A model generated the notes under the pieces. It had not been told where the DNA came from. It saw only the letters and a list, made by a program, of their open reading frames with translations, and did not search any database. A stretch of DNA of 64,000 bases from an uncultured archaeon (GTDB lineage: Archaea > Thermoplasmatota > Penumbrarchaeia > JASLWR01). Numbering within the stretch: the stretch's first letter is position 1; each line of letters opens with the position of its first letter. The stretch is taken from the NCBI GenBank assembly GCA_964430885.1, contig CAYSHM010000002.1, positions 109,009 through 173,008 on the forward strand, read 5' to 3'. The translations under genes were made by a program, and so were the position numbers. Positions 1-64,000 of this stretch are shown piece by piece.

Positions 1-622
1 TTGAAACAGTCTGTACCACCACCGCATGAAATATGGAGGCCGCGATGTTTTCCTTGCTAATTTTCCTTGATAGTAGGTTCTGAACATCCGTTTTGGCAAA
101 TACTCCGCATCGGGATGCAATTGTATAGACCTCTGTGGCTTTGCCCGCCAATCCATCCAGCTCAGATATGTCAACATCAAGCAATGTAGCCATTTGGTCG
201 ATAAAGGCGCCAGTGCCCCCGGCACAGTTCCCGTTCATTCTCATATCCGGACGGCCCCTTTCATCAAAGAATATTATCTTGGAATCTTCCCCGCCAATAT
301 CTATCAGGGTCTTAACACCTGGATGAAAATGTTTGATATAATCCGCCGCAGCTACCACCTCTTGAACAAAGGGGATGTCCATTCTTTCAGCCACACCCAT
401 TCCTGCAGAACCTGTCACAGCGAGCGAGATATCAATATTGCCCATTTTTTTCATTGCCTTCTTGAGCATTCCCTTCAGAGCCTTGGGTATGTCGCCTAGA
501 TGTCGGGAATAATCATTATAGATCATCTTCATGTCCCTGGACATAATGACGAATTTAGCAGTGGTGGAACCGATGTCCGCTCCGGCAATATATCTTATTT
601 TTCCTTTTCTATCTCTTTTCAT
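1..622 (-). CDS. 2-hydroxyacyl-CoA dehydratase activator (BadF/BadG/BcrA/BcrD ASKHA ATPase), partial; runs off the left edge
   Basis: Not in the ORF track. Manual translation from ATG 622 gives MKRDRKGKIRYIAGADIGSTTAK...VTGSAG...QEV...DIGGEDSK...MNGNCAGGTGAFIDQMA...IASRCGVFAKTD, the activase motifs including both Fe-S cysteines. Confidence 0.9.
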   Translation of the reverse strand, partial: MKRDRKGKIRYIAGADIGSTTAKFVIMSRDMKMIYNDYSRHLGDIPKALKGMLKKAMKKMGNIDISLAVTGSAGMGVAERMDIPFVQEVVAAADYIKHFHPGVKTLIDIGGEDSKIIFFDERGRPDMRMNGNCAGGTGAFIDQMATLLDVDISELDGLAGKATEVYTIASRCGVFAKTDVQNLLSRKISKENIAASIFHAVVVQTVS

Positions 623-792
623 GGATGTTCACTTCGAATGATACGGGGAATCTATCCCTAATTGGGTTTTCATGAGGCATTAATACTGGACCTTTTTATA
701 ACTGCTTGCTATAGAATTAACGCACCTGAAATGTTTTTTTGATATACTAAAATTTTTATTACAATATGCATGGAAGATAATGATCGCAAGTG

Positions 793-2451
793 TCATTGGT
801 CTATCCACATGAGGTAAATATCAAGCACATTGGTACCGGTATAACCTCTCTCAATAGTGTGCGCGTATATCTTGAAGAAATGGTATGAATCGTAATTATC
901 CAGATGTTTATTTACCATAGTGTAAATAAATTTCCTTAATTGGTTCTCATCACTTGGATCTGGAATATGATCATTATCAGGATTTGGCTTTAATCCTGCA
1001 AACCCCCTAATTCTTTTTAATAGCTCCTTTCCTTCAAAATAACATCCTGCAGCAGGGGAGTCCCCATCCTTTCCATCTGTAGCCAGGGATAGAAAGGAGA
1101 TCCGGTGCAGCATGTTCCTAAGATGGTCTTCTTCCACAACTCTTTTCAGGAAAAACAATCCAGTATGAAGTGCCCTCCCTCCCATTCCGATACCCGTTTT
1201 TTTCTTATTTTCTTTAATTCCAACATCCTTGTATCCATCCACCGGAATCTTAATTGTGGGCTCACCCCCGGTAAAGAATATTCGCTTGTGAGATTTTTTT
1301 TCTTGATCTTTCAGTCCTCCCGGACTAAAAATATCCAATGAATCATCTCTTTTGAGGCGGGAGGTATTTGTCTCCTCATGAAAATAATTCTTTGCGTGAA
1401 CGATGAAATCCTCAACTAATTCATTGACATTGAATTCCATCGAAGATCGTCCAATAGGATCGAACAATGTTACTGATGAAGTGTCCGAATTCTCCTGAAA
1501 AAAATATAACAGGTCACTTAGCAACCTTTCGTTTGAGTATATGATCTCACTTCTGATGCAGATCTCCTTTCCTTGAGCCTCTTTTCCGAATATATTCCCT
1601 TGAGAAAATACACTGTCTGGGACGATTCCGTTCAGGTCATATTTTTTCAAAATTTCCAGTATCTTATTCATCTCCTCTTCACGGTTAGGGTAGTCATCTC
1701 CTAGATACATAGGACTGGATCCAACCGCCGACAGCACATTATCGTTTTTTCCGTTTTCCGTTTCATATATTTGATATCCCTCTATAGACTGTGCCCGGAG
1801 CTCTCGGTCATCCGTAACATCACTGAGAACAAGATTGAACATTTTCCTGCCGCTGTAAATGCCAGCCAATTTTCCGCCTTTTATGGTGGACAGCCACTTC
1901 CTGATCCTGTTGATCTCCCTGATGTCAGCTCCTGATAATACCAGTGCCTTGTACAGATCCCTTAATTCGGTGAGCGTAAGCCCTTTGATAGGCCGCACCA
2001 TAAGGGATGAGGCGCCTCCGCTAAGTAGGAAAAAACATGTACCCTGGTTTTTGGATACCTCTTCATACACCGTTCTTCCGGCTTCAATACTGCCTTTTCC
2101 TGGGTAGGGGTGTTCACCTTGAATACATATTATTGGATGGCTCTCATGAAGCTTATTTATTGTTAAGTGATCATCCAATAATTCCTTTAATGAAAAATCG
2201 TAACCCCTGGGAAAAACTATGACGCTCCTCATAGGATAGGTTTCATGCAAATCCGAAAAACTCTTCTCTATCCACCTGAAGAATCCTTTGATCATGAGAA
2301 CCGAGGCTTTTCCTACTGCGATCACCAGAATTCCGCTTTCAAGATCTGTAAGAGCCTTGGCGGTTAGATTGTCACACATCCATTCGTAGGTCAGTTTCTC
2401 GGGATTACTCAATTGAAAGACCTTTTTTACAATCTCTTTGACCTCAACCAT
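793..2451 (-). CDS. Glycerate 2-kinase (MOFRL/DUF4147 family), with insertions
   Basis: AVGKAS, HPYP, LLSGGASSL, IKGGKLA, LSDV, GGEPTI, GGR, ATDGKDG, TGTNV motifs. Confidence 0.85.
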   Translation of the reverse strand: MVEVKEIVKKVFQLSNPEKLTYEWMCDNLTAKALTDLESGILVIAVGKASVLMIKGFFRWIEKSFSDLHETYPMRSVIVFPRGYDFSLKELLDDHLTINKLHESHPIICIQGEHPYPGKGSIEAGRTVYEEVSKNQGTCFFLLSGGASSLMVRPIKGLTLTELRDLYKALVLSGADIREINRIRKWLSTIKGGKLAGIYSGRKMFNLVLSDVTDDRELRAQSIEGYQIYETENGKNDNVLSAVGSSPMYLGDDYPNREEEMNKILEILKKYDLNGIVPDSVFSQGNIFGKEAQGKEICIRSEIIYSNERLLSDLLYFFQENSDTSSVTLFDPIGRSSMEFNVNELVEDFIVHAKNYFHEETNTSRLKRDDSLDIFSPGGLKDQEKKSHKRIFFTGGEPTIKIPVDGYKDVGIKENKKKTGIGMGGRALHTGLFFLKRVVEEDHLRNMLHRISFLSLATDGKDGDSPAAGCYFEGKELLKRIRGFAGLKPNPDNDHIPDPSDENQLRKFIYTMVNKHLDNYDSYHFFKIYAHTIERGYTGTNVLDIYLMWIDQ

Positions 2452-2472
2452 TTTCTGCCACCAGCAGACGAT

Positions 2473-3450
2473 CTAGGAGTCGTATACCTCAGGATTGACA
2501 ATGTTGGGAGGCATCTCTCCCTTGAGTATTTTTTCCATATTCCGGCATGTGGTTACTGCCATACCCCGCCGTGTGATGAGTGATGCAGAACCGATATGGG
2601 GAAGCACTACGACATTGTTCAGTTCAAGAAGTTTCGGATTGATTATAGGCTCTTCCTCAAAAACATCCATCCCAGCACCCCATATTTCACCATTTTTCAA
2701 TGCATCTGCGAGATCTTTCTCGTTGACACATGCACCCCGTGCAGTATTTATGAAGATGGCCGTCTTCTTCATGAGCCTGAACTCTCTTTTGGTGATCAGA
2801 TGATGTGTTTCTTGAGATAATGGGGTGTGGAGAGATATGAAGTCGCTCTCAGTTAATAGCTCATCCAGACTGCAGTACTGGGCTCCTGTATCGCTTTCTA
2901 AAAGTTTATCGGGTTTTCTATTATGATAGAGTATAGTCATATTGAATCCAAGGGCCCTTCTAGCTAGGCTTCCTCCGATCTTTCCGGCTCCAATTATTCC
3001 CAGAGTCTTACCATGAACGTCTGCCCCTAGGAATAGTTCAGCCCCCCAACCTGTAAATTTACCTGATTTGGCATATTCATGGGCTTCCGGGATCCTTCTT
3101 GCAGATGCCAATAACAATGCAAAAGCCAGGTCAGCAGTTGTTTCGGTTAAAGCTCCTGGTGAATTTGTGACAGGTATACCCTGTGAAGTGGCATAATCAA
3201 CATCAATATTATTATAACCCGCGGCATAATTGGATACTCCTATCAAGCCTGGAACTGACAGCACCTCTCTGTTGATATTGTCGGTCAGAAGACATATCAA
3301 TCCGGTGCACCCTTCCAGGCCTGCTCTTATCTCCTTTACTGTGGGTATTGTTTCTTCCTGTCTGATAATAAGTTCAAAATCCCCGTCCAGAAGGTCCAAT
3401 CCTTTCTTGGGTATCTTCCTTGTTACAAAAATCTTCTCTTTCCCTTTCAT
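2473..3450 (-). CDS. gyaR: Glyoxylate/hydroxypyruvate reductase (D-2-hydroxyacid dehydrogenase)
   Basis: LTETTADLAF, GIIGAGKIG, INTARG, DVFEEEP, PHIGSA; next to glycerate kinase. Confidence 0.85.
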   Translation of the reverse strand: MKGKEKIFVTRKIPKKGLDLLDGDFELIIRQEETIPTVKEIRAGLEGCTGLICLLTDNINREVLSVPGLIGVSNYAAGYNNIDVDYATSQGIPVTNSPGALTETTADLAFALLLASARRIPEAHEYAKSGKFTGWGAELFLGADVHGKTLGIIGAGKIGGSLARRALGFNMTILYHNRKPDKLLESDTGAQYCSLDELLTESDFISLHTPLSQETHHLITKREFRLMKKTAIFINTARGACVNEKDLADALKNGEIWGAGMDVFEEEPIINPKLLELNNVVVLPHIGSASLITRRGMAVTTCRNMEKILKGEMPPNIVNPEVYDS

Positions 3451-3533
3451 TTTTTCACCTGGATATGATAGATTTTTTCCATGTCAGATCCAATATAAAC
3501 CCCGCAGTGGCTGGAGACGAATATTCGCGGTAT

Positions 3534-4391
3534 CTATCTGCCCTTATCATTCAGAAGCTGGACCATGTCCTGTTTGAATTCAGGTGAGATATATCCTTTC
3601 CTGCAGAGTTCCTCGATGTTTTCTTTACGTTTCTTGATAATTCCCTTTTCACTTCCAAATTCCAGTATGCCATTTTTTCTCTCGGCCACACCTGAAGCGT
3701 GACAGCTGAAAGGTACTAGTTCTGGTCGGGATATTATCTCTGATAATATCTTCATGAACATGGGCAGAGCGATGACAGCAAAAAAACTGGTATAGATATA
3801 GAACCAGCTCATACGGCTTCTATCTCTTTCCATCCATGCGTAAATTGCCAGAAGAATGCCAGATGCCATCAGGGCCGAGAAAAGAAGGTATTTCAAAAAA
3901 ACAGGCACATTTCTATCCATGTACTCTGAAGTTATGAGCACAGTTCCAGAAACGATGAAAATTGCTGCTGATATGAGTCTCAATGTCCAGCCTTTATCCA
4001 TACCTTTGTAATTGATTACAAGATCGGCTACGATGATCAAACCCAGAATAGGTAGTATTGATGATGTCACATAAGTGAATACTGAGGCTTTTTCTCTATC
4101 TGGAAGATTATAACTGACCACCAAGAAGATTAGAAGAAGGGATAGTCCGCCGCAGAATGCTACACATGCCCTTTTGTAGAATGCATCGTCCGGGTTTCCT
4201 TTGATGAAGGGATATGTCAGGGATAATGTAGCAGTAATTAATGGCAGCAGTCCAGCAATCCAGTCTGGAAAAAAAAGCGCGAAAATAATTGTTGAGAATA
4301 TGGACAGAGGGATCAATACCTTATGTGTGGTAATAATCCGCGGAAATCTCTTGTCATGCTTTCCTCTCATTTCATTTTTTACAATGGACAA
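3534..4391 (-). CDS. Multi-pass membrane protein, possible C-terminal SHOCT-like motif
   Basis: About 6-7 hydrophobic segments; ends IEELCRKGYISPEFK. Confidence 0.6.
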   Translation of the reverse strand: MSIVKNEMRGKHDKRFPRIITTHKVLIPLSIFSTIIFALFFPDWIAGLLPLITATLSLTYPFIKGNPDDAFYKRACVAFCGGLSLLLIFLVVSYNLPDREKASVFTYVTSSILPILGLIIVADLVINYKGMDKGWTLRLISAAIFIVSGTVLITSEYMDRNVPVFLKYLLFSALMASGILLAIYAWMERDRSRMSWFYIYTSFFAVIALPMFMKILSEIISRPELVPFSCHASGVAERKNGILEFGSEKGIIKKRKENIEELCRKGYISPEFKQDMVQLLNDKGR

Positions 4392-4688
4392 GTTTACCCT
4401 CCTTGATGTTATGTTATGGTGTACCTTTATTGAAAAATATTTCCCAGATATTTATCGATAAATCCTGGAGTATGATATAATAATCGTAATAATTGCTTCA
4501 ATAAATGTCGATGGGATATTGGTTATTGTCAGTATAGAATAATAATAGTATTGACGAAAGAATAAGTCGGAAAAATAAAAAACAAACTGTAGATAGCAAA
4601 GTATAAATGAATAGAACAGCAGGAATAAAACCTGCTGTTCGGTTCTTGATATACTGCTTAAGGGTGTGGATCTCTTCACAAATCGTTT

Positions 4689-6110
<1,422 letters not shown>

Positions 6111-6220
6111 TTACAATATATAGGGGTTCGCTTCATTAATGAAAATCAATGGAACAATTTAGGCCCTTCTTGTCATGTAAAAGCGAGTATTTTTTTGCTC
6201 TAGCATACTTAAGGAAACGT

Positions 6221-6799
6221 TCATAAATTATTTTTTTTCTTGAAGATTATCTGTTCCACTTTATTAAGAATTTCTTGGGTGATTTTCATATTATTCTCCT
6301 TCATGGCCACCAGGGTAGCCGTTTCAGGAAAAATGTTCAATACTTTTTCCAGTTCGGAAGCTCTTCTCAATAGTTCTTCATCTATCTCAAAACCGGTAAA
6401 GATTTCGTCTTTGGAACTTGTTTTCTCTTTACTGATTTCCTCAACCGGTTGGTCTTCCTCTACTGGGATCGATTTAATAGAACTGGCGATATCCTCGTAA
6501 GATGGTTTGAAAGGATTGGGAGTTTCAATGTCCTCCCAGGTAAAGTTGGGAATAAAAGTTGTTTTGGATATGTCTTCTTCAATAGCATTTTCTCCCGAAT
6601 CAAGGATGGATTTCAGATGTCCACTGGAAATTGCTAGATCTATCAAATTATTTGCCTGTTCCAACGGAAACAATCTAAGGTCCATTGCCAGTACAAAGGC
6701 CATTTTGGATCTTCGAAGCGGTTTTCCGCCTTCCTTTTTGAACAATATGGAAATGCAGGTCTTTAGAGCACTTTTCTTCTTATTCATACGATCCTCCAT
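6221..6799 (-). CDS. DUF2240 family protein
   Basis: N-terminus LFKKEG..L....AFVLAMDLRLFPLEQA..LI..A resembles the archaeal DUF2240 pattern. Confidence 0.65.
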   Translation of the reverse strand: MEDRMNKKKSALKTCISILFKKEGGKPLRRSKMAFVLAMDLRLFPLEQANNLIDLAISSGHLKSILDSGENAIEEDISKTTFIPNFTWEDIETPNPFKPSYEDIASSIKSIPVEEDQPVEEISKEKTSSKDEIFTGFEIDEELLRRASELEKVLNIFPETATLVAMKENNMKITQEILNKVEQIIFKKKNNL

Positions 6800-6947
6800 T
6801 CAATCTATCATTAATAATCAAATATCAATATTGGGTATGATTTCATGATATATTATACTTTGAGAATCTATAACAACTTAGATTTATCTGTGGATGTATA
6901 ACCAGTAGCCTGATTGCCGGGAAACTACCGCCAAATAGATTGAGTTT

Positions 6948-7631
6948 TCAGATGAAATAACTGATCCCTATTATTGCGCCTTTAACCCCTTTTTCACAAA
7001 GATGGTCAACTGAATCCAGAGATATATTTCCCCCTACATAGAGGTTCATTTTTTCCTTCAGTATCCGATCTATGAGTCTCATATCTATTTTATTATGGCT
7101 GCTAGCGCCCTTCATAGACCCGAAATCGGTAAAGATAATGTTCTCGACTCCCAAGGAGGTTACCTTATGGACCATATCCTCCACATCCATTTTCATCAAT
7201 GATTCAGATGGAGATAATATGCCGTCATTAAAATCAACTTCAAATAATATATTTGGTGTGAGTTCGAAACATTCCAGAACCGTTTCCAAATTGTCAATGC
7301 CCTTGGTGGATACAACTACAGCAGCTACACCGCTCATGATGGGATCAAAGATTTCTTCTGAATCGGATATCAGCCCTTCGTACCATATGTCAACAATCTC
7401 AGAGCCTTCCTTTAAAACTTCCACCTGTACCTTGTTCTTTGTAACATTATCCAGGTCTATGAGGTGAATAGTGTCATATTCTTCACCTATTTCCCTTATC
7501 AATTTCAAGGCGACCTGTTTCTTCCCATCCCTTACAATTGGTACATATTCTCCATCTTTTACAACTATTGCCATTCCTTTTGAAACGGTTATGGATGGGA
7601 TGATCCTGAATTTATCTCCTGCTGTTTCCAA
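6948..7631 (-). CDS. HisA/HisF-related TIM-barrel protein
   Basis: IIPSI.VSKG.A.V, HLIDLD, VGGNI, GAIIG pattern; divergent from true HisA. Confidence 0.7.
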   Translation of the reverse strand: METAGDKFRIIPSITVSKGMAIVVKDGEYVPIVRDGKKQVALKLIREIGEEYDTIHLIDLDNVTKNKVQVEVLKEGSEIVDIWYEGLISDSEEIFDPIMSGVAAVVVSTKGIDNLETVLECFELTPNILFEVDFNDGILSPSESLMKMDVEDMVHKVTSLGVENIIFTDFGSMKGASSHNKIDMRLIDRILKEKMNLYVGGNISLDSVDHLCEKGVKGAIIGISYFI

Positions 7632-7766
7632 ATAAAACCCACACTCATAAGATAGATATTATTATATATCCAATGCTTCACGCCTGCACTGGTATTTCAG
7701 ATACTTTTTAAAAATTTGAAATAAAAATATTCTTGATTTGAAAAACGTAATTATGGGATCGCCTAT

Positions 7767-8042
7767 TTACATTGGCCCGATTACAACTACATCTTTAACT
7801 GCTTGGATATTGTTGAAATCCAGCACAATGCGCTCCATTTTGTCGGTTTTATACCTAGATATGTCGAGTTCCTCATTGGGTGCCACAAGGACATATTCAA
7901 TTGCACCGGAATCGGTATCTACAACAAAGTTATCAATGATTCCCAGAATATCGCCTGTAGCGCTCATCAATGTTTTTCCCCTGAGTTCCGTGATAAAATG
8001 TTTGTTCTCACCACTGTTGGTTACTATCATATCATCATTCAT
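7767..8042 (-). CDS. PRC-barrel domain protein
   Basis: ELRGKTLMSATGDILGIIDNFVVDTDSGAIEYVLV...IQAVKDVVVI. Confidence 0.85.
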   Translation of the reverse strand: MNDDMIVTNSGENKHFITELRGKTLMSATGDILGIIDNFVVDTDSGAIEYVLVAPNEELDISRYKTDKMERIVLDFNNIQAVKDVVVIGPM

Positions 8043-8077
8043 AATTATCCACCCTCTGGACTATTTGAAGACCGTTA

Positions 8078-10288
8078 TCAATTGTATATCAAAGATATAT
8101 TCTCAATATCACCTGAAGATAGCCGGCCAGATATTTCTTTATTAATGGAATTATAATATTTAATTGTTTCTTCATCGATTGAAGGTTTGAACCTTTTCAA
8201 TACCTTCATGAAGTGGTCCATACTCACACTATGAATGTCGGGGTTTTCCCGAAATGCCTCTATGGCTGCCTCCTGACATATTCCTTCAATATCAGCACCT
8301 GAAAAACCCTTTGTATTTTTTGCTAGATTCCTCAGGTCAACATCTTGAGATATGGGGATGTTTCTAGTGTGAATTCCAAATATTATCTTTCGGGCTTCCG
8401 TATTCGGAGGAGGAACGAAAATCAGCCTGTCAAATCTACCTTTTCTCAGAAAGGCCCTATCTATTAGATTAGGTCTATTGGTAGCGGCAATGACAATTAC
8501 ATCATCATATCTTTCTATGCCATCCAATAGGAGGAGCAGCTGATTAGTGATATTCTGGTTGCCTCTAGGCCCGTCATTTTCGCTTCTTGTACGGGTGATG
8601 GAGTCAACCTCGTCAAAGAAAATGATACAGGGTGCCACCTGCCTTGCCTTTTGGAATATCTCCCTCAGTTTTTTTTCTGCTTCTCCAACAAGCTTGGTCA
8701 GTATCTCAGGTGCCTTTATGGATATAAAAGATGATCTAGCTTGATTCGATATGGCTCTTGCGAGCAGGGTTTTCCCCGTTCCCGGGGGGCCGAATAACAG
8801 CACGCCGTTTGGGGTTTTAATGCCCAGCCTTTTGTATTGCTGGTGATGGGTAAATGGTTTTTCTACGCATTCTCTAAGGTCCCTCTTTACCTTTTCCAAA
8901 CCCCCGATATCCAAGAAGCTGCAGTCAGGTATTTTTACCATTGTTTCCCTCAATGCTGTGGGCATGATCCTTTTCAAGGCATTTCTGAAATCATCCATTT
9001 TGACATTGACTTCTCCTCTATTCTCCTGAGATAATGTGATTTCAGCGGAATGCCATAATGGCCTAAGGGCATTCATTGCCGCTTCGCGGCAGAGCGCTTT
9101 TAGGTCTGCCCCAACATAGCCTACAGTCATTCTTGACAATTTCTGCAGGTCCACTCCAGGATCCAATGGCATTTTTGAGGAATAGATTTTAAGGATCTCC
9201 AATCTTTCCTTTTCGTTTGGAGGCGGGATTTCGATTTCCCGGTCGAATCTCCCCGCGCGTCTTAAAGCCCCTTCTATAGCTTCATGTCTGTTGGATGTTC
9301 CTATTACAATCACACCACCCCCTTCCGGTAGAGAGTCCATGAGGGTTATGAGCTGGGTTACAACCCTTCTTTCAAGATCGCCTGATGCCTGTTCTCTCTT
9401 AGGGGCTATTGAATCAATTTCATCTAAAAGAATTATTGAAGGGGGCTCTTCAGATGCATCATCAAATACCTCCCGGAGTCTCCTTTCAGCCTCTCCGTAA
9501 TGGCTGTCAATTATCTCTGCCCCTCTTATTGTAAATAGTTTTGCCTTGCTTTCATTGGCCAAAGCCCTGGCAATGAGGGTTTTGCCAGTACCCGGCGGCC
9601 CGTATAACAATATACCCTTGGGCGGGGAAATACCCATATCCTTGAAAAGATTAGGGTTCCTTAAAGGGATTTCCACAATCTCCCGAATCTCCTCTATAAG
9701 TTCATCATGGCCGCCGATATTATCATATTTTACTGGAGCGGTTTTCCCCCTGCACATAGTGCTGAAATCACCAGGCCCGATCACTTGTATATCTGTTTGG
9801 TTATTAATCACGGCTGCTTGTCCAGGTTCAATATTTTCAACCCTGAATTCCGTTTTGCTTCCAGTTATATTTATACCCTTTATCCTCACCACATCACCTA
9901 GGGAAAGGGGCCACATTAGCATTTTTTCCCTGATGAAGGAACTGAGGTCCAGAGAAGCTATGGTCTCCGCCTCCTCCTGATCATCACTATTGGGGACCAG
10001 AATGCAGGACGAGCTTAGCGGCAGCTTTGCCTTTTTTATTTGGATTGAACTGCCTGGCATTGTGCCGCAGTTCAATCTGCCCAGGGAGTTCAATCCAATT
10101 TTTTCTCCGTTACCATCCTCAAAAGGATCTGGAAAAACGAGTCCGTAGGATTCCCTGAGGCCTTTTATCAAAACAACATCGCCCTTTTTAGTACCCAACT
10201 TATCCATCATAAATTGGGTAAGAAAAACTTTCTTCGGATTGCTATCTTCCTTCAAAGGGTCCCGTACAGTTACTTCTATGGACATCAC
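8078..10288 (-). CDS. CDC48/VAT family AAA+ ATPase with C-terminal HbYX (IYN)
   Basis: N-domain plus two AAA modules (GPPGTGKT twice, DEID/DEVD, GRFDR twice). Confidence 0.93.
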   Translation of the reverse strand: MMSIEVTVRDPLKEDSNPKKVFLTQFMMDKLGTKKGDVVLIKGLRESYGLVFPDPFEDGNGEKIGLNSLGRLNCGTMPGSSIQIKKAKLPLSSSCILVPNSDDQEEAETIASLDLSSFIREKMLMWPLSLGDVVRIKGINITGSKTEFRVENIEPGQAAVINNQTDIQVIGPGDFSTMCRGKTAPVKYDNIGGHDELIEEIREIVEIPLRNPNLFKDMGISPPKGILLYGPPGTGKTLIARALANESKAKLFTIRGAEIIDSHYGEAERRLREVFDDASEEPPSIILLDEIDSIAPKREQASGDLERRVVTQLITLMDSLPEGGGVIVIGTSNRHEAIEGALRRAGRFDREIEIPPPNEKERLEILKIYSSKMPLDPGVDLQKLSRMTVGYVGADLKALCREAAMNALRPLWHSAEITLSQENRGEVNVKMDDFRNALKRIMPTALRETMVKIPDCSFLDIGGLEKVKRDLRECVEKPFTHHQQYKRLGIKTPNGVLLFGPPGTGKTLLARAISNQARSSFISIKAPEILTKLVGEAEKKLREIFQKARQVAPCIIFFDEVDSITRTRSENDGPRGNQNITNQLLLLLDGIERYDDVIVIAATNRPNLIDRAFLRKGRFDRLIFVPPPNTEARKIIFGIHTRNIPISQDVDLRNLAKNTKGFSGADIEGICQEAAIEAFRENPDIHSVSMDHFMKVLKRFKPSIDEETIKYYNSINKEISGRLSSGDIENISLIYN

Positions 10289-10416
10289 AAACTCTTCCCT
10301 ACTATCAGAAAATATGCTAGAGCCAACTTATTCATCATAGCTGCATTATTAGATGAAGTATGAAAAAATGCACGGCTTGTAGAACAACAATGTTGAACGA
10401 GTGATTATACAGAGGG

Positions 10417-12732
10417 TTATATAACTGTATCCACCTCTCTTTTCAATGCTTCAAACTCCTGCTTCTTCAGCACAGAAGGCGCACCGGATATAATGAGTAT
10501 TGAGTCGGTCACCGAACCTAGGTCCTTGAAGAACCTAACGAGGTCTATAACTTCATCAAAATTATTGTGTGAGAACAGATATTCTATACCTTCAATAAGC
10601 ATGATGTCTTTTTGGTGTGTGCTGAGGAACCTTTCACCTTTCCTTTTGAGTGATTCGATATTGTCCGGCCGAACATTATTGGCTCCGTCCATCTTTGTTA
10701 ACCAAAGGTATTGGGATGCTTTAAGGTTAAATTTCCGTATGATCTTCCGGGGATGATTTCTTGTGATGAACAGGCCGGTTTGGTCCTGATCCTTTACCTT
10801 GGAGAATAGTTCATAGGCTGTGTCCCGATCGCTGTCTTCCAGAAGGTAAGCATAACCGCTTTCAATCTCTACCTTTTCAGCATCCGATATCTCGAAGTCA
10901 ACATCATCCGCCTGCCTATACCTTCCGATATCCGCTATCTTCTCAATAGAAACATCCTTCCAGCTGAACGCCTCTTCTTCAAATTCGCCTTCAAGTACTG
11001 TGGCCTGGACCACAGGTTCGGATTTCTCAGCTATCGCTTTCTTTGGCTCTTCCTGAGGGAGTTGGGCAGATGTTTGGGGTGGCGCCTGTCCTCCAGTGTT
11101 ATTCTGAGGCATTGGTTGTTGATTCCACTGCTGCTGCATCTGCATATTCTGTTGGGGATAGCCGAATTGATTGTTATTGTTGTACATTGGTCCGCCCCTC
11201 ATACCCTGAGCCCCTCCGCCCTTACCGCCTTCACCTAATTGTGGTACGCGGATTTCGATATATTGCTTGGCCTTTTGGCTCTTCTTGATAGATTCTGAGA
11301 AACAATAATGTCGAGCAAGGTCCGCACTCATTTTCAATAAATCTCTTGCTTCTGGTACATCAGTTTTATAGAATTCATTTGAGCGACTGAGCATTTCCCT
11401 TCCGATCTTAATGGACCTTATTGCCAACCTGTATTCAATCTTGTCGACATTCAGCGCTTCAAGAGCTTCCTCGCATTTCCATTTGACATGTTCGTGTTTA
11501 TCTTCCAATCCTGCTATTAGATAGGGTATGGATTCGTAAACGAGATCTCTCCTTTTAATACCTACATTCTTAATTATCTGGGCCATTCTCCATCTCACAT
11601 GATGGTATGGATCTCCCATAGCTACGGTTATTTGGGGGACATACCTGTCAAAATAATCCGGATTAATAGCGCTAATTATTGTAAGTGAATCCGAAACGGT
11701 CTGCCTTGCTTCCATTTCTTTATCTTTTTCCAAGTTATGAATGAAGATAGGCATAACATGAGGGATGAACTGAGGATAATCCTGGACCAGCTGGCCTATG
11801 GCCACGGCAGAGTGAATCCTTACGAATCTCCTTTCGTCCTTCATTCTCTTGATCAGATTGGTTATCATGAATTTGGGTTTTTCTTCACCTACCTCAATGA
11901 TGAAATCCGTAAGATGCTCCCTCCTTTTCTTTTGATCAGTATCAAGTGAGGTCATGAGCGCAGGGAAAAGTTTATCAAGGTTCTTGGTAAGAAGCCAGAA
12001 TATATTGGTAACTGTTTCGATTATTTTTCTGTCCTTGTCCAGAAATGCAGCTGACATGGGTGGAATAACAATGGTCGGAGCAACAAGGCCTACACTTGTA
12101 AGGGTCTTTATGGACATATATTTCATGTCCTCCTCCTTCTTTTCTATCTTGTTCCGCCAAAAATAGAACCGGTAGGAATCAACCAATGCCTTGTATACGA
12201 ACTGTATTGCCTCCTTAACTGCTGGCGGATTCACGCATCCTATGCTCCCAATGGATTTTACTGCAGTAGCATAGAGGTAGTGAAGTCCGTCTTCAGGTCT
12301 CTCTGGATGATAGAGGGGATATTTCAATGGTCTTGTGATCAGCTCAATGTTTTTTACACCAAGTTTAGGCAATTTTTTACAATAGTTTCCCACAGTGATT
12401 ATTACCCTGGCAAAGGGAATCCAGTTGAAAGGTTCCTTTGTATCGTGTTGATCAAAACCCCTGTTCAGGAAGTCCCTTAACATCTTATCGGTTTTGGCAA
12501 ATGCCGATGGCTGTTTTCGGGATAATATTAATAGGGTTTTCGAGGAGGCCATTCTGACAGAGTCCTTCTTGTCCAGAATCATGGGGATGATATATTTTAA
12601 AGCCTCCGGGGTGTTTGAACGGTTACTCAAACACGCGGATTCCAGGGTTTTCAGTCCGTTAATCTTTTTTTTAGCCGATGAGGATTTCAGTCCGCTGATA
12701 TATTTGTTGCTCAATGCCAAGTCCAACACCAT
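10417..12732 (-). CDS. HEAT-repeat protein with Q/N/G/P-rich linker and C-terminal DUF835 domain
   Basis: Repeated D...VR...A HEAT motifs; C-terminus GLFITRNHP...YLWLT...LIEGIEYL.SHNNF...KD, typical of DUF835. Confidence 0.75.
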   Translation of the reverse strand: MVLDLALSNKYISGLKSSSAKKKINGLKTLESACLSNRSNTPEALKYIIPMILDKKDSVRMASSKTLLILSRKQPSAFAKTDKMLRDFLNRGFDQHDTKEPFNWIPFARVIITVGNYCKKLPKLGVKNIELITRPLKYPLYHPERPEDGLHYLYATAVKSIGSIGCVNPPAVKEAIQFVYKALVDSYRFYFWRNKIEKKEEDMKYMSIKTLTSVGLVAPTIVIPPMSAAFLDKDRKIIETVTNIFWLLTKNLDKLFPALMTSLDTDQKKRREHLTDFIIEVGEEKPKFMITNLIKRMKDERRFVRIHSAVAIGQLVQDYPQFIPHVMPIFIHNLEKDKEMEARQTVSDSLTIISAINPDYFDRYVPQITVAMGDPYHHVRWRMAQIIKNVGIKRRDLVYESIPYLIAGLEDKHEHVKWKCEEALEALNVDKIEYRLAIRSIKIGREMLSRSNEFYKTDVPEARDLLKMSADLARHYCFSESIKKSQKAKQYIEIRVPQLGEGGKGGGAQGMRGGPMYNNNNQFGYPQQNMQMQQQWNQQPMPQNNTGGQAPPQTSAQLPQEEPKKAIAEKSEPVVQATVLEGEFEEEAFSWKDVSIEKIADIGRYRQADDVDFEISDAEKVEIESGYAYLLEDSDRDTAYELFSKVKDQDQTGLFITRNHPRKIIRKFNLKASQYLWLTKMDGANNVRPDNIESLKRKGERFLSTHQKDIMLIEGIEYLFSHNNFDEVIDLVRFFKDLGSVTDSILIISGAPSVLKKQEFEALKREVDTVI

Positions 12733-13046
12733 ATTTTTTTTTATTGGTATTTAACACCGAGAAGTTGATAATTCAAAGGAATCAAATGATCCAAATAGAT
12801 ATTATAGATTCAATTAATATCATTTAGGATTATTTATATTATCTACTACTTCCAGATATTAATATTTTACTAACAATAATCAATAGATATAATACTTTTT
12901 GGTAATATCATTTAATAATAGATTTTGATTTCTCACAGAATATTCAAAAGTCAGTAGATTTTTTTCTACGACAGGCAGGCCGTGTAAAAATATGCAGTTT
13001 GGTTTTGTGCAAATAACCGCAAATAGAGATAATAGTCGGGGGCTAC

Positions 13047-14120
13047 TCAGCTATACATACCGCTGGCTGGTTCGGATGATTTGATCTTCTTGCTAGCTTC
13101 CATCTGGGAACGAAGCATCATGATCTTCTTCTCTATCAATTCGGCTTCCTGAAAGAGGGGTTCAACATTAAGGCCCAGATTTAAAATCAAATTGTCGATG
13201 CTTTGAATTATCTTAGCTGCAGCTCTAGCATCAGGTATTTCCTGATGGGCTTCAGTCAGCAGTCCTATTACACTGAAACCCCGTCTTTTACCTTCATTGA
13301 TAAGCACTCCCGCTACACCCTGAATTATTCCGTCAGTGAAAGGTGATACGTTGCTTTTCTCAAGGATTTCCCGAGCTTCTTTGGTCGAGGCTATTCCCCA
13401 AACCCCTACATTTTTATCCGGCAGAGGTCCGCTGTTCTGGCCCTTCTTTTCCTTACCAGATGACTCTTCACGGATGTCATTTTTTCCCTCTTCTCCCAAA
13501 CCATCCTTTTCTTCCTCATCAATTTCATCCGAAGTCCCTTTAAGAGCTTCTTTTATATCTCCCAGGTCCATTATATCCATGTCAAATTTAGCGCCTCCAG
13601 ATCCCGGATCAATGGTCATATTGACATTATCACCTGTTCCAGAGTCTCCTATCATTTCCTCTCCTGAATTGTCATCATCTCCGAATGGTCCCTTTTTCAG
13701 ATTTTTCTTTAGATAATTATCGCTTTCGATTACAAGACCTTCAGGAGAAATAAGTATTCCGCATTTCTGATCAACCAGCCAATCTAGTATTGTTCCCGCT
13801 ATGATCTTGATAATCTTTGGAGGCGGTTGGAATTCCGAAACGAATACAACAATAGGCTTGATCTCCCCTTCCTTGTCCTTGACCTTTCCTCCGTATATTC
13901 TTACTGGGTTCAAAGGTTCATTGTCCCTGACCACCGATACTGCGGGGAAATATATGGAATCAATAATACCTATCTGTTCCAAACCCAGATAGCTGATGAG
14001 ATAGTTAGCGCAAATAGTGGATACCAAACCCACGCTGGGGAATCCTTCGATAACCGTTGCATCCCTTAGGTCAGTTCTTTTGAGTTCATATACTTTGATC
14101 TTTTCCATTATGCTCACCAA
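13047..14120 (-). CDS. PAC2-family proteasome assembly chaperone (PbaA/PbaB-like) with acidic insertion
   Basis: IEGFPSVGLVSTI..NYL, P.RIY, GIIQGVAGVL, PDARAAA; C-terminal MYS (HbYX). Confidence 0.88.
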   Translation of the reverse strand: MVSIMEKIKVYELKRTDLRDATVIEGFPSVGLVSTICANYLISYLGLEQIGIIDSIYFPAVSVVRDNEPLNPVRIYGGKVKDKEGEIKPIVVFVSEFQPPPKIIKIIAGTILDWLVDQKCGILISPEGLVIESDNYLKKNLKKGPFGDDDNSGEEMIGDSGTGDNVNMTIDPGSGGAKFDMDIMDLGDIKEALKGTSDEIDEEEKDGLGEEGKNDIREESSGKEKKGQNSGPLPDKNVGVWGIASTKEAREILEKSNVSPFTDGIIQGVAGVLINEGKRRGFSVIGLLTEAHQEIPDARAAAKIIQSIDNLILNLGLNVEPLFQEAELIEKKIMMLRSQMEASKKIKSSEPASGMYS

Positions 14121-14368
14121 TATTTGGATCCGGAACCTGCCGTAGAGGTAGGATTGAATATATTTAAACTGAATTATAATCGAAATAACATGTTGATATT
14201 ATAATGATTTACATGGTTTTATCTAAAGATGATTGCAATTATTTTTATGGTTTTATACAAGTTTTGTTTTCTAAGATTCCTTATTAGCTGTACTGAAGAA
14301 TTCCCCTTATAGATTATTGCCTTTGAGAGATTTGAATATATGATTTTACCTGAATTTAACTGTGTTTT

Positions 14369-15328
14369 TCAATCCTTCAGATAGGCGCCGCAGGATGGAC
14401 AGAAATCCAGCTCAATTATTAGGTCCTTACCGCAGTAATTGCATGTTCTGGTTTTCATTTCCTTTAGGTATATATCGTTATCGGTTTGGAGTGAGTCATG
14501 AGGGGCTGCATCTTTAGTGATTGTCTCGTTCTCCTCCTCTTTTCCGTAGGGATGCGAATGGTAATTTGGAGGGGGCCGGTTTTTCTTCATATGGCGCTTT
14601 CTGATATTGCCAGCATATCTAACTAGTTCCGGACTTAGAATCGCCAAAGGAAGTAAGGATGCAGCATTGAACAAGGATATCCTCAGGATATCTTCATCCT
14701 CTGTTAGTTTTACCTGTGTCCAGTTGATCATATCATTCATCAGTTCGGTATTGTTATCGGGATTGCTTCCTGAGTATGAACGGCCCTTGAATTCCTCATT
14801 GAACTCATCTTCAATATCCTGCAGTCCCAAATTACCAATTGGAATAACTCCCAGAGACAGTACTATGACAGCTACCAAGCACCATTTGATCTTGGTTTGA
14901 ATACTCTGTGATGTTAATGGAAATATTGGGAGAAGTTTGAAAAGAGGTCCCAATATGCTCATTATCAGTCCGCTTCCCAACAAATATAATGAAAGGTAGG
15001 AGGGGTTCTTCTGCAGAATGAAGACGGCTAGAAAAACTATAAGGATTATCTCCCCGCCTATCAGCGAAATGAAACATCCAAGCCCCCATCTCGCATACTT
15101 TGCTTCCTTTCCCAGAAATTTTCTTCTGGTGAATATCATGAAAAGGGCAATTACCGATAATACAAAACCTGTAATACCGATAAGTTCAAAGAGACATGCC
15201 GCTACTATTAAATTATGGATTCCTACTAGAATGCCTATCACAGTGAATGCTCCAACCGCTATATCGATGGCGATTGAGATGCTAATGAGGAACAATCCTT
15301 TTCTAAGCCGATCTTCCATTGTTACCAC
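14369..15328 (-). CDS. Membrane protein with C-terminal zinc ribbon
   Basis: 5-6 TM segments; ends CNYCG...FCPSCG. Confidence 0.65.
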   Translation of the reverse strand: MVTMEDRLRKGLFLISISIAIDIAVGAFTVIGILVGIHNLIVAACLFELIGITGFVLSVIALFMIFTRRKFLGKEAKYARWGLGCFISLIGGEIILIVFLAVFILQKNPSYLSLYLLGSGLIMSILGPLFKLLPIFPLTSQSIQTKIKWCLVAVIVLSLGVIPIGNLGLQDIEDEFNEEFKGRSYSGSNPDNNTELMNDMINWTQVKLTEDEDILRISLFNAASLLPLAILSPELVRYAGNIRKRHMKKNRPPPNYHSHPYGKEEENETITKDAAPHDSLQTDNDIYLKEMKTRTCNYCGKDLIIELDFCPSCGAYLKD

Positions 15329-15419
15329 TTAGAACGAATGGTGTATTAATATTTTTATCCGAATTTTTAAGGTCTAACCTTTTTCCAGATTTGACCCCTT
15401 CAGCAGCAGAATGTGCCGG

Positions 15420-16091
15420 TCAGATTATCTTTGATACTAGATCCCTGATTGTGGATTCAATATCTCTGCTCTTCACCACGCCAGATGCTAGAAGGACGCC
15501 CTGGGTGCCCAATTTCAGCGCCATGGCAACATCCTCACCGTTCTTCACGCCTGCACCTGTAAGAACTTTCACTTCGGGTTTAATCTCCCTTATCTCCTTT
15601 GCGGTATTGATTACGATATCTGGATCAGCCGAGGTTACGGATATGTCCCCGCCAATTAGCTCAGGCGGTTCCACGGCAATGAAGTCGGGTTCAAACAGGG
15701 CGCAGGATTTCGATACCATTATATCGTTTGTACATACAATACTTGTGAGATCGAGCTCTCTGGCTTTTTTTACAAGGTCAGATATTTCAGCAATGGTCAG
15801 CCTATGTTCTGAATGGTTGATAAGGACTCCCCTTGCCCCTGCACTCTTGACCGCTTCTGGAGATACATATCCAGTCCCTGCGCCGGGCGGGATATTGTCC
15901 ATATGCTGTGCAAAAATCGGAAGCTTGACCTTATCGCATAAATATTTCAGATCTGTCTGTTGAGGGCACAGAGCAAAGGTTATTTCGCTTTCATTGGCTA
16001 CCTTCTCGCAAATGCGTGCAATGTGCAATGCCCCACCGTTGTTGTTCTGGGGATAGGTTTTCATGTTGACAACTATATATTTCTCCATCAT
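15420..16091 (-). CDS. tpiA: Triosephosphate isomerase, archaeal type
   Basis: VNMKTY, INHSEHR, AVEPPELIG, GAGVK, LLASGVVK. Confidence 0.95.
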   Translation of the reverse strand: MMEKYIVVNMKTYPQNNNGGALHIARICEKVANESEITFALCPQQTDLKYLCDKVKLPIFAQHMDNIPPGAGTGYVSPEAVKSAGARGVLINHSEHRLTIAEISDLVKKARELDLTSIVCTNDIMVSKSCALFEPDFIAVEPPELIGGDISVTSADPDIVINTAKEIREIKPEVKVLTGAGVKNGEDVAMALKLGTQGVLLASGVVKSRDIESTIRDLVSKII

Positions 16092-16291
16092 CTTATCATC
16101 CGCTTTTTTTCTATATTACCACTCAGATATGCGCTCAATGAATTATTATCATATACATTATATCAATAACCAATACAGCTCCCGAACAATGATCATGATT
16201 ATATTTGAACCGTGTGGATCCAAATCCATTTATTAATAAGTAAATATTGACATATCCTGATTTCAATTGATCCTAAATTTCCTTTGGATAG

Positions 16292-16792
16292 TTACCTGAA
16301 AAACTCGTGCTCCAGAAGCCGGCAAATATCTTCTAAAAGCTGCCGGTCTCCCTCATGGAAAGGTTCAAGTTCATGTGAATCAATGTCCAGCATACCTCTG
16401 GTAGCACCATCTTTATCCCGAATTGGAACCACTATCTCGGATTTAACATCAATACTGCAGGAAAGATAGTTTCCCTCTTTGCTGACATCCTGTACAATTC
16501 TTGTATCTTTATCATCGGCGACCTGTCCGCAAATTCCAACACCGAAATCAATGGATGTATGCACCGTCGGGGCTCCCCTATAGGGACCTAGTATCAATTT
16601 GTTCCTGTCTGTTTCATCCGTCATATAGAAGCCTACCCATTGATAATAATCAACAGAGGAGTGCAGTAAAGCACTTATCTCATCCAAGGTTCTTTCCAAT
16701 CCTGCCTTTTCTGCTATTATGTTATTTGCAGCCCCTAAAAGCTCCTCCGAAAGCTTTTGGTTAATGGATTCATGCCCATTCAAACGTATCAC
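16292..16792 (-). CDS. msrC: GAF-domain free methionine-(R)-sulfoxide reductase-like protein
   Basis: WVGFY, LGPYRG, GICGQ, YLSCS, SEIVVP, LDIDS. Confidence 0.75.
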   Translation of the reverse strand: MIRLNGHESINQKLSEELLGAANNIIAEKAGLERTLDEISALLHSSVDYYQWVGFYMTDETDRNKLILGPYRGAPTVHTSIDFGVGICGQVADDKDTRIVQDVSKEGNYLSCSIDVKSEIVVPIRDKDGATRGMLDIDSHELEPFHEGDRQLLEDICRLLEHEFFR

Positions 16793-16850
16793 TTCCTCAA
16801 TAATATCTATCGAATTCTATTCTATGAACATTACAAAAAAGAAAACTTAT

Positions 16851-18431
16851 TTATAAGGATCCTGGTAAAATCCCATCCATATCCACAATAGATACACCCG
16901 CCCCGCCATGTTGACTCCTTCTCACCCTTATCCGAACAAATATCGGGAGGGCAATATTTCCTCCAATAACGATAGCTTCTCCAACAGCAAGTCTTTGAAT
17001 ATCCTCACTTGCTCCAGTGCTGAGACCTTCCAGGGAGGCGGTGATTGCTTTCAGGTCATTGCTGTTTGTAATCTTCATTATTATCTGTGTATTACACTGA
17101 CTTAGGAGATTCTTGTCGACCCTGGCGGGTCTCTGTGTAACAGCACACAGCCCGAATCCGAATTTCCTTCCTTCCGAAGCAACGCTTATCAGAAAGGGAG
17201 ATGAGATCGCCTTTCCGTTCTGGGGACAGAAGTTATGCGCTTCCTCGATAACCATCATAAAAGGCGGTATTATTTCCCTTTTTCTCTCCCTGTAAAGTGA
17301 ACTTATCAGCCTTGCAACAACAATTTCCTGGGCAGTTTTTGGGACACCTTTCAGATCTATCACTGAACACTGTCCCTTTCTGACTATCTCCCTCAAAGGA
17401 GTGGGATTTTCAGAAAAAATTTCGTAGTTTTTCAATCGCTCAAGGGCATCGATCACTTTCCACTTGGCCTTATCCCTGTGTATCTCGGCCTGGCATATGA
17501 TGTCATCTATTGAATAATTCCCTAGATTCCGCTCTAAAGACCTGATTGCCTGGTGCAGGATTCCAAGTTCGCTCCCAGTACCTTTCAGGGATGTCAATGC
17601 CATTAGGTCATCGACACTTAACCCCCCGTTATTGAAACTCAATGGAATAGTATCTGGATTCAAACCGGAATTTAGAGAGAATATGGTTATCTTGGATGCA
17701 TATCCTTTAGGAGCTACGGCAAATTCTTCCATGAAAATCATATCCCTCTGATCGAGGTTCGGATTTATCATATTGGAATATTCACCGTGCCGGTCAATAA
17801 TGATAATGGGCACGTTCTTCTCTAGGAGTTCTTCAACAAGCACTCCCACAGAATATGATTTTCCGCTGCCGGTTCTGGCTATTACGGATATATGTTTTTG
17901 CACGATGTCGTTGATATCCAGGGTTACTTCGAGATCGTGCCCTCTTAGTTTACCGATATATGCCGATGAGTTGGTTTTGGTCTCCAAACCAATGACTTCA
18001 CTTATAAAGGAGCTTTTGGCGGGATAAACCGGTTTTCCGGCTTTAAGAGGGATAAGAGGTTTTTTCAGGCCACCCCGGTGGTCTCGGTATCCGAATATAG
18101 ATACTTTTGCCGAAACCTTTCCTTCACCAGGTTCCTTTGATGCAATCCCTGGGATTTTTCTGCTCTCGAGTTCTCGGCCGTAGGGTTCGATAATAATTGT
18201 GTCTTTAGCTTCCTGAAAAGATATTTCTGTTTTTCTCTGAAGTTCGGTCACATAACCAATGACATTACCGCATTGAGGATGATGAACAGTCACAAAGGAA
18301 CCTGTCTTGACCCTGGGATCGCTTACAGCAAATTTAAAATTCTTTGTGGATACATTGCCATAAATCACTCCGAGAACCGTACTCGGCGATGGTATTCCCC
18401 AAAGGTCATTTCTATGATCTGATCCATACAT
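16851..18431 (-). CDS. HerA/DUF87-family ATPase with N-terminal HAS barrel
   Basis: HISVIARTGSGKS, IIDRHGEY, IEEAHNF, EGRKFG, TQRPA, SQCNT. Confidence 0.88.
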   Translation of the reverse strand: MYGSDHRNDLWGIPSPSTVLGVIYGNVSTKNFKFAVSDPRVKTGSFVTVHHPQCGNVIGYVTELQRKTEISFQEAKDTIIIEPYGRELESRKIPGIASKEPGEGKVSAKVSIFGYRDHRGGLKKPLIPLKAGKPVYPAKSSFISEVIGLETKTNSSAYIGKLRGHDLEVTLDINDIVQKHISVIARTGSGKSYSVGVLVEELLEKNVPIIIIDRHGEYSNMINPNLDQRDMIFMEEFAVAPKGYASKITIFSLNSGLNPDTIPLSFNNGGLSVDDLMALTSLKGTGSELGILHQAIRSLERNLGNYSIDDIICQAEIHRDKAKWKVIDALERLKNYEIFSENPTPLREIVRKGQCSVIDLKGVPKTAQEIVVARLISSLYRERKREIIPPFMMVIEEAHNFCPQNGKAISSPFLISVASEGRKFGFGLCAVTQRPARVDKNLLSQCNTQIIMKITNSNDLKAITASLEGLSTGASEDIQRLAVGEAIVIGGNIALPIFVRIRVRRSQHGGAGVSIVDMDGILPGSL

Positions 18432-18518
18432 TTACTAAACCCGTCCTTCGTTTCCTGGGAACTGATACCCCGCAGTCAAGATGTCAGCCTTGTAATATTC
18501 TGACAGCATATCATGAAA

Positions 18519-20450
18519 TCAGGATTTTTCTTTGGTTTTGAATTTTTTAATTCTGACCAAAACGACCGCTGCACAAATTACCGCTAGAACTATTATTATT
18601 ACTAGAATCGAACCTTTTGACATCCCAGAACTGTTTTTCTCAATATTTTTATCCAGAGTTATAGTGACCATACCGCTCTCAGTTACCACTGACACGAGAC
18701 TGCCTATCTTCTTTTCCTTTGTGGCATTGAAATAGTATTTGCTGTGCATTATATTTTTCAGAATCATTTTCCCCTGCTCGTCAGTAGTACCGTTATAGGA
18801 CCATCCATCCTCCCTGGAAGTAATCAATATCTCCGCACCACCTATGGGTTCACCAGAGGTGTCCACCACATTTACCTCGACTTCTTCCAAAGGCCCGAAA
18901 GTGCACCATGGCCCTGGAATGATGTCAACCAGATCGTCGAATGCATATTCAGGGTGCTCTTTTCTATGGTCTGCGACTTTAAAGGGCTGGCCGCATGAAT
19001 GGCCGAAGCGGGCCCAAGTTTCGAAACGGGCCGCCAGTGTTTGGTTTGTAACCTTTCCATCAAGAGAACCCCACGGATAGCCGGATTCGTTCTCCACATG
19101 GCCGCATAGGGTATGCCCGCATGGGTTGATGGTTTCCTCTACAGTGTCGTAGTGATCGCTGAGGATTTTTTTTCCGATCTCAATATCGATCTTCCCGTTG
19201 TACTGTTCGTATAGCTGATTTAACCTCACATAGCGCGGATAGCAGCCGTGGTCCCAGCCTTGGATCTCATTCATCTCTGCAGCGACCTCCGGGTCCCAGG
19301 GATAATTGCATGAACCAAGAAACCCGTCAGTGGTCCTTGCTAATTCGTATTCACTGGAGCCCAGTTCAAGTATTGCCACCTCATTTGTCTTGGCATCACC
19401 CAATAGATAATCTCCGCAGTAGGCGCCGTTAGTGTCAGTAAGCATTATATCCTTGAACTCATCGATACTGTCGGAATATTGAACTGCTTTTCGGAGTCTC
19501 ACAAAAGAGGGAACATTGCCCCAGTTGTATGGCCCACCACCTAGAGTGGTTTCCCCTATGACCATCCCGGCTCCATTTAGATACCATTCAGTTCCGCTCC
19601 AGATCATTCCTGCGGTCACTTCCATCAGTATACGGTTCCCGGTTTCCGGAACAATATCTATGAATATGGCAAAGGAAGGAGAGAGGTAGAAGGGCATCCA
19701 TAGGTTCTGGGCGATAACGAATTTGCCGTCAGCCGTAGCGCTGCCAGTGGCAACGAATGCTGAACAATGGTGGATATTTCCTTCAGGAAAAGGCATGGGG
19801 TTCTCTTCCTCTTCACCCAGGAAAGGGAAGGGAAGTCTCTTTCCGACCCCGTCGACCCTCCACCAGAGGTCCCACATGCAGTTCAAAGTAAGTATGTCGA
19901 GCCAATCAACAGTGGATCCCAGAGGGTTTAGGGCATTTTTCGTAGCTGCGCCCTGGGCAATACCTTCAATTTCTTCCTTCTGCTCTTGGGGGACATATGC
20001 CCAGAAATTAGCGGCATGAAGGCGGCATTCTCTCCAGTTCATATCATATCTGTCTTCAGTAAGATGTGCGTATGCAGATATTGCTCTTTCGATCATATCT
20101 GCTAGCACCTCGCCGTGGGTTGTACCTATCTCATTAGGGCTTCCTTCCACGTGGAGATATGTGAACCCGCATTTCTCAAATAAAATGTAATTGTCACCTT
20201 GAGTTACACTTCTAGCTTCCGCCTGCCCCTTGGAATAATGAACTAGATCTTTATAATCTTCAACATTATCATTGGCGGCTGTGAGGGTGGGGAATGCCAT
20301 TAGCGTTATGATTAGAAAGATTACCCCCCGGCGATTGTACCGCTTTCCTTTTATTGGAATTAATTTTTTGATCCTTATCATAGTTGGTTCCTCCGGGGCA
20401 TGGGGAGTGGGTCCAGAAATCGTATATGTGGCTTTGTTTGACATTTGCAT
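18519..20450 (-). CDS. Secreted, membrane-anchored C45/phospholipase-B-like Ntn hydrolase
   Basis: Signal-like hydrophobic segment, G..HG, nucleophile CSAFVATG, beta-sandwich domain, C-terminal TM and Lys tail. Confidence 0.75.
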   Translation of the reverse strand: MQMSNKATYTISGPTPHAPEEPTMIRIKKLIPIKGKRYNRRGVIFLIITLMAFPTLTAANDNVEDYKDLVHYSKGQAEARSVTQGDNYILFEKCGFTYLHVEGSPNEIGTTHGEVLADMIERAISAYAHLTEDRYDMNWRECRLHAANFWAYVPQEQKEEIEGIAQGAATKNALNPLGSTVDWLDILTLNCMWDLWWRVDGVGKRLPFPFLGEEEENPMPFPEGNIHHCSAFVATGSATADGKFVIAQNLWMPFYLSPSFAIFIDIVPETGNRILMEVTAGMIWSGTEWYLNGAGMVIGETTLGGGPYNWGNVPSFVRLRKAVQYSDSIDEFKDIMLTDTNGAYCGDYLLGDAKTNEVAILELGSSEYELARTTDGFLGSCNYPWDPEVAAEMNEIQGWDHGCYPRYVRLNQLYEQYNGKIDIEIGKKILSDHYDTVEETINPCGHTLCGHVENESGYPWGSLDGKVTNQTLAARFETWARFGHSCGQPFKVADHRKEHPEYAFDDLVDIIPGPWCTFGPLEEVEVNVVDTSGEPIGGAEILITSREDGWSYNGTTDEQGKMILKNIMHSKYYFNATKEKKIGSLVSVVTESGMVTITLDKNIEKNSSGMSKGSILVIIIVLAVICAAVVLVRIKKFKTKEKS

Positions 20451-20910
20451 CTGAAAATAATCCTTCCTAAGGATACAGATAATTACCCTATATCATTTCA
20501 ATTATTATTTAGTTTTGTTCGAGATATGAAATCAGACACCGCAATGGCAGAGGATCTTATTGGTTCATGATGAAAAAATTTATAGGTTTTAATTGCTTGC
20601 CGTATGTGAAAAAATATGGTAAATTATAAGGTAAAAATTATGTAGTCTTTAAAGAATGCAGTCACGATTAAATAAAATGATATTGTTTACCATTTAACAA
20701 ACCTTGAGGACATCTGCAGATGATGATAATAGGTGTAAGTTGCCAATATTTCATCACTTTTATTGGAGAGCAATGATTATCTAGGGTTGACTTAAATCTA
20801 ATTAATTTTATATAAATGTAAATATTTAACGTGGCTAATAATTGATAAAATTGATTTTAAAAATTTAGTAAAGCACTTGGGAAATAATTAAGGAAATGGG
20901 AGGAGTCAAA

Positions 20911-22407
20911 ATGGTTGATGATAAGGACGAATTGAACGTATTTGAAGATATCCATGAACATTACAGGAATATTTTTCAGAATTCGTTAGTAGGCATTTAT
21001 AGAAGCACACCTGACGGCAAGGTTGTTCTTGCAAATCCAGCATTGATCAAGATGTTGGGATATTCTAGTTTCAAGGAACTCGCACAGCTGAACCTTGAGG
21101 AAGGGGATAGATTCGTATCCATATCCCGAAAGGATTTCAAGGACAAGCTGGAAACGGATGGTATGATCACCGGGATGGAATACAAGATCAAAACCGCAAC
21201 AGGTGATGTGATCATTGTCAGGGAAAATGCCAAGGTCATCAAGAACGGTAAGGGGAATGCTCTGTATTATGATGGAATGATGGAGGATATAACTGAACAG
21301 AGAAGGATAAAGGACGCCCTGAAGGAAAAAGAGGAATTGTATCAGAGTCTTGTAGCCATATCTCCAGTCCCAATTATTCTTACAGACATGAAAGGCAATA
21401 TCTTGGAAGCCTCCAAGAGTGCTAAGGGATTATGGGGCTACAGCAAAATGGACGAGTTCTCGAATAAGGGAGTAATATCTCTCGTCGCTGATGAGCACCG
21501 AGAAAAGGTGAAGATAGGTTTCAATAATCTGTGTGCAAATAGACAAGTTAACGATCTCCAATTAAATTTTCTGAAGTCGGATGGAGCTATTTTCATTGGC
21601 GAGGTGAACTGTTCTCTGATCTATGGAGCTGAGGCCGAACCCAAGTATGTTATTCATACAATCAGGGACATTACTGACCAGAAAGAGATGGAGATCGAGA
21701 TGAAGAAGAGATTGATGAAATTCAATGTCGACAACGGAAATATCTATCTCATAAAAGAAGTTAGCAGCTCACTTTCCCTTGAAGTTTTTGTGGACCTATT
21801 GAACGTCCAGTTTGAAGGAATAGTAATGTCCAGAAAAACATATAAGGATTTCCAAAAGGCAATGGAAGGCGATTATGCCCATTATTGGTTGGCGGAAAGA
21901 ACGGGTCATAATTCCATCTTTCCATCCAAGGACGAGATTCTGGCCTTCGCTTCCCAACTGCCTAAAAGAAAAGTGGTATTATTAGACCGCCTGGATTACA
22001 TAATATCCAAAATAGGCTACAGTGAGACCTTGTCCATGGTTCAGTCATTAAGGGAAATTGCCTACTACTCTGATCATATCATCCTTTTCACAATAGACCC
22101 GAATGTTCTGGACGAAAGGCAACTCGCTATGCTGAACAATGAGACCAAGGAAGTCTTCCCCTTCCAAAAGGCTTGGCTACCAGAGGATCTTTTAGAAGTA
22201 CTGAAATTCGTGTACAATGAGAACAAGATGGGCAACAAACCTTCTCATACACGGGTTAGCAGGATGATAGGGATTAGTAAACCTACAGCAGGAAAAAGGA
22301 TCAGGCAGCTGGTGGATTCTGGATTTCTCATTGAGAGCCTAAAAGGAAAGAGCAAGATACTAGAACTATCGCCTGATGGGAAACGTCTGTTTCTGGAGAA
22401 TATGTGA
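20911..22407 (+). CDS. PAS-PAS-DUF835-wHTH one-component regulator
   Basis: Two PAS/PAC domains (…MEDITEQR, …IRDITDQK), DUF835 (HYWL, LLDRLDYI), C-terminal winged HTH (ISKPTAGKRIRQLVDSGFL); GGAGG SD before 20911. Confidence 0.8.
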   Translation: MVDDKDELNVFEDIHEHYRNIFQNSLVGIYRSTPDGKVVLANPALIKMLGYSSFKELAQLNLEEGDRFVSISRKDFKDKLETDGMITGMEYKIKTATGDVIIVRENAKVIKNGKGNALYYDGMMEDITEQRRIKDALKEKEELYQSLVAISPVPIILTDMKGNILEASKSAKGLWGYSKMDEFSNKGVISLVADEHREKVKIGFNNLCANRQVNDLQLNFLKSDGAIFIGEVNCSLIYGAEAEPKYVIHTIRDITDQKEMEIEMKKRLMKFNVDNGNIYLIKEVSSSLSLEVFVDLLNVQFEGIVMSRKTYKDFQKAMEGDYAHYWLAERTGHNSIFPSKDEILAFASQLPKRKVVLLDRLDYIISKIGYSETLSMVQSLREIAYYSDHIILFTIDPNVLDERQLAMLNNETKEVFPFQKAWLPEDLLEVLKFVYNENKMGNKPSHTRVSRMIGISKPTAGKRIRQLVDSGFLIESLKGKSKILELSPDGKRLFLENM

Positions 22408-22681
22408 GGCCCAGCTCTGTAAATCTTCTCAAACAGATGAAATCAGATTTCATAAGAATTTCACGATATAGATGAATCAGTTCAGGTTCAATAATAATTG
22501 AATTCGGATTTGTCAAGACTAGGTGATAGGTGTTTAATGGGTATAAATTGCAAAATTATCAATTCAATTTCTATATTGGAAGGAAGGATATAAATATAAA
22601 AAATCCCACATTTACAGTTGCTTCATTGGTGATATTGGATTTTGTGTTTTATTAAAAATCAAAGGCCGGTTCAAAGGAGCA

Positions 22682-24604
22682 ATGAAACATATGGATACTG
22701 AAGGAGATCAAATAACTTCCCGAAAGCAGCAGGTTAATCTGAAAAATCGATATCCTTCCAAATTTGCACCTCTGAACATTATTTTTTCGAAAATTCACAG
22801 GGGGGATAGAATATTCGTTGGAACTGCCTGTGCCGAGCCTCAATACCTTGTCCGTTCTCTTATAGATTATGTCGATAACAATCCAAAGGCCATTTTCGAT
22901 GCCGAGGTGATCCACGTATGGACCTTGGGTGTTGCTCCATACACACAGGGAAAGTTTAAAAGGAACTTCAGGCATAATTCGTTTTTTGTGGGTGACAATA
23001 CCAGGAATGCTGTTAACACAGGGTTGGCTGATTATACACCTATCTTCCTTTCCCAGGTGCCGGATTTATTTCAGAGAGAAGTAGTACCTATTGATGTAGC
23101 GTTAATTCAGACCTCGTTCCCGGACCGGCATGGTTATATGAGCCTTGGTATCAGTGTTGATATTGTCAAGACCGCAGTGGAGAAAGCCAAGCTGGTGATA
23201 GTTCAGGTTAATTCAAGGATGCCTAGAACCCACGGCGATGGGCATGTTCACATATCCGATGTTGATTTTATTATTCATCAAGACGAGGATATTCTGGAAT
23301 ATGATGCAGGGGGTGACTCCGATATAGCTCAAAAGATAGGTTCTTATGTTTCCCGACTGATCCAGAATGGTGATACGATCCAGGTGGGCTATGGGAGCAT
23401 ACCCGATGCCATACTTTCAAATCTGGGTGATAAAAAGGACCTGGGGGTTCATACCGAACTTCTCTCCGACGGCATTGTTGATCTTATGAAAAAGGGGGTT
23501 ATCAATAATTTCCAAAAGACCATTAACAGAGGTATTTCCGTTGCTACTTTCTGTATGGGCTCCAGAGATACCTATGATTATGTTGATGATAATCCATCCA
23601 TTAAGTTCCACACTGTGGATTATACCAATGATCCCTTGGTCATAGCCCGTCATGAAAATATGACAGCTATAAACAGCGCTTTGGAGGTTGATCTTACGGG
23701 TCAGGCCACCGCCGAATCCATAGGGAAGACCTTCTACAGCGGAATTGGAGGACAGGCCGATTTCATGAGAGGAGCAATCCTGGCCAAGAACGGGAAAACA
23801 ATACTTACTCTTAGATCCACAGCCGAGGACGGTGGGGTCAGCAGAATCGTTCCATTCCTGCAGGAGGGTGCAGGAGTAACCCTGAACAGAGGGGACATTC
23901 ACTATGTTGTTACAGAGTTCGGAATTGCATATCTTCATGGTAAGAATATAAGAGAGAGAGCAATGGCGCTAATTTCCATATCCCATCCGAAGTTCCGCCC
24001 CCAGCTCATAAAGGAAGCCAAGAAGAGCGGTATTATCTACAGGGACCAAGCATTCATACCTGGAAAGAGGGGTCAGTATCCTGAAGATATTGAGACACAC
24101 CGGGCCCTTGCAGACGGTACGCAGATGTTGATCAGACCAATTAAGATAAGTGATGAACCGCTTATCAAGGATATGTTCTATTCTTTATCTGACAAAAGTA
24201 TGTATACCCGTTTTATTTCTCCAAGGAAGGATATGCCCCACGAGCGCCTTCAGGAATTTGTGGTAATCGACTACACCAAGGAAATGGTTTTATTGGCGGT
24301 GGTTGAGGAAGAGGAAAAGGAAATAGTAGTTGGGCTGGCCCAATACGGTCTAATTCCAGGGACCCATACTGCCGAGGCTGCTTTTGTAGTAAGGGATGAT
24401 TACCAGAATCTGGGAATTGGAAGCAAGCTTATGGCATATCTTACATATTTGGCAAAGAAGCAGGGTCTTCTGGGTTTTACAGCCGAGGTTCTGGTGCAAA
24501 ACCGACCTATGCTTAGGCTTTTCGAGAAGATGGGTTTTGATATTGAGAAGCACAGCGAATATGGAGTTTATGAGCTTAAAGCATTGTTTAAGGAGATGCA
24601 GTAA
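22682..24604 (+). CDS. Acetyl-CoA hydrolase/4-hydroxybutyrate CoA-transferase family fused to a C-terminal GNAT acetyltransferase
   Basis: LGVHTE (catalytic Glu), SGIGGQADF, VTEFGIA; GNAT IRPI..SD, AFVVRDDYQNLGIG, N.PML.LF. Confidence 0.9.
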   Translation: MKHMDTEGDQITSRKQQVNLKNRYPSKFAPLNIIFSKIHRGDRIFVGTACAEPQYLVRSLIDYVDNNPKAIFDAEVIHVWTLGVAPYTQGKFKRNFRHNSFFVGDNTRNAVNTGLADYTPIFLSQVPDLFQREVVPIDVALIQTSFPDRHGYMSLGISVDIVKTAVEKAKLVIVQVNSRMPRTHGDGHVHISDVDFIIHQDEDILEYDAGGDSDIAQKIGSYVSRLIQNGDTIQVGYGSIPDAILSNLGDKKDLGVHTELLSDGIVDLMKKGVINNFQKTINRGISVATFCMGSRDTYDYVDDNPSIKFHTVDYTNDPLVIARHENMTAINSALEVDLTGQATAESIGKTFYSGIGGQADFMRGAILAKNGKTILTLRSTAEDGGVSRIVPFLQEGAGVTLNRGDIHYVVTEFGIAYLHGKNIRERAMALISISHPKFRPQLIKEAKKSGIIYRDQAFIPGKRGQYPEDIETHRALADGTQMLIRPIKISDEPLIKDMFYSLSDKSMYTRFISPRKDMPHERLQEFVVIDYTKEMVLLAVVEEEEKEIVVGLAQYGLIPGTHTAEAAFVVRDDYQNLGIGSKLMAYLTYLAKKQGLLGFTAEVLVQNRPMLRLFEKMGFDIEKHSEYGVYELKALFKEMQ

Positions 24605-26736
24605 TGGCCGAAGAGAAAAAGAATGATTGGCCGGAAATCAAATATCTTTTCGAACCCCGTTCTGTGGCAGTGATAGGTGCATCGGACAATCGCTCCAAAA
24701 TAGGATGCAGGGTCCTGGAGAACATTCTGTATAGCCGCTATCCCGGGAAGGTTTATCCGGTAAATCCCAAAGGCGGTGAGATCCTGGGTCTGGAAACCTT
24801 CACATCCATTACCGATGTTTCCGGAGAAGTTGATATGGCGGTGATTGTGATACCACACCGTTTCGTTTTTCGGTCGATCAAGGATTGCACAAAGAAGGGT
24901 GTTAAGTTCGGGGTGATAATTACATCCGGATTCTCCGAAGTAGGCAATATACAGTGTGAGAGAGAGATAGTGGATTACGCCAATGCACATGGTATGAGAA
25001 TTTTAGGGCCGAATATTTTTGGAGTTTATTCGTCAATGGCCCCAATAAATGCAACTTTCGGGCCAAAAGAAGTATCTCCCGGGAATGTGGCGCTCATTAC
25101 TCAAAGCGGTGCTTTGGGTATCGCCATGTTCGGCAAGACAAAGGTGGAGAACATCGGTCTCTCTGCGGTAATATCCGTCGGTAACAAGTCCGACATTGAC
25201 GAGGGTGAACTGCTTGATTATCTGGCGAGGGATGAGTGCACCCGTGTGATACTGATGTACATGGAGGGTGTGACCAACGGGGAGGGATTTGTTGAATCCC
25301 TCAAGAGAATAACACGGAAAAAACCCGTTGTAATAATCAAGTCAGGGAGGTCCAAGAGGGGCGCTATGGCTGCTGCATCCCATACCGGATCTCTAGCAGG
25401 AGCCGATGAGGTATTTGATGATGTAATGAGACAGTGCGGCGTTTTAAGAGCCGAGAGCGTTCAGGAGGCACTGGACTGGTGCAAGTTCCTATCCAATTCC
25501 CCTCTCCCTAAAGGAGACAGGACCGTTATAGTAACAAACGGCGGCGGTATTGGTGTTATGGCCACTGATGCGTGTGAGAAATTCGGTGTTGACCTTTATG
25601 ATGATCTTATCACTATGCAGGAGCTATTCAATCCTGTTACTCCAGAATTCGGTTCTGTGAAGAACCCTGTTGATATAACCGGTCAGGCATCGGCAGAGGA
25701 TTATAGAACGGCCCTTGAAGCTTCCATGGAATCCCCGAAGGTAGATTCGGTGGTATGTCTGGGATGTGAAACCGCCCTTTTCGATTCCAATCTTGTGACC
25801 TCGACCATTGAGGATATCTATGAACGCTATTATGGAAAAAAACCTATGGTTTTTTCCTTTTTGGGAGGCGGCGAGATGGAGAGAGGTATTGCAGAGATGA
25901 GAAAGAAGGGAATACCAGTATTCTCTGATGTGTACGATTCCATATCTTGTCTGGGGAAACTGTACACTCAATACCGGAACACCCTTGCGGGAATCTATTC
26001 AATCAATTATTCATTATCTGAAGAGGACAAAAGGATTGTATCAGAGGTTTTGGATTCAGTCCAGGCAAAGAGAAGGAAATTCCTTCTGCCGGAGGAATCA
26101 GGCAAGCTCATGGAGATAGTGAACATGCCAGTCCCCCGATCCCGAATTGCCCGGGATCTTCACCAGATAATCAAATACAGCCGTGAGATCGGGTTTCCTG
26201 TGGTCATGAAAGTAGTATCGAAAGATATTATCCATAAGAGCGACTCGGGCGGTGTGGCCCTTGACCTGGAGAACGTGGAGGAGGTCATAGATGCCTATGA
26301 GGCAATAATGTTCAACTGCCGGAAGAGCAATCCTTCAGCCCGTATAGAAGGGGTGGAGATATCTGAAATGGTCTCCACTGGTGTTGAGATGATTGTGGGT
26401 GCTAGAAGAGATGCTTCCTTTGGTCCGGTGGTGATGGTTGGTTTGGGGGGTATTTATGTGGAGGTCATGAAGGATATCTGCTTCAGGGCGCTGCCCGTTG
26501 ACCGTAAGGAAGCGATTTTAATGATAGAGGACATGCACTCATACCCGCTTTTAATGGGTGTAAGGGGAGAGGGAAGGAAGGATGTGGACGGCATAGTTGA
26601 TACTTTGATCAAGCTGGGGAAGATCTTGCTTGCGGATGAAAGAATTACTGATATTGAGATCAATCCCCTGGAGACATATGATCAGGGAAAAGGTGTGAAG
26701 GCGGTGGATGTGAGGATTCTGATTAGTGGCCTATAA
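24604..26736 (+). CDS. ADP-forming acetate/acyl-CoA ligase, fused alpha-beta
   Basis: PRSVAVIGAS, GPN, SHTGSLAG (phospho-His), TNGGGIGV, NPVD, HKSDSGGV, EINPL. Confidence 0.92.
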   Translation: MAEEKKNDWPEIKYLFEPRSVAVIGASDNRSKIGCRVLENILYSRYPGKVYPVNPKGGEILGLETFTSITDVSGEVDMAVIVIPHRFVFRSIKDCTKKGVKFGVIITSGFSEVGNIQCEREIVDYANAHGMRILGPNIFGVYSSMAPINATFGPKEVSPGNVALITQSGALGIAMFGKTKVENIGLSAVISVGNKSDIDEGELLDYLARDECTRVILMYMEGVTNGEGFVESLKRITRKKPVVIIKSGRSKRGAMAAASHTGSLAGADEVFDDVMRQCGVLRAESVQEALDWCKFLSNSPLPKGDRTVIVTNGGGIGVMATDACEKFGVDLYDDLITMQELFNPVTPEFGSVKNPVDITGQASAEDYRTALEASMESPKVDSVVCLGCETALFDSNLVTSTIEDIYERYYGKKPMVFSFLGGGEMERGIAEMRKKGIPVFSDVYDSISCLGKLYTQYRNTLAGIYSINYSLSEEDKRIVSEVLDSVQAKRRKFLLPEESGKLMEIVNMPVPRSRIARDLHQIIKYSREIGFPVVMKVVSKDIIHKSDSGGVALDLENVEEVIDAYEAIMFNCRKSNPSARIEGVEISEMVSTGVEMIVGARRDASFGPVVMVGLGGIYVEVMKDICFRALPVDRKEAILMIEDMHSYPLLMGVRGEGRKDVDGIVDTLIKLGKILLADERITDIEINPLETYDQGKGVKAVDVRILISGL

Positions 26737-26849
26737 TGATCTGAAGGTATAATCTAGAGATTAGGATGATGAGATATTGAGAATAATTTGGAATATGATT
26801 GAGTAATCCAGAATTAAAATATTTACAGATTTTTTAAATAGTTGAAGAG

Positions 26850-27899
26850 GTGCGGAGAATGAAAAGATTGGTAATTGCTTCAATAAGACCAGATGTGGGT
26901 AAGACGAGTTTGATAATCGGAATGGGTAAGGTATCCGGTAAGAAGATCGGATACATGAAGCCTCTAGGTGACAGAATGCTTTACAGGAAAAAGCGTTTGT
27001 GGGACCACGATTCCTCATTGATCACTACCTTATTCGATCTAGATGAAGACCCGCGGGACCTGAGCATCGGGTTCGAGCACGCCAAACTGCGCTACATGCT
27101 CTTTGAAGAGAACGATACAAAGGAAAAGCTCCTTGAAAGATTATCAGATATCGGAGAGGCCGAAAGGGATGTGATATTCGTCGAGGGCGGAAAGGAAGTG
27201 AATTACGGGACCTCAGTTTTTCTGGACCCTATCTCTCTATCCCGGTATCTGAATGCCGATCTGGTTTTCGTGGTTTCAGGTAACGAGGACGAGATAATGG
27301 ATGACCTTATGTTCATAGAGAGGTATGTAACACTGGAGGAAGTTGGATTTTCAGGGGTTATCATTAATAAGGTGCGGCATCCTGTTGATTTCAAGTCAAC
27401 GTACATGGAAGATATCCAGTCCTTGGGGATCAATGTGCTGGGTGTAGTTCCCTATTCATCCGAATTGACCTATCTTACGGTGAATTATCTTGTTGAAAAA
27501 TTATTTGTAAAGGTCATATCCGCCAGGGATAACCTGGACCGGGTGATAAAGAACATTTTTGTTGGGGCAATGTCAGCAGATTCCGCCCTCAGAAACCCCC
27601 TTTTCCAGAAGGAGAAGAAGTTGATAATAACTAGCGGCGATAGGAGTGATATGATAATATCCGCCCTTGAAAGCGGTGCCTCATGCATTCTTCTTACCAA
27701 CAACATCCTCCCGCCTGTAAATATAATATCCAAAGCTGAGAATTTGGGCATTCCGATTCTGTCGGTACCTGTTGATACCTATAAGGCGGCCAAATCTATT
27801 GAGAAACTAGATCCCATTCCGGCTTGGAATGATAAGGCAAAACTTGAGTGTCTAACTCAGCTCGTAAAGGAAAATGTGGATGTGGAAGGAATTCTGTAA
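26850..27899 (+). CDS. Phosphotransacetylase N-terminal-like protein (BioD-like P-loop plus DRTGG)
   Basis: VGKTS, YMKPLG, FVEGG, VGAM, ITSGDRSD; no PTA catalytic domain. Confidence 0.85.
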   Translation: MRRMKRLVIASIRPDVGKTSLIIGMGKVSGKKIGYMKPLGDRMLYRKKRLWDHDSSLITTLFDLDEDPRDLSIGFEHAKLRYMLFEENDTKEKLLERLSDIGEAERDVIFVEGGKEVNYGTSVFLDPISLSRYLNADLVFVVSGNEDEIMDDLMFIERYVTLEEVGFSGVIINKVRHPVDFKSTYMEDIQSLGINVLGVVPYSSELTYLTVNYLVEKLFVKVISARDNLDRVIKNIFVGAMSADSALRNPLFQKEKKLIITSGDRSDMIISALESGASCILLTNNILPPVNIISKAENLGIPILSVPVDTYKAAKSIEKLDPIPAWNDKAKLECLTQLVKENVDVEGIL

Positions 27900-27900
27900 C

Positions 27901-28107
27901 AGTGTGTTTCAGGAATATTTCTGCGTAAATCTATATAAACCAAGAAACACACTCTGGGAGGAAACTAGAACCGGTTTTCTGTTCGATCAGCAGTATAGAT
28001 ACACTGCACATGATATAATAATAGAAGTTATAGGAACTTATTGGTCCGGTTCAGGATATGTCTGCATCTAAAAATGCAGATATTTCGATTTATTTAACAA
28101 AGGAGGT
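27901..28107 (+). promoter_or_regulatory. Promoter/leader of the deaminase gene, with inverted repeats and a strong SD
   Basis: AGTGTGTTTC/GAAACACACT flanking CTATATAAA; hairpin 28058-28083; AGGAGGT 28101-28107. Confidence 0.45.
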
Positions 28108-28113
28108 AATGAA

Positions 28114-29433
28114 ATGGAGGACATTTTGATTGAGAATGCGACAGTTATACCTGTCAGACCCAGCGGTAAGGTTTTCAAGAACCATTCAATTTTGATAGAG
28201 AATGGTAAGATCGCCGCATTGGGGAAAATTGAAGATATTAAAAAGGAACATTCACTTACTGGTGTAAGAAATATTTCTGGTCACAAGAAGCTGGTAATGC
28301 CTGGGATGATCAACGGTCACACCCACCTGCCCGAAACACTTCTTAGGGGTATCTGTGATGATGAGATGCTGGAGAAATGGTTATGGGATCATGTATGGGT
28401 ATGGGAAGGAAGAATGAAACCCAAACAGGCTAAGGCCGGATCCATGCTGGGGACGCTCGAGCTAATCAAGAACGGGGTCACAGGTTTCATTGATCAATTC
28501 TATTACACCAACGAGATAGCTGAGGCCGTTGATGAGAGCGGCATCAGGGGTCTTATCTGTCCCAGTGTTTTTGATAATAATGCTGAAGCAGGGTCCATAG
28601 ATAATTGTTTCAAGAGAGCCTGTGAGGTAGTTGACCAATGGTACGGCAAGGAGGACCGGATCATGTGGGGAATGGGACCTCATGCGCCATACACTGTTGA
28701 CAAGGATTGGCTTCTGAAGATCAAGGATTTCGTTCATGATAGGAAACTGCCTATTCATATACATGTACAGGAGACCCAGTGGGAGATCGACCAGGCACAA
28801 GAGAGTTTTGGGAATTCACCGGTTAAGTACATGGAGGAGATCGGACTTCTTGAGGAAAAGATACTTGCAGCCCACTGTGTTGTCACCTCGGATGAGGACC
28901 GCGACATTATGAAGAAATACGATGTCCATGTACTTCACAATCCCACATCCAATCTGAAATTGTCTTCAGGTATTGCACCTGTACAGAATTATCTTGAGAG
29001 GGGTATCAATGTGACGGTAGGAACGGACGGCAACGGGTCCAACAACGATCTGGACATGCTCACTGAGATCCATCTTGCAGCACTTCTGCAGAAATATTCC
29101 ACAGGCGTTCCCACAGCGATGCCCCTGGATTGGACTTTGGATCTAGCTACCATAAATGGCGCCAAGGCAATGGGTATCGATGATCGAGTTGGAACCCTTG
29201 AGGTCGGCAAGGAGGCCGACATGATTATTATGAATGTGAGCGGAGTAAACATGAATCCGCCTCACGATATGCTGTCCAATCTGATATACTCATCTTCATC
29301 CCGGGATATCGAAACAGTCATGGTCAAGGGCAATATAATAATGGAAGAAGGCCGCGTCCTGACAATGGATGAGGAGAAGGTAATAGAAGAGGGCAACGAG
29401 GCCATGAGGGTTCTCAGAGGGGATTTTGAATAG
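28114..29433 (+). CDS. mtaD: Amidohydrolase, MTA/SAH (5'-deoxyadenosine) deaminase-like
   Basis: PGMINGHTH, GPHAPYT, HIHVQET, AHCV, NP.SNLKL.SG, GTDG..SNN. Confidence 0.75.
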   Translation: MEDILIENATVIPVRPSGKVFKNHSILIENGKIAALGKIEDIKKEHSLTGVRNISGHKKLVMPGMINGHTHLPETLLRGICDDEMLEKWLWDHVWVWEGRMKPKQAKAGSMLGTLELIKNGVTGFIDQFYYTNEIAEAVDESGIRGLICPSVFDNNAEAGSIDNCFKRACEVVDQWYGKEDRIMWGMGPHAPYTVDKDWLLKIKDFVHDRKLPIHIHVQETQWEIDQAQESFGNSPVKYMEEIGLLEEKILAAHCVVTSDEDRDIMKKYDVHVLHNPTSNLKLSSGIAPVQNYLERGINVTVGTDGNGSNNDLDMLTEIHLAALLQKYSTGVPTAMPLDWTLDLATINGAKAMGIDDRVGTLEVGKEADMIIMNVSGVNMNPPHDMLSNLIYSSSSRDIETVMVKGNIIMEEGRVLTMDEEKVIEEGNEAMRVLRGDFE

Positions 29434-29513
29434 ATTCACGATATTTTTGGAATTTGGGAGTGGGATCAAAGATAACATCCCCTCCCTACAACCTTATTTG
29501 TGAATGAAAAAAA

Positions 29514-31217
29514 TCAATCCTTTTCCTCAAGATTTCCGAAAGGAAAGTAAAGGAATCCGTTTTCTATGGCCGTAACCTGCTCTTTTATGGTCTGCAATGC
29601 AATAGGGAGGACATCCTCTAAAGTGAGCTTCTCCGGAGAGTTATCAATAATTTCCATCAGTTTTTTTGATACATAGAGATCAAGAAGATCTTCGATCTCT
29701 ATCTTCATTTCAGCATCCTTTACATCAGTATAAAGGGACATAATTTCATCAGTGCTCAACCTGGTAATATTCGTGATGTCGTTCTCAGCAGATAGGTCTA
29801 TCTCATCTTGCAAAGGTTTCCCCTTTTCAGATTCCATATCGCTTACCTTACCTGCTTTTTCAAGAATGGTATTTACTTCCTCCCCCGTCTCACTTTCATC
29901 CTTATCTCCTTCCTCATTGTCTTCGTCTTTAACTTCGGTTTCTTCAGCGGGATATTCCTTCTGGGGTTCAGTTTCGTACGCTTCATCGACTTTATCCTTT
30001 TCTTCATCATCAATAACTGTAAGTTCAGTATCATTGGTGATATGGTAATTTAATACCTCCATGATGCTGTTGATGCATTCTTCATCTTTATCGGCCATTT
30101 CACAGATGGTCTTATTTTCCCACTTTTCAAGGAGGTAAGTCAGCAGATCATGTCTGGCTTGTCTGAGAGGTTTCCCTGACAGCAGGTCCTTTTTCTTTTT
30201 CATTTGAAAATTGATCCTCTTCATCACTCTAGAGGCTTCGATATGATCATTTTTGAATCTCTCCAGTATTCCCCCTATATACTCCTTATCATTGGTGTAT
30301 AAAATTAGATCTTCAAGATCAATTTCGATTTCATTCAGAACCTTTTTATCAATGTCCATTTTGAGAAGATTGATTTTTTTGAACCGCTCAATGGTTGTTC
30401 TAGCAATATCGAGAAGAATATTAAATATCTCAATATCTATCTTCTGGACAATCACATCGAGGCCCCCCATGGAATTCTTTTCTTTAAGTGTTTTGAAGTG
30501 TTTTTGGATGTCTTTTAGTTCCTGGAGTAGTTCGTCATTCTCCTTCATCTCGGACAAAGGCATTTGCTGGATCTCTTCCACCCGATCCATTACCTTGAAA
30601 ACAACCTCCTCCTGTTCTTCCGAAAATCCCCATTCAGAACCTTTTTCAAATCCCGAGATGTGCTCATTAATTCTCTCTACTATCAACTTAGTTTCAGTAC
30701 TAACGCCCCATATTGCAAGTATGGGCTGGAGGCGGTCAAGTGATCTCTGAAAATACCAGCGGGCGATGATTTCGTTATCCTTATTGGTTTCGGTTTCTCC
30801 CAGTATATAGAAATCTTTAGCCTGTTTCATCATCAGCTCCAGATGTGATGATGAGTAGGAGCACATCACCTCTATCCGCTCTGCTTTCTCTTTCAGAGAT
30901 ACTACTTCAGGTTCTCCCGGAAGTACCTCCAGTATATCCCTGAACGCGGATATGGCCTCTCTTGCGAAATGGGAAATCTGCTCAACATCCTCGTCTTCTT
31001 TGATGAATGCCGAGGCGATGTTCAGCTGATTCTTACCGTATCTGAGCTTTTCCTGAAAGTTGAATGTTTTCTCCTCTGTCCGTTCAGGGATGATGCCATC
31101 CGATTCTAGCTCATGAACCTGATCATTATAGCTGATCCCGGAGGCCTTAACTCCCTCCTCTCCGCTCAGCTTCTCGGCTGAATCGGTATTTCCATCTATG
31201 CTTTCTTTATCTTCCAT
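29514..31217 (-). CDS. Acidic helical hypothetical protein
   Basis: 567-aa ORF with a GAGG-like SD; no recognised motif. Confidence 0.65.
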   Translation of the reverse strand: MEDKESIDGNTDSAEKLSGEEGVKASGISYNDQVHELESDGIIPERTEEKTFNFQEKLRYGKNQLNIASAFIKEDEDVEQISHFAREAISAFRDILEVLPGEPEVVSLKEKAERIEVMCSYSSSHLELMMKQAKDFYILGETETNKDNEIIARWYFQRSLDRLQPILAIWGVSTETKLIVERINEHISGFEKGSEWGFSEEQEEVVFKVMDRVEEIQQMPLSEMKENDELLQELKDIQKHFKTLKEKNSMGGLDVIVQKIDIEIFNILLDIARTTIERFKKINLLKMDIDKKVLNEIEIDLEDLILYTNDKEYIGGILERFKNDHIEASRVMKRINFQMKKKKDLLSGKPLRQARHDLLTYLLEKWENKTICEMADKDEECINSIMEVLNYHITNDTELTVIDDEEKDKVDEAYETEPQKEYPAEETEVKDEDNEEGDKDESETGEEVNTILEKAGKVSDMESEKGKPLQDEIDLSAENDITNITRLSTDEIMSLYTDVKDAEMKIEIEDLLDLYVSKKLMEIIDNSPEKLTLEDVLPIALQTIKEQVTAIENGFLYFPFGNLEEKD

Positions 31218-31465
31218 TTACTGTCCTCTGTCTTTATCAATGATTTACTGTTCATATGGTAAAATAACTGTGGGACAAAACTATTGAAAACCCTAACTAA
31301 TTAATGACAAATAATGCTTTTTATTTAATTCTTTTGCAACTGCGGTAATGAGTGAAAATACAAGCAATGATTTCAGAGGTTAAAAAAATTCTTTTCAATC
31401 TACTTTATCGGCTTTAAGCGGTGATAATGATGAATAAATCAATAACTGATGGAGATATTTAGGGG

Positions 31466-32749
31466 ATGCCGATAATATTGGGGATGATGACCATGGATTA
31501 TCATGTTAATGAGAAGTCGGATTTGAAGGAAGGAAAGACCAGGATCCAATGGGCCGGCACGGAAATGCCGGTCCTTGCACTGATAAAGGAACGTTTCAGA
31601 AAAGAAAAAACTTTAAAGGGGATACGGATTTCAGCATGCCTTCATGTTACCTCAGAGACCGCTAACCTATGCATAGCCCTGAAGGAAGGCGGAGCTGAAG
31701 TTGCTCTATGCGCTTCTAATCCCCTTTCCACCTGCGACAGTGTTGCACACTCCCTTGTAAAGGATCACGGGGTCAGTGTTTTTGCGGTCCATGGGGAAGA
31801 CAACGATACATACTACGATCATATTTCCAGCGTACTGGACATCAAGCCCAATATAACCATGGACGACGGCGGAGATCTTGTTTCCTTCATACACAAGGAC
31901 AGGAGGGAACTTTTAGAGACCATACTTGCCGGTACCGAGGAGACCACAACCGGTGTCAAGCGCTTCAAGAACATGGAGAGGGACGGGGTGCTGGAATATC
32001 CGGTCATAGCTGTCAACGATGCGCTTACAAAATATCTTTTCGACAACCGGTACGGAACCGGCCAGAGCACTATAGACGGTATTCTCAGGGCCACCAATAT
32101 CCTGCTTGCAGGACGCAAGTTCGTGGTAGCAGGCTACGGCTGGTGCGGCCGTGGCATTGCCCAAAGGGCCAGGGGTATGGGTGCCCATGTTGTGGTAACC
32201 GAGGTGGATCCTGTCCGGGCACTTGAAGCTCACATGGATGGTTTCACCGTTCAGAAGATGGATGAGGCCGTGAAGAGCGGAGAGATATTCGTCACTGCTA
32301 CTGGTAATACATCTCTAATAACCGAAGAACATTTCGAGCATATGAAGGACGGTGCTATCATGGCCAATTCAGGGCATTTCAATGTTGAGATCCAGGTCGA
32401 GGCCTTGGAGAAGATCAGTGTTGGCAAGAAGAAGATCCGCTCTGAAATAACCGAGTACACATTGGGTGACGGCAGGAAATTGTATGTTCTTGGTAGCGGC
32501 AGGCTCATCAATCTCGCGGCAGCAGAGGGCCATCCCGCAGCGGTCATGGATATGTCCTTTGCTAACCAGGCACTGTGCGTGGAACATATTGTCGTGGAGC
32601 ATTCAAACCTGGATAACCGTGTCTACAAGGTTCCGGACTGCATAGATAAGCAGGTCGCAGAGCTGAAGTTGGAGGCACTGGGTGTTTCCATCGACAGCCT
32701 CACCGAAGAACAGAACCAATATTTATGCGGCTGGAAAACAGGCACATAA
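31466..32749 (+). CDS. ahcY: Adenosylhomocysteinase (SAH/SIH hydrolase)
   Basis: [53 protein letters not shown]; true start may be a few codons downstream. Confidence 0.95.
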
Positions 32750-32778
32750 AAGGGAAATACCAATCGGGATGCGCTATC

Positions 32779-33495
32779 ATGTCAGAAGGTGTCGGTGACA
32801 AATTCCAGAAAAAGACGAAATATCGAAGGTTCAAGCTCCCACTTGGAATTCCGAGACCAAATCGCTCATCCCCTTTCAAATCTTACCCGGGCACGAAAAA
32901 AATATCTCTGCCTGAACCATCAACGGCTCAAAAAGAGTTTGATAGGATTGTCTCTGATAGAAGGAGCATAAGAAACTTTTCCACTACGCCACTGGAATCG
33001 GATGAACTCTCCTATTTGCTCTGGGCCACCCAGGGGATCACCGGCAGATCTCCGGTCCTTAGAGCTTCCCCTTCGGCCGGAGCACTTCACCCTTTAGAAA
33101 CCTACCTCTGTGTTAACCGTGTGAACGATATTGAACCCGGGATCTATCATTATGACCTAAGGAACCATCAGATGGAACAGCTCGGAAAAAAGAAGATGTT
33201 GCCTTCTCTTGCCGATGCCTGCCTTGGCCAGGGAATGGTAGTGGACTGCGGAGTGGTTTTCATTTGGAGCGCCGTCTTTGACAGAACCCTTTTCAAGTAC
33301 GGTCAGAGAGGTTACAGATATGTATATCTGGATGCGGGCCATGCAGGTCATGCTCTCCAGCTTGCAGCAGAAGGGTTGGATCTGGCCTCATGCAATATTG
33401 GGGCTTTCTATGATGATGAGGTGAATGAGGTTCTGGAATTGGACGGGGAAAATGAAAGTGCGGTTTACCTGTGCACTGTAGGAAATAAAAAATAA
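32779..33495 (+). CDS. SagB/ThcOx family nitroreductase-like dehydrogenase
   Basis: RRSIRNF, RASPSAGALHPLE, KYGQRGYRY..LDAGH, IGAFYDD. Confidence 0.88.
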   Translation: MSEGVGDKFQKKTKYRRFKLPLGIPRPNRSSPFKSYPGTKKISLPEPSTAQKEFDRIVSDRRSIRNFSTTPLESDELSYLLWATQGITGRSPVLRASPSAGALHPLETYLCVNRVNDIEPGIYHYDLRNHQMEQLGKKKMLPSLADACLGQGMVVDCGVVFIWSAVFDRTLFKYGQRGYRYVYLDAGHAGHALQLAAEGLDLASCNIGAFYDDEVNEVLELDGENESAVYLCTVGNKK

Positions 33496-33544
33496 GGAAA
33501 CGAATACCGAATGATCCCACTCCATATTGTGCGCTCGTTATTTT

Positions 33545-34468
33545 TCAGATTTCCGAAGGAATAGACTTTTCCTTCTTCTCTCCCTCGTTGTTCTTTGCCT
33601 TGTATCTCTGCAGAATGATACCTCCCACAATAAATACCAATCCGATGAGGGTAGAGGCGAATATGTCTTCCTTAAGTATGAAGTGGATGAGGACCAGTGA
33701 TATGAAGGGTGATAGGTAGATCAGGTTGCCCACCTTGGCAGTCGTGGATGCCATTTTCAATGCATTTAGCCACAGAACAAAAGTGATTCCCATCTCAAAT
33801 AGACCTATGTAAACCAGGATGATAATGGAGCTGTCCAGATGTATTTCTGAATTGCCCGTAAATATTACAACAAAAATGGAGAAAAGGGTGCCGAAAACAA
33901 AGTTTAGGAAGAGCTTCACAACCCCGTCCCTCTCCTCTTTCATGTTGAATATCCAGTACAGAGCCCATATTACCGAGGATCCGACTGCCAAACTTACTCC
34001 CAGAGGGTTTGACAATTTCATAGCTGCAATTTCCCCCCTAGTGCCTATAATGATTACTCCGATAAAACTGATAATGACTGCAATAAGATCCCTGGTCTTG
34101 ATCTTCTGTTTCAGTATTATGATGGAAAGGATGACGAGTGTAAGAGGCCAGGTATAGTTCAATGTTTGAGCTTCCTGGGCAGGCAGTATATCGTAGGCCT
34201 TGAATAGTATGATATAGTACAGAAATGGATTTAGAAGGCCCATGCCGGCTGAATGCACGAAATCCCTTTTTTTGAAATCCATCAGAAGCGTCATCTTTTT
34301 CTGGATCAGAATTACAATTAATAATCCCAGGGCTGAGAAGAAAGAGGACCAGAAAAGGAGCTGGATGAAATTCACCGACCGAAGTGCCAGTTTGAATGCT
34401 GTGGCCACTGTGGACCAAAACATGACGGCAGATATGGCAAAGATATAGGCCTTCCGGGAATCCTTCAT
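33545..34468 (-). CDS. DMT/EamA family transporter
   Basis: About 10 TM segments in two EamA repeats. Confidence 0.85.
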   Translation of the reverse strand: MKDSRKAYIFAISAVMFWSTVATAFKLALRSVNFIQLLFWSSFFSALGLLIVILIQKKMTLLMDFKKRDFVHSAGMGLLNPFLYYIILFKAYDILPAQEAQTLNYTWPLTLVILSIIILKQKIKTRDLIAVIISFIGVIIIGTRGEIAAMKLSNPLGVSLAVGSSVIWALYWIFNMKEERDGVVKLFLNFVFGTLFSIFVVIFTGNSEIHLDSSIIILVYIGLFEMGITFVLWLNALKMASTTAKVGNLIYLSPFISLVLIHFILKEDIFASTLIGLVFIVGGIILQRYKAKNNEGEKKEKSIPSEI

Positions 34469-34667
34469 AAAGGGAAATGGGTCATAAGTGTATTTATATC
34501 CATTGATACAAAGTCATGTCGGCTATTTTACAGCTTTTTTACCTGTTTGATAGTATGGACCCTCATTTCAAATATTTTTGAGTCATTTAACTAATAAAAT
34601 ATTTTACCAGTTCGATCAAATGTTTATATTTATTTCATTTTAATAATTCAATACTATCGGTGCCTCA

Positions 34668-35747
34668 ATGACAGAAAAGAAGATATCCGCTGTATCCATC
34701 ATCAGGAGCGAATATGACAGCATAGATGTGGGAAAGCTGCTAGAACCTCTAGGCGGTCTGGAGAAATGGGTCAAAAAAGGAGAAAAGGTACTTCTGAAGA
34801 TAAACATGCTAAACGGTAAAGGTCCCAAAAGCGCAGTCACCACCCATCCGTCAGTAGTCCGCTCTATCGGTCTTGCAGTAAAGAAGGCCGGATGTGTACC
34901 AATAATCGGGGATTCTTCGGGGGGCACATTTTCCAAGAGAAGGCTAAAGGCCAACTATCGGTCGGCAGGATATGAGGAGATCTCCAAGAAGTATGAAATC
35001 CCGCTTAATTTTGACACATCTACTAAAAAGGTCAAATTTCAGAATGGGAAGGTATTGAAAAAGACCAAAGTCTGCAATTTTGCCCTGACCCCTGATAAGA
35101 TAATAGCCGTTCCCAAGCTCAAGACGCACTCCCTTATGTACATGACCCTGGCCACCAAGATAATGTATGGTGTGATACCGGGTCTGGCCAAAGCAAAATA
35201 CCATGCCAAGTTCCCTACTAGAAGCAAGTTCGCAGAGGCTCTTATAGATATACTGGAGAAGGTGCCGCCTACCCTCATTATACTTGATGGGATAGTTGCA
35301 ATGGAAGGTAACGGTCCCAACAGCGGGAGGCCTGTGAAGCTAGGTGTTATGATGGCTTCAACCGATGCTGTTGCTATGGATATTGCAGTTTGTGAGATGT
35401 TGGGACTTCAGCCTGTTGGTATTCCTTCTTTGAAACAGGCCAAGCTCAGGGGGATGTGGCCGGATGAGATTGAATATCCTCAGCTTTCGCCGGAAGATGT
35501 TAAGGTCAAGAACTTCGAATTTCCCAGTTCAATGAGCGACCTGGCCGCAAAAGGCAAAGGGACTGAAAAAGGCGGTAAACGGCCCCGTCCCAATGAGAAG
35601 TGCATAGCCTGCGGTGAATGTGTCCGGATCTGCCCCAAGGACGCTATAGCCATTGTGAGGAAGAGGGCTAAGGTTGAGGATGGCGAATGTATCCGCTGCT
35701 ACTGCTGTCATGAGATATGCCCAGTATACGCAATAGATCTTAAGTGA
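34668..35747 (+). CDS. DUF362 protein with C-terminal 2x[4Fe-4S] ferredoxin domain
   Basis: VLLKINML, TTHP, PKLKTH, MEGNGP; CIACGECVRICP and CIRCYCCHEICP. Confidence 0.88.
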   Translation: MTEKKISAVSIIRSEYDSIDVGKLLEPLGGLEKWVKKGEKVLLKINMLNGKGPKSAVTTHPSVVRSIGLAVKKAGCVPIIGDSSGGTFSKRRLKANYRSAGYEEISKKYEIPLNFDTSTKKVKFQNGKVLKKTKVCNFALTPDKIIAVPKLKTHSLMYMTLATKIMYGVIPGLAKAKYHAKFPTRSKFAEALIDILEKVPPTLIILDGIVAMEGNGPNSGRPVKLGVMMASTDAVAMDIAVCEMLGLQPVGIPSLKQAKLRGMWPDEIEYPQLSPEDVKVKNFEFPSSMSDLAAKGKGTEKGGKRPRPNEKCIACGECVRICPKDAIAIVRKRAKVEDGECIRCYCCHEICPVYAIDLK

Positions 35748-35777
35748 GATGGGTGTTGTATGAAATAATGCTTGTTT

Positions 35778-38093
35778 TTATCCTGCAGTCCTTTCTCTAA
35801 GGGTCTTCTCTGTGTCAACCTTTCTCTGGTACCTAATAGGAACTACTGAGGAAAACAGCACTACGGCAATCCCGGATACCAGCGTGATGATAGTGGCGCC
35901 CATGATGAAGATCACGGGATATGTGAACAGTATCTTTGCCATCACAAGGGCGAATATCTTTGCAAACAGGTAGGCCAGGGGTACTCCGATGATTCCAGAC
36001 AGAATACCAAGCACACCCATTTCCAGCAGTATGCTCTTGGCTACCTTCCATTTAGTTATGCCAAGAGTACTCAGGGTAGCGAATTCCACATCCCGCTCCA
36101 TTGTGGATATGATAACCGCGGATGCGGATACTACGAAGGTTATTGATGCGCTGATCACAAAGAACGTGTAAAATATACCGTTTGCTGTGCTGAGGAGTTC
36201 GTCAAAGGACTCCGCAATTTGATCCTTGACGGATACCTTGATCACCGAGGGATGGAGACGAAGGGCGCCAGCGTATTCCTCCGTCATGGCCGGGTTTTTC
36301 AGCTTGATGTATATCCCTGTGCAGTTTTCAGGGGAGAAGAATGCATCCAGATTATCCTCATTGGTGTAGACCGCCTGCTGAACGATATCGTTGACTATTG
36401 CGCTTACCTCGATATCCGCTACAATGGGACCTACGCTGAGGGTTATCATATCTCCAACACCCGCACCGGTCTCGTCTGCAACCTTGTTGGTTATCACTGC
36501 TTTATCCAGATCCACGCTGCCTTTCATCACATTAAAATCCCTTGCCTTTTCTATTTCCCCGCACCCAAGGAAGGTGGCACCTGTTGAATGCGATCCATGA
36601 TCAACTGAACCGCTTATGCCCGTATAGGGGATGATGAATTCGGTCTCGTTCTCAAGATATATTTCTATTTGGTCAAGTTCTTCAACGGATACACCGCCGA
36701 AGAAGTCGGCTCTCATATCCCATTTATCACTATCTATGCTGTCTTCCACATAACCCCAGGCTGAATCGATCATTATAAGCCATGATCCCGACATACCAAT
36801 TGTCATTCCAACAACAAGAACTGTGATTCCCAGCCTTGTTGGATTTCTTGTGACGTTACGGAGTCCCATAAGGTTTGTCCTAGACAGGAAAGAAGGTCCG
36901 AACCTTGCTGTAGTTATCTTGCTTCTGGGTTTGTAATCCAAAGCTTCCCGAACACTTGTTCCAGTTATCAGGACCACAGGTATAGCCACAGAAAGAAGTA
37001 CAGATATCATCACGAACAAGAAACCAAGAACAAATGGCAGCAAAGAGATGGGGAATGCAATATCGATGCTGCCTATCATCTCCATGGTCACATTTGCAAT
37101 GCCGTAGGAGAATAGAAATGAAAGTAAAATTCCGAAAATCAGACCTATGCTGCCCAGCACCACCCCCAGCAGCAGATAGGCACGGATGATCTTTTTACGC
37201 TGGTAGCCAAGTGACATCAGGACCCCGATGTATCTGCTGTCGTTGAGCACAAGGCGGTAGGCGGTCATCATTATCGAGATGAATCCCACGATCATGAATA
37301 TCACCGAGAACATGGGCATCATGTACTTCATCTTGTCAACGCCCATCTGCATGAAGATCACTGTGAAATGATCCTTCTGAAGGGTTGTACCTTTTACCGG
37401 GAAAGAGCTCAAAGAACCTATGATGGCATCGGAATCCGCTCCGTTTTCCTTGATAATTACGAGGTCGTTTATTCCAGTGACGTTCATTATTCCCTGCAGC
37501 TCCTCAAGGTCCATGTAAAGGGCAACTACATTTCCAGGGATAGGAACCGAGGTCTCCGCCATGTAGCCGGCCAGGGCATATTCAGCGTTCTTGACCACTC
37601 CGGAAATTGTGATATTGACCTCCTTTCCCCCTATTATGAAATTACCTATCTCGCCTGCATCCGCTCCGTAATCCTCCATTGAGGAAATCACAACTCCTTC
37701 ACCCGGTCTTTCAAAAAGAGAACCGGATGCCTTTGTCATCACGTTGATATCCTGTCGGCCAGGATCCCGCATCCCTATAACAAAGGCAGGGAAGACCTCT
37801 CCTTTGTAGGTGTAGAATGCCATTACCTTAAGGCGCATATCGTATGCCTTGATTTGCTGCCGTTCAAGTACTGGCTCAAGTTCGCTCTCGTTCACAGGCT
37901 GGGCGAACTCCACGAAAATGTCCGGCATCATGGAATCCTGAAGCATCACATCAGTACTGTGGTCAAATATCTCAGCAGAATATAGACCGGAGATGAACAT
38001 CGCGGCAGCCATCGCTACAACAAATGAGATGCCCACTGTTCGGAGCTTCATTTTGGATAATTTCCTTATAACCATCAGGTTTATCTTGTCCAC
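35778..38093 (-). CDS. ABC transporter permease, FtsX/MacB type, duplicated
   Basis: Two extracytoplasmic domains, each followed by TM bundles; IGVLMSLGY and ERDVEFATLSTLG. Confidence 0.88.
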   Translation of the reverse strand: MDKINLMVIRKLSKMKLRTVGISFVVAMAAAMFISGLYSAEIFDHSTDVMLQDSMMPDIFVEFAQPVNESELEPVLERQQIKAYDMRLKVMAFYTYKGEVFPAFVIGMRDPGRQDINVMTKASGSLFERPGEGVVISSMEDYGADAGEIGNFIIGGKEVNITISGVVKNAEYALAGYMAETSVPIPGNVVALYMDLEELQGIMNVTGINDLVIIKENGADSDAIIGSLSSFPVKGTTLQKDHFTVIFMQMGVDKMKYMMPMFSVIFMIVGFISIMMTAYRLVLNDSRYIGVLMSLGYQRKKIIRAYLLLGVVLGSIGLIFGILLSFLFSYGIANVTMEMIGSIDIAFPISLLPFVLGFLFVMISVLLSVAIPVVLITGTSVREALDYKPRSKITTARFGPSFLSRTNLMGLRNVTRNPTRLGITVLVVGMTIGMSGSWLIMIDSAWGYVEDSIDSDKWDMRADFFGGVSVEELDQIEIYLENETEFIIPYTGISGSVDHGSHSTGATFLGCGEIEKARDFNVMKGSVDLDKAVITNKVADETGAGVGDMITLSVGPIVADIEVSAIVNDIVQQAVYTNEDNLDAFFSPENCTGIYIKLKNPAMTEEYAGALRLHPSVIKVSVKDQIAESFDELLSTANGIFYTFFVISASITFVVSASAVIISTMERDVEFATLSTLGITKWKVAKSILLEMGVLGILSGIIGVPLAYLFAKIFALVMAKILFTYPVIFIMGATIITLVSGIAVVLFSSVVPIRYQRKVDTEKTLRERTAG

Positions 38094-38109
38094 GAAAATC
38101 CCCTCATTA

Positions 38110-38787
38110 TCAGTTATCTGGTTTCAGTACTCCCTTTCTGAGAACCAAAGTTCGGTCCACATACTGCTTGAGCCTTGTGTTATGGGATACTATAAGAAAG
38201 GTCATCCCTAACTCGTGCTGGAGCCTGTTCATAAGCTTCATCACGGAACTCTCTCTTTCCTCGTCCAGGTTCCCAGTGGGCTCGTCTGCCAGGATCAGGG
38301 AAGGTTCTTTGGAAAGAGCCCTTGCCACTGCAACCCTCTGCTGCTCTCCGCCGGAAAGCTCCTGGGGAAAATTCTTGAGCTTGTCACCGAGACCCACCAG
38401 TTCTAGATATTTTACCGCCTGATTCTTGATCTTCTTTTTATCCTTCATTATCTGCTCAAGTCCCAGTTCCACATTCTCAAGGGCTGTAAGCGTGGGAATA
38501 AGGTTGTAGAATTGGAAGATGAATCCTACCTTGTCACGGCGGAACAGCAGGGACCTTTTCTTGTCCAGTTTGTTTATCTTTTTTCCAGATATCTCCACCG
38601 AGCCATTGTCCGCTCTGTCTATAGCCCCCAGTATGTTGAGGAGGGTTGTCTTTCCGGAACCTGAAGGCCCCATGATCATGACCATCTCACCTTTCTTCAG
38701 AAAAAGGTCTAGTCCGCTTAATACTTTGGTGGTTTCCGAGCCGCTCTTATAGCTTTTATAAAGTTCTTTCACTTCAACGGTATCCAT
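38110..38787 (-). CDS. ABC transporter ATP-binding protein (LolD/MacB type)
   Basis: GPSGSGKT, LSGGEQQR, ADEPTGNLD; GAGGT SD supports ATG 38787. Confidence 0.92.
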   Translation of the reverse strand: MDTVEVKELYKSYKSGSETTKVLSGLDLFLKKGEMVMIMGPSGSGKTTLLNILGAIDRADNGSVEISGKKINKLDKKRSLLFRRDKVGFIFQFYNLIPTLTALENVELGLEQIMKDKKKIKNQAVKYLELVGLGDKLKNFPQELSGGEQQRVAVARALSKEPSLILADEPTGNLDEERESSVMKLMNRLQHELGMTFLIVSHNTRLKQYVDRTLVLRKGVLKPDN

Positions 38788-38909
38788 GGGATCTACCTCT
38801 TTGTGAATACATGAATTAATAACTGTATAGTATAAGGTACGCAAAGATTTAACTTTATTGTCCCGTTCATGTACGGTAGTTTATATATTATTAATGAAAT
38901 CGGTAAATC

Positions 38910-39572
38910 ATGCGAAAAATGACTATGAAATTCCAACTGGGAAGTATGATAAGAAAATTCTGGGGAAATGCCTTCGATCATATTGAGAGCATGGAAATGA
39001 TAGAGATGCTCCGCCTTGATTTTGAGAAAGGGATTAAGGTAGTACTCACGGAGATCATATTGAAGGACGGTTCTGAGATGTCGGACCTGAACTGGCCTGT
39101 AAAGGTAAAGATGAATGTTCTTCACCAAAATGGAAGTAAATATGTGGTTATCGTCACCGCAAAAGCGCCGTCCGGTGTTTTCAGCAGGATGTTCAAAAAC
39201 TTTCAGGCGGATGTGATTTGGACAACTCCCAGTTTTTTTAAATCCGCCGCCGATTCCTTTGAGGCTACGCTGAGCTGTATTGGGGAGGAGGATGAGCTTA
39301 AGAAAGTTCTTCGTACGATAAAACTATTTGGAATTGTTGCAGATGTGTCTTTCAGAAAGGCAGTTTACCAGGAGCATAATCTATTGACCGTTCTTACTCC
39401 TAAACAAAAAGATGTAATTCTGACTGCAAAGAGACTAGGCTATTATGATTATCCTAGAAAGATAGATGCTTCAGGTTTAGCGGTGGAGGTGGGTATTTCG
39501 AAAGCTACCGCGGTGGAACATCTGAGAAAGGCGGAGAACAGGTTGATATCCAATATTCTGGCAGGATATTAG
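38910..39572 (+). CDS. HTH_10 (bacterio-opsin activator type) transcriptional regulator
   Basis: LTPKQ..V...A..LGYYDYPR......LA...GISKATAVEHLRKAE. Confidence 0.88.
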   Translation: MRKMTMKFQLGSMIRKFWGNAFDHIESMEMIEMLRLDFEKGIKVVLTEIILKDGSEMSDLNWPVKVKMNVLHQNGSKYVVIVTAKAPSGVFSRMFKNFQADVIWTTPSFFKSAADSFEATLSCIGEEDELKKVLRTIKLFGIVADVSFRKAVYQEHNLLTVLTPKQKDVILTAKRLGYYDYPRKIDASGLAVEVGISKATAVEHLRKAENRLISNILAGY

Positions 39573-39684
39573 AAGAACATTATAACTTTGGGAATTATAT
39601 TTAGTATTTTTCAGCGCTCATGTTACTGCTGTATATTTAGCATATCAACTGATAAAGGAAATTTGTTTTACAAAAAGGAAAGAA

Positions 39685-39808
39685 TGGTGGACAGCGATCC
39701 AGGTTCACGTGGACTCGCGTACCACACTACTTAAAGGAACGCATGCAGGCTTAACTTCTGGGTTCGGGATGTTACCAGGTGAGCCCTGCCGCTCTGGCCG
39801 TCCTACCA
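39685..39808 (-). rRNA. rrf: 5S rRNA
   Basis: Reverse complement UGGUAGGACGGCCAGAGCGG...AUCCCGAACCCAGAAGUUAAGCC...CGCUGUCCACCA with paired ends, followed by a U-rich tract. Confidence 0.92.
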
Positions 39809-39863
39809 TTCTTATATGACATTTATTCAATTATTATATTGAAGTCAATAGGCAAGAAGATAT

Positions 39864-42921
<3,058 letters not shown>

Positions 42922-43469
42922 TTTGGTAATCATTGGGTCCCATAGTTTACCCCGATGGGCCCTATACCCTTACCTGATGGAAACTTTACTCCTCCAGGCG
43001 CACGTTTCTTCTTTAATTGGGTTTCAATATTATAGATTTGAATCCAACTCGGTGATTTACCATAATGGTATTTCAACCTTATGGCATGGATACGTCTATT
43101 TGCCAAAAAGGCATCATATCCTTGAAATGACCAGAAATTGTTCAACCATGAATAAGTTGAGTTTTCAGGTCTTTTTTTTCACCACCTCGAAATTCAAAAT
43201 TTATAGGTCTTTTTTTGGTTCGACCGCCGGGGGATAATCAGGAAGTAAAATAAAAATATTACTGTCCGAATTCCTTTATTTTTCATTTACCATATTCATA
43301 ATGCTGATTAAGATCAAAACAAGGGATTGGCCCTTCGAAAAAACAATGTTTCCTGATTCATTTTGACAATGATTAAATCATATGTCCCTATTATAAAGAA
43401 CCTACTAACTATTTGATTGGAATTGATTTCCTTATGGAAGTATCTAGTAATAAATTCGGAAGGTATAAC

Positions 43470-43949
43470 ATGAAATTGATAATAAACGGGTGGAGACAGC
43501 ATCTGACCTTTTCAGCTTGTCATTTTATTCCTCAGCACCAACTCTGTGAAAGACTTCATGGGCACACTTACGGTGTTCATCTGGAATTGGATGGTGAAAC
43601 TGCAGAAGACGGGATGCTAGTTGATTTCAAATATGTGAAGCAGATTCTAAAGGCGATGATCGATGAACTAGATCACAGGATCATTATCCCCCAAAAAAAT
43701 AAGCACATAGAGATGTCGAACATTGGAGACCAAGGTGAAATTGAAATCCGGGTCTGCGGGAAAAGGTATGTCATACCAAGCTCGGACATTGTAATTCTGG
43801 ATATACGCAGTTCTTCAGCCGAGGATTTGGCAGATTTTATTGTCTCAGGAATGTGGTCGGAACTAGAACATAGAAAAAATTTAACCAGTCTATCAATAGG
43901 CGTTGATGAAGGACCCGGGCAGGGAGCTTGGAGTACAAGAACCAGATAA
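43470..43949 (+). CDS. queD: 6-carboxytetrahydropterin synthase
   Basis: FSACH, CERLHGHTY, DF..VK, LDHR, SAE; next to queC. Confidence 0.88.
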   Translation: MKLIINGWRQHLTFSACHFIPQHQLCERLHGHTYGVHLELDGETAEDGMLVDFKYVKQILKAMIDELDHRIIIPQKNKHIEMSNIGDQGEIEIRVCGKRYVIPSSDIVILDIRSSSAEDLADFIVSGMWSELEHRKNLTSLSIGVDEGPGQGAWSTRTR

Positions 43950-43967
43950 GACAGAGGGGGTGGAAAT

Positions 43968-44681
43968 TTGGCAGATTCGGAATCAAGAGAGCAGAAGAGA
44001 GCAGTAGTGGTACTGAGCGGGGGTTTGGATTCATCCACTGCCTGCGCTGTTGCATGTAGAGATAATGATGAGGTATTCGGATTAACCTTTGACTATGGGC
44101 AGACGCTTCAAAGGGAGATATATTATGCTGAGAGGTTAGCTGAATATTTCGACCTGATAGAACATAAGATTTTCCGGGTCGATTTGACCCGGATAGGGGG
44201 CAGTGCATTAACAGATCAGAGCATCGATATTCCCGGTTCAAGCAGAGGAGAAAATCCTGAAACCCATAGTTCCATACCCGTCACATATGTTCCAGCGAGG
44301 AACACGATCTTTCTTTCCATTGCTCTTGCCTGGGCCGAGATCTTGGATGCAGGATCTATCTACATAGGGGTTACTGCAGTTGATTACAGCGGATATCCCG
44401 ACTGCCGGCCTGAATACATTGAAGCTTTTCAGAATCTTGCGGATCTTGCGACAAAAAGAGGCGTAGAGGGCAATCCAATTAAGATAGTCACACCACTGCT
44501 TCACAGGTCTAAATCTCAGATAATAAGGAAGGGATTGGATCTCGGAGTTCCCTATGAATTAACCTGGAGCTGTTACAAAGAGGGTGTTCAGCCTTGCAGA
44601 GTGTGCGAGAGCTGTGTTCTCAGGGAAAACGGTTTCGAGGAATTGGGTATGAAAGACCCATTAGTGGAAAGAACCCACTGA
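43968..44681 (+). CDS. queC: 7-cyano-7-deazaguanine synthase (archaeosine precursor)
   Basis: SGGLDS, YGQ, TYVPARN, YPDCR, TWSCY...C.VCESC. Confidence 0.95.
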   Translation: MADSESREQKRAVVVLSGGLDSSTACAVACRDNDEVFGLTFDYGQTLQREIYYAERLAEYFDLIEHKIFRVDLTRIGGSALTDQSIDIPGSSRGENPETHSSIPVTYVPARNTIFLSIALAWAEILDAGSIYIGVTAVDYSGYPDCRPEYIEAFQNLADLATKRGVEGNPIKIVTPLLHRSKSQIIRKGLDLGVPYELTWSCYKEGVQPCRVCESCVLRENGFEELGMKDPLVERTH

Positions 44682-44728
44682 ATGGAATGTCGATATCAGA
44701 GTAATATTTCTATAAAAATAGATTTCAA

Positions 44729-46348
44729 TTATTGGGTCCAGCGTATGTGGTAATCACCTTCATCCATTGTTTCAATCCATGAATATCTTGTACATATCTC
44801 TATATCATAATCATTCCCGTTGTCCTGAATGGCCCCCCTGAGCGGATGTGTCTGGTCCCCTGCCTCCAGCATATCAATGATCACTTGGAAGGTTCCGTTA
44901 TTATCTGAATTCCCGTAGCTCCATGACAGATCTATGTTGCCGTTTGAACCCTCATCATCATTCAGTAGTTCACCCCCCGGTCCCATAATGCTGGCACCCA
45001 TACTATCTGGCTGATTCGAGTAATCAATTATTAGGGCCCCTTCGTCCGGTTCGTCAGTCCATGTCAATTTGAGGCTTATATCAATGATATTTCCAGTGGG
45101 AGGGATTAGTTCAATAATTAGATTTTCCCCCTCCCCGAGATAACCGCTGTCAGTAATGTTAAGATAATCGAATCTTTCAATGGCGAGGTTTTCTATCCTT
45201 CGGTCCTTAATGCGCTCAGGATCGGATGTGGCAAATATTGCACCTATAGGGATCATTGCTATGCAGAAAATGGATGTGACTGCAACGGTGAACAATATGG
45301 GATTTTTCAACTTTCTTCCTCTATCTCTTATGTTCACAAATCTTGCAAACCTCTCCCAAGCACTTCTCCCCTCCCGATCCTTCTCTCTTGCCTCCCTGCA
45401 CCAGAACTTTTTATGAATGAAGTAGAAAATCGGTAGCATTAGGGCCAAGGTTATGATGGTGTTTATGGTATCCAGCATGCCGAAGGTCTCTGCCGAGGCA
45501 CCTATGACTGAATCGGTATAGGCCCCCTTTATCTGGTAAAGTGTTAGATACCAATCCCATAATCCATGGATTATAATTCCCAAGACAATATTCCGTGACC
45601 AATGGTAAATGATTGAGAAGAAACCACCCATTATCACAAGGACCACCATGTACCAAGCGATCACTTTCCAGGGCAAATCATAGACCAGTATGGATATGGG
45701 CAGGTGTCCAATAGCAAATAGCACAGCTGAGAACAATATTGCATGTCCTATGGAAAATGCCCTGCTGGTTTGGTCCTGTAGAAAACCCCTGGAAAAAATT
45801 TCTTCTGCCGGCCCCGTTCCTATCATGTAGGAAAATAAGGTAGCTATTACCAACCCCCATCCTACCGTATCCCATCCCATTACCAGACTGAAATCGGTAC
45901 CCATGCCCCTTATCCACATATGTCCTACATAGACAAATGAAGCTACTACAAAGAATATCAGTCCGCCGATACAACCCCAAACAACCGATGAGAATAGATT
46001 CTTTTTAGTGAATCTGAATGGGCTTCCTTTCTCCTTAAATATATACAACCATATCAATAGGACCGGCCCCAGCTGGAGAACGGGTTTGGCGATCATGCTG
46101 ACCCAATAGTTCATCTCCCTGCCGTTCTCGGGATTGGTGAAGAAATCCATGGAACCGGTTAGATATCTGTAGAAACCCCAAATAATTATCTTTACAATGA
46201 AGACAAGGGTTACCAATCCCAGGAATTTCCATTTATTGTCAATGGGATTTTTACCAACAGGCGGAATCCCGTTCCATCGCGGATCCTTTACCATTTCTGC
46301 CTCGGTCCCGTTATCGGAAGGTTTCTTGAAAAGGTCAGTAAAGCTCAT
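44729..46348 (-). CDS. CPBP (CAAX/Abi) intramembrane glutamic protease with extra C-terminal soluble domain
   Basis: AEEIFSRG, FAIGH, HGLWD motifs; acidic beta-rich C-terminal domain after the last TM. Confidence 0.85.
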   Translation of the reverse strand: MSFTDLFKKPSDNGTEAEMVKDPRWNGIPPVGKNPIDNKWKFLGLVTLVFIVKIIIWGFYRYLTGSMDFFTNPENGREMNYWVSMIAKPVLQLGPVLLIWLYIFKEKGSPFRFTKKNLFSSVVWGCIGGLIFFVVASFVYVGHMWIRGMGTDFSLVMGWDTVGWGLVIATLFSYMIGTGPAEEIFSRGFLQDQTSRAFSIGHAILFSAVLFAIGHLPISILVYDLPWKVIAWYMVVLVIMGGFFSIIYHWSRNIVLGIIIHGLWDWYLTLYQIKGAYTDSVIGASAETFGMLDTINTIITLALMLPIFYFIHKKFWCREAREKDREGRSAWERFARFVNIRDRGRKLKNPILFTVAVTSIFCIAMIPIGAIFATSDPERIKDRRIENLAIERFDYLNITDSGYLGEGENLIIELIPPTGNIIDISLKLTWTDEPDEGALIIDYSNQPDSMGASIMGPGGELLNDDEGSNGNIDLSWSYGNSDNNGTFQVIIDMLEAGDQTHPLRGAIQDNGNDYDIEICTRYSWIETMDEGDYHIRWTQ

Positions 46349-46617
46349 GATTGGACAATTGTCATTTGTTTAATTATTCTTTCCTTGAATTTATCATCCC
46401 AACTTAACGGTAATTCATTTCTGGTTCTTCAGTCACTATGTTTATTTGCCAATCGATGAAATAATTTTCATAGGTCAATGTATGTAAGATTGCTTATAGT
46501 AACAAGATTGTACAATTATACTACCTATAATAATAAGATATTAATAATTACAGGTCCTTGCTGTAACGATTATTAGTTATTTATTTTGTAAAGATTAATT
46601 ATTATTAATTAGAAAAG

Positions 46618-49600
46618 GTGTTTCAGATGAAATATTTCAGATCTGGTTTAAAACAAGTTGCCATGATTAGGTTTCTGCCATTCATGGTTGCGTTTTTTTT
46701 GTTGCTAACGGGTTTTCCCATATCTTTACTATCAAACCAAAATGATCAATCAAGGGCGTTTGTTGCATCATATGATACAAACCCCGATCCAGTAAAAGGA
46801 TGCCGAGGTGCTAATACCATAATTCAGGAGGATGATTTTGACGATGGATGGGGCAATTTTTCTCATTCCATCGGAGGTCAGGGTGTGATAGTTAGACAAA
46901 CACAAGCAGATGCGGATTCTCTAGCCTACTCGGGTAATTCAGTTTTCATGTGGGCCGCAAACCGTAATGCTTGGGATTATTCCTACATGTGGACAACCGT
47001 GAACCTAATCAATACCTCAAAGGTCTACATGGATTTCCAATTTGCACTGGAGGATATTGAGAATCACGAGCATCTGTATATTTGGCTCGATACGGATGGG
47101 GATCCATCAAACGGTTATTCCCATCAAAGATGGCGGGAAGCACCCAAGGGCGCTAATGGAAATAATAATGATTTTACTACCGAACCTCAGGATTACCAGT
47201 TGGTGACATTTGATCTCTCTAATATAACCAAGACCGCAAATCTGCTGATACTTTTTGAAGGTTTGTTTTATAGGAGCGGTATGCCAGGAGATATGTTCGC
47301 CATTGATGATGTTGTCATAAGAGCGAATTACAAACCTCAATTGACATCCAAGGATGATGTCAACATATCGCCTTCAGTTGTCCATACACTCACTGATGAA
47401 TTCGCCAAGATCAATGTTACATATCATGATAAGGATGATCATCAAATTGAAGATTTCTCAGTTACTATGGATGTCAGATTGGCAGATAACACAACTGTCA
47501 TTCGATATATGAACAATAAATCCCTTAATGACCCCCTGGTTTCCATTGAGCGAATTGCTCCAATGACATATAATATGAGTATTATCTTCGATCCTGCCAT
47601 TATATATGGTTTTGGATTTGTGGATTTCTTCTTAGTGATATTTGATCCCGACGACCTTCATTTCAGTCTTTACTTCAACTATTTGAATGATATACTGGAA
47701 CTGCTGGACCACGAGGTGGTGATTAATGACGCTGACACCAAAGCCTCCCCTGCCCTGCTCAATGTGGAGGCTGATGATCCCTTAGAGATTGTAGGAACAT
47801 TTACCGATCTTGATGATCAGCCAATTTCGGATTTCACCTTTGATTTCATTATACGGGACCAAAATTCCGTAGAATATCCTTTGGGTCCGGAAATTGTAGC
47901 GGGAGATGATGACTTCACCTTAATAAAGGAGGATGTTGGCGAATATTCATTCAGTTTATTATTCGAACTCAATTCCTCTTACCCATCTTCCCTTTACGAT
48001 ATTTTTGTGGAAATAGACGACGGATACATAGAGATGAACCAGAGCAGTTTCATTGATAATCCCGAAGAACTAGAATTGTTTTCTGCAGCTGTTTCTGATA
48101 TCATAATTTCTCCTGAACCTTACAATATCTATCATCAAGAACCACTTTATTTAAATTTCACCGTCACTGAAAATATTGCTCTGAACAATAATGGCTTTTC
48201 TCTCAGAGAATCCATATTGAATTCAGGGATTAACATCAGTTTGAGAGATTCAGAGAATGAAGAATTGGTTCTTTATTCTCAGAAAACAAGGGGAAGAACG
48301 AATGCCCCTATACTTCAGAACCTGACAAATGACACATTCCTGATTTCCTTCAAATACGAGGATGCATTCAATCTTTCAAAGGATGTTTTCGATCTGAAAC
48401 TCAGCATTTTTAATTCAGAGGCAGTCCTTCTGGAATCCGACTATGAGGATAACGAGGATATACTGACTACATTTTACAATATTGTCCCAAGGATACTAAA
48501 TGTGTGGAGTTCCCATGATCTAATAAATATTTACTACAATCCAACAATTATTATAGGTACGGAAATGAGAGATAGGGATATGCCGGATATCGGAGATCTT
48601 TTGTTCAGTCTCGCACTTAGGAACGATGATGGTGGCGAAATAGTGATATTCGATGGCAGCTCATCTGATGTCGATGGATTAGAATTCTCAGAATACTTGG
48701 ATGAGAATGGGACTTTCCTACTGAATTACAGTGTTGATATTGATGGAGGTTTTGAACAGGGATTCTATGATGTGGAGGTTTCAATTGAGGACGAGTACGG
48801 GATGAAATTCATATCTTCATATTCGGAATCACTGGACCTTTTTGAGCTCTATTACAATGAACCTCCAAATGCACCGAGCAAGTTCTTACCCAACGAGACC
48901 AGCGACAGGAGTCCTTTACTTCATTGGTATGGTGCTTCTGACAGCAGTGTTGCAACTGTGGACCTGACCTACAGCCTAAAGATAGGGACGGATGAAGGCA
49001 GATCAGATATTTTGGATTGGTATGATGTTGGTAAAAATCCCTTTTATACGATAACGGATGTATTGGATTACGGTTTATATTATGTAGAGGTCATTGCCAA
49101 TGACGGCCAGGACAATTCTTTGCCTTACAAGGATAGTTTCGGCGTTTTTGCCTTGGCCAATACGCCTCCGTTGCCGCCGAACGAGATATCCCCTGATTAT
49201 TCCTTAGAAACCCTTCCATTGATCACCTGGAAGGGAGCTTCAGATCCTGATGGGGATACAATTAGAAATAATTATCTTCAGATTGGGACCTATTCCTATG
49301 GAGGGGATGTTCTTTCCTGGGTCAATGTGAGATTGGCAACCGAATATCAGATCGTGAATACCCTGCCCCTTGGTAATTATTTTGTCCAGGTGAAGGTCTC
49401 CGACGGAACGGCGATGTCATATGTGCAGCAGGAAATGCTGTACATAATCAGCGAAGGAAATGTTCCGCCCTCACCTCCAACGGAGATGTATCCCATCACC
49501 ACATGGGAAAGGAAACCGACCATAACATGGTCTGGTGCCTATGATTATAATGAAGAGGATACTTTGACATATTCCATTCAGATCGGAAGCAGTTCGGGAA

Positions 49601-51219
49601 AGGGTGACGTGCTCTCATGGATTGACGATATACCGGAAACCAAATATGCGGTCACCAGCGAACTGAACATAGGAGAGTATTGGATTCAGATCAAGGCTCA
49701 CGATGGAGAGCTGTTCTCCAATGTATTTGAACGAAAACTGACCATTACCGAGGTAGGAAACCTTCCGCCCTTGGCAGTAGGAAATATCACACCCACGACC
49801 ACAACAAATTCCACCCCACTTATTAAATGGAGTCCGTCAACGGACTCTGATGGTGACGAGAAGGACATTACCTATTATATCCAAATAGGATTTGCACTGG
49901 GTCACGGGGACTTCTTATCATGGTATACCACCAAGGATAAAACCGAATATCAGATATCTAAGGAACTATCACCCAATAGAAAATACTTTGTTCAGGTCAA
50001 GGCTTTTGACGGGGAATCATTTTCTTCAGTTGAATACGGCACACTGGAATTACTTGTTTATCTATCCGAAATATCTTTCCAGGGTAACATTACTTCGGTT
50101 GGAGTATACAAGGAGGAAGTCTATACCTTTGACCTGTTGCTCCTAGGAAGGGGGACCGCCGGTTTCGATGTGGACCTGAAGATCGAAACATCGGAGGAAT
50201 TGAGTGAATTTGTAAATCTTTCAATTTACAATATATTCCTTTCACCGGGTGATAAGGTAGTAATAATACTTGCCTTGAATATACCTGCAAGCTCAGATAT
50301 TACTGGCAATTTCAGCGTACATGCCGTATCAGATTCACCATTTTACTCCGATACCACTGAAGTTCCGCTTACATTAAGTATACTGAAAAGGGATGAACCG
50401 GACCCAACGTTCTTTGAGGATGTCAGTAACGATCCCATGTATATTATTGGATTCATAGCATTGTTGTTATTACTTATCCTTCTGATCTTATTGATCGTGA
50501 TAATAAAGCGGAGGAAGGACCAAGCACCTGAAGAAATAATTGATAGAGATGAAAAGGATCTGGATGGTGTGCCGGAACTGACCTTTACCCCTATTGCTGA
50601 GAAGGGACTTGTGACAAAGACGATAGTGCCGGATTCCGAAAAGATATTGTCCGGGAAATATCTAGCACTAAAAGGAGGAAAAGCTTCTAAGAAAGTACCT
50701 CAGCTTCCGGGAAGTACTGCTGCGGGAGAGAAGAAAAGATTGGCTCTGCCCCAGCATTCAGTGGTTATTGATATGGATTCCCAGCAGGTTGTGGGACATA
50801 CAAAGGTGGATGAGAGGAAAGATGATGAGAAGGAGGATGTAGTTTTTGATTTCGAGTCTGTGGGCGGGAAATATGTAATAAAGGATAGTCTTCCCCCTGA
50901 GAGCCCTTATGGGACCTCATATCGGGAGGATGTTACAACGGAAAGCCGTTATTCAGCATCCAAAGGAAAAGGAAAAGGTAAAAAAGGCCGAAGGGGAAAG
51001 AAGGGTACTGGGAAAGGTAAAAAGGGTATGCGAGCAGGGAAAAAAGTTCCCGCATCGGATAAGAAGGGGGGAACACCTGAGAAAGGAAAAGGTGAGGTGA
51101 AGATGGAAACACGTTCGGAAGAACCTCCCGCACCCCCTACGCCCCCTACACCCGCTTCAGATCCAACGCCGGATGTTCCACCCATGGAAAATGATCAGCC
51201 GTCTCCGCCCCCTGAATGA
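46618..51219 (+). CDS. Large single-pass surface protein with Ig/FN3-like repeats and a long cytoplasmic tail
   Basis: Signal peptide; four N.PP..P.....P...W....D repeats; TM YIIGFIALLLLLILLILLIVII-KRRK; K/G-rich and Pro-rich tail. Confidence 0.8.
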   Translation: MFQMKYFRSGLKQVAMIRFLPFMVAFFLLLTGFPISLLSNQNDQSRAFVASYDTNPDPVKGCRGANTIIQEDDFDDGWGNFSHSIGGQGVIVRQTQADADSLAYSGNSVFMWAANRNAWDYSYMWTTVNLINTSKVYMDFQFALEDIENHEHLYIWLDTDGDPSNGYSHQRWREAPKGANGNNNDFTTEPQDYQLVTFDLSNITKTANLLILFEGLFYRSGMPGDMFAIDDVVIRANYKPQLTSKDDVNISPSVVHTLTDEFAKINVTYHDKDDHQIEDFSVTMDVRLADNTTVIRYMNNKSLNDPLVSIERIAPMTYNMSIIFDPAIIYGFGFVDFFLVIFDPDDLHFSLYFNYLNDILELLDHEVVINDADTKASPALLNVEADDPLEIVGTFTDLDDQPISDFTFDFIIRDQNSVEYPLGPEIVAGDDDFTLIKEDVGEYSFSLLFELNSSYPSSLYDIFVEIDDGYIEMNQSSFIDNPEELELFSAAVSDIIISPEPYNIYHQEPLYLNFTVTENIALNNNGFSLRESILNSGINISLRDSENEELVLYSQKTRGRTNAPILQNLTNDTFLISFKYEDAFNLSKDVFDLKLSIFNSEAVLLESDYEDNEDILTTFYNIVPRILNVWSSHDLINIYYNPTIIIGTEMRDRDMPDIGDLLFSLALRNDDGGEIVIFDGSSSDVDGLEFSEYLDENGTFLLNYSVDIDGGFEQGFYDVEVSIEDEYGMKFISSYSESLDLFELYYNEPPNAPSKFLPNETSDRSPLLHWYGASDSSVATVDLTYSLKIGTDEGRSDILDWYDVGKNPFYTITDVLDYGLYYVEVIANDGQDNSLPYKDSFGVFALANTPPLPPNEISPDYSLETLPLITWKGASDPDGDTIRNNYLQIGTYSYGGDVLSWVNVRLATEYQIVNTLPLGNYFVQVKVSDGTAMSYVQQEMLYIISEGNVPPSPPTEMYPITTWERKPTITWSGAYDYNEEDTLTYSIQIGSSSGKGDVLSWIDDIPETKYAVTSELNIGEYWIQIKAHDGELFSNVFERKLTITEVGNLPPLAVGNITPTTTTNSTPLIKWSPSTDSDGDEKDITYYIQIGFALGHGDFLSWYTTKDKTEYQISKELSPNRKYFVQVKAFDGESFSSVEYGTLELLVYLSEISFQGNITSVGVYKEEVYTFDLLLLGRGTAGFDVDLKIETSEELSEFVNLSIYNIFLSPGDKVVIILALNIPASSDITGNFSVHAVSDSPFYSDTTEVPLTLSILKRDEPDPTFFEDVSNDPMYIIGFIALLLLLILLILLIVIIKRRKDQAPEEIIDRDEKDLDGVPELTFTPIAEKGLVTKTIVPDSEKILSGKYLALKGGKASKKVPQLPGSTAAGEKKRLALPQHSVVIDMDSQQVVGHTKVDERKDDEKEDVVFDFESVGGKYVIKDSLPPESPYGTSYREDVTTESRYSASKGKGKGKKGRRGKKGTGKGKKGMRAGKKVPASDKKGGTPEKGKGEVKMETRSEEPPAPPTPPTPASDPTPDVPPMENDQPSPPPE

Positions 51220-51239
51220 TCAGGCAGGTCTGCTAGAGT

Positions 51240-51545
51240 TCAATTAAATGTCCATTTGAGATTTTCAATATCAGTGGCGCTTCTAACCTTTATATATGCT
51301 ACCTCTTTCAAGGGAGAAAGAAGCCTGTCAACGAAGTCATGGTTTTCCGCGTGGAAAAAAATTATAAAATCATAATCACCGAAGAGTGCAAGTATCTTTT
51401 CGATCTTTATTCCTTCTGGTTCCCTCAAGGTCTTGATCCTTCTGATCAAATGCCTGGAACTCCCAGGAATTGTCCGAATGAACGCGATAAACAACATACT
51501 CATCGATGACTCCAATAAAATGAAATCAATTCCCCCGGCCATCAA
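51240..51545 (-). CDS. Small Lrp/AsnC ligand-binding-like (GYD-like) protein
   Basis: ALFGDYDFIIFF motif; start probably at a downstream Met near 51500. Confidence 0.55.
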   Translation of the reverse strand: MMAGGIDFILLESSMSMLFIAFIRTIPGSSRHLIRRIKTLREPEGIKIEKILALFGDYDFIIFFHAENHDFVDRLLSPLKEVAYIKVRSATDIENLKWTFN

Positions 51546-51596
51546 TTAGGATTTTGATAGCCATATTTCAATTATTTATATAGAATTTATAATTAT

Positions 51597-54500
51597 TTAT
51601 TTCTTTCCTTTTTTTATTATTAAACCAATCAGGACCAAAAGGATAAAAATTCCTGCCCCTGCATAGATGAATACTGGATTATTCACAATAAATGATTCTC
51701 CTTCAGCATTATTTTTGGGATTTGACATTATCCTCACCGTAATATTATCCATCGCGCTATTTCCTTTCTTATCAAAGGCGGTAATGGTGAGCTCGTACTG
51801 CCCGTTTTCAATTGAATCTGAAATAGGATATTTCAATGTGAATTTTCCGTCCATTTCCCATTTATCACCCATCTTTCCATCATCCCTGAGCTCTTTTTCT
51901 TTTGGCCCACCCATAGGACTGAGGTCTATGGTTATCTTTTCTAAATCCTCCCAACCATCTGGATCGGAGATCTTCACTATGCATTCCCAAATGTTATTGT
52001 TATCTATATTCACAAGTTTGATTGTGCTCCTTATGTCAATCTTGGGTGCTAAATTGGTCTTTATTATCTCTATTGATGAGTTCTCCAAGGTCTTCGCCCC
52101 TGTCCTGTCGATTGCGATAATGGTAATTAGCTGATTACCTAAAGTTAAACCTCCAGGCAGGTTAAAGATCAGAGCATAATTCCATCTACCTGTTCTATCG
52201 CAGAGCATGCTTCCTAGTCCCAGGGAGGATAGGTCAACAGCTACCGATGCGATATCATCTGGACCATCAGGGTCGTTCAGTATGATGTCTATAGCAACCG
52301 TCCCACCTTTGTCCTCTAAAATCCGGGGTTCTATAGATATACTTGTAATCTGAGGCGGGTTGATAATTATATCAATATCGAATTCTATTTCAGCAATTTC
52401 CGATTCCTGATCATCGACATCAACGGCCATTGCTCTGAAAATATGCTTCCCCTTACCCAATACGGATATATCAATTTCTACCTCCCAAAGCTCATCATCC
52501 GATATGGGTATCCATTCCTGATCATCTACCTGGGCTCTTACCTCTTTAATCCCGTTATCGTCCAGGGCTCCTCCGAAGAAAAATGTATTTTCAGTCAGAG
52601 TAGTGTTGGGATGGGGATAATCGATGTACACCAATGGTATCAGACTTTTTCCGCTTTCATATATGTCTGCATAAAGCACACCCTCAGTCAAACCGCCATC
52701 ATTATCTGCCACGCCAACATTTATAATATACTTGTCAGGAACATTGAAGGTATGTATCAAGCTCCCTTCCTGGGTTAAATAATCCCAATCCAGGTCATTG
52801 TCAGTATCCCACCAATATTCTGCTACGGATCCATCACTATCCACGGCCTTTACAGTTAACTCCACCGGTTCCTCAGCCTCACCGGAAGCATTGTTCAATT
52901 CAAGAATTTCCGGCAGTTGATTTTCATGAGGCAGTGCCTTTGAGATTATTCCCGAGGGATAGCGTATATTTCCGTATACCAGGTTAAGACCTTCTCCATT
53001 CACTTTGATTTCAAGGGTGAGCTGAATATCACTTCGGAATGTCAGATCTGTAATGGGGATCTCGCTAGATAACTGTATCATCATCGGCGGACTGCTGGGT
53101 TCAACATAATCCTCGGGGCTCTCAATCTGGAAAAGGTTAGTTCCGTCTATACTGACGGTAGTCCTGAACTGAACGTCAAATCCGCGGTCCTCCAGTGAAT
53201 TTTCGATCCAGAATTCCACATCCATTTTCTCCACAAGCTCCACGGTTTCCAGGGAATAACCTATTTCCCACAGTCCGATTGTCCTGTATTCTACTATTCC
53301 AATTGGACTGCTGGGAATGGGATAAGGTGTATATCCGTCCGGACAAGGCATGGTGGAGTAGTCGGAAATGTCTGGTTTATCTAGGGTAAGGTTTCCCTCG
53401 TCCAGTATGTAGAATCCCAAACGTCCTCCTTCTAGTTCCCGAACTGAGATGGTCATGCTGGCGTTGTTCGTACTATTCCTTCCTCCATTGTCCTGTACAA
53501 TCAGACTGGCGGTAAAATTACCGGGAATAGAATAGGAATGACCAACGTTATCAACATTGATCCAACCGCTCTCATTTCCATCACCGAAAAAGAAACGCCA
53601 TTTAGTAACGCTCCCGTCGGTGTCAAAGGATTCATCTCCGAAAAAGGTTACTTCTTCGTGGATGTCGGCCAAGGATTCAGGGGATGAGGCCAATCTAGCA
53701 ACGGGTGCAGCATTCACACCCCCTGTTACTCTTATGGGTTTTGTAGCTGAATTGTTGTTCTCGGAAAGCTCATCTATCTCATCATCAGGGTCTACTGCCA
53801 CATAGATATTATGAATTGTACCTGCTGTAGCTACCCATTCCACATACGTACTTTCCCTTGCCCCTGCAGGGACATCAACCTCACCACTCCCAATAAGGAT
53901 TCCGCTGGTGGGATTTCCGTCATAGAAATCCACTCTTGCATCAAAGGCATCACTTAGTCCCCGATTTGATATGTTTGCATAGATCACAACTGTTTCACCG
54001 GCATTTACAGGGGATTGGGAGAATGTTATGTCCTCCGGAGTAATCACTAGATCTGGCTTCTGTTCCGATTTTCCTACGGATATGGTTTCTTCCTGCGTTG
54101 GAAGCGGTATGCGGTTCAATTCCCCAGATAATTGAAAATCAAAGGTCTGTTCATCCCCGACTTGCGGAGAGGTTGTAAATAATTTGAGAGCGGGGTCCAC
54201 TTCAATATCTTCCCCTTCAGGGCTATTTAGGGTTGCTTCGGCACTGACCCTCCATAAGCCAGGGAACCTTTCAATGTCCAGTGAGTTCAGTTCCACTTGT
54301 CCTCCAGCCGATGATGTTAATGTAATATTCTCGGGTCTGGAGAAGAAATCAGGAAATTCAAGAACAAGGGACAGTTCATCCCGGGATGTGAAATAGGCTC
54401 CCCTGTAAAGATCTAAAGACGGCTGAACCTTAATCCTCGTTCCGCTGTCCACGAACTGGGGCATATTCAGCTTAAAAGAACTAAGATCAACAGCCCTTCT

Positions 54501-55925
54501 TACAGCACCATAGGAATCCATCATTCCATATCCATAGTCCTCGTTGTATTTCTCATCTAAATTTGAATCGTAGGGATTACCCTTCATCTCGGAAGTGAGA
54601 TGTAAAATCTCCTTTATATGGGAAGGTTCCAAAGGAGGATATGCCTGCTCCATGAGTGCTACGTTACCAGCTACATGGGGTGTTGCCATGGAAGTACCTG
54701 AGAATGCGACATAGGCATTTCTCGTATTATAAGCGCATGAACGAATGTCAGATCCGGGGGCCGTGATGTCGGGTTTAAGCTCATCTTTATCATCACCATC
54801 CCCATCGCTGGGCCGGGGTCCGCTCTGGGAATAACCCGCAATACTGTCATCGCTCCTGTCGGCGGTGTTCTTCTCATGAATAGATCCCACTGTAATGACC
54901 TTGTCGGCAGATCCTGGAGATGAAACTATATTGGAATTTTGACTGAGGTCGTCATTTCCGATTGCCACAATAACAGTCACCCCCGCATCCACAACTTCAT
55001 TGGCCAATCTAGATACTGGATCCTGGCCGTTTGTTGAATGCTCGGTTCCCATGGAGATTGAAAGCACTGATATGTTGTATCTGTCGGCATTTGCCCTGAC
55101 CCATTCCAGGCCCTCCATGAAGTTGGTCGGTGTCGCACTGCCCAGGGTAGCAGCGTCTCCCACCCTGCAGTCTACCAGTGATGCTTCCGGTGCGATCCCG
55201 ATATTTTCTCCACCGCTTCCGGTCCCCATGATAATACCTGCGCAGTGTGTACCGTGCCCCACATCATCGTCGGGGTTTCTAGGTGTAACTCCCACAGCAG
55301 TTGTAGTATCTACCCCCGCTATGAACTTCAATCTGAGTCCCGTATGTACAACATCATCCACTCCCGAATCGATAATCGCAACATTCACCCCTTCTCCTTT
55401 CAGTCCCAGATCTTTCCATACCGTGGAATCATATATCTCGCTTTCCTTAACTCTAACCGCTCTAGCAGAATTGTCCAGCATGGGATGGAACGTTGGTGCG
55501 ATTTCTATACACTTCACATCCTGTAGCTTCAATACACAATCTATGATATTTTTATCAGCGTTCTCGATTATCAGGGTATTGATATACTGGGATACAAAAG
55601 AAGGGGATAAATCATATCTTTCGAGCTCCAGAAGATCAGAGTCATCGATGGTTTCATGGTAGTTAACAAAAATGTCGAATCTTGCATACGGGTTTTGATT
55701 GAGGATTTCATCGATTTGGTCCTCTATCCCATTTCCGTCCATATCAATGTTCCATTTTACCATGATGTTTTGAGATCCATCCAAATTATTATTTTTGGGA
55801 ATATTACTCATGAAGCTTATTTCGGCTATGGGCTTGGCCATTGAAAAAATTCCAATGACGTTGAGCAACAATAACGTACTGCAGAAGACGATAGTGATCT
55901 TTCTCAAATTCATATTAACTACCAA
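51597..55925 (-). CDS. Membrane-anchored S8 subtilisin-like protease with CARDB, PKD and Ig-like domains
   Basis: Triad IIDSG, GHGTHCAG, GTSMATPH; DLVI...DEIDELSENNN (CARDB); FFGDG (PKD); C-terminal TM and KKGKK. Confidence 0.92.
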   Translation of the reverse strand: MVVNMNLRKITIVFCSTLLLLNVIGIFSMAKPIAEISFMSNIPKNNNLDGSQNIMVKWNIDMDGNGIEDQIDEILNQNPYARFDIFVNYHETIDDSDLLELERYDLSPSFVSQYINTLIIENADKNIIDCVLKLQDVKCIEIAPTFHPMLDNSARAVRVKESEIYDSTVWKDLGLKGEGVNVAIIDSGVDDVVHTGLRLKFIAGVDTTTAVGVTPRNPDDDVGHGTHCAGIIMGTGSGGENIGIAPEASLVDCRVGDAATLGSATPTNFMEGLEWVRANADRYNISVLSISMGTEHSTNGQDPVSRLANEVVDAGVTVIVAIGNDDLSQNSNIVSSPGSADKVITVGSIHEKNTADRSDDSIAGYSQSGPRPSDGDGDDKDELKPDITAPGSDIRSCAYNTRNAYVAFSGTSMATPHVAGNVALMEQAYPPLEPSHIKEILHLTSEMKGNPYDSNLDEKYNEDYGYGMMDSYGAVRRAVDLSSFKLNMPQFVDSGTRIKVQPSLDLYRGAYFTSRDELSLVLEFPDFFSRPENITLTSSAGGQVELNSLDIERFPGLWRVSAEATLNSPEGEDIEVDPALKLFTTSPQVGDEQTFDFQLSGELNRIPLPTQEETISVGKSEQKPDLVITPEDITFSQSPVNAGETVVIYANISNRGLSDAFDARVDFYDGNPTSGILIGSGEVDVPAGARESTYVEWVATAGTIHNIYVAVDPDDEIDELSENNNSATKPIRVTGGVNAAPVARLASSPESLADIHEEVTFFGDESFDTDGSVTKWRFFFGDGNESGWINVDNVGHSYSIPGNFTASLIVQDNGGRNSTNNASMTISVRELEGGRLGFYILDEGNLTLDKPDISDYSTMPCPDGYTPYPIPSSPIGIVEYRTIGLWEIGYSLETVELVEKMDVEFWIENSLEDRGFDVQFRTTVSIDGTNLFQIESPEDYVEPSSPPMMIQLSSEIPITDLTFRSDIQLTLEIKVNGEGLNLVYGNIRYPSGIISKALPHENQLPEILELNNASGEAEEPVELTVKAVDSDGSVAEYWWDTDNDLDWDYLTQEGSLIHTFNVPDKYIINVGVADNDGGLTEGVLYADIYESGKSLIPLVYIDYPHPNTTLTENTFFFGGALDDNGIKEVRAQVDDQEWIPISDDELWEVEIDISVLGKGKHIFRAMAVDVDDQESEIAEIEFDIDIIINPPQITSISIEPRILEDKGGTVAIDIILNDPDGPDDIASVAVDLSSLGLGSMLCDRTGRWNYALIFNLPGGLTLGNQLITIIAIDRTGAKTLENSSIEIIKTNLAPKIDIRSTIKLVNIDNNNIWECIVKISDPDGWEDLEKITIDLSPMGGPKEKELRDDGKMGDKWEMDGKFTLKYPISDSIENGQYELTITAFDKKGNSAMDNITVRIMSNPKNNAEGESFIVNNPVFIYAGAGIFILLVLIGLIIKKGKK

Positions 55926-56197
55926 CGATTATTACTGGATTAATGATGGGACTAGTTCAATTAGTGATTTCATATATATGATCTAAAAATATGATCAAAA
56001 TTATTTTTGATGCAGAGTATCATAGGCTTTCTTGAAATAAAATCGTTTGTTCTGCTTTTTTTCTTTAATATTTTTTATTAGCTTTATTTGAAATTGTTAA
56101 TAATAGAGTTGGCCAGTATTTCATTTTTCATTATCTGAATTACTGGTCGAATGGTTTGTTGGTAGATTATTTATAACGATATATTGCATTCAATTTG

Positions 56198-57976
56198 TCA
56201 TTTGCTGAAAAACTTATTAATTCTCTCTTTTGTCCATGCATTGATCACCTGATCTGGCGTGGCCCTTCCTTTTCTGGCGGTACCTATCCCGAACCTTATT
56301 CCTTCCAGGTGATGAGGGCTGTGCCCATCACTGTTTATTGATAAAAGATTGCCCTTGTTCATTGCTTGGATCACATGGTCCATATTCAGATCCAGTCTGA
56401 CAGGGATGGAATTGATCTCCAAGGCAATATTATTGTTCATGGCGCTGTCCATGACGGTGTTCATGTCCATTGCACAGGGTTCCCGCTGTCCGATTTTTCG
56501 GCAGGTGGGATGTCCAAGAATATTGATATGGCCAGTAGACATGGCATCAGTCAATCTCTTTGTCATTTCATTGCTACTCATTTTAAAACCGGAGTGTACT
56601 GACCCCACAACATAATCCAATTCTTCAAGGACATGGTCAGGATAATCTAAAGATCCGTCCTTAAGTATGTCCACCTCGCTTCCTGCAAATATTTTAATGC
56701 CGTATTCATCGTGGTCCAATTCCCTGAGTCTTTCAATATTTTCCATTACCTTTATCTCATCTGGAGCATTAATCATCTTGAGGTTGGGGGAGTGGTCCGC
56801 AATACCGATATATTCATAATTCCTTCCCTTTGCATTGTCCACAACCTCCCTCCAAGACATGTGGCCATCACTCTCAGTGGAGTGTATATGAAGATCTCCT
56901 TTGATGTCCTGGATAGATATCAGCTCCGGTAGCTGTCCGGATTGTGCCAATTCGATCTCACCCCGGTCTTCCCTGGTTTCTGGGTAGGGGAATGAAAGTC
57001 CCAAGGCCTCATAGACCCCAATTTCATCATTCCCTGCTTTTTTTTCCTTCGATTTCCTGTCGTATACGCCGTACTCATTTATCTTCAATCCAATGGATAT
57101 AGCGATCTTCCTGACGGCGATATTGTGCTGCTGTGAACCTGTGAAATACTGGAGCGCCGCACCCCAGCACCCGCTATCAATAACCCGAAGGTCTACTTGG
57201 GTTCCGTCGTGGAACCTTACAGAAGATTTGGTTTTCCCCCGAGCTATAACATCTTTTACCAAGGTATAGGATGTGAATACCTCCATTATGCTGTCTACAA
57301 TCTCATTTTCCCGGTCCCCGTCCTCAAAATCTTGGTCATAATCGGTGCTCTTTCCGCCGTTTGATGGCGCCACTAGAATATCTATATCTCCGATTGTTTC
57401 GCACATTCTCCTAAGTGATCCTGCGATAGAGATATTCCTGATTTGGTCCGAGCAGTTGTTCTTCAGGTGATCTATATACTGCATTGCCTTCCCGTAGGCC
57501 TCCCCTAGGAGCATTCTGCCACCTGCCTGATAATAGGTCTCCAGCCCTTTTATGATATTGTTTTGGGAAACCTCTCCAAACCCGTCCAGTTCCTTTATTC
57601 GGTCGTTGAGGGCCGTTTCCTTAAGATCATCCAAGGTCCAGATCCCCAATTTCTTGTGAAGCTGCATGACCTTTTTTGGGCCTAGAGATGGTATGTCCAG
57701 CATTCTGATCAGGTCTGGGTGTATCTGGTCCTCCAGATCATCCAGATACCTGATGTGTCCGGTTTCGATATATTCCTCGATCTTCTTTGCGATAGCCTTG
57801 CCAATACCCTTCAGATTTTCCAATTCACCTTTATTCATTATCTCTCTAATATCAGAGGTCAATCCCTCAAGTGTAGAAGCTGCATTCCTGTAGGCTCTTA
57901 TCTTGAAAATGATCTCTCCTTTCAGTTCCAAGTAATCAGCGATTCGATATAATAAAACAGCAATGTCCTTGTTCAT
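56198..57976 (-). CDS. polX: DNA polymerase X with PHP exonuclease domain
   Basis: RAYRNAA, HhH GIGK/SLGPKK, GSLRR, GDIDIL, VDLR, YFTGS; PHP DLHIHS, DHS, HPT, SDGH. Confidence 0.95.
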   Translation of the reverse strand: MNKDIAVLLYRIADYLELKGEIIFKIRAYRNAASTLEGLTSDIREIMNKGELENLKGIGKAIAKKIEEYIETGHIRYLDDLEDQIHPDLIRMLDIPSLGPKKVMQLHKKLGIWTLDDLKETALNDRIKELDGFGEVSQNNIIKGLETYYQAGGRMLLGEAYGKAMQYIDHLKNNCSDQIRNISIAGSLRRMCETIGDIDILVAPSNGGKSTDYDQDFEDGDRENEIVDSIMEVFTSYTLVKDVIARGKTKSSVRFHDGTQVDLRVIDSGCWGAALQYFTGSQQHNIAVRKIAISIGLKINEYGVYDRKSKEKKAGNDEIGVYEALGLSFPYPETREDRGEIELAQSGQLPELISIQDIKGDLHIHSTESDGHMSWREVVDNAKGRNYEYIGIADHSPNLKMINAPDEIKVMENIERLRELDHDEYGIKIFAGSEVDILKDGSLDYPDHVLEELDYVVGSVHSGFKMSSNEMTKRLTDAMSTGHINILGHPTCRKIGQREPCAMDMNTVMDSAMNNNIALEINSIPVRLDLNMDHVIQAMNKGNLLSINSDGHSPHHLEGIRFGIGTARKGRATPDQVINAWTKERINKFFSK

Positions 57977-58018
57977 GGATTATCACACCTTCATGGCATA
58001 GGGGGGCCATGATATTGA

Positions 58019-58480
58019 TCATTCAACACCCATTTTTTTCCATTTTGACTTGGCTCTAACATACTCCGGTGCAGCAAAACCGTATCTGAAACGGTCCATC
58101 ATGCTGAATTTCCAGGGTTTCCTAGACATTTTGGAGGCTAAAGCCCTGATAAATTTCTTCGAACAACTAATATTATCAACATTCAGGTCCTCGATTTCCA
58201 GCATGTGTACAATGCCTGATGCGGTGGGAGCTTTATTGAAAACCTTGATCCGTATATCCGCAGGCTCATGAACCTGGAAAACATAAACATAAGCAAATTT
58301 GGGCATAGGTACAACAAAAACAACCTTGGAAAACTCCTTCTGGCTCTCTTCTCTGGTGAATTTATAGCCCAGCTCTTTCAAGGTAGTTCTCACGAGGTAG
58401 GACAGCTCGTCCACCTCCGGCCAAACGGCAGCGGAAAATTTTTCGGGATATCTCACTCCCTTATAGGTAAAATGTCCCAT
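58019..58480 (-). CDS. Hypothetical protein, basic
   Basis: 153-aa ORF co-oriented between neighbours; possible weak SD (GTGAG). Confidence 0.65.
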   Translation of the reverse strand: MGHFTYKGVRYPEKFSAAVWPEVDELSYLVRTTLKELGYKFTREESQKEFSKVVFVVPMPKFAYVYVFQVHEPADIRIKVFNKAPTASGIVHMLEIEDLNVDNISCSKKFIRALASKMSRKPWKFSMMDRFRYGFAAPEYVRAKSKWKKMGVE

Positions 58481-58551
58481 GATAAATCCATCTCACTTCT
58501 GATACGGTTTCCTCGCGAAGTTCAGAACCATTGGATAATATATTATACATT

Positions 58552-60756
58552 TCAGGAGAAACCGCAGTTCTTGCAGCTGTCCAGATCGAACATGCATTCT
58601 ATGTGGTATACCTTGCTGCAATCCGGACATTGGTTCCCTTCTTCTCCGATCTTCATCATCCTGCTGCAGTGAAAACAGATATTTGCTTTCTCAAGGGATG
58701 GAATGAACTGCCATTTCTTTTCTAGCCCGCTGACCGTCCCGTTCGGAATATCGTGATCACTCTCATCTATTTCCCATTCTCCATCATCGTCCGCAATGCT
58801 TGGCTCATCTGCTGGCGGGGAGTCTATCGGGATATTGAGGTTTGGTACCGGTGCGGAATATGAATCAGAAGCATCCTTAACTGAAACCCATCCGCTGTCC
58901 TCCCCTGTCAGTTTATCCTTTTTCTCAGTTCGTTCCAATTTCTCAACTTCAACCGATGAGAGGCATGAAGATGTGTCGGACCCGCAGTTTGGACATACGG
59001 GTATTTCACATTCCAAATGCAGAAGAGAATCGCATATCTTGCACATATATGCGTTCTTGCTGGCCATGAAATCCCTGTTGCAGACCTCGCATTTAACAGT
59101 ATTGTTAACGGTGATTCTTCTGCTGGGTTCCTTTTTAGGTTCGAGTCTTTTACCTGAAAGGGCCGTGTCAGGGGTTTCTCCGGAAGTATCGGCTTTGCCC
59201 CCTTTTGTCTTGTCATAAGGGCTGGAAGCTCTTTTTTTCATAATGACCATCAGCGCTACCATTATAATGATTATAACAGCAAAGACGATGGATAGAATTA
59301 TTATGGTAAGCACCCAATTTTTATCCTCTTCTTTTTTGTCCTGTTTACCCGAACCAGCACTTTCGACCTCTATCTTGGTGAACTTTTCATCAACAGTGCC
59401 GTCATTGTCCATGACAAGCAGTGTTATATTATGGGTCCCTCCACTGAGCTTAATCATGTCATTGAGGGATGTGGAGATTAATCCGTCAAGATCCGATACC
59501 CATCTGTAGCTTATTATATTGCCGTCATTATCACTGGACCCTAATGCCGATAGGTTGATCTCTCTGTCCGATGAATATGACCCTTCACCCGGACCCAATG
59601 GTCTAGGGTTCTTCAAAACGGCATTTGGGGGTTGATTGACATTATCAACCACGATTGTCCATCCTCTTACATAGGCCCTGGAACCTGACTTGACCAAGAC
59701 CTTCAAAGATCGTGAGCCCTGGTCCCTGAACTTGGGGGAATATGTGTAGTTCCACCCGTCCTCATTGGGGATTTCGTCTCCATCCATTTCCCAAGAATAA
59801 CTCACAACCACATCATCAATGTTCTCAACCTCCAGGGAGAAACTGAGTCCCTCACCCTCTGGAATATATACAACGCTGTCTGCGGGATGACTGGCAATTA
59901 TTAATATATCATCTGTAACGCTTCTAATATTGACTGTAACTTGTGCTGAAACCGAAGTACCTAGGTGATCCACGGCAGATATTTCCAGAGTTTCCATCCC
60001 ATAGTAGTTCTCCTCGGAGAAAAAGGTGACGAGTCCTGTGCTGTTGTCCATGAGGTAATGGACCATATCATTGTTCCTGATAACATAACCCAGCTCATCA
60101 CCGTCAGGATCAGAGAAATATTTGTGGAGGTCCAATCCCATATATGATGCACTCCCTCCCTCTTCCAAAACCTGGGTCGGGATCTTTCCCCCAACCACCT
60201 TATCAGTGACTTCAGGAATCTTATTGTAAAACACAGAGAGTCCTCTGAGGGTTAGGTTCCCGGCTGTGGTCGATGTGATATTGAGTGTTATCGGAGGGGT
60301 TTTTCCATTGCCGGTTTCCGGGATAAGTTCATTGTTCAGGGTGCTTATTATATCATTGCCTTCGATAGTGGTGTTTCCTACCAGTTGACCGGGATACTGC
60401 CATTCCACCTTTGAACTGCTGCCTATATTAAAGGTTATGTCAGATGGATAGGACCCATTGAGGGGGTGGCTGCTGATCTTCATTGAGAAATCATGTACCT
60501 TCTCTCCTTCATCCAGGGTCATGGTTATTTGGGTGTTGGTTCCGCCTCCCACAGGAAATTGAATAATCGCTTCAGGCGAATCATCGGAGAAAGTATCCAC
60601 ATCTGGACTTGCATATACTCCAGGTCCGAAGGTCCAGAAGCAAATTGTTAAAACGAATATCAGCAAGATACTCTTAATCTTGTTTGAGTTGAATTTACGG
60701 TTTGATTTCTCATTTTCTGAAAGCATTGAACACCCTCTCCTTGGATTGATAATCAC
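58552..60756 (-). CDS. Single-pass surface protein (Ig/cadherin/PKD-like ectodomain) with two cytoplasmic C4HC3 RING-like zinc fingers
   Basis: Signal peptide, YFSDPDGD, NQPP.A, SSDNDG..ISY.W, TM, then two C-x2-C-x12-C-x2-C-x4-H-x2-C-x4/6-C-x2-C motifs. Confidence 0.8.
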   Translation of the reverse strand: MIINPRRGCSMLSENEKSNRKFNSNKIKSILLIFVLTICFWTFGPGVYASPDVDTFSDDSPEAIIQFPVGGGTNTQITMTLDEGEKVHDFSMKISSHPLNGSYPSDITFNIGSSSKVEWQYPGQLVGNTTIEGNDIISTLNNELIPETGNGKTPPITLNITSTTAGNLTLRGLSVFYNKIPEVTDKVVGGKIPTQVLEEGGSASYMGLDLHKYFSDPDGDELGYVIRNNDMVHYLMDNSTGLVTFFSEENYYGMETLEISAVDHLGTSVSAQVTVNIRSVTDDILIIASHPADSVVYIPEGEGLSFSLEVENIDDVVVSYSWEMDGDEIPNEDGWNYTYSPKFRDQGSRSLKVLVKSGSRAYVRGWTIVVDNVNQPPNAVLKNPRPLGPGEGSYSSDREINLSALGSSDNDGNIISYRWVSDLDGLISTSLNDMIKLSGGTHNITLLVMDNDGTVDEKFTKIEVESAGSGKQDKKEEDKNWVLTIIILSIVFAVIIIIMVALMVIMKKRASSPYDKTKGGKADTSGETPDTALSGKRLEPKKEPSRRITVNNTVKCEVCNRDFMASKNAYMCKICDSLLHLECEIPVCPNCGSDTSSCLSSVEVEKLERTEKKDKLTGEDSGWVSVKDASDSYSAPVPNLNIPIDSPPADEPSIADDDGEWEIDESDHDIPNGTVSGLEKKWQFIPSLEKANICFHCSRMMKIGEEGNQCPDCSKVYHIECMFDLDSCKNCGFS

Positions 60757-60819
60757 GGTATAGATTAAATTCCATATTTAACATTTTGTGATAATTGGGA
60801 AAGGAATACTAGATACTGA

Positions 60820-63800
60820 TTACTCAAGGATCACAACATCCTTGGGATTCTCTTGCTTCTCTATGAAATCCAGATCCATCCCCATTTCTGATGCAATTTG
60901 CTTCACAGCACTGTCGCTGTTAACAATTCGTGCAATATTTTTGTGAGCCTCTTCAGTTCCGATTTTTCTAAGGGACTGTAATGATAGGGTCCGATCCTCA
61001 GGTTCAATAGATCTCTCAAGCATATTTGCCAACGCAGGGACCGTTCGAGGATCTTCGGTTCTTCCGAGATATTCAAGTGCCAATCTTCTGATCTTGATAG
61101 GGAGATCATACAATCTTTCGATGATCATTTGAACCGCATATCTGTCATTGAATAGAAGGAGCCTTTCGAAGGCTTCCCTGGCCTTTTTGGTTGAATGTTT
61201 TACCAGATCATTCACGATTTCAGTGGTGATGAATTGATTCACGCAGGTCCTCAAGGGCGATTTTCCAACTCTTATGAAAAGATGATCTTTCATTTTTCCT
61301 GCATTTGCCTGGCCTTTTTTCAAATTATAGAAATGGTATTCAACAAACAGAGATCTGCATATTGAAACGAATAGTTTCCAAGCGGTATTTCTTCTTAATA
61401 TCTTTTCATTATTTGATTCCAAGTGGTCAATTCCATGGAGTACTAATTCGGTTAATTCCATATCACTCATGTCGGCCAAAATAGTCAAGAATTCCATTAG
61501 GCTCCATTTTTCATCTATATTTTTAAATGGTCTATGAATCCATTTATCCATATCAAACCTGATTTCTTTTTTATTAAAATCCCTATCCAGACGATCCTGC
61601 TTGCCAGCGCTTTCAATTTTGACTTCTTTAGATTTTATTTCTGACCTTTCAGTAGTTATCCATTTTGGGTAATATTTATTATGGTTTGGACTCTCCTTCT
61701 TCACCTTCGGGATGTCCATAAGGTAGCGCGTTAAACCTGAGATCAATCTTATTGACAGGTAAAGATTGCCTTTTGAAGCATTTAGGATTTCTGTAAGGGA
61801 TTGTTCTTCATAACCCCTTCTGAGGCTCTCAAGTATATCGGAGATAGGGGAGAAGCTAATGATGGATGTTTCCCTGGTCCTCAGCTTCATGAATCCGGTC
61901 TTTCTCACGGTTTTTTCAAATTCAAAAAATCCGCTGGATTCTAGAAACTTTTTACATTGATCTCTTTTTACTTTGGATTTTTTTGATATGTAGTGAAGTG
62001 TAAGATCTTCTGCTCTTACGATGTCGGAAAGCCCAGTCTTTAGAACACTTTGGGCGAACAGAGTGTTGGTTGTGAGAAGCAGGACCTCGATCGGTTTTCT
62101 TTCGGAATCGTTTTCATTCACCTTCTGATTTGATCCTTCCTTCGGAATTTTATGATTATCCATTGGTTTCTTGCAAGGGGGACCCTTGAAGATCTCCTCA
62201 ATACCGGAGTAATAATTAATTTCATCAATTATTGGCGCCGCTACAATTTTCAATAGCTCGTGAGGTGCGCATTTATCAATAGGCAGAATTGTCGAAACCG
62301 TGACGGAGGAATTGCCCGGCGCAGCTTTAATACCCTGTATCCTGTAGCGGTATGGCCCGATGTTTTTATTATTGTTCAATAATTTGAAAGAGCCATTTGG
62401 GAAATATAGTTCAATATTTATCGGAACGGTTGAAGATGATGTATTCTTAACGGATATCTGGATATCTGTTCTACTTCCGCTTCCACCCATGAGCATCTTA
62501 TTTTTCAGTGCGAATACCAGTTCTTTTCCGAATGTGTAGTAATCCTTTCTATACTTGACATTCTCATAATAATTAAGAATGAAATTCTGTGTTCTGGACA
62601 CATTTCGTACCCAATTAAAATGCCATGTCTTATGGAATTTTTTGATATAACGGAAGAGATTCTGTCGGTGAAAGTCATTCAATATCTCGGTCGCCTTCTT
62701 TTGATCATTGGCTCGTTGATCTTTGACCATTTGGGATGCGATCTCATTTTCGGTCCATTTAATCAGGTGCTGTGTTATTAACGATAAATGCATCTCCAGG
62801 AGCGTACTGTAATATAATAATGAAAGTGCAGATGTTATGTCCATATTTCCTTCATTGAATTGTATCAGTATTTCGTCTATTTTGCTCTGGATAGCCTGAT
62901 AAGCGAGGCCTAAGAACATTAAGGTGTTGGCCCCTTTTTCCGGGTCCCAAATGGCACCGTCAGTATCTGAATGATCAAATGAAAGTATATTCGAATTGAG
63001 GCCTGTGTAAAGGAGAGGCGGTGTTTTTTCAAGGATTTCAGTCATTTCACCATCAAATTGATCCCCCTTGTTCCTATCTGCTTTCCTGAGAGCTTTTTTG
63101 AATCTTTTCAATATTCTACTGTTCTTGCTGTATGGTGAACCAGAAAAATCTTGAAGAAAGACAAGGTAATCCCTGCTTAAGAGGGTATTTTTCAGAGGTT
63201 TAGATACAAGTTCTTTCAGCATGTATAAAGGGGATCTTGACATTATCTGATACTTTTTTTTCAGCTTGTGGCCCTTTGCATTTTTCATCCGTTTTCTAAA
63301 TAGCTTAATTAAACCCTCCAGATGATAGGATGGGTCATATTCGTTCCAATACTGGTCTTTAAGATGAAATGCTTTGGATAGATCTTTGGATATGGTGTTT
63401 TTCTGAATTATATTTCTCAACATTCCACCAAGGGACCGCTGAATAATTTCCAGCTTGTTTCTTACATCATATAATACATTTCTAGTCAAACCCGTGCTGC
63501 TGCACCAATTTAGGAGTATTTGACCTTCAAACTCCTTCCGAATTCTTTTTTCCGAATCCTTAGTTATCAATGAATTCCTATAAAGAAAAAAATATCCGCC
63601 ATTTTCGAGATGAACGGTTTTATGATCCGCTATTGCATCTATTCTAGTGATTTTTTCATCTGGAAACAGGTATTTGTCAAAAGCTGCATTTCCATCTGCC
63701 TTATCATTATCTACTTGTTTTATTGAACCGTAATCTAATACATTCAGTTGTACAGGTATTTCGTGGTCCCGCTGTATTTGGGTGAAATAAGTCTGTCTGT

Positions 63801-64000
63801 AAGCTTTAAATGAGTGCTTTCTTCCTTTGACAAGAGGTGTTATCCGTATCTCAATGGGTCCTGAATCCGTGTTTTCAGGAATTAATAAGGAGCTTTGAAG
63901 TAAACCCCTGATTTTTCCCACCTCAGTTTCAAATCCTTTCCGATCCAGATCCAGGACTACTTTCCTCTGGTTTATTACTGTACTGTCTTTAATCAGTTCT
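60820..64000 (-). CDS. Large basic protein with C-terminal HEAT/PBS-lyase-like repeats; N-terminus beyond the window
   Basis: Frame stays open from 63921 to the edge (ELIKDSTVINQRKVVLDLDRKGFETE-VGKI); C-terminus IRRLALEYLGRTEDPRTVPAL...SLRKIG. Confidence 0.7.
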   Translation of the reverse strand, partial: ELIKDSTVINQRKVVLDLDRKGFETEVGKIRGLLQSSLLIPENTDSGPIEIRITPLVKGRKHSFKAYRQTYFTQIQRDHEIPVQLNVLDYGSIKQVDNDKADGNAAFDKYLFPDEKITRIDAIADHKTVHLENGGYFFLYRNSLITKDSEKRIRKEFEGQILLNWCSSTGLTRNVLYDVRNKLEIIQRSLGGMLRNIIQKNTISKDLSKAFHLKDQYWNEYDPSYHLEGLIKLFRKRMKNAKGHKLKKKYQIMSRSPLYMLKELVSKPLKNTLLSRDYLVFLQDFSGSPYSKNSRILKRFKKALRKADRNKGDQFDGEMTEILEKTPPLLYTGLNSNILSFDHSDTDGAIWDPEKGANTLMFLGLAYQAIQSKIDEILIQFNEGNMDITSALSLLYYSTLLEMHLSLITQHLIKWTENEIASQMVKDQRANDQKKATEILNDFHRQNLFRYIKKFHKTWHFNWVRNVSRTQNFILNYYENVKYRKDYYTFGKELVFALKNKMLMGGSGSRTDIQISVKNTSSSTVPINIELYFPNGSFKLLNNNKNIGPYRYRIQGIKAAPGNSSVTVSTILPIDKCAPHELLKIVAAPIIDEINYYSGIEEIFKGPPCKKPMDNHKIPKEGSNQKVNENDSERKPIEVLLLTTNTLFAQSVLKTGLSDIVRAEDLTLHYISKKSKVKRDQCKKFLESSGFFEFEKTVRKTGFMKLRTRETSIISFSPISDILESLRRGYEEQSLTEILNASKGNLYLSIRLISGLTRYLMDIPKVKKESPNHNKYYPKWITTERSEIKSKEVKIESAGKQDRLDRDFNKKEIRFDMDKWIHRPFKNIDEKWSLMEFLTILADMSDMELTELVLHGIDHLESNNEKILRRNTAWKLFVSICRSLFVEYHFYNLKKGQANAGKMKDHLFIRVGKSPLRTCVNQFITTEIVNDLVKHSTKKAREAFERLLLFNDRYAVQMIIERLYDLPIKIRRLALEYLGRTEDPRTVPALANMLERSIEPEDRTLSLQSLRKIGTEEAHKNIARIVNSDSAVKQIASEMGMDLDFIEKQENPKDVVILE

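Follow-up and report, generated by a model that had tools for sequence, protein, structure and literature searches.

Two C4HC3 fingers on the predicted cytoplasmic tail of a Thermoplasmatota surface protein and their possible relation to a ubiquitin-like cascade

What might an archaeal surface protein do with two cysteine-rich fingers on the inner side of its membrane? We addressed this question for a gene of an uncultured marine Thermoplasmatota archaeon located in a window of 64,000 nucleotides (the whole stretch of DNA analysed; contig CAYSHM010000002.1 of assembly GCA_964430885.1). A sequence-only reading had proposed transmembrane signalling or protein tagging in an archaeon not known for a ubiquitin cascade. 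The last part of this premise had to be given up. A 2023 preprint mentions a Thermoplasmatota E2 clade in one sentence, E2s of this phylum are named in public records, and a 2014 report on marine group II gives a RING gene count for one euryarchaeote genome. Beyond this sentence and this count, a literature search that was thin on subscription journals found no Thermoplasmatota system in print, and an earlier description is possible.

Layout of the gene product and its two fingers

The gene and the main parts of its product were delineated as follows.

58552..60756, minus strand: whole gene, 734 aa from GTG; the ATG at 60726 is the probable true start (724 aa)
60610..60726, minus strand: signal-peptide-like N-terminus, residues 11-49 (basic stretch, hydrophobic core, then VYA before SP)
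60166..60609, minus strand: N-terminal ectodomain region, residues 50-197, no Pfam match
59929..60165, minus strand: Big_9 or cadherin-like Ig domain, residues 198-276 (PF17963, 31.1 bits, cut-off 23.6)
59386..59571, minus strand: PKD domain, residues 396-457 (PF00801, 28.5 bits, cut-off 23.5)
59239..59316, minus strand: single transmembrane helix, residues 481-506, then KKR (Kyte-Doolittle peak 3.45 over 19 residues)
58555..59238, minus strand: predicted cytoplasmic tail, residues 507-734, 228 aa

The open reading frame that starts at GTG encodes 734 aa and the database copy 724 aa. Because the database copy has this length and the Shine-Dalgarno-like GGAGAGGGTG lies directly 5' of the ATG at 60726, the true start is probably residue 11. 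The N-terminus was assigned from a hydropathy peak (residues 29-47) and the sequence itself rather than by a dedicated predictor, and is hence called signal-peptide-like. Analysis of orthologues revealed conservation of residues 50-197 in three of four (P0004, P0005 and P0006 align), and a Cadherin_5 match in the ectodomain reached 23.0 bits, under its cut-off. The tail is predicted to be cytoplasmic because the protein combines a signal peptide, one helix and Cys-zinc fingers. The layout read earlier (signal peptide, Ig-like ectodomain, one transmembrane helix, two C4HC3 fingers) was upheld, with Big_9 and PKD both over their cut-offs and the helix at residues 481-506. The product thus appears to be a type I single-pass surface protein, and the Ig-like modules (Big_9/cadherin-like, PKD) that it would carry outside the cell give it an adhesin- or receptor-like appearance. 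The stretch is present in four DNA runs of one marine study, two of which may be its source; in the expression search, no RNA run containing it was found.

Within the tail, the following features were examined.

58984..59091, minus strand: finger 1, C4HC3, residues 556-591 (C-x2-C-x12-C-x2-C-x4-H-x2-C-x4-C-x2-C)
58879..58896, minus strand: linear motif G-W-x-[STA]-V, conserved, within the linker, which is acidic and disordered (W and V invariant in 5/5 orthologues)
58564..58719, minus strand: finger 2 domain, residues 680-731 (leading strand with invariant Trp, then C4HC3 finger)
58564..58677, minus strand: C4HC3 motif of finger 2, residues 694-731 (C-x2-C-x12-C-x2-C-x4-H-x2-C-x6-C-x2-C)

The finger coordinates of the sequence-only reading were at most 1 nt off at either finger. 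All 16 zinc ligands are invariant in 5/5 orthologues and in the 9/9 sequences of alignment A2. The strict eight-ligand motif occurred three times among the 33,134 stop-to-stop ORFs of at least 40 aa in the genome, and two of these occurrences are in the present protein; the two-finger motif is more than chance. Finger 1 has a hydrophobic residue (Val) in the first C-x2-C and Pro in the last, both kept in 5/5 orthologues, and finger 2 has His and Lys at these positions. We take the first hydrophobic residue and the last Pro to be E2 contacts in RING ligases, and finger 2 is without both. The E2-contact surface of RINGs also includes a short helix after ligand 6. Such a helix was seen in the model of finger 2, and the loop between ligands 6 and 7 is 4-6 residues only. 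The inter-finger linker is acidic (22 D+E versus 7 K+R in 84 residues). It contains both Trp motifs noted before, SGWVSV and GEWEID, but only the first is conserved, as G-W-x-[STA]-V. A further Trp, 12 residues before the first Cys of finger 2 (KKWQFI...), is conserved in 5/5 orthologues.

Fold and family placement of the fingers

The fold of the fingers was examined in an AlphaFold model, in which they had pLDDT values of 86-95 (finger 2, 94-95) and the linker values below 50. The best Foldseek rows were the RNF12 RING (E 0.053, TMt 0.58, rmsd 2.3 over 59 columns) and the RING of RNF13, a PA-TM-RING ligase; the MgcRacGAP C1 domain matched at E 0.11. VIA-align gave Z 7.5 for the ZNRF1 RING, 6.8 for TFIIH p44, 6.5 for RNF165 and 6.1-6.3 for PKC C1, and the model part with finger 1 (range 9..69) reached Z 4.4-4.9 against RING and U-box domains. 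Superposition on cross-brace domains (RING, C1) gave an rmsd of 2.0-2.4 over 49-59 positions. With Z-scores of 5-7.5, these structural matches are of middling strength, and RING and C1 cannot be told apart by them. As the sequence-only reading had supposed, both fingers are predicted from the model to have a binuclear cross-brace fold among RING and C1 domains, and not that of zinc ribbons, with RINGs (RNF12, RNF13, ZNRF1, RNF165) and C1 domains as the best matches.

A profile search was carried out with profile A4, which was made from 18 fingers of the genome and is dominated by paralogues rather than by the two fingers of the present protein. Positions 4-46 of its 47 matched RNF165 (E 2.7e-6) and Arkadia (E 4.7e-6), and further solved RING-H2 ligases among the matches were RNF24, Pirh2, ZNRF1, EL5 and gp78. 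The profile also matched the PKC-delta C1 domain (E 5.9e-6) and the ZNRF3 RING (E 0.01); the match to the Pygopus PHD finger (E 2.5e-4) covered the first 28 profile positions only.

Two family assignments that had been considered from the spacing were not borne out by Pfam scores. Prok-RING_1 (PF14446, cut-off 29.1) gave 17.0 bits for the whole protein, 21.3 for finger 1 alone and 22.0 for finger 2 alone, and the PHD family (PF00628, cut-off 24) gave 14.8 and 16.4 bits for the fingers. Prok-RING_1 ranked first or second among the Pfam matches of finger 2, and its C4HC3 ligand order is present in both fingers. One paralogue, at contig position C1:201233-202393, was over its cut-off (29.2 versus 29.1 bits), and a six-frame scan of the genome with this family gave 49 matches, all under the cut-off. 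In a zf-RING_2 search neither finger of the present protein was matched, though paralogues were. Analysis of the C1 families revealed higher scores: C1_2 (PF03107, cut-off 26) gave 31.3 bits for finger 1 alone, 27.5 for the tail alone and 25.3 for the whole protein, and C1_1 (PF00130, cut-off 26.5) gave 27.1 for the tail alone, 24.6 for the whole protein and 20-22 for the fingers alone. C1 domains (PKC, MgcRacGAP; fold Z 5.9-6.3) share the core spacing C-x2-C-x12-C-x2-C-x4-H-x2-C with the present fingers, as well as a leading beta-strand that starts 12 residues before the first Cys. In the C1 pattern, a His ligand precedes the first Cys by about 12 residues, and the ligands close with one Cys instead of a pair. 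In contrast, no His lies upstream of either finger (Trp occupies position -12 of finger 2), and the last ligands form a C-x2-C pair. Judged on these comparisons, the two fingers of the present protein are divergent members of the finger family described below.

A ubiquitin-like cascade and the finger family in the phylum

The E2 and Ubl partners on which the earlier reading had made a ligase role depend are present in the genome (two UQ_con E2s, a GG-ended Ubl, JAMM proteases and an E1 orthologue). All matches are on other contigs, in line with the earlier remark that the window shows none of the genes for E1, E2 or a Ubl. The two UBC-type E2s, encoded at C14:45007-45516 and C18:30909-31421, scored 51.9 bits (cut-off 27; 0/14 control genomes over the cut-off), and their HPN and catalytic Cys align to UBE2A (E 2.5e-11). 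The putative Ubl has 80 aa and ends in ...PEGG plus one residue, and its gene adjoins that of a JAMM protein. The Ubl label is based on size, the GG-plus-one end, the JAMM and E2 genes beside it in other genomes and a weak match to YukD, and not on family membership (PF00240, ubiquitin: 17.3-18.2 bits, cut-off 25.4). The E1, encoded at C17:12145-12915, is the orthologue of a cassette E1 (43% identity, E 1.4e-67). The gene beside one E2 codes for a protein with a pair of JAMM motifs and, towards its C-terminus, two hydrophobic segments. Candidates of the zf-RING_2, U-box and HECT types were sought in the genome, and none was found besides the present finger family. No finger gene was found at nine E2 loci (12-15 kb each) from six genomes of the class, of which three belong to the same family, f1. 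A TPR protein that carries a C8 finger and is encoded close to the C14 E2 was considered as a partner of that E2 and set aside, as it is not conserved beside it in G001-G003.

We also examined the finger family itself. With an HMM of the present protein's fingers and those of relatives, 13 finger proteins of the genome had E values below 1e-3. Of these 13, eight are large surface proteins with the same finger, composed of a signal peptide, a large ectodomain, a membrane helix and a tail finger (734-3089 aa in total length). A CDP-alcohol phosphatidyltransferase also bears the finger, and a J-domain-like stretch was seen next to one. An exhaustive search with the tail found 11 homologues, and a word-indexed search found only the protein itself among 650 candidates. 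A related-locus search with the tail alignment in the genome contigs gave 10 pattern matches, none of which was confirmed.

Across 401 genomes of the phylum, finger and E2 occurred together in 86, the finger only in 27, E2 only in 8 and neither in 280. This 2x2 table overstates the association because kin are not independent. Within family f11, 29 genomes had both, 19 neither and none was discordant, and in genus g20 finger and E2 were found in the same 6/11 genomes. Exactly those genomes in which the conserved Ubl was found (79-90% identical from family to family) had 4-31 finger copies each; the other genomes of the class had 0-1, and those of the present lineage 17-31. The finger-only genomes (27 of the 113 with a finger; no UQ_con match) include 15 of the sister family f9, in which a single finger protein has the same layout of ectodomain, membrane helix and finger, and E2 and Ubl were each found in 0/24 genomes. 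At least in its f9 form, the finger hence operates independently of a UBC-type E2; further E2-independent forms belong to f36 and f42.

Gene order provided a second line of evidence. In at least four further families, a Ubl-E2-JAB cassette has a finger gene as its immediate neighbour. In same-strand, ORF-verified arrangements, the order was finger protein, Ubl, E2 and JAB in G040 and G051; finger protein, E2 and JAB with 4-bp gaps in G069 and G081; a membrane-anchored finger protein, Ubl and E2 in G071; and E2 followed by a finger protein in G004. The same adjacency was found in G096 and G111 by coordinates only. About 0.8 kb upstream of the G040 operon lies a gene for a 971-aa protein with a signal peptide, an Ig ectodomain, a membrane helix and a finger, and its ectodomain resembles that of the present protein (E 4.6e-7). 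The Ubl/E2/JAB neighbourhood seen in the six ORF-verified genomes is absent at the present locus and in family f1. Homology of the 3089-aa surface giant (contig C8) to the cassette-adjacent giants of G040, G051, G069 and G081 was considered and not found at E 1e-5; a 1088-aa soluble finger protein (contig C5) alone matched their C-terminal 200 aa. At the present locus, a 153-aa gene lies directly downstream and is adjacent in the 3 of 4 order genomes that hold both genes. It was rejected as a specific partner because it is a single-copy core gene of the class (31/37 genomes), present also in lineages without the receptor. The model of its product (pLDDT 80.6) had no clear PDB match (best Foldseek E 3.4e-3).

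Candidate roles of the tail and comparison with known systems

The best reading of the tail, which we favour tentatively and just short of calling it probable, is that of a membrane-bound E3-like adaptor. This role is proposed because the finger family co-occurs with the E1-Ubl-E2-JAMM cassette and adjoins it in several lineages. The context support comes from the finger family in other genomes, not from the present locus. At least one finger, with finger 1 as the better candidate, would dock a charged UBC-type E2. The 80-aa Ubl would then be attached to the tail itself or to nearby proteins, and the membrane-anchored tandem JAMM protease encoded beside one E2 could remove it. The likely purpose would be to regulate surface proteins in their turnover, their sorting or their state. 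The analysis shows the architecture, ligand conservation, fold class, cascade genes, phyletic co-occurrence and, in other genomes, gene adjacency; from there on, E2 binding, ligase activity, substrates and any ectodomain signal are inferred. Several observations speak against the E3-like role: the divergence of the two fingers, the short loop between ligands 6 and 7, the absence of both contact residues from finger 2, the middling Z-scores shared by RING and C1, and the 27 of 113 finger-bearing genomes in which no UQ_con match was found. A complex prediction of E2 (A5), finger 2 (A2, residues 128-192) and two zinc ions scored 0.01 against a mark of 0.32, a value that is uninformative either way.

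It is also a real possibility, if a less than probable one, that the fingers are non-catalytic docking modules. Without any Ubl transfer, they would join the tails to a partner or scaffold in the cytoplasm or, as C1 domains do, to the inner membrane face. The best curated matches of both fingers are C1 families (C1_2, 31.3 bits alone; C1_1, 20-22), and C1 equals RING in the fold searches (PKC Z 6.1-6.3; MgcRacGAP E 0.11) and reaches E 5.9e-6 with PKC-delta in the profile search. The finger-only genomes (27/401), and above all f9, which retains its receptor-finger protein with E2 and Ubl at 0/24, fit this account, as does the unlinked position of the present locus; the fingers on the phosphatidyltransferase and beside the J-domain-like stretch suggest a general tail module. 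However, the N-terminal His ligand of C1 is missing (finger 2 has Trp in its place, and finger 1 has no counterpart), the last pair is C-x2-C, and co-variation with E2 down to the genus level together with Ubl-E2-JAB adjacency in four families would be unexpected for a generic module.

An unlikely alternative within the same system makes the tail a reader or substrate: binding of the Ubl or of conjugated proteins would fall to the fingers or to the motifs around Trp (G-W-x-S-V, W-x-x-[IV]), or the tail would itself be tagged. The context evidence is the same as for the E3-like adaptor and shows a link, not its direction. The two Trp-centred motifs, invariant in 5/5 orthologues and set in a disordered acidic linker, resemble short hydrophobic-core docking motifs, and the tail holds 22 Lys. 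Against this, the fold and profile matches are E2-binding RING-H2 domains, and no known ubiquitin-binding zinc-finger family appeared in the Pfam lists for the fingers. That the Cys and His residues form two separate zinc ribbons, or else structural knuckles without a specific partner, as weak Pfam rows might suggest (Zn_ribbon_6 17.5 bits, DZR 15.4 bits, both under cut-offs), is very improbable in view of the conserved interleaved C4HC3 spacing, the fit of the model to cross-brace domains (rmsd 2.0-2.4 over 49-56 residues) and the match to RING-H2 ligases over the full profile length.

Returning to the E3-like adaptor, its closest archaeal relative in kind is srfp, the small RING finger protein E3 described from ubiquitin operons of Caldiarchaeum subterraneum and Asgard archaea (PMC5654768; bioRxiv 10.1101/2023.07.25.550441). 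Like srfp, the present finger family is an archaeal RING-superfamily finger encoded, at the family level, beside Ubl, E2 and a JAMM protease, and srfp systems and the present genome alike have a eukaryote-like UBC E2 with HPN and Cys. Aigarchaeal RINGs are of C3H2C3 zf-RING_2 types (PMC4327156). Whereas srfp is small and soluble, the present protein carries tandem C4HC3 short-loop fingers on the tail of a 724-aa surface protein; unlike srfp, its gene belongs to a Thermoplasmatota genome and lies outside the cascade operon there.

Prok-RING_1 proteins are often membrane-associated, and the family has a gene-neighbourhood link to Ubl, E2 or JAB components. Its source paper is reportedly that of Burroughs, Iyer and Aravind in 2011. 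The C4HC3 ligand order is shared, but the scores of the present protein are under the cut-off of 29.1. The likeness to eukaryotic receptor ligases drawn earlier stood in part: signal peptide, ectodomain, helix and cytoplasmic finger are alike, but the ectodomain, with Big_9 and PKD only, is not homologous. The RINGs of RNF13 and of plant RMR1 are among the structural or profile matches (5zc4/5zbu, 7bvw). PA-TM-RING proteins have a PA domain, which is replaced by Big_9 and PKD in the present protein, and they and ZNRF3/RNF43 have one RING-H2 in contrast to its two C4HC3 fingers. We therefore regard the likeness to PA-TM-RING and ZNRF3-RNF43 proteins as an analogy of layout, without shown common descent.

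Ubiquitin-type tagging at the membrane, which serves receptor down-regulation, sorting and quality control, is viewed as an invention of eukaryotes that has Asgard roots. The Thermoplasmatota, far from the Asgard-eukaryote line, have a complete, strongly conserved E1-Ubl-E2-JAMM kit together with a RING-superfamily finger family that tracks the kit phyletically and by gene order and is found repeatedly on the inner tails of large surface proteins. It is conceivable, though we consider it doubtful, that Thermoplasmatota run a membrane-centred Ubl system with receptor-like ligases on the tails of giant adhesins and removal by a membrane-anchored tandem JAMM protease. In such a system a compact E1 and a UBC E2 would charge the highly conserved GG-ended Ubl, and the large ligase family, with 17-31 fingers per genome in the present lineage, would deliver it. 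If this is true, receptor-coupled tagging with the logic of RNF43/ZNRF3, MARCH and PA-TM-RING proteins would be older than eukaryotes and would extend beyond the Asgard archaea. Should the fingers be ligases, the origin of receptor-coupled E3 logic would be pushed back, or it would have arisen twice, and the short, expressible parts would offer a simple prokaryotic setting for studying the purpose of a receptor-coupled E3. If they are not ligases, they would still represent a widespread, unnamed tail module of archaeal surface proteins.

Architecture and conservation of the receptor protein

The minus-strand reading frame at window 58552..60756 was found to be genuine, with 734 residues counted from a GTG. 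Translation of the product (the receptor protein) probably starts at residue 11, because a Shine-Dalgarno-like GGAGAGGGTG lies just ahead of an ATG at 60726 and the database copy has 724 residues. A sequence-only reading had described two C4HC3 fingers in the tail, separated by an acidic linker; this observation was confirmed, with both fingers located at the coordinates claimed.

Features of the receptor protein (residues counted from the GTG; gene on the minus strand)
Residues 11-49: signal-peptide-like N-terminus, a basic stretch and hydrophobic core, with VYA before SP
Residues 50-197: unassigned ectodomain region, conserved in three orthologues
Residues 198-276: Big_9 domain (31.1 bits, cut-off 23.6)
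Residues 396-457: PKD domain (28.5 bits, cut-off 23.5)
Residues 481-506: single strong membrane helix (hydropathy 3.45), with KKR directly after
C-terminal to the helix: tail of 228 aa
Residues 556-591 (nt 58984-59091, minus strand): finger 1, C4HC3
Between the fingers: acidic linker of 84 residues (22 D+E versus 7 K+R)
Residues 694-731 (nt 58564-58677, minus strand): finger 2, C4HC3

The signal peptide and single helix would place the tail in the cytoplasm, where Cys-zinc fingers belong. The strict eight-ligand motif occurred three times among the 33,134 ORFs (at least 40 aa) of the 3.13-Mb genome, twice in the receptor protein. When the tail was compared exhaustively with 1.84 billion representative proteins in HMMER, 11 proteins were recovered at E ≤ 1e-3. 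Four of these (P0003-P0006, 506-749 aa) had the whole receptor layout; P0007, P0010, P0011 and P0012 had two such fingers each, preceded in the last three by a short membrane anchor, and P0007 (164 aa, no hydrophobic segment) may be partial. All 16 zinc ligands were invariant in the nine aligned sequences, and in orthologues finger 1 had C-x-C instead of C-x2-C as its second ligand pair. Five orthologues shared an invariant Trp 12 residues ahead of finger 2. Of the linker Trp motifs that had been pointed out, one was recovered in the same five as invariant G-W-x-[STA]-V, whereas GEWEID was not conserved.

Genes around the receptor gene (window coordinates, minus strand)
51597-55925: 1442-aa subtilase carrying CARDB, PKD and Big domains plus a hydrophobic anchor at its C-terminus; looks ordinary
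56198-57976: PolX-type DNA polymerase with PHP domain, adjoining the subtilase; looks ordinary
58019-58480: 153-aa protein whose gene immediately follows the receptor gene in this genome's family (f1) alone
60820-63921: 1033-aa protein, 63 bp upstream; sole family trace C-terminal HEAT repeats (HEAT_2 26.9 bits, just below cut-off); placement not kept in the related genomes G001 or G002

The gene for the 153-aa protein, the sole conserved neighbour, was set aside as a class-wide core gene (31/37 genomes, 12/12 of high quality, single-copy). This protein had no Pfam or NCBIfam match; its AlphaFold model was an alpha/beta fold (pLDDT 80.6, pTM 0.79) with no clear match in the PDB, the weak rows being PGM domain 4 and KA1 domains.

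Fold and family of the fingers

The last 192 residues were modelled with AlphaFold2 from a nine-row alignment, giving pLDDT values of 86-90 for finger 1, 94-95 for finger 2 and below 50 for the linker. Foldseek comparison of the tail model with the PDB gave no match at E ≤ 1e-3, as is common with domains of 45 residues. The top rows above this threshold were RING domains, among them RNF12 (E 0.053, rmsd 2.3, 59 columns), RNF13 (a PA-TM-RING ligase), RNF165, c-Cbl, RMR1 and ZNRF1, and the C1 domains of MgcRacGAP, Munc13 and GEF-H1. We also compared the model with 48,161 chains using VIA-align. Finger 2 matched the ZNRF1 RING (Z 7.5, rmsd 4.5 over 63), TFIIH p44 (Z 6.8), RNF165 and Ark2C (Z 6.5), PKC C1 (Z 6.1-6.3) and RNF12, RNF38 and RNF13 (Z 5.7-5.9), and finger 1 matched a U-box and the RING domains of TRAF6, KAP1, BIRC7 and Ring1b (Z 4.4-4.9), all middling values that do not separate RING from C1. 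At the level of the model and its matches, the fingers are predicted RING-superfamily cross-brace domains. The sequence-only reading had itself allowed for simple zinc ribbons; the Cys/His clusters are very improbably plain ribbons, with none in the top rows of the fold searches and all top matches being binuclear cross-brace folds.

Curated profiles placed the whole protein below cut-off for C1_2 (25.3 versus 26), C1_1 (24.6 versus 26.5) and Prok-RING_1 (17.0 versus 29.1). Scored alone, finger 1 reached 31.3 bits for C1_2, 22.4 for C1_1, 21.3 for Prok-RING_1 and 14.8 for PHD; the values for finger 2 were 22.0 (Prok-RING_1), 20.4 (C1_1) and 16.4 (PHD). C1 domains carry a His some 12 residues upstream of their first Cys and finish with a single Cys, and neither hallmark was present in the receptor fingers. 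The receptor protein thus belongs to the RING/PHD/C1 binuclear treble-clef superfamily and scores as a member of no curated family; its ligand order is closest to Prok-RING_1.

A finger HMM was built from 18 fingers, those of the receptor protein and of its relatives from the tail search. In the genome it identified 13 proteins at E < 1e-3, answering the question of paralogue number, and, at the weaker E of 7.7e-3, a TPR protein; one further match, to the zinc site of a leucyl-tRNA synthetase (E 5.7e-4), was set aside as a false positive. Eight of the 13 (734-3089 aa) combined a signal peptide, an ectodomain with BNR, NosD/beta-helix, LamG, PKD or Big_9 domains, a single helix and a tail with one or two fingers; two had an N-terminal anchor only, two were soluble, and one was a CDP-alcohol phosphatidyltransferase (91.8 bits; C5:33067-33996, L032) with a C-terminal finger, joining a lipid-synthesis enzyme to a RING-like domain. 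In a 1230-aa PKD surface protein (C32:3451-7143, L034) the tail finger was followed by a J-domain-like stretch (DnaJ 26.4 bits, cut-off 27.8). All 14 zf-RING_2 matches in the genome were below cut-off and lay within finger paralogues, the receptor fingers not being among them; U-box and HECT had no match in the 91.6%-complete genome. A profile of the 18 fingers of this genome (A4) matched, across positions 4-46 of its 47, RING-H2 ligases of known structure, including RNF165 (2.7e-6), Arkadia (4.7e-6), RNF24, Pirh2, ZNRF1, EL5, gp78, RNF126, RMR1, HRD1, RNF12 and ZNRF3 (0.01), interleaved with PKC-delta C1 (5.9e-6) and a partial Pygopus PHD match (2.5e-4). The family's C-x-C pair is offset by two residues from the RING-H2 C-x-H pair, whereas the remaining six ligands align.

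Ubiquitin-like genes and their association with fingers

The genome, whose window sequence is present in marine metagenome runs, encoded two UQ_con E2s (169 and 170 aa; 51.9-52.0 bits, cut-off 27); UQ_con exceeded its cut-off in 0/14 control genomes. One E2 aligned to UBE2A (E 2.5e-11), its HPN and its catalytic Cys falling in register; both were invariant across 30 homologues. An 80-aa ubiquitin-like protein (Ubl) ending in PEGG plus one residue adjoined a 417-aa JAMM protein (C1:22983-24571 region; L009:4984-6572). Directly after one E2, a 510-aa protein (C18:30909-33293; L008:5910-8294) is probably a membrane-anchored double deconjugating enzyme, because it has two complete JAMM motifs in tandem and, towards its C-terminus, two hydrophobic segments; this E2-JAB pairing was also kept in G001-G003 and G011. 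A TPR protein of 469 aa bearing an eight-Cys finger (C14:46731-48140, L007:8732-10141; IBR 17.1 bits, below cut-off) was encoded two genes away from the second E2, a position not conserved in G001-G003. Of two ThiF proteins, one was orthologous (43% identity, E 1.4e-67) to the E1 at the head of an E1-Ubl-E2-JAB operon in another genome of the phylum, G131. The Ubl was 78% identical to that of G040, from another family; identity was 79-90% between families f1, f2, f4 and f6 (54% in f3), and about 50-75% for the E2s of those families, a difference that reflects ubiquitin-like constraint. The sequence-only reading had envisaged a signalling or tagging system in an archaeon not known for a ubiquitin cascade. 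The predicted cross-brace fingers and the E2 and Ubl partners support the interpretation in part; the E2s, Ubl, JAMM proteins and E1 orthologue contradict the premise about the organism. In the archaeal E2/UEV tree of a 2023 preprint (10.1101/2023.07.25.550441), a 'Ca. Thermoplasmatota E2' clade takes a deep position, public records already name a 'ubiquitin-conjugating enzyme E2 [Thermoplasmata archaeon]', and for one marine group II genome a RINGv and as many as six RINGs of the C3H2C3 type were counted (Grau-Bove et al. 2014, PMC4327156).

Fingers were counted with A4 (E ≤ 1e-4) in the 37 genomes of the GTDB class, the order comprising four species genomes. There were 18, 27, 19 and 24 matches in the four genomes of f1, 31 in G004, 4-10 in G005, G006, G008 and G009, and no more than one in each of the remaining 28. 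UQ_con exceeded its cut-off in 12/37, and a Ubl was found in 9/37, exactly those with at least four fingers. In an even sample of 401 phylum genomes, fingers were identified in 113 and UQ_con in 94 (both 86, finger only 27, E2 only 8, neither 280); kin are not independent, hence no probability is stated. Family f11 had 29 genomes with both, 19 with neither and 0 discordant, and the same 6/11 genomes of genus g20 carried finger and E2, a genus-level co-variation not easily accounted for unless the two are linked functionally or physically. In other lineages, such a link between finger and cascade is supplied by gene order.

Finger genes adjoining Ubl-E2-JAB genes (from ORFs and Pfam except where stated)
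G040, G051 (f13), same strand: helical 3155- or 3183-aa protein without TM helix, ending in a finger; Ubl; E2; JAB
G069, G081 (f30): 3134-aa finger protein; 4-bp gap; E2; JAB
G071 (f32): 409-aa anchored finger protein; Ubl; E2
G004 (f2): E2; 323-aa finger protein; E2-JAB-propeller fusion alongside
G096, G111: same finger/cassette adjacency, from coordinates alone

About 0.8 kb upstream of the G040 operon, on the same strand, was a 971-aa protein with signal peptide, Ig ectodomain, helix and finger, its ectodomain resembling that of the receptor protein (E 4.6e-7). The cassette-adjacent giants (L071, G040:C3; L072, G051:C3; L073, G069:C157; L074, G081:C1) measured 3134-3183 aa, consisted of helical repeats with abundant Ala, Glu, Leu and Arg, and lacked both a membrane helix and any Pfam match; their last 200 residues were matched in this genome only by a 1088-aa protein (C5:1366-4632). 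The G004 fusion (L076:6518-8152, G004:C47) was one 544-aa protein with UQ_con, JAB and a PQQ-like beta-propeller, its gene oriented divergently beside an E2 gene and a finger gene. In G131 the sole finger protein (164 aa, membrane anchor, two fingers) lay 134 kb from the cassette.

Function of the receptor tail

Several observations counted against a ligase reading. No finger gene was present at nine E2 loci of six genomes, and nothing at the receptor locus or in f1 linked the gene to the cascade. Among the 18 fingers of the genome, the receptor's two diverged furthest, at 23-38% identity to the others, with only 4-6 residues between ligands 6 and 7; finger 2 lacks the presumed E2-contact residues, and finger 1 keeps them in all orthologues. 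The 27 finger-only genomes weighed in the same direction. Fifteen belonged to the sister family f9, where Ubl was found in 0/24 and the single finger protein had the ectodomain-helix-finger layout of the receptor protein; since f9 keeps this protein without UQ_con or Ubl, the architecture in its ancestral form seems not to have needed a UBC E2. On these points the fingers may be a non-catalytic docking or membrane-binding module, a doubtful but substantial alternative, against which the cassette adjacencies count. That the tail is a reader or substrate of the Ubl system, to which the same adjacencies might also point, is improbable.

RING fingers associated with Ubl systems are known already from prokaryotes, archaea included, as are receptor-like RING ligases from eukaryotes. 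The Thermoplasmatota set, with its tandem C4HC3 form, expansion on giant surface proteins and operon link to Ubl-E2-JAB, was not found in the literature searched, which covered few subscription journals. Taken together, these data point tentatively, at somewhat under even chances, to the receptor tail as a membrane-bound E3-like adaptor, with a ligase activity and a signalling role that we infer.
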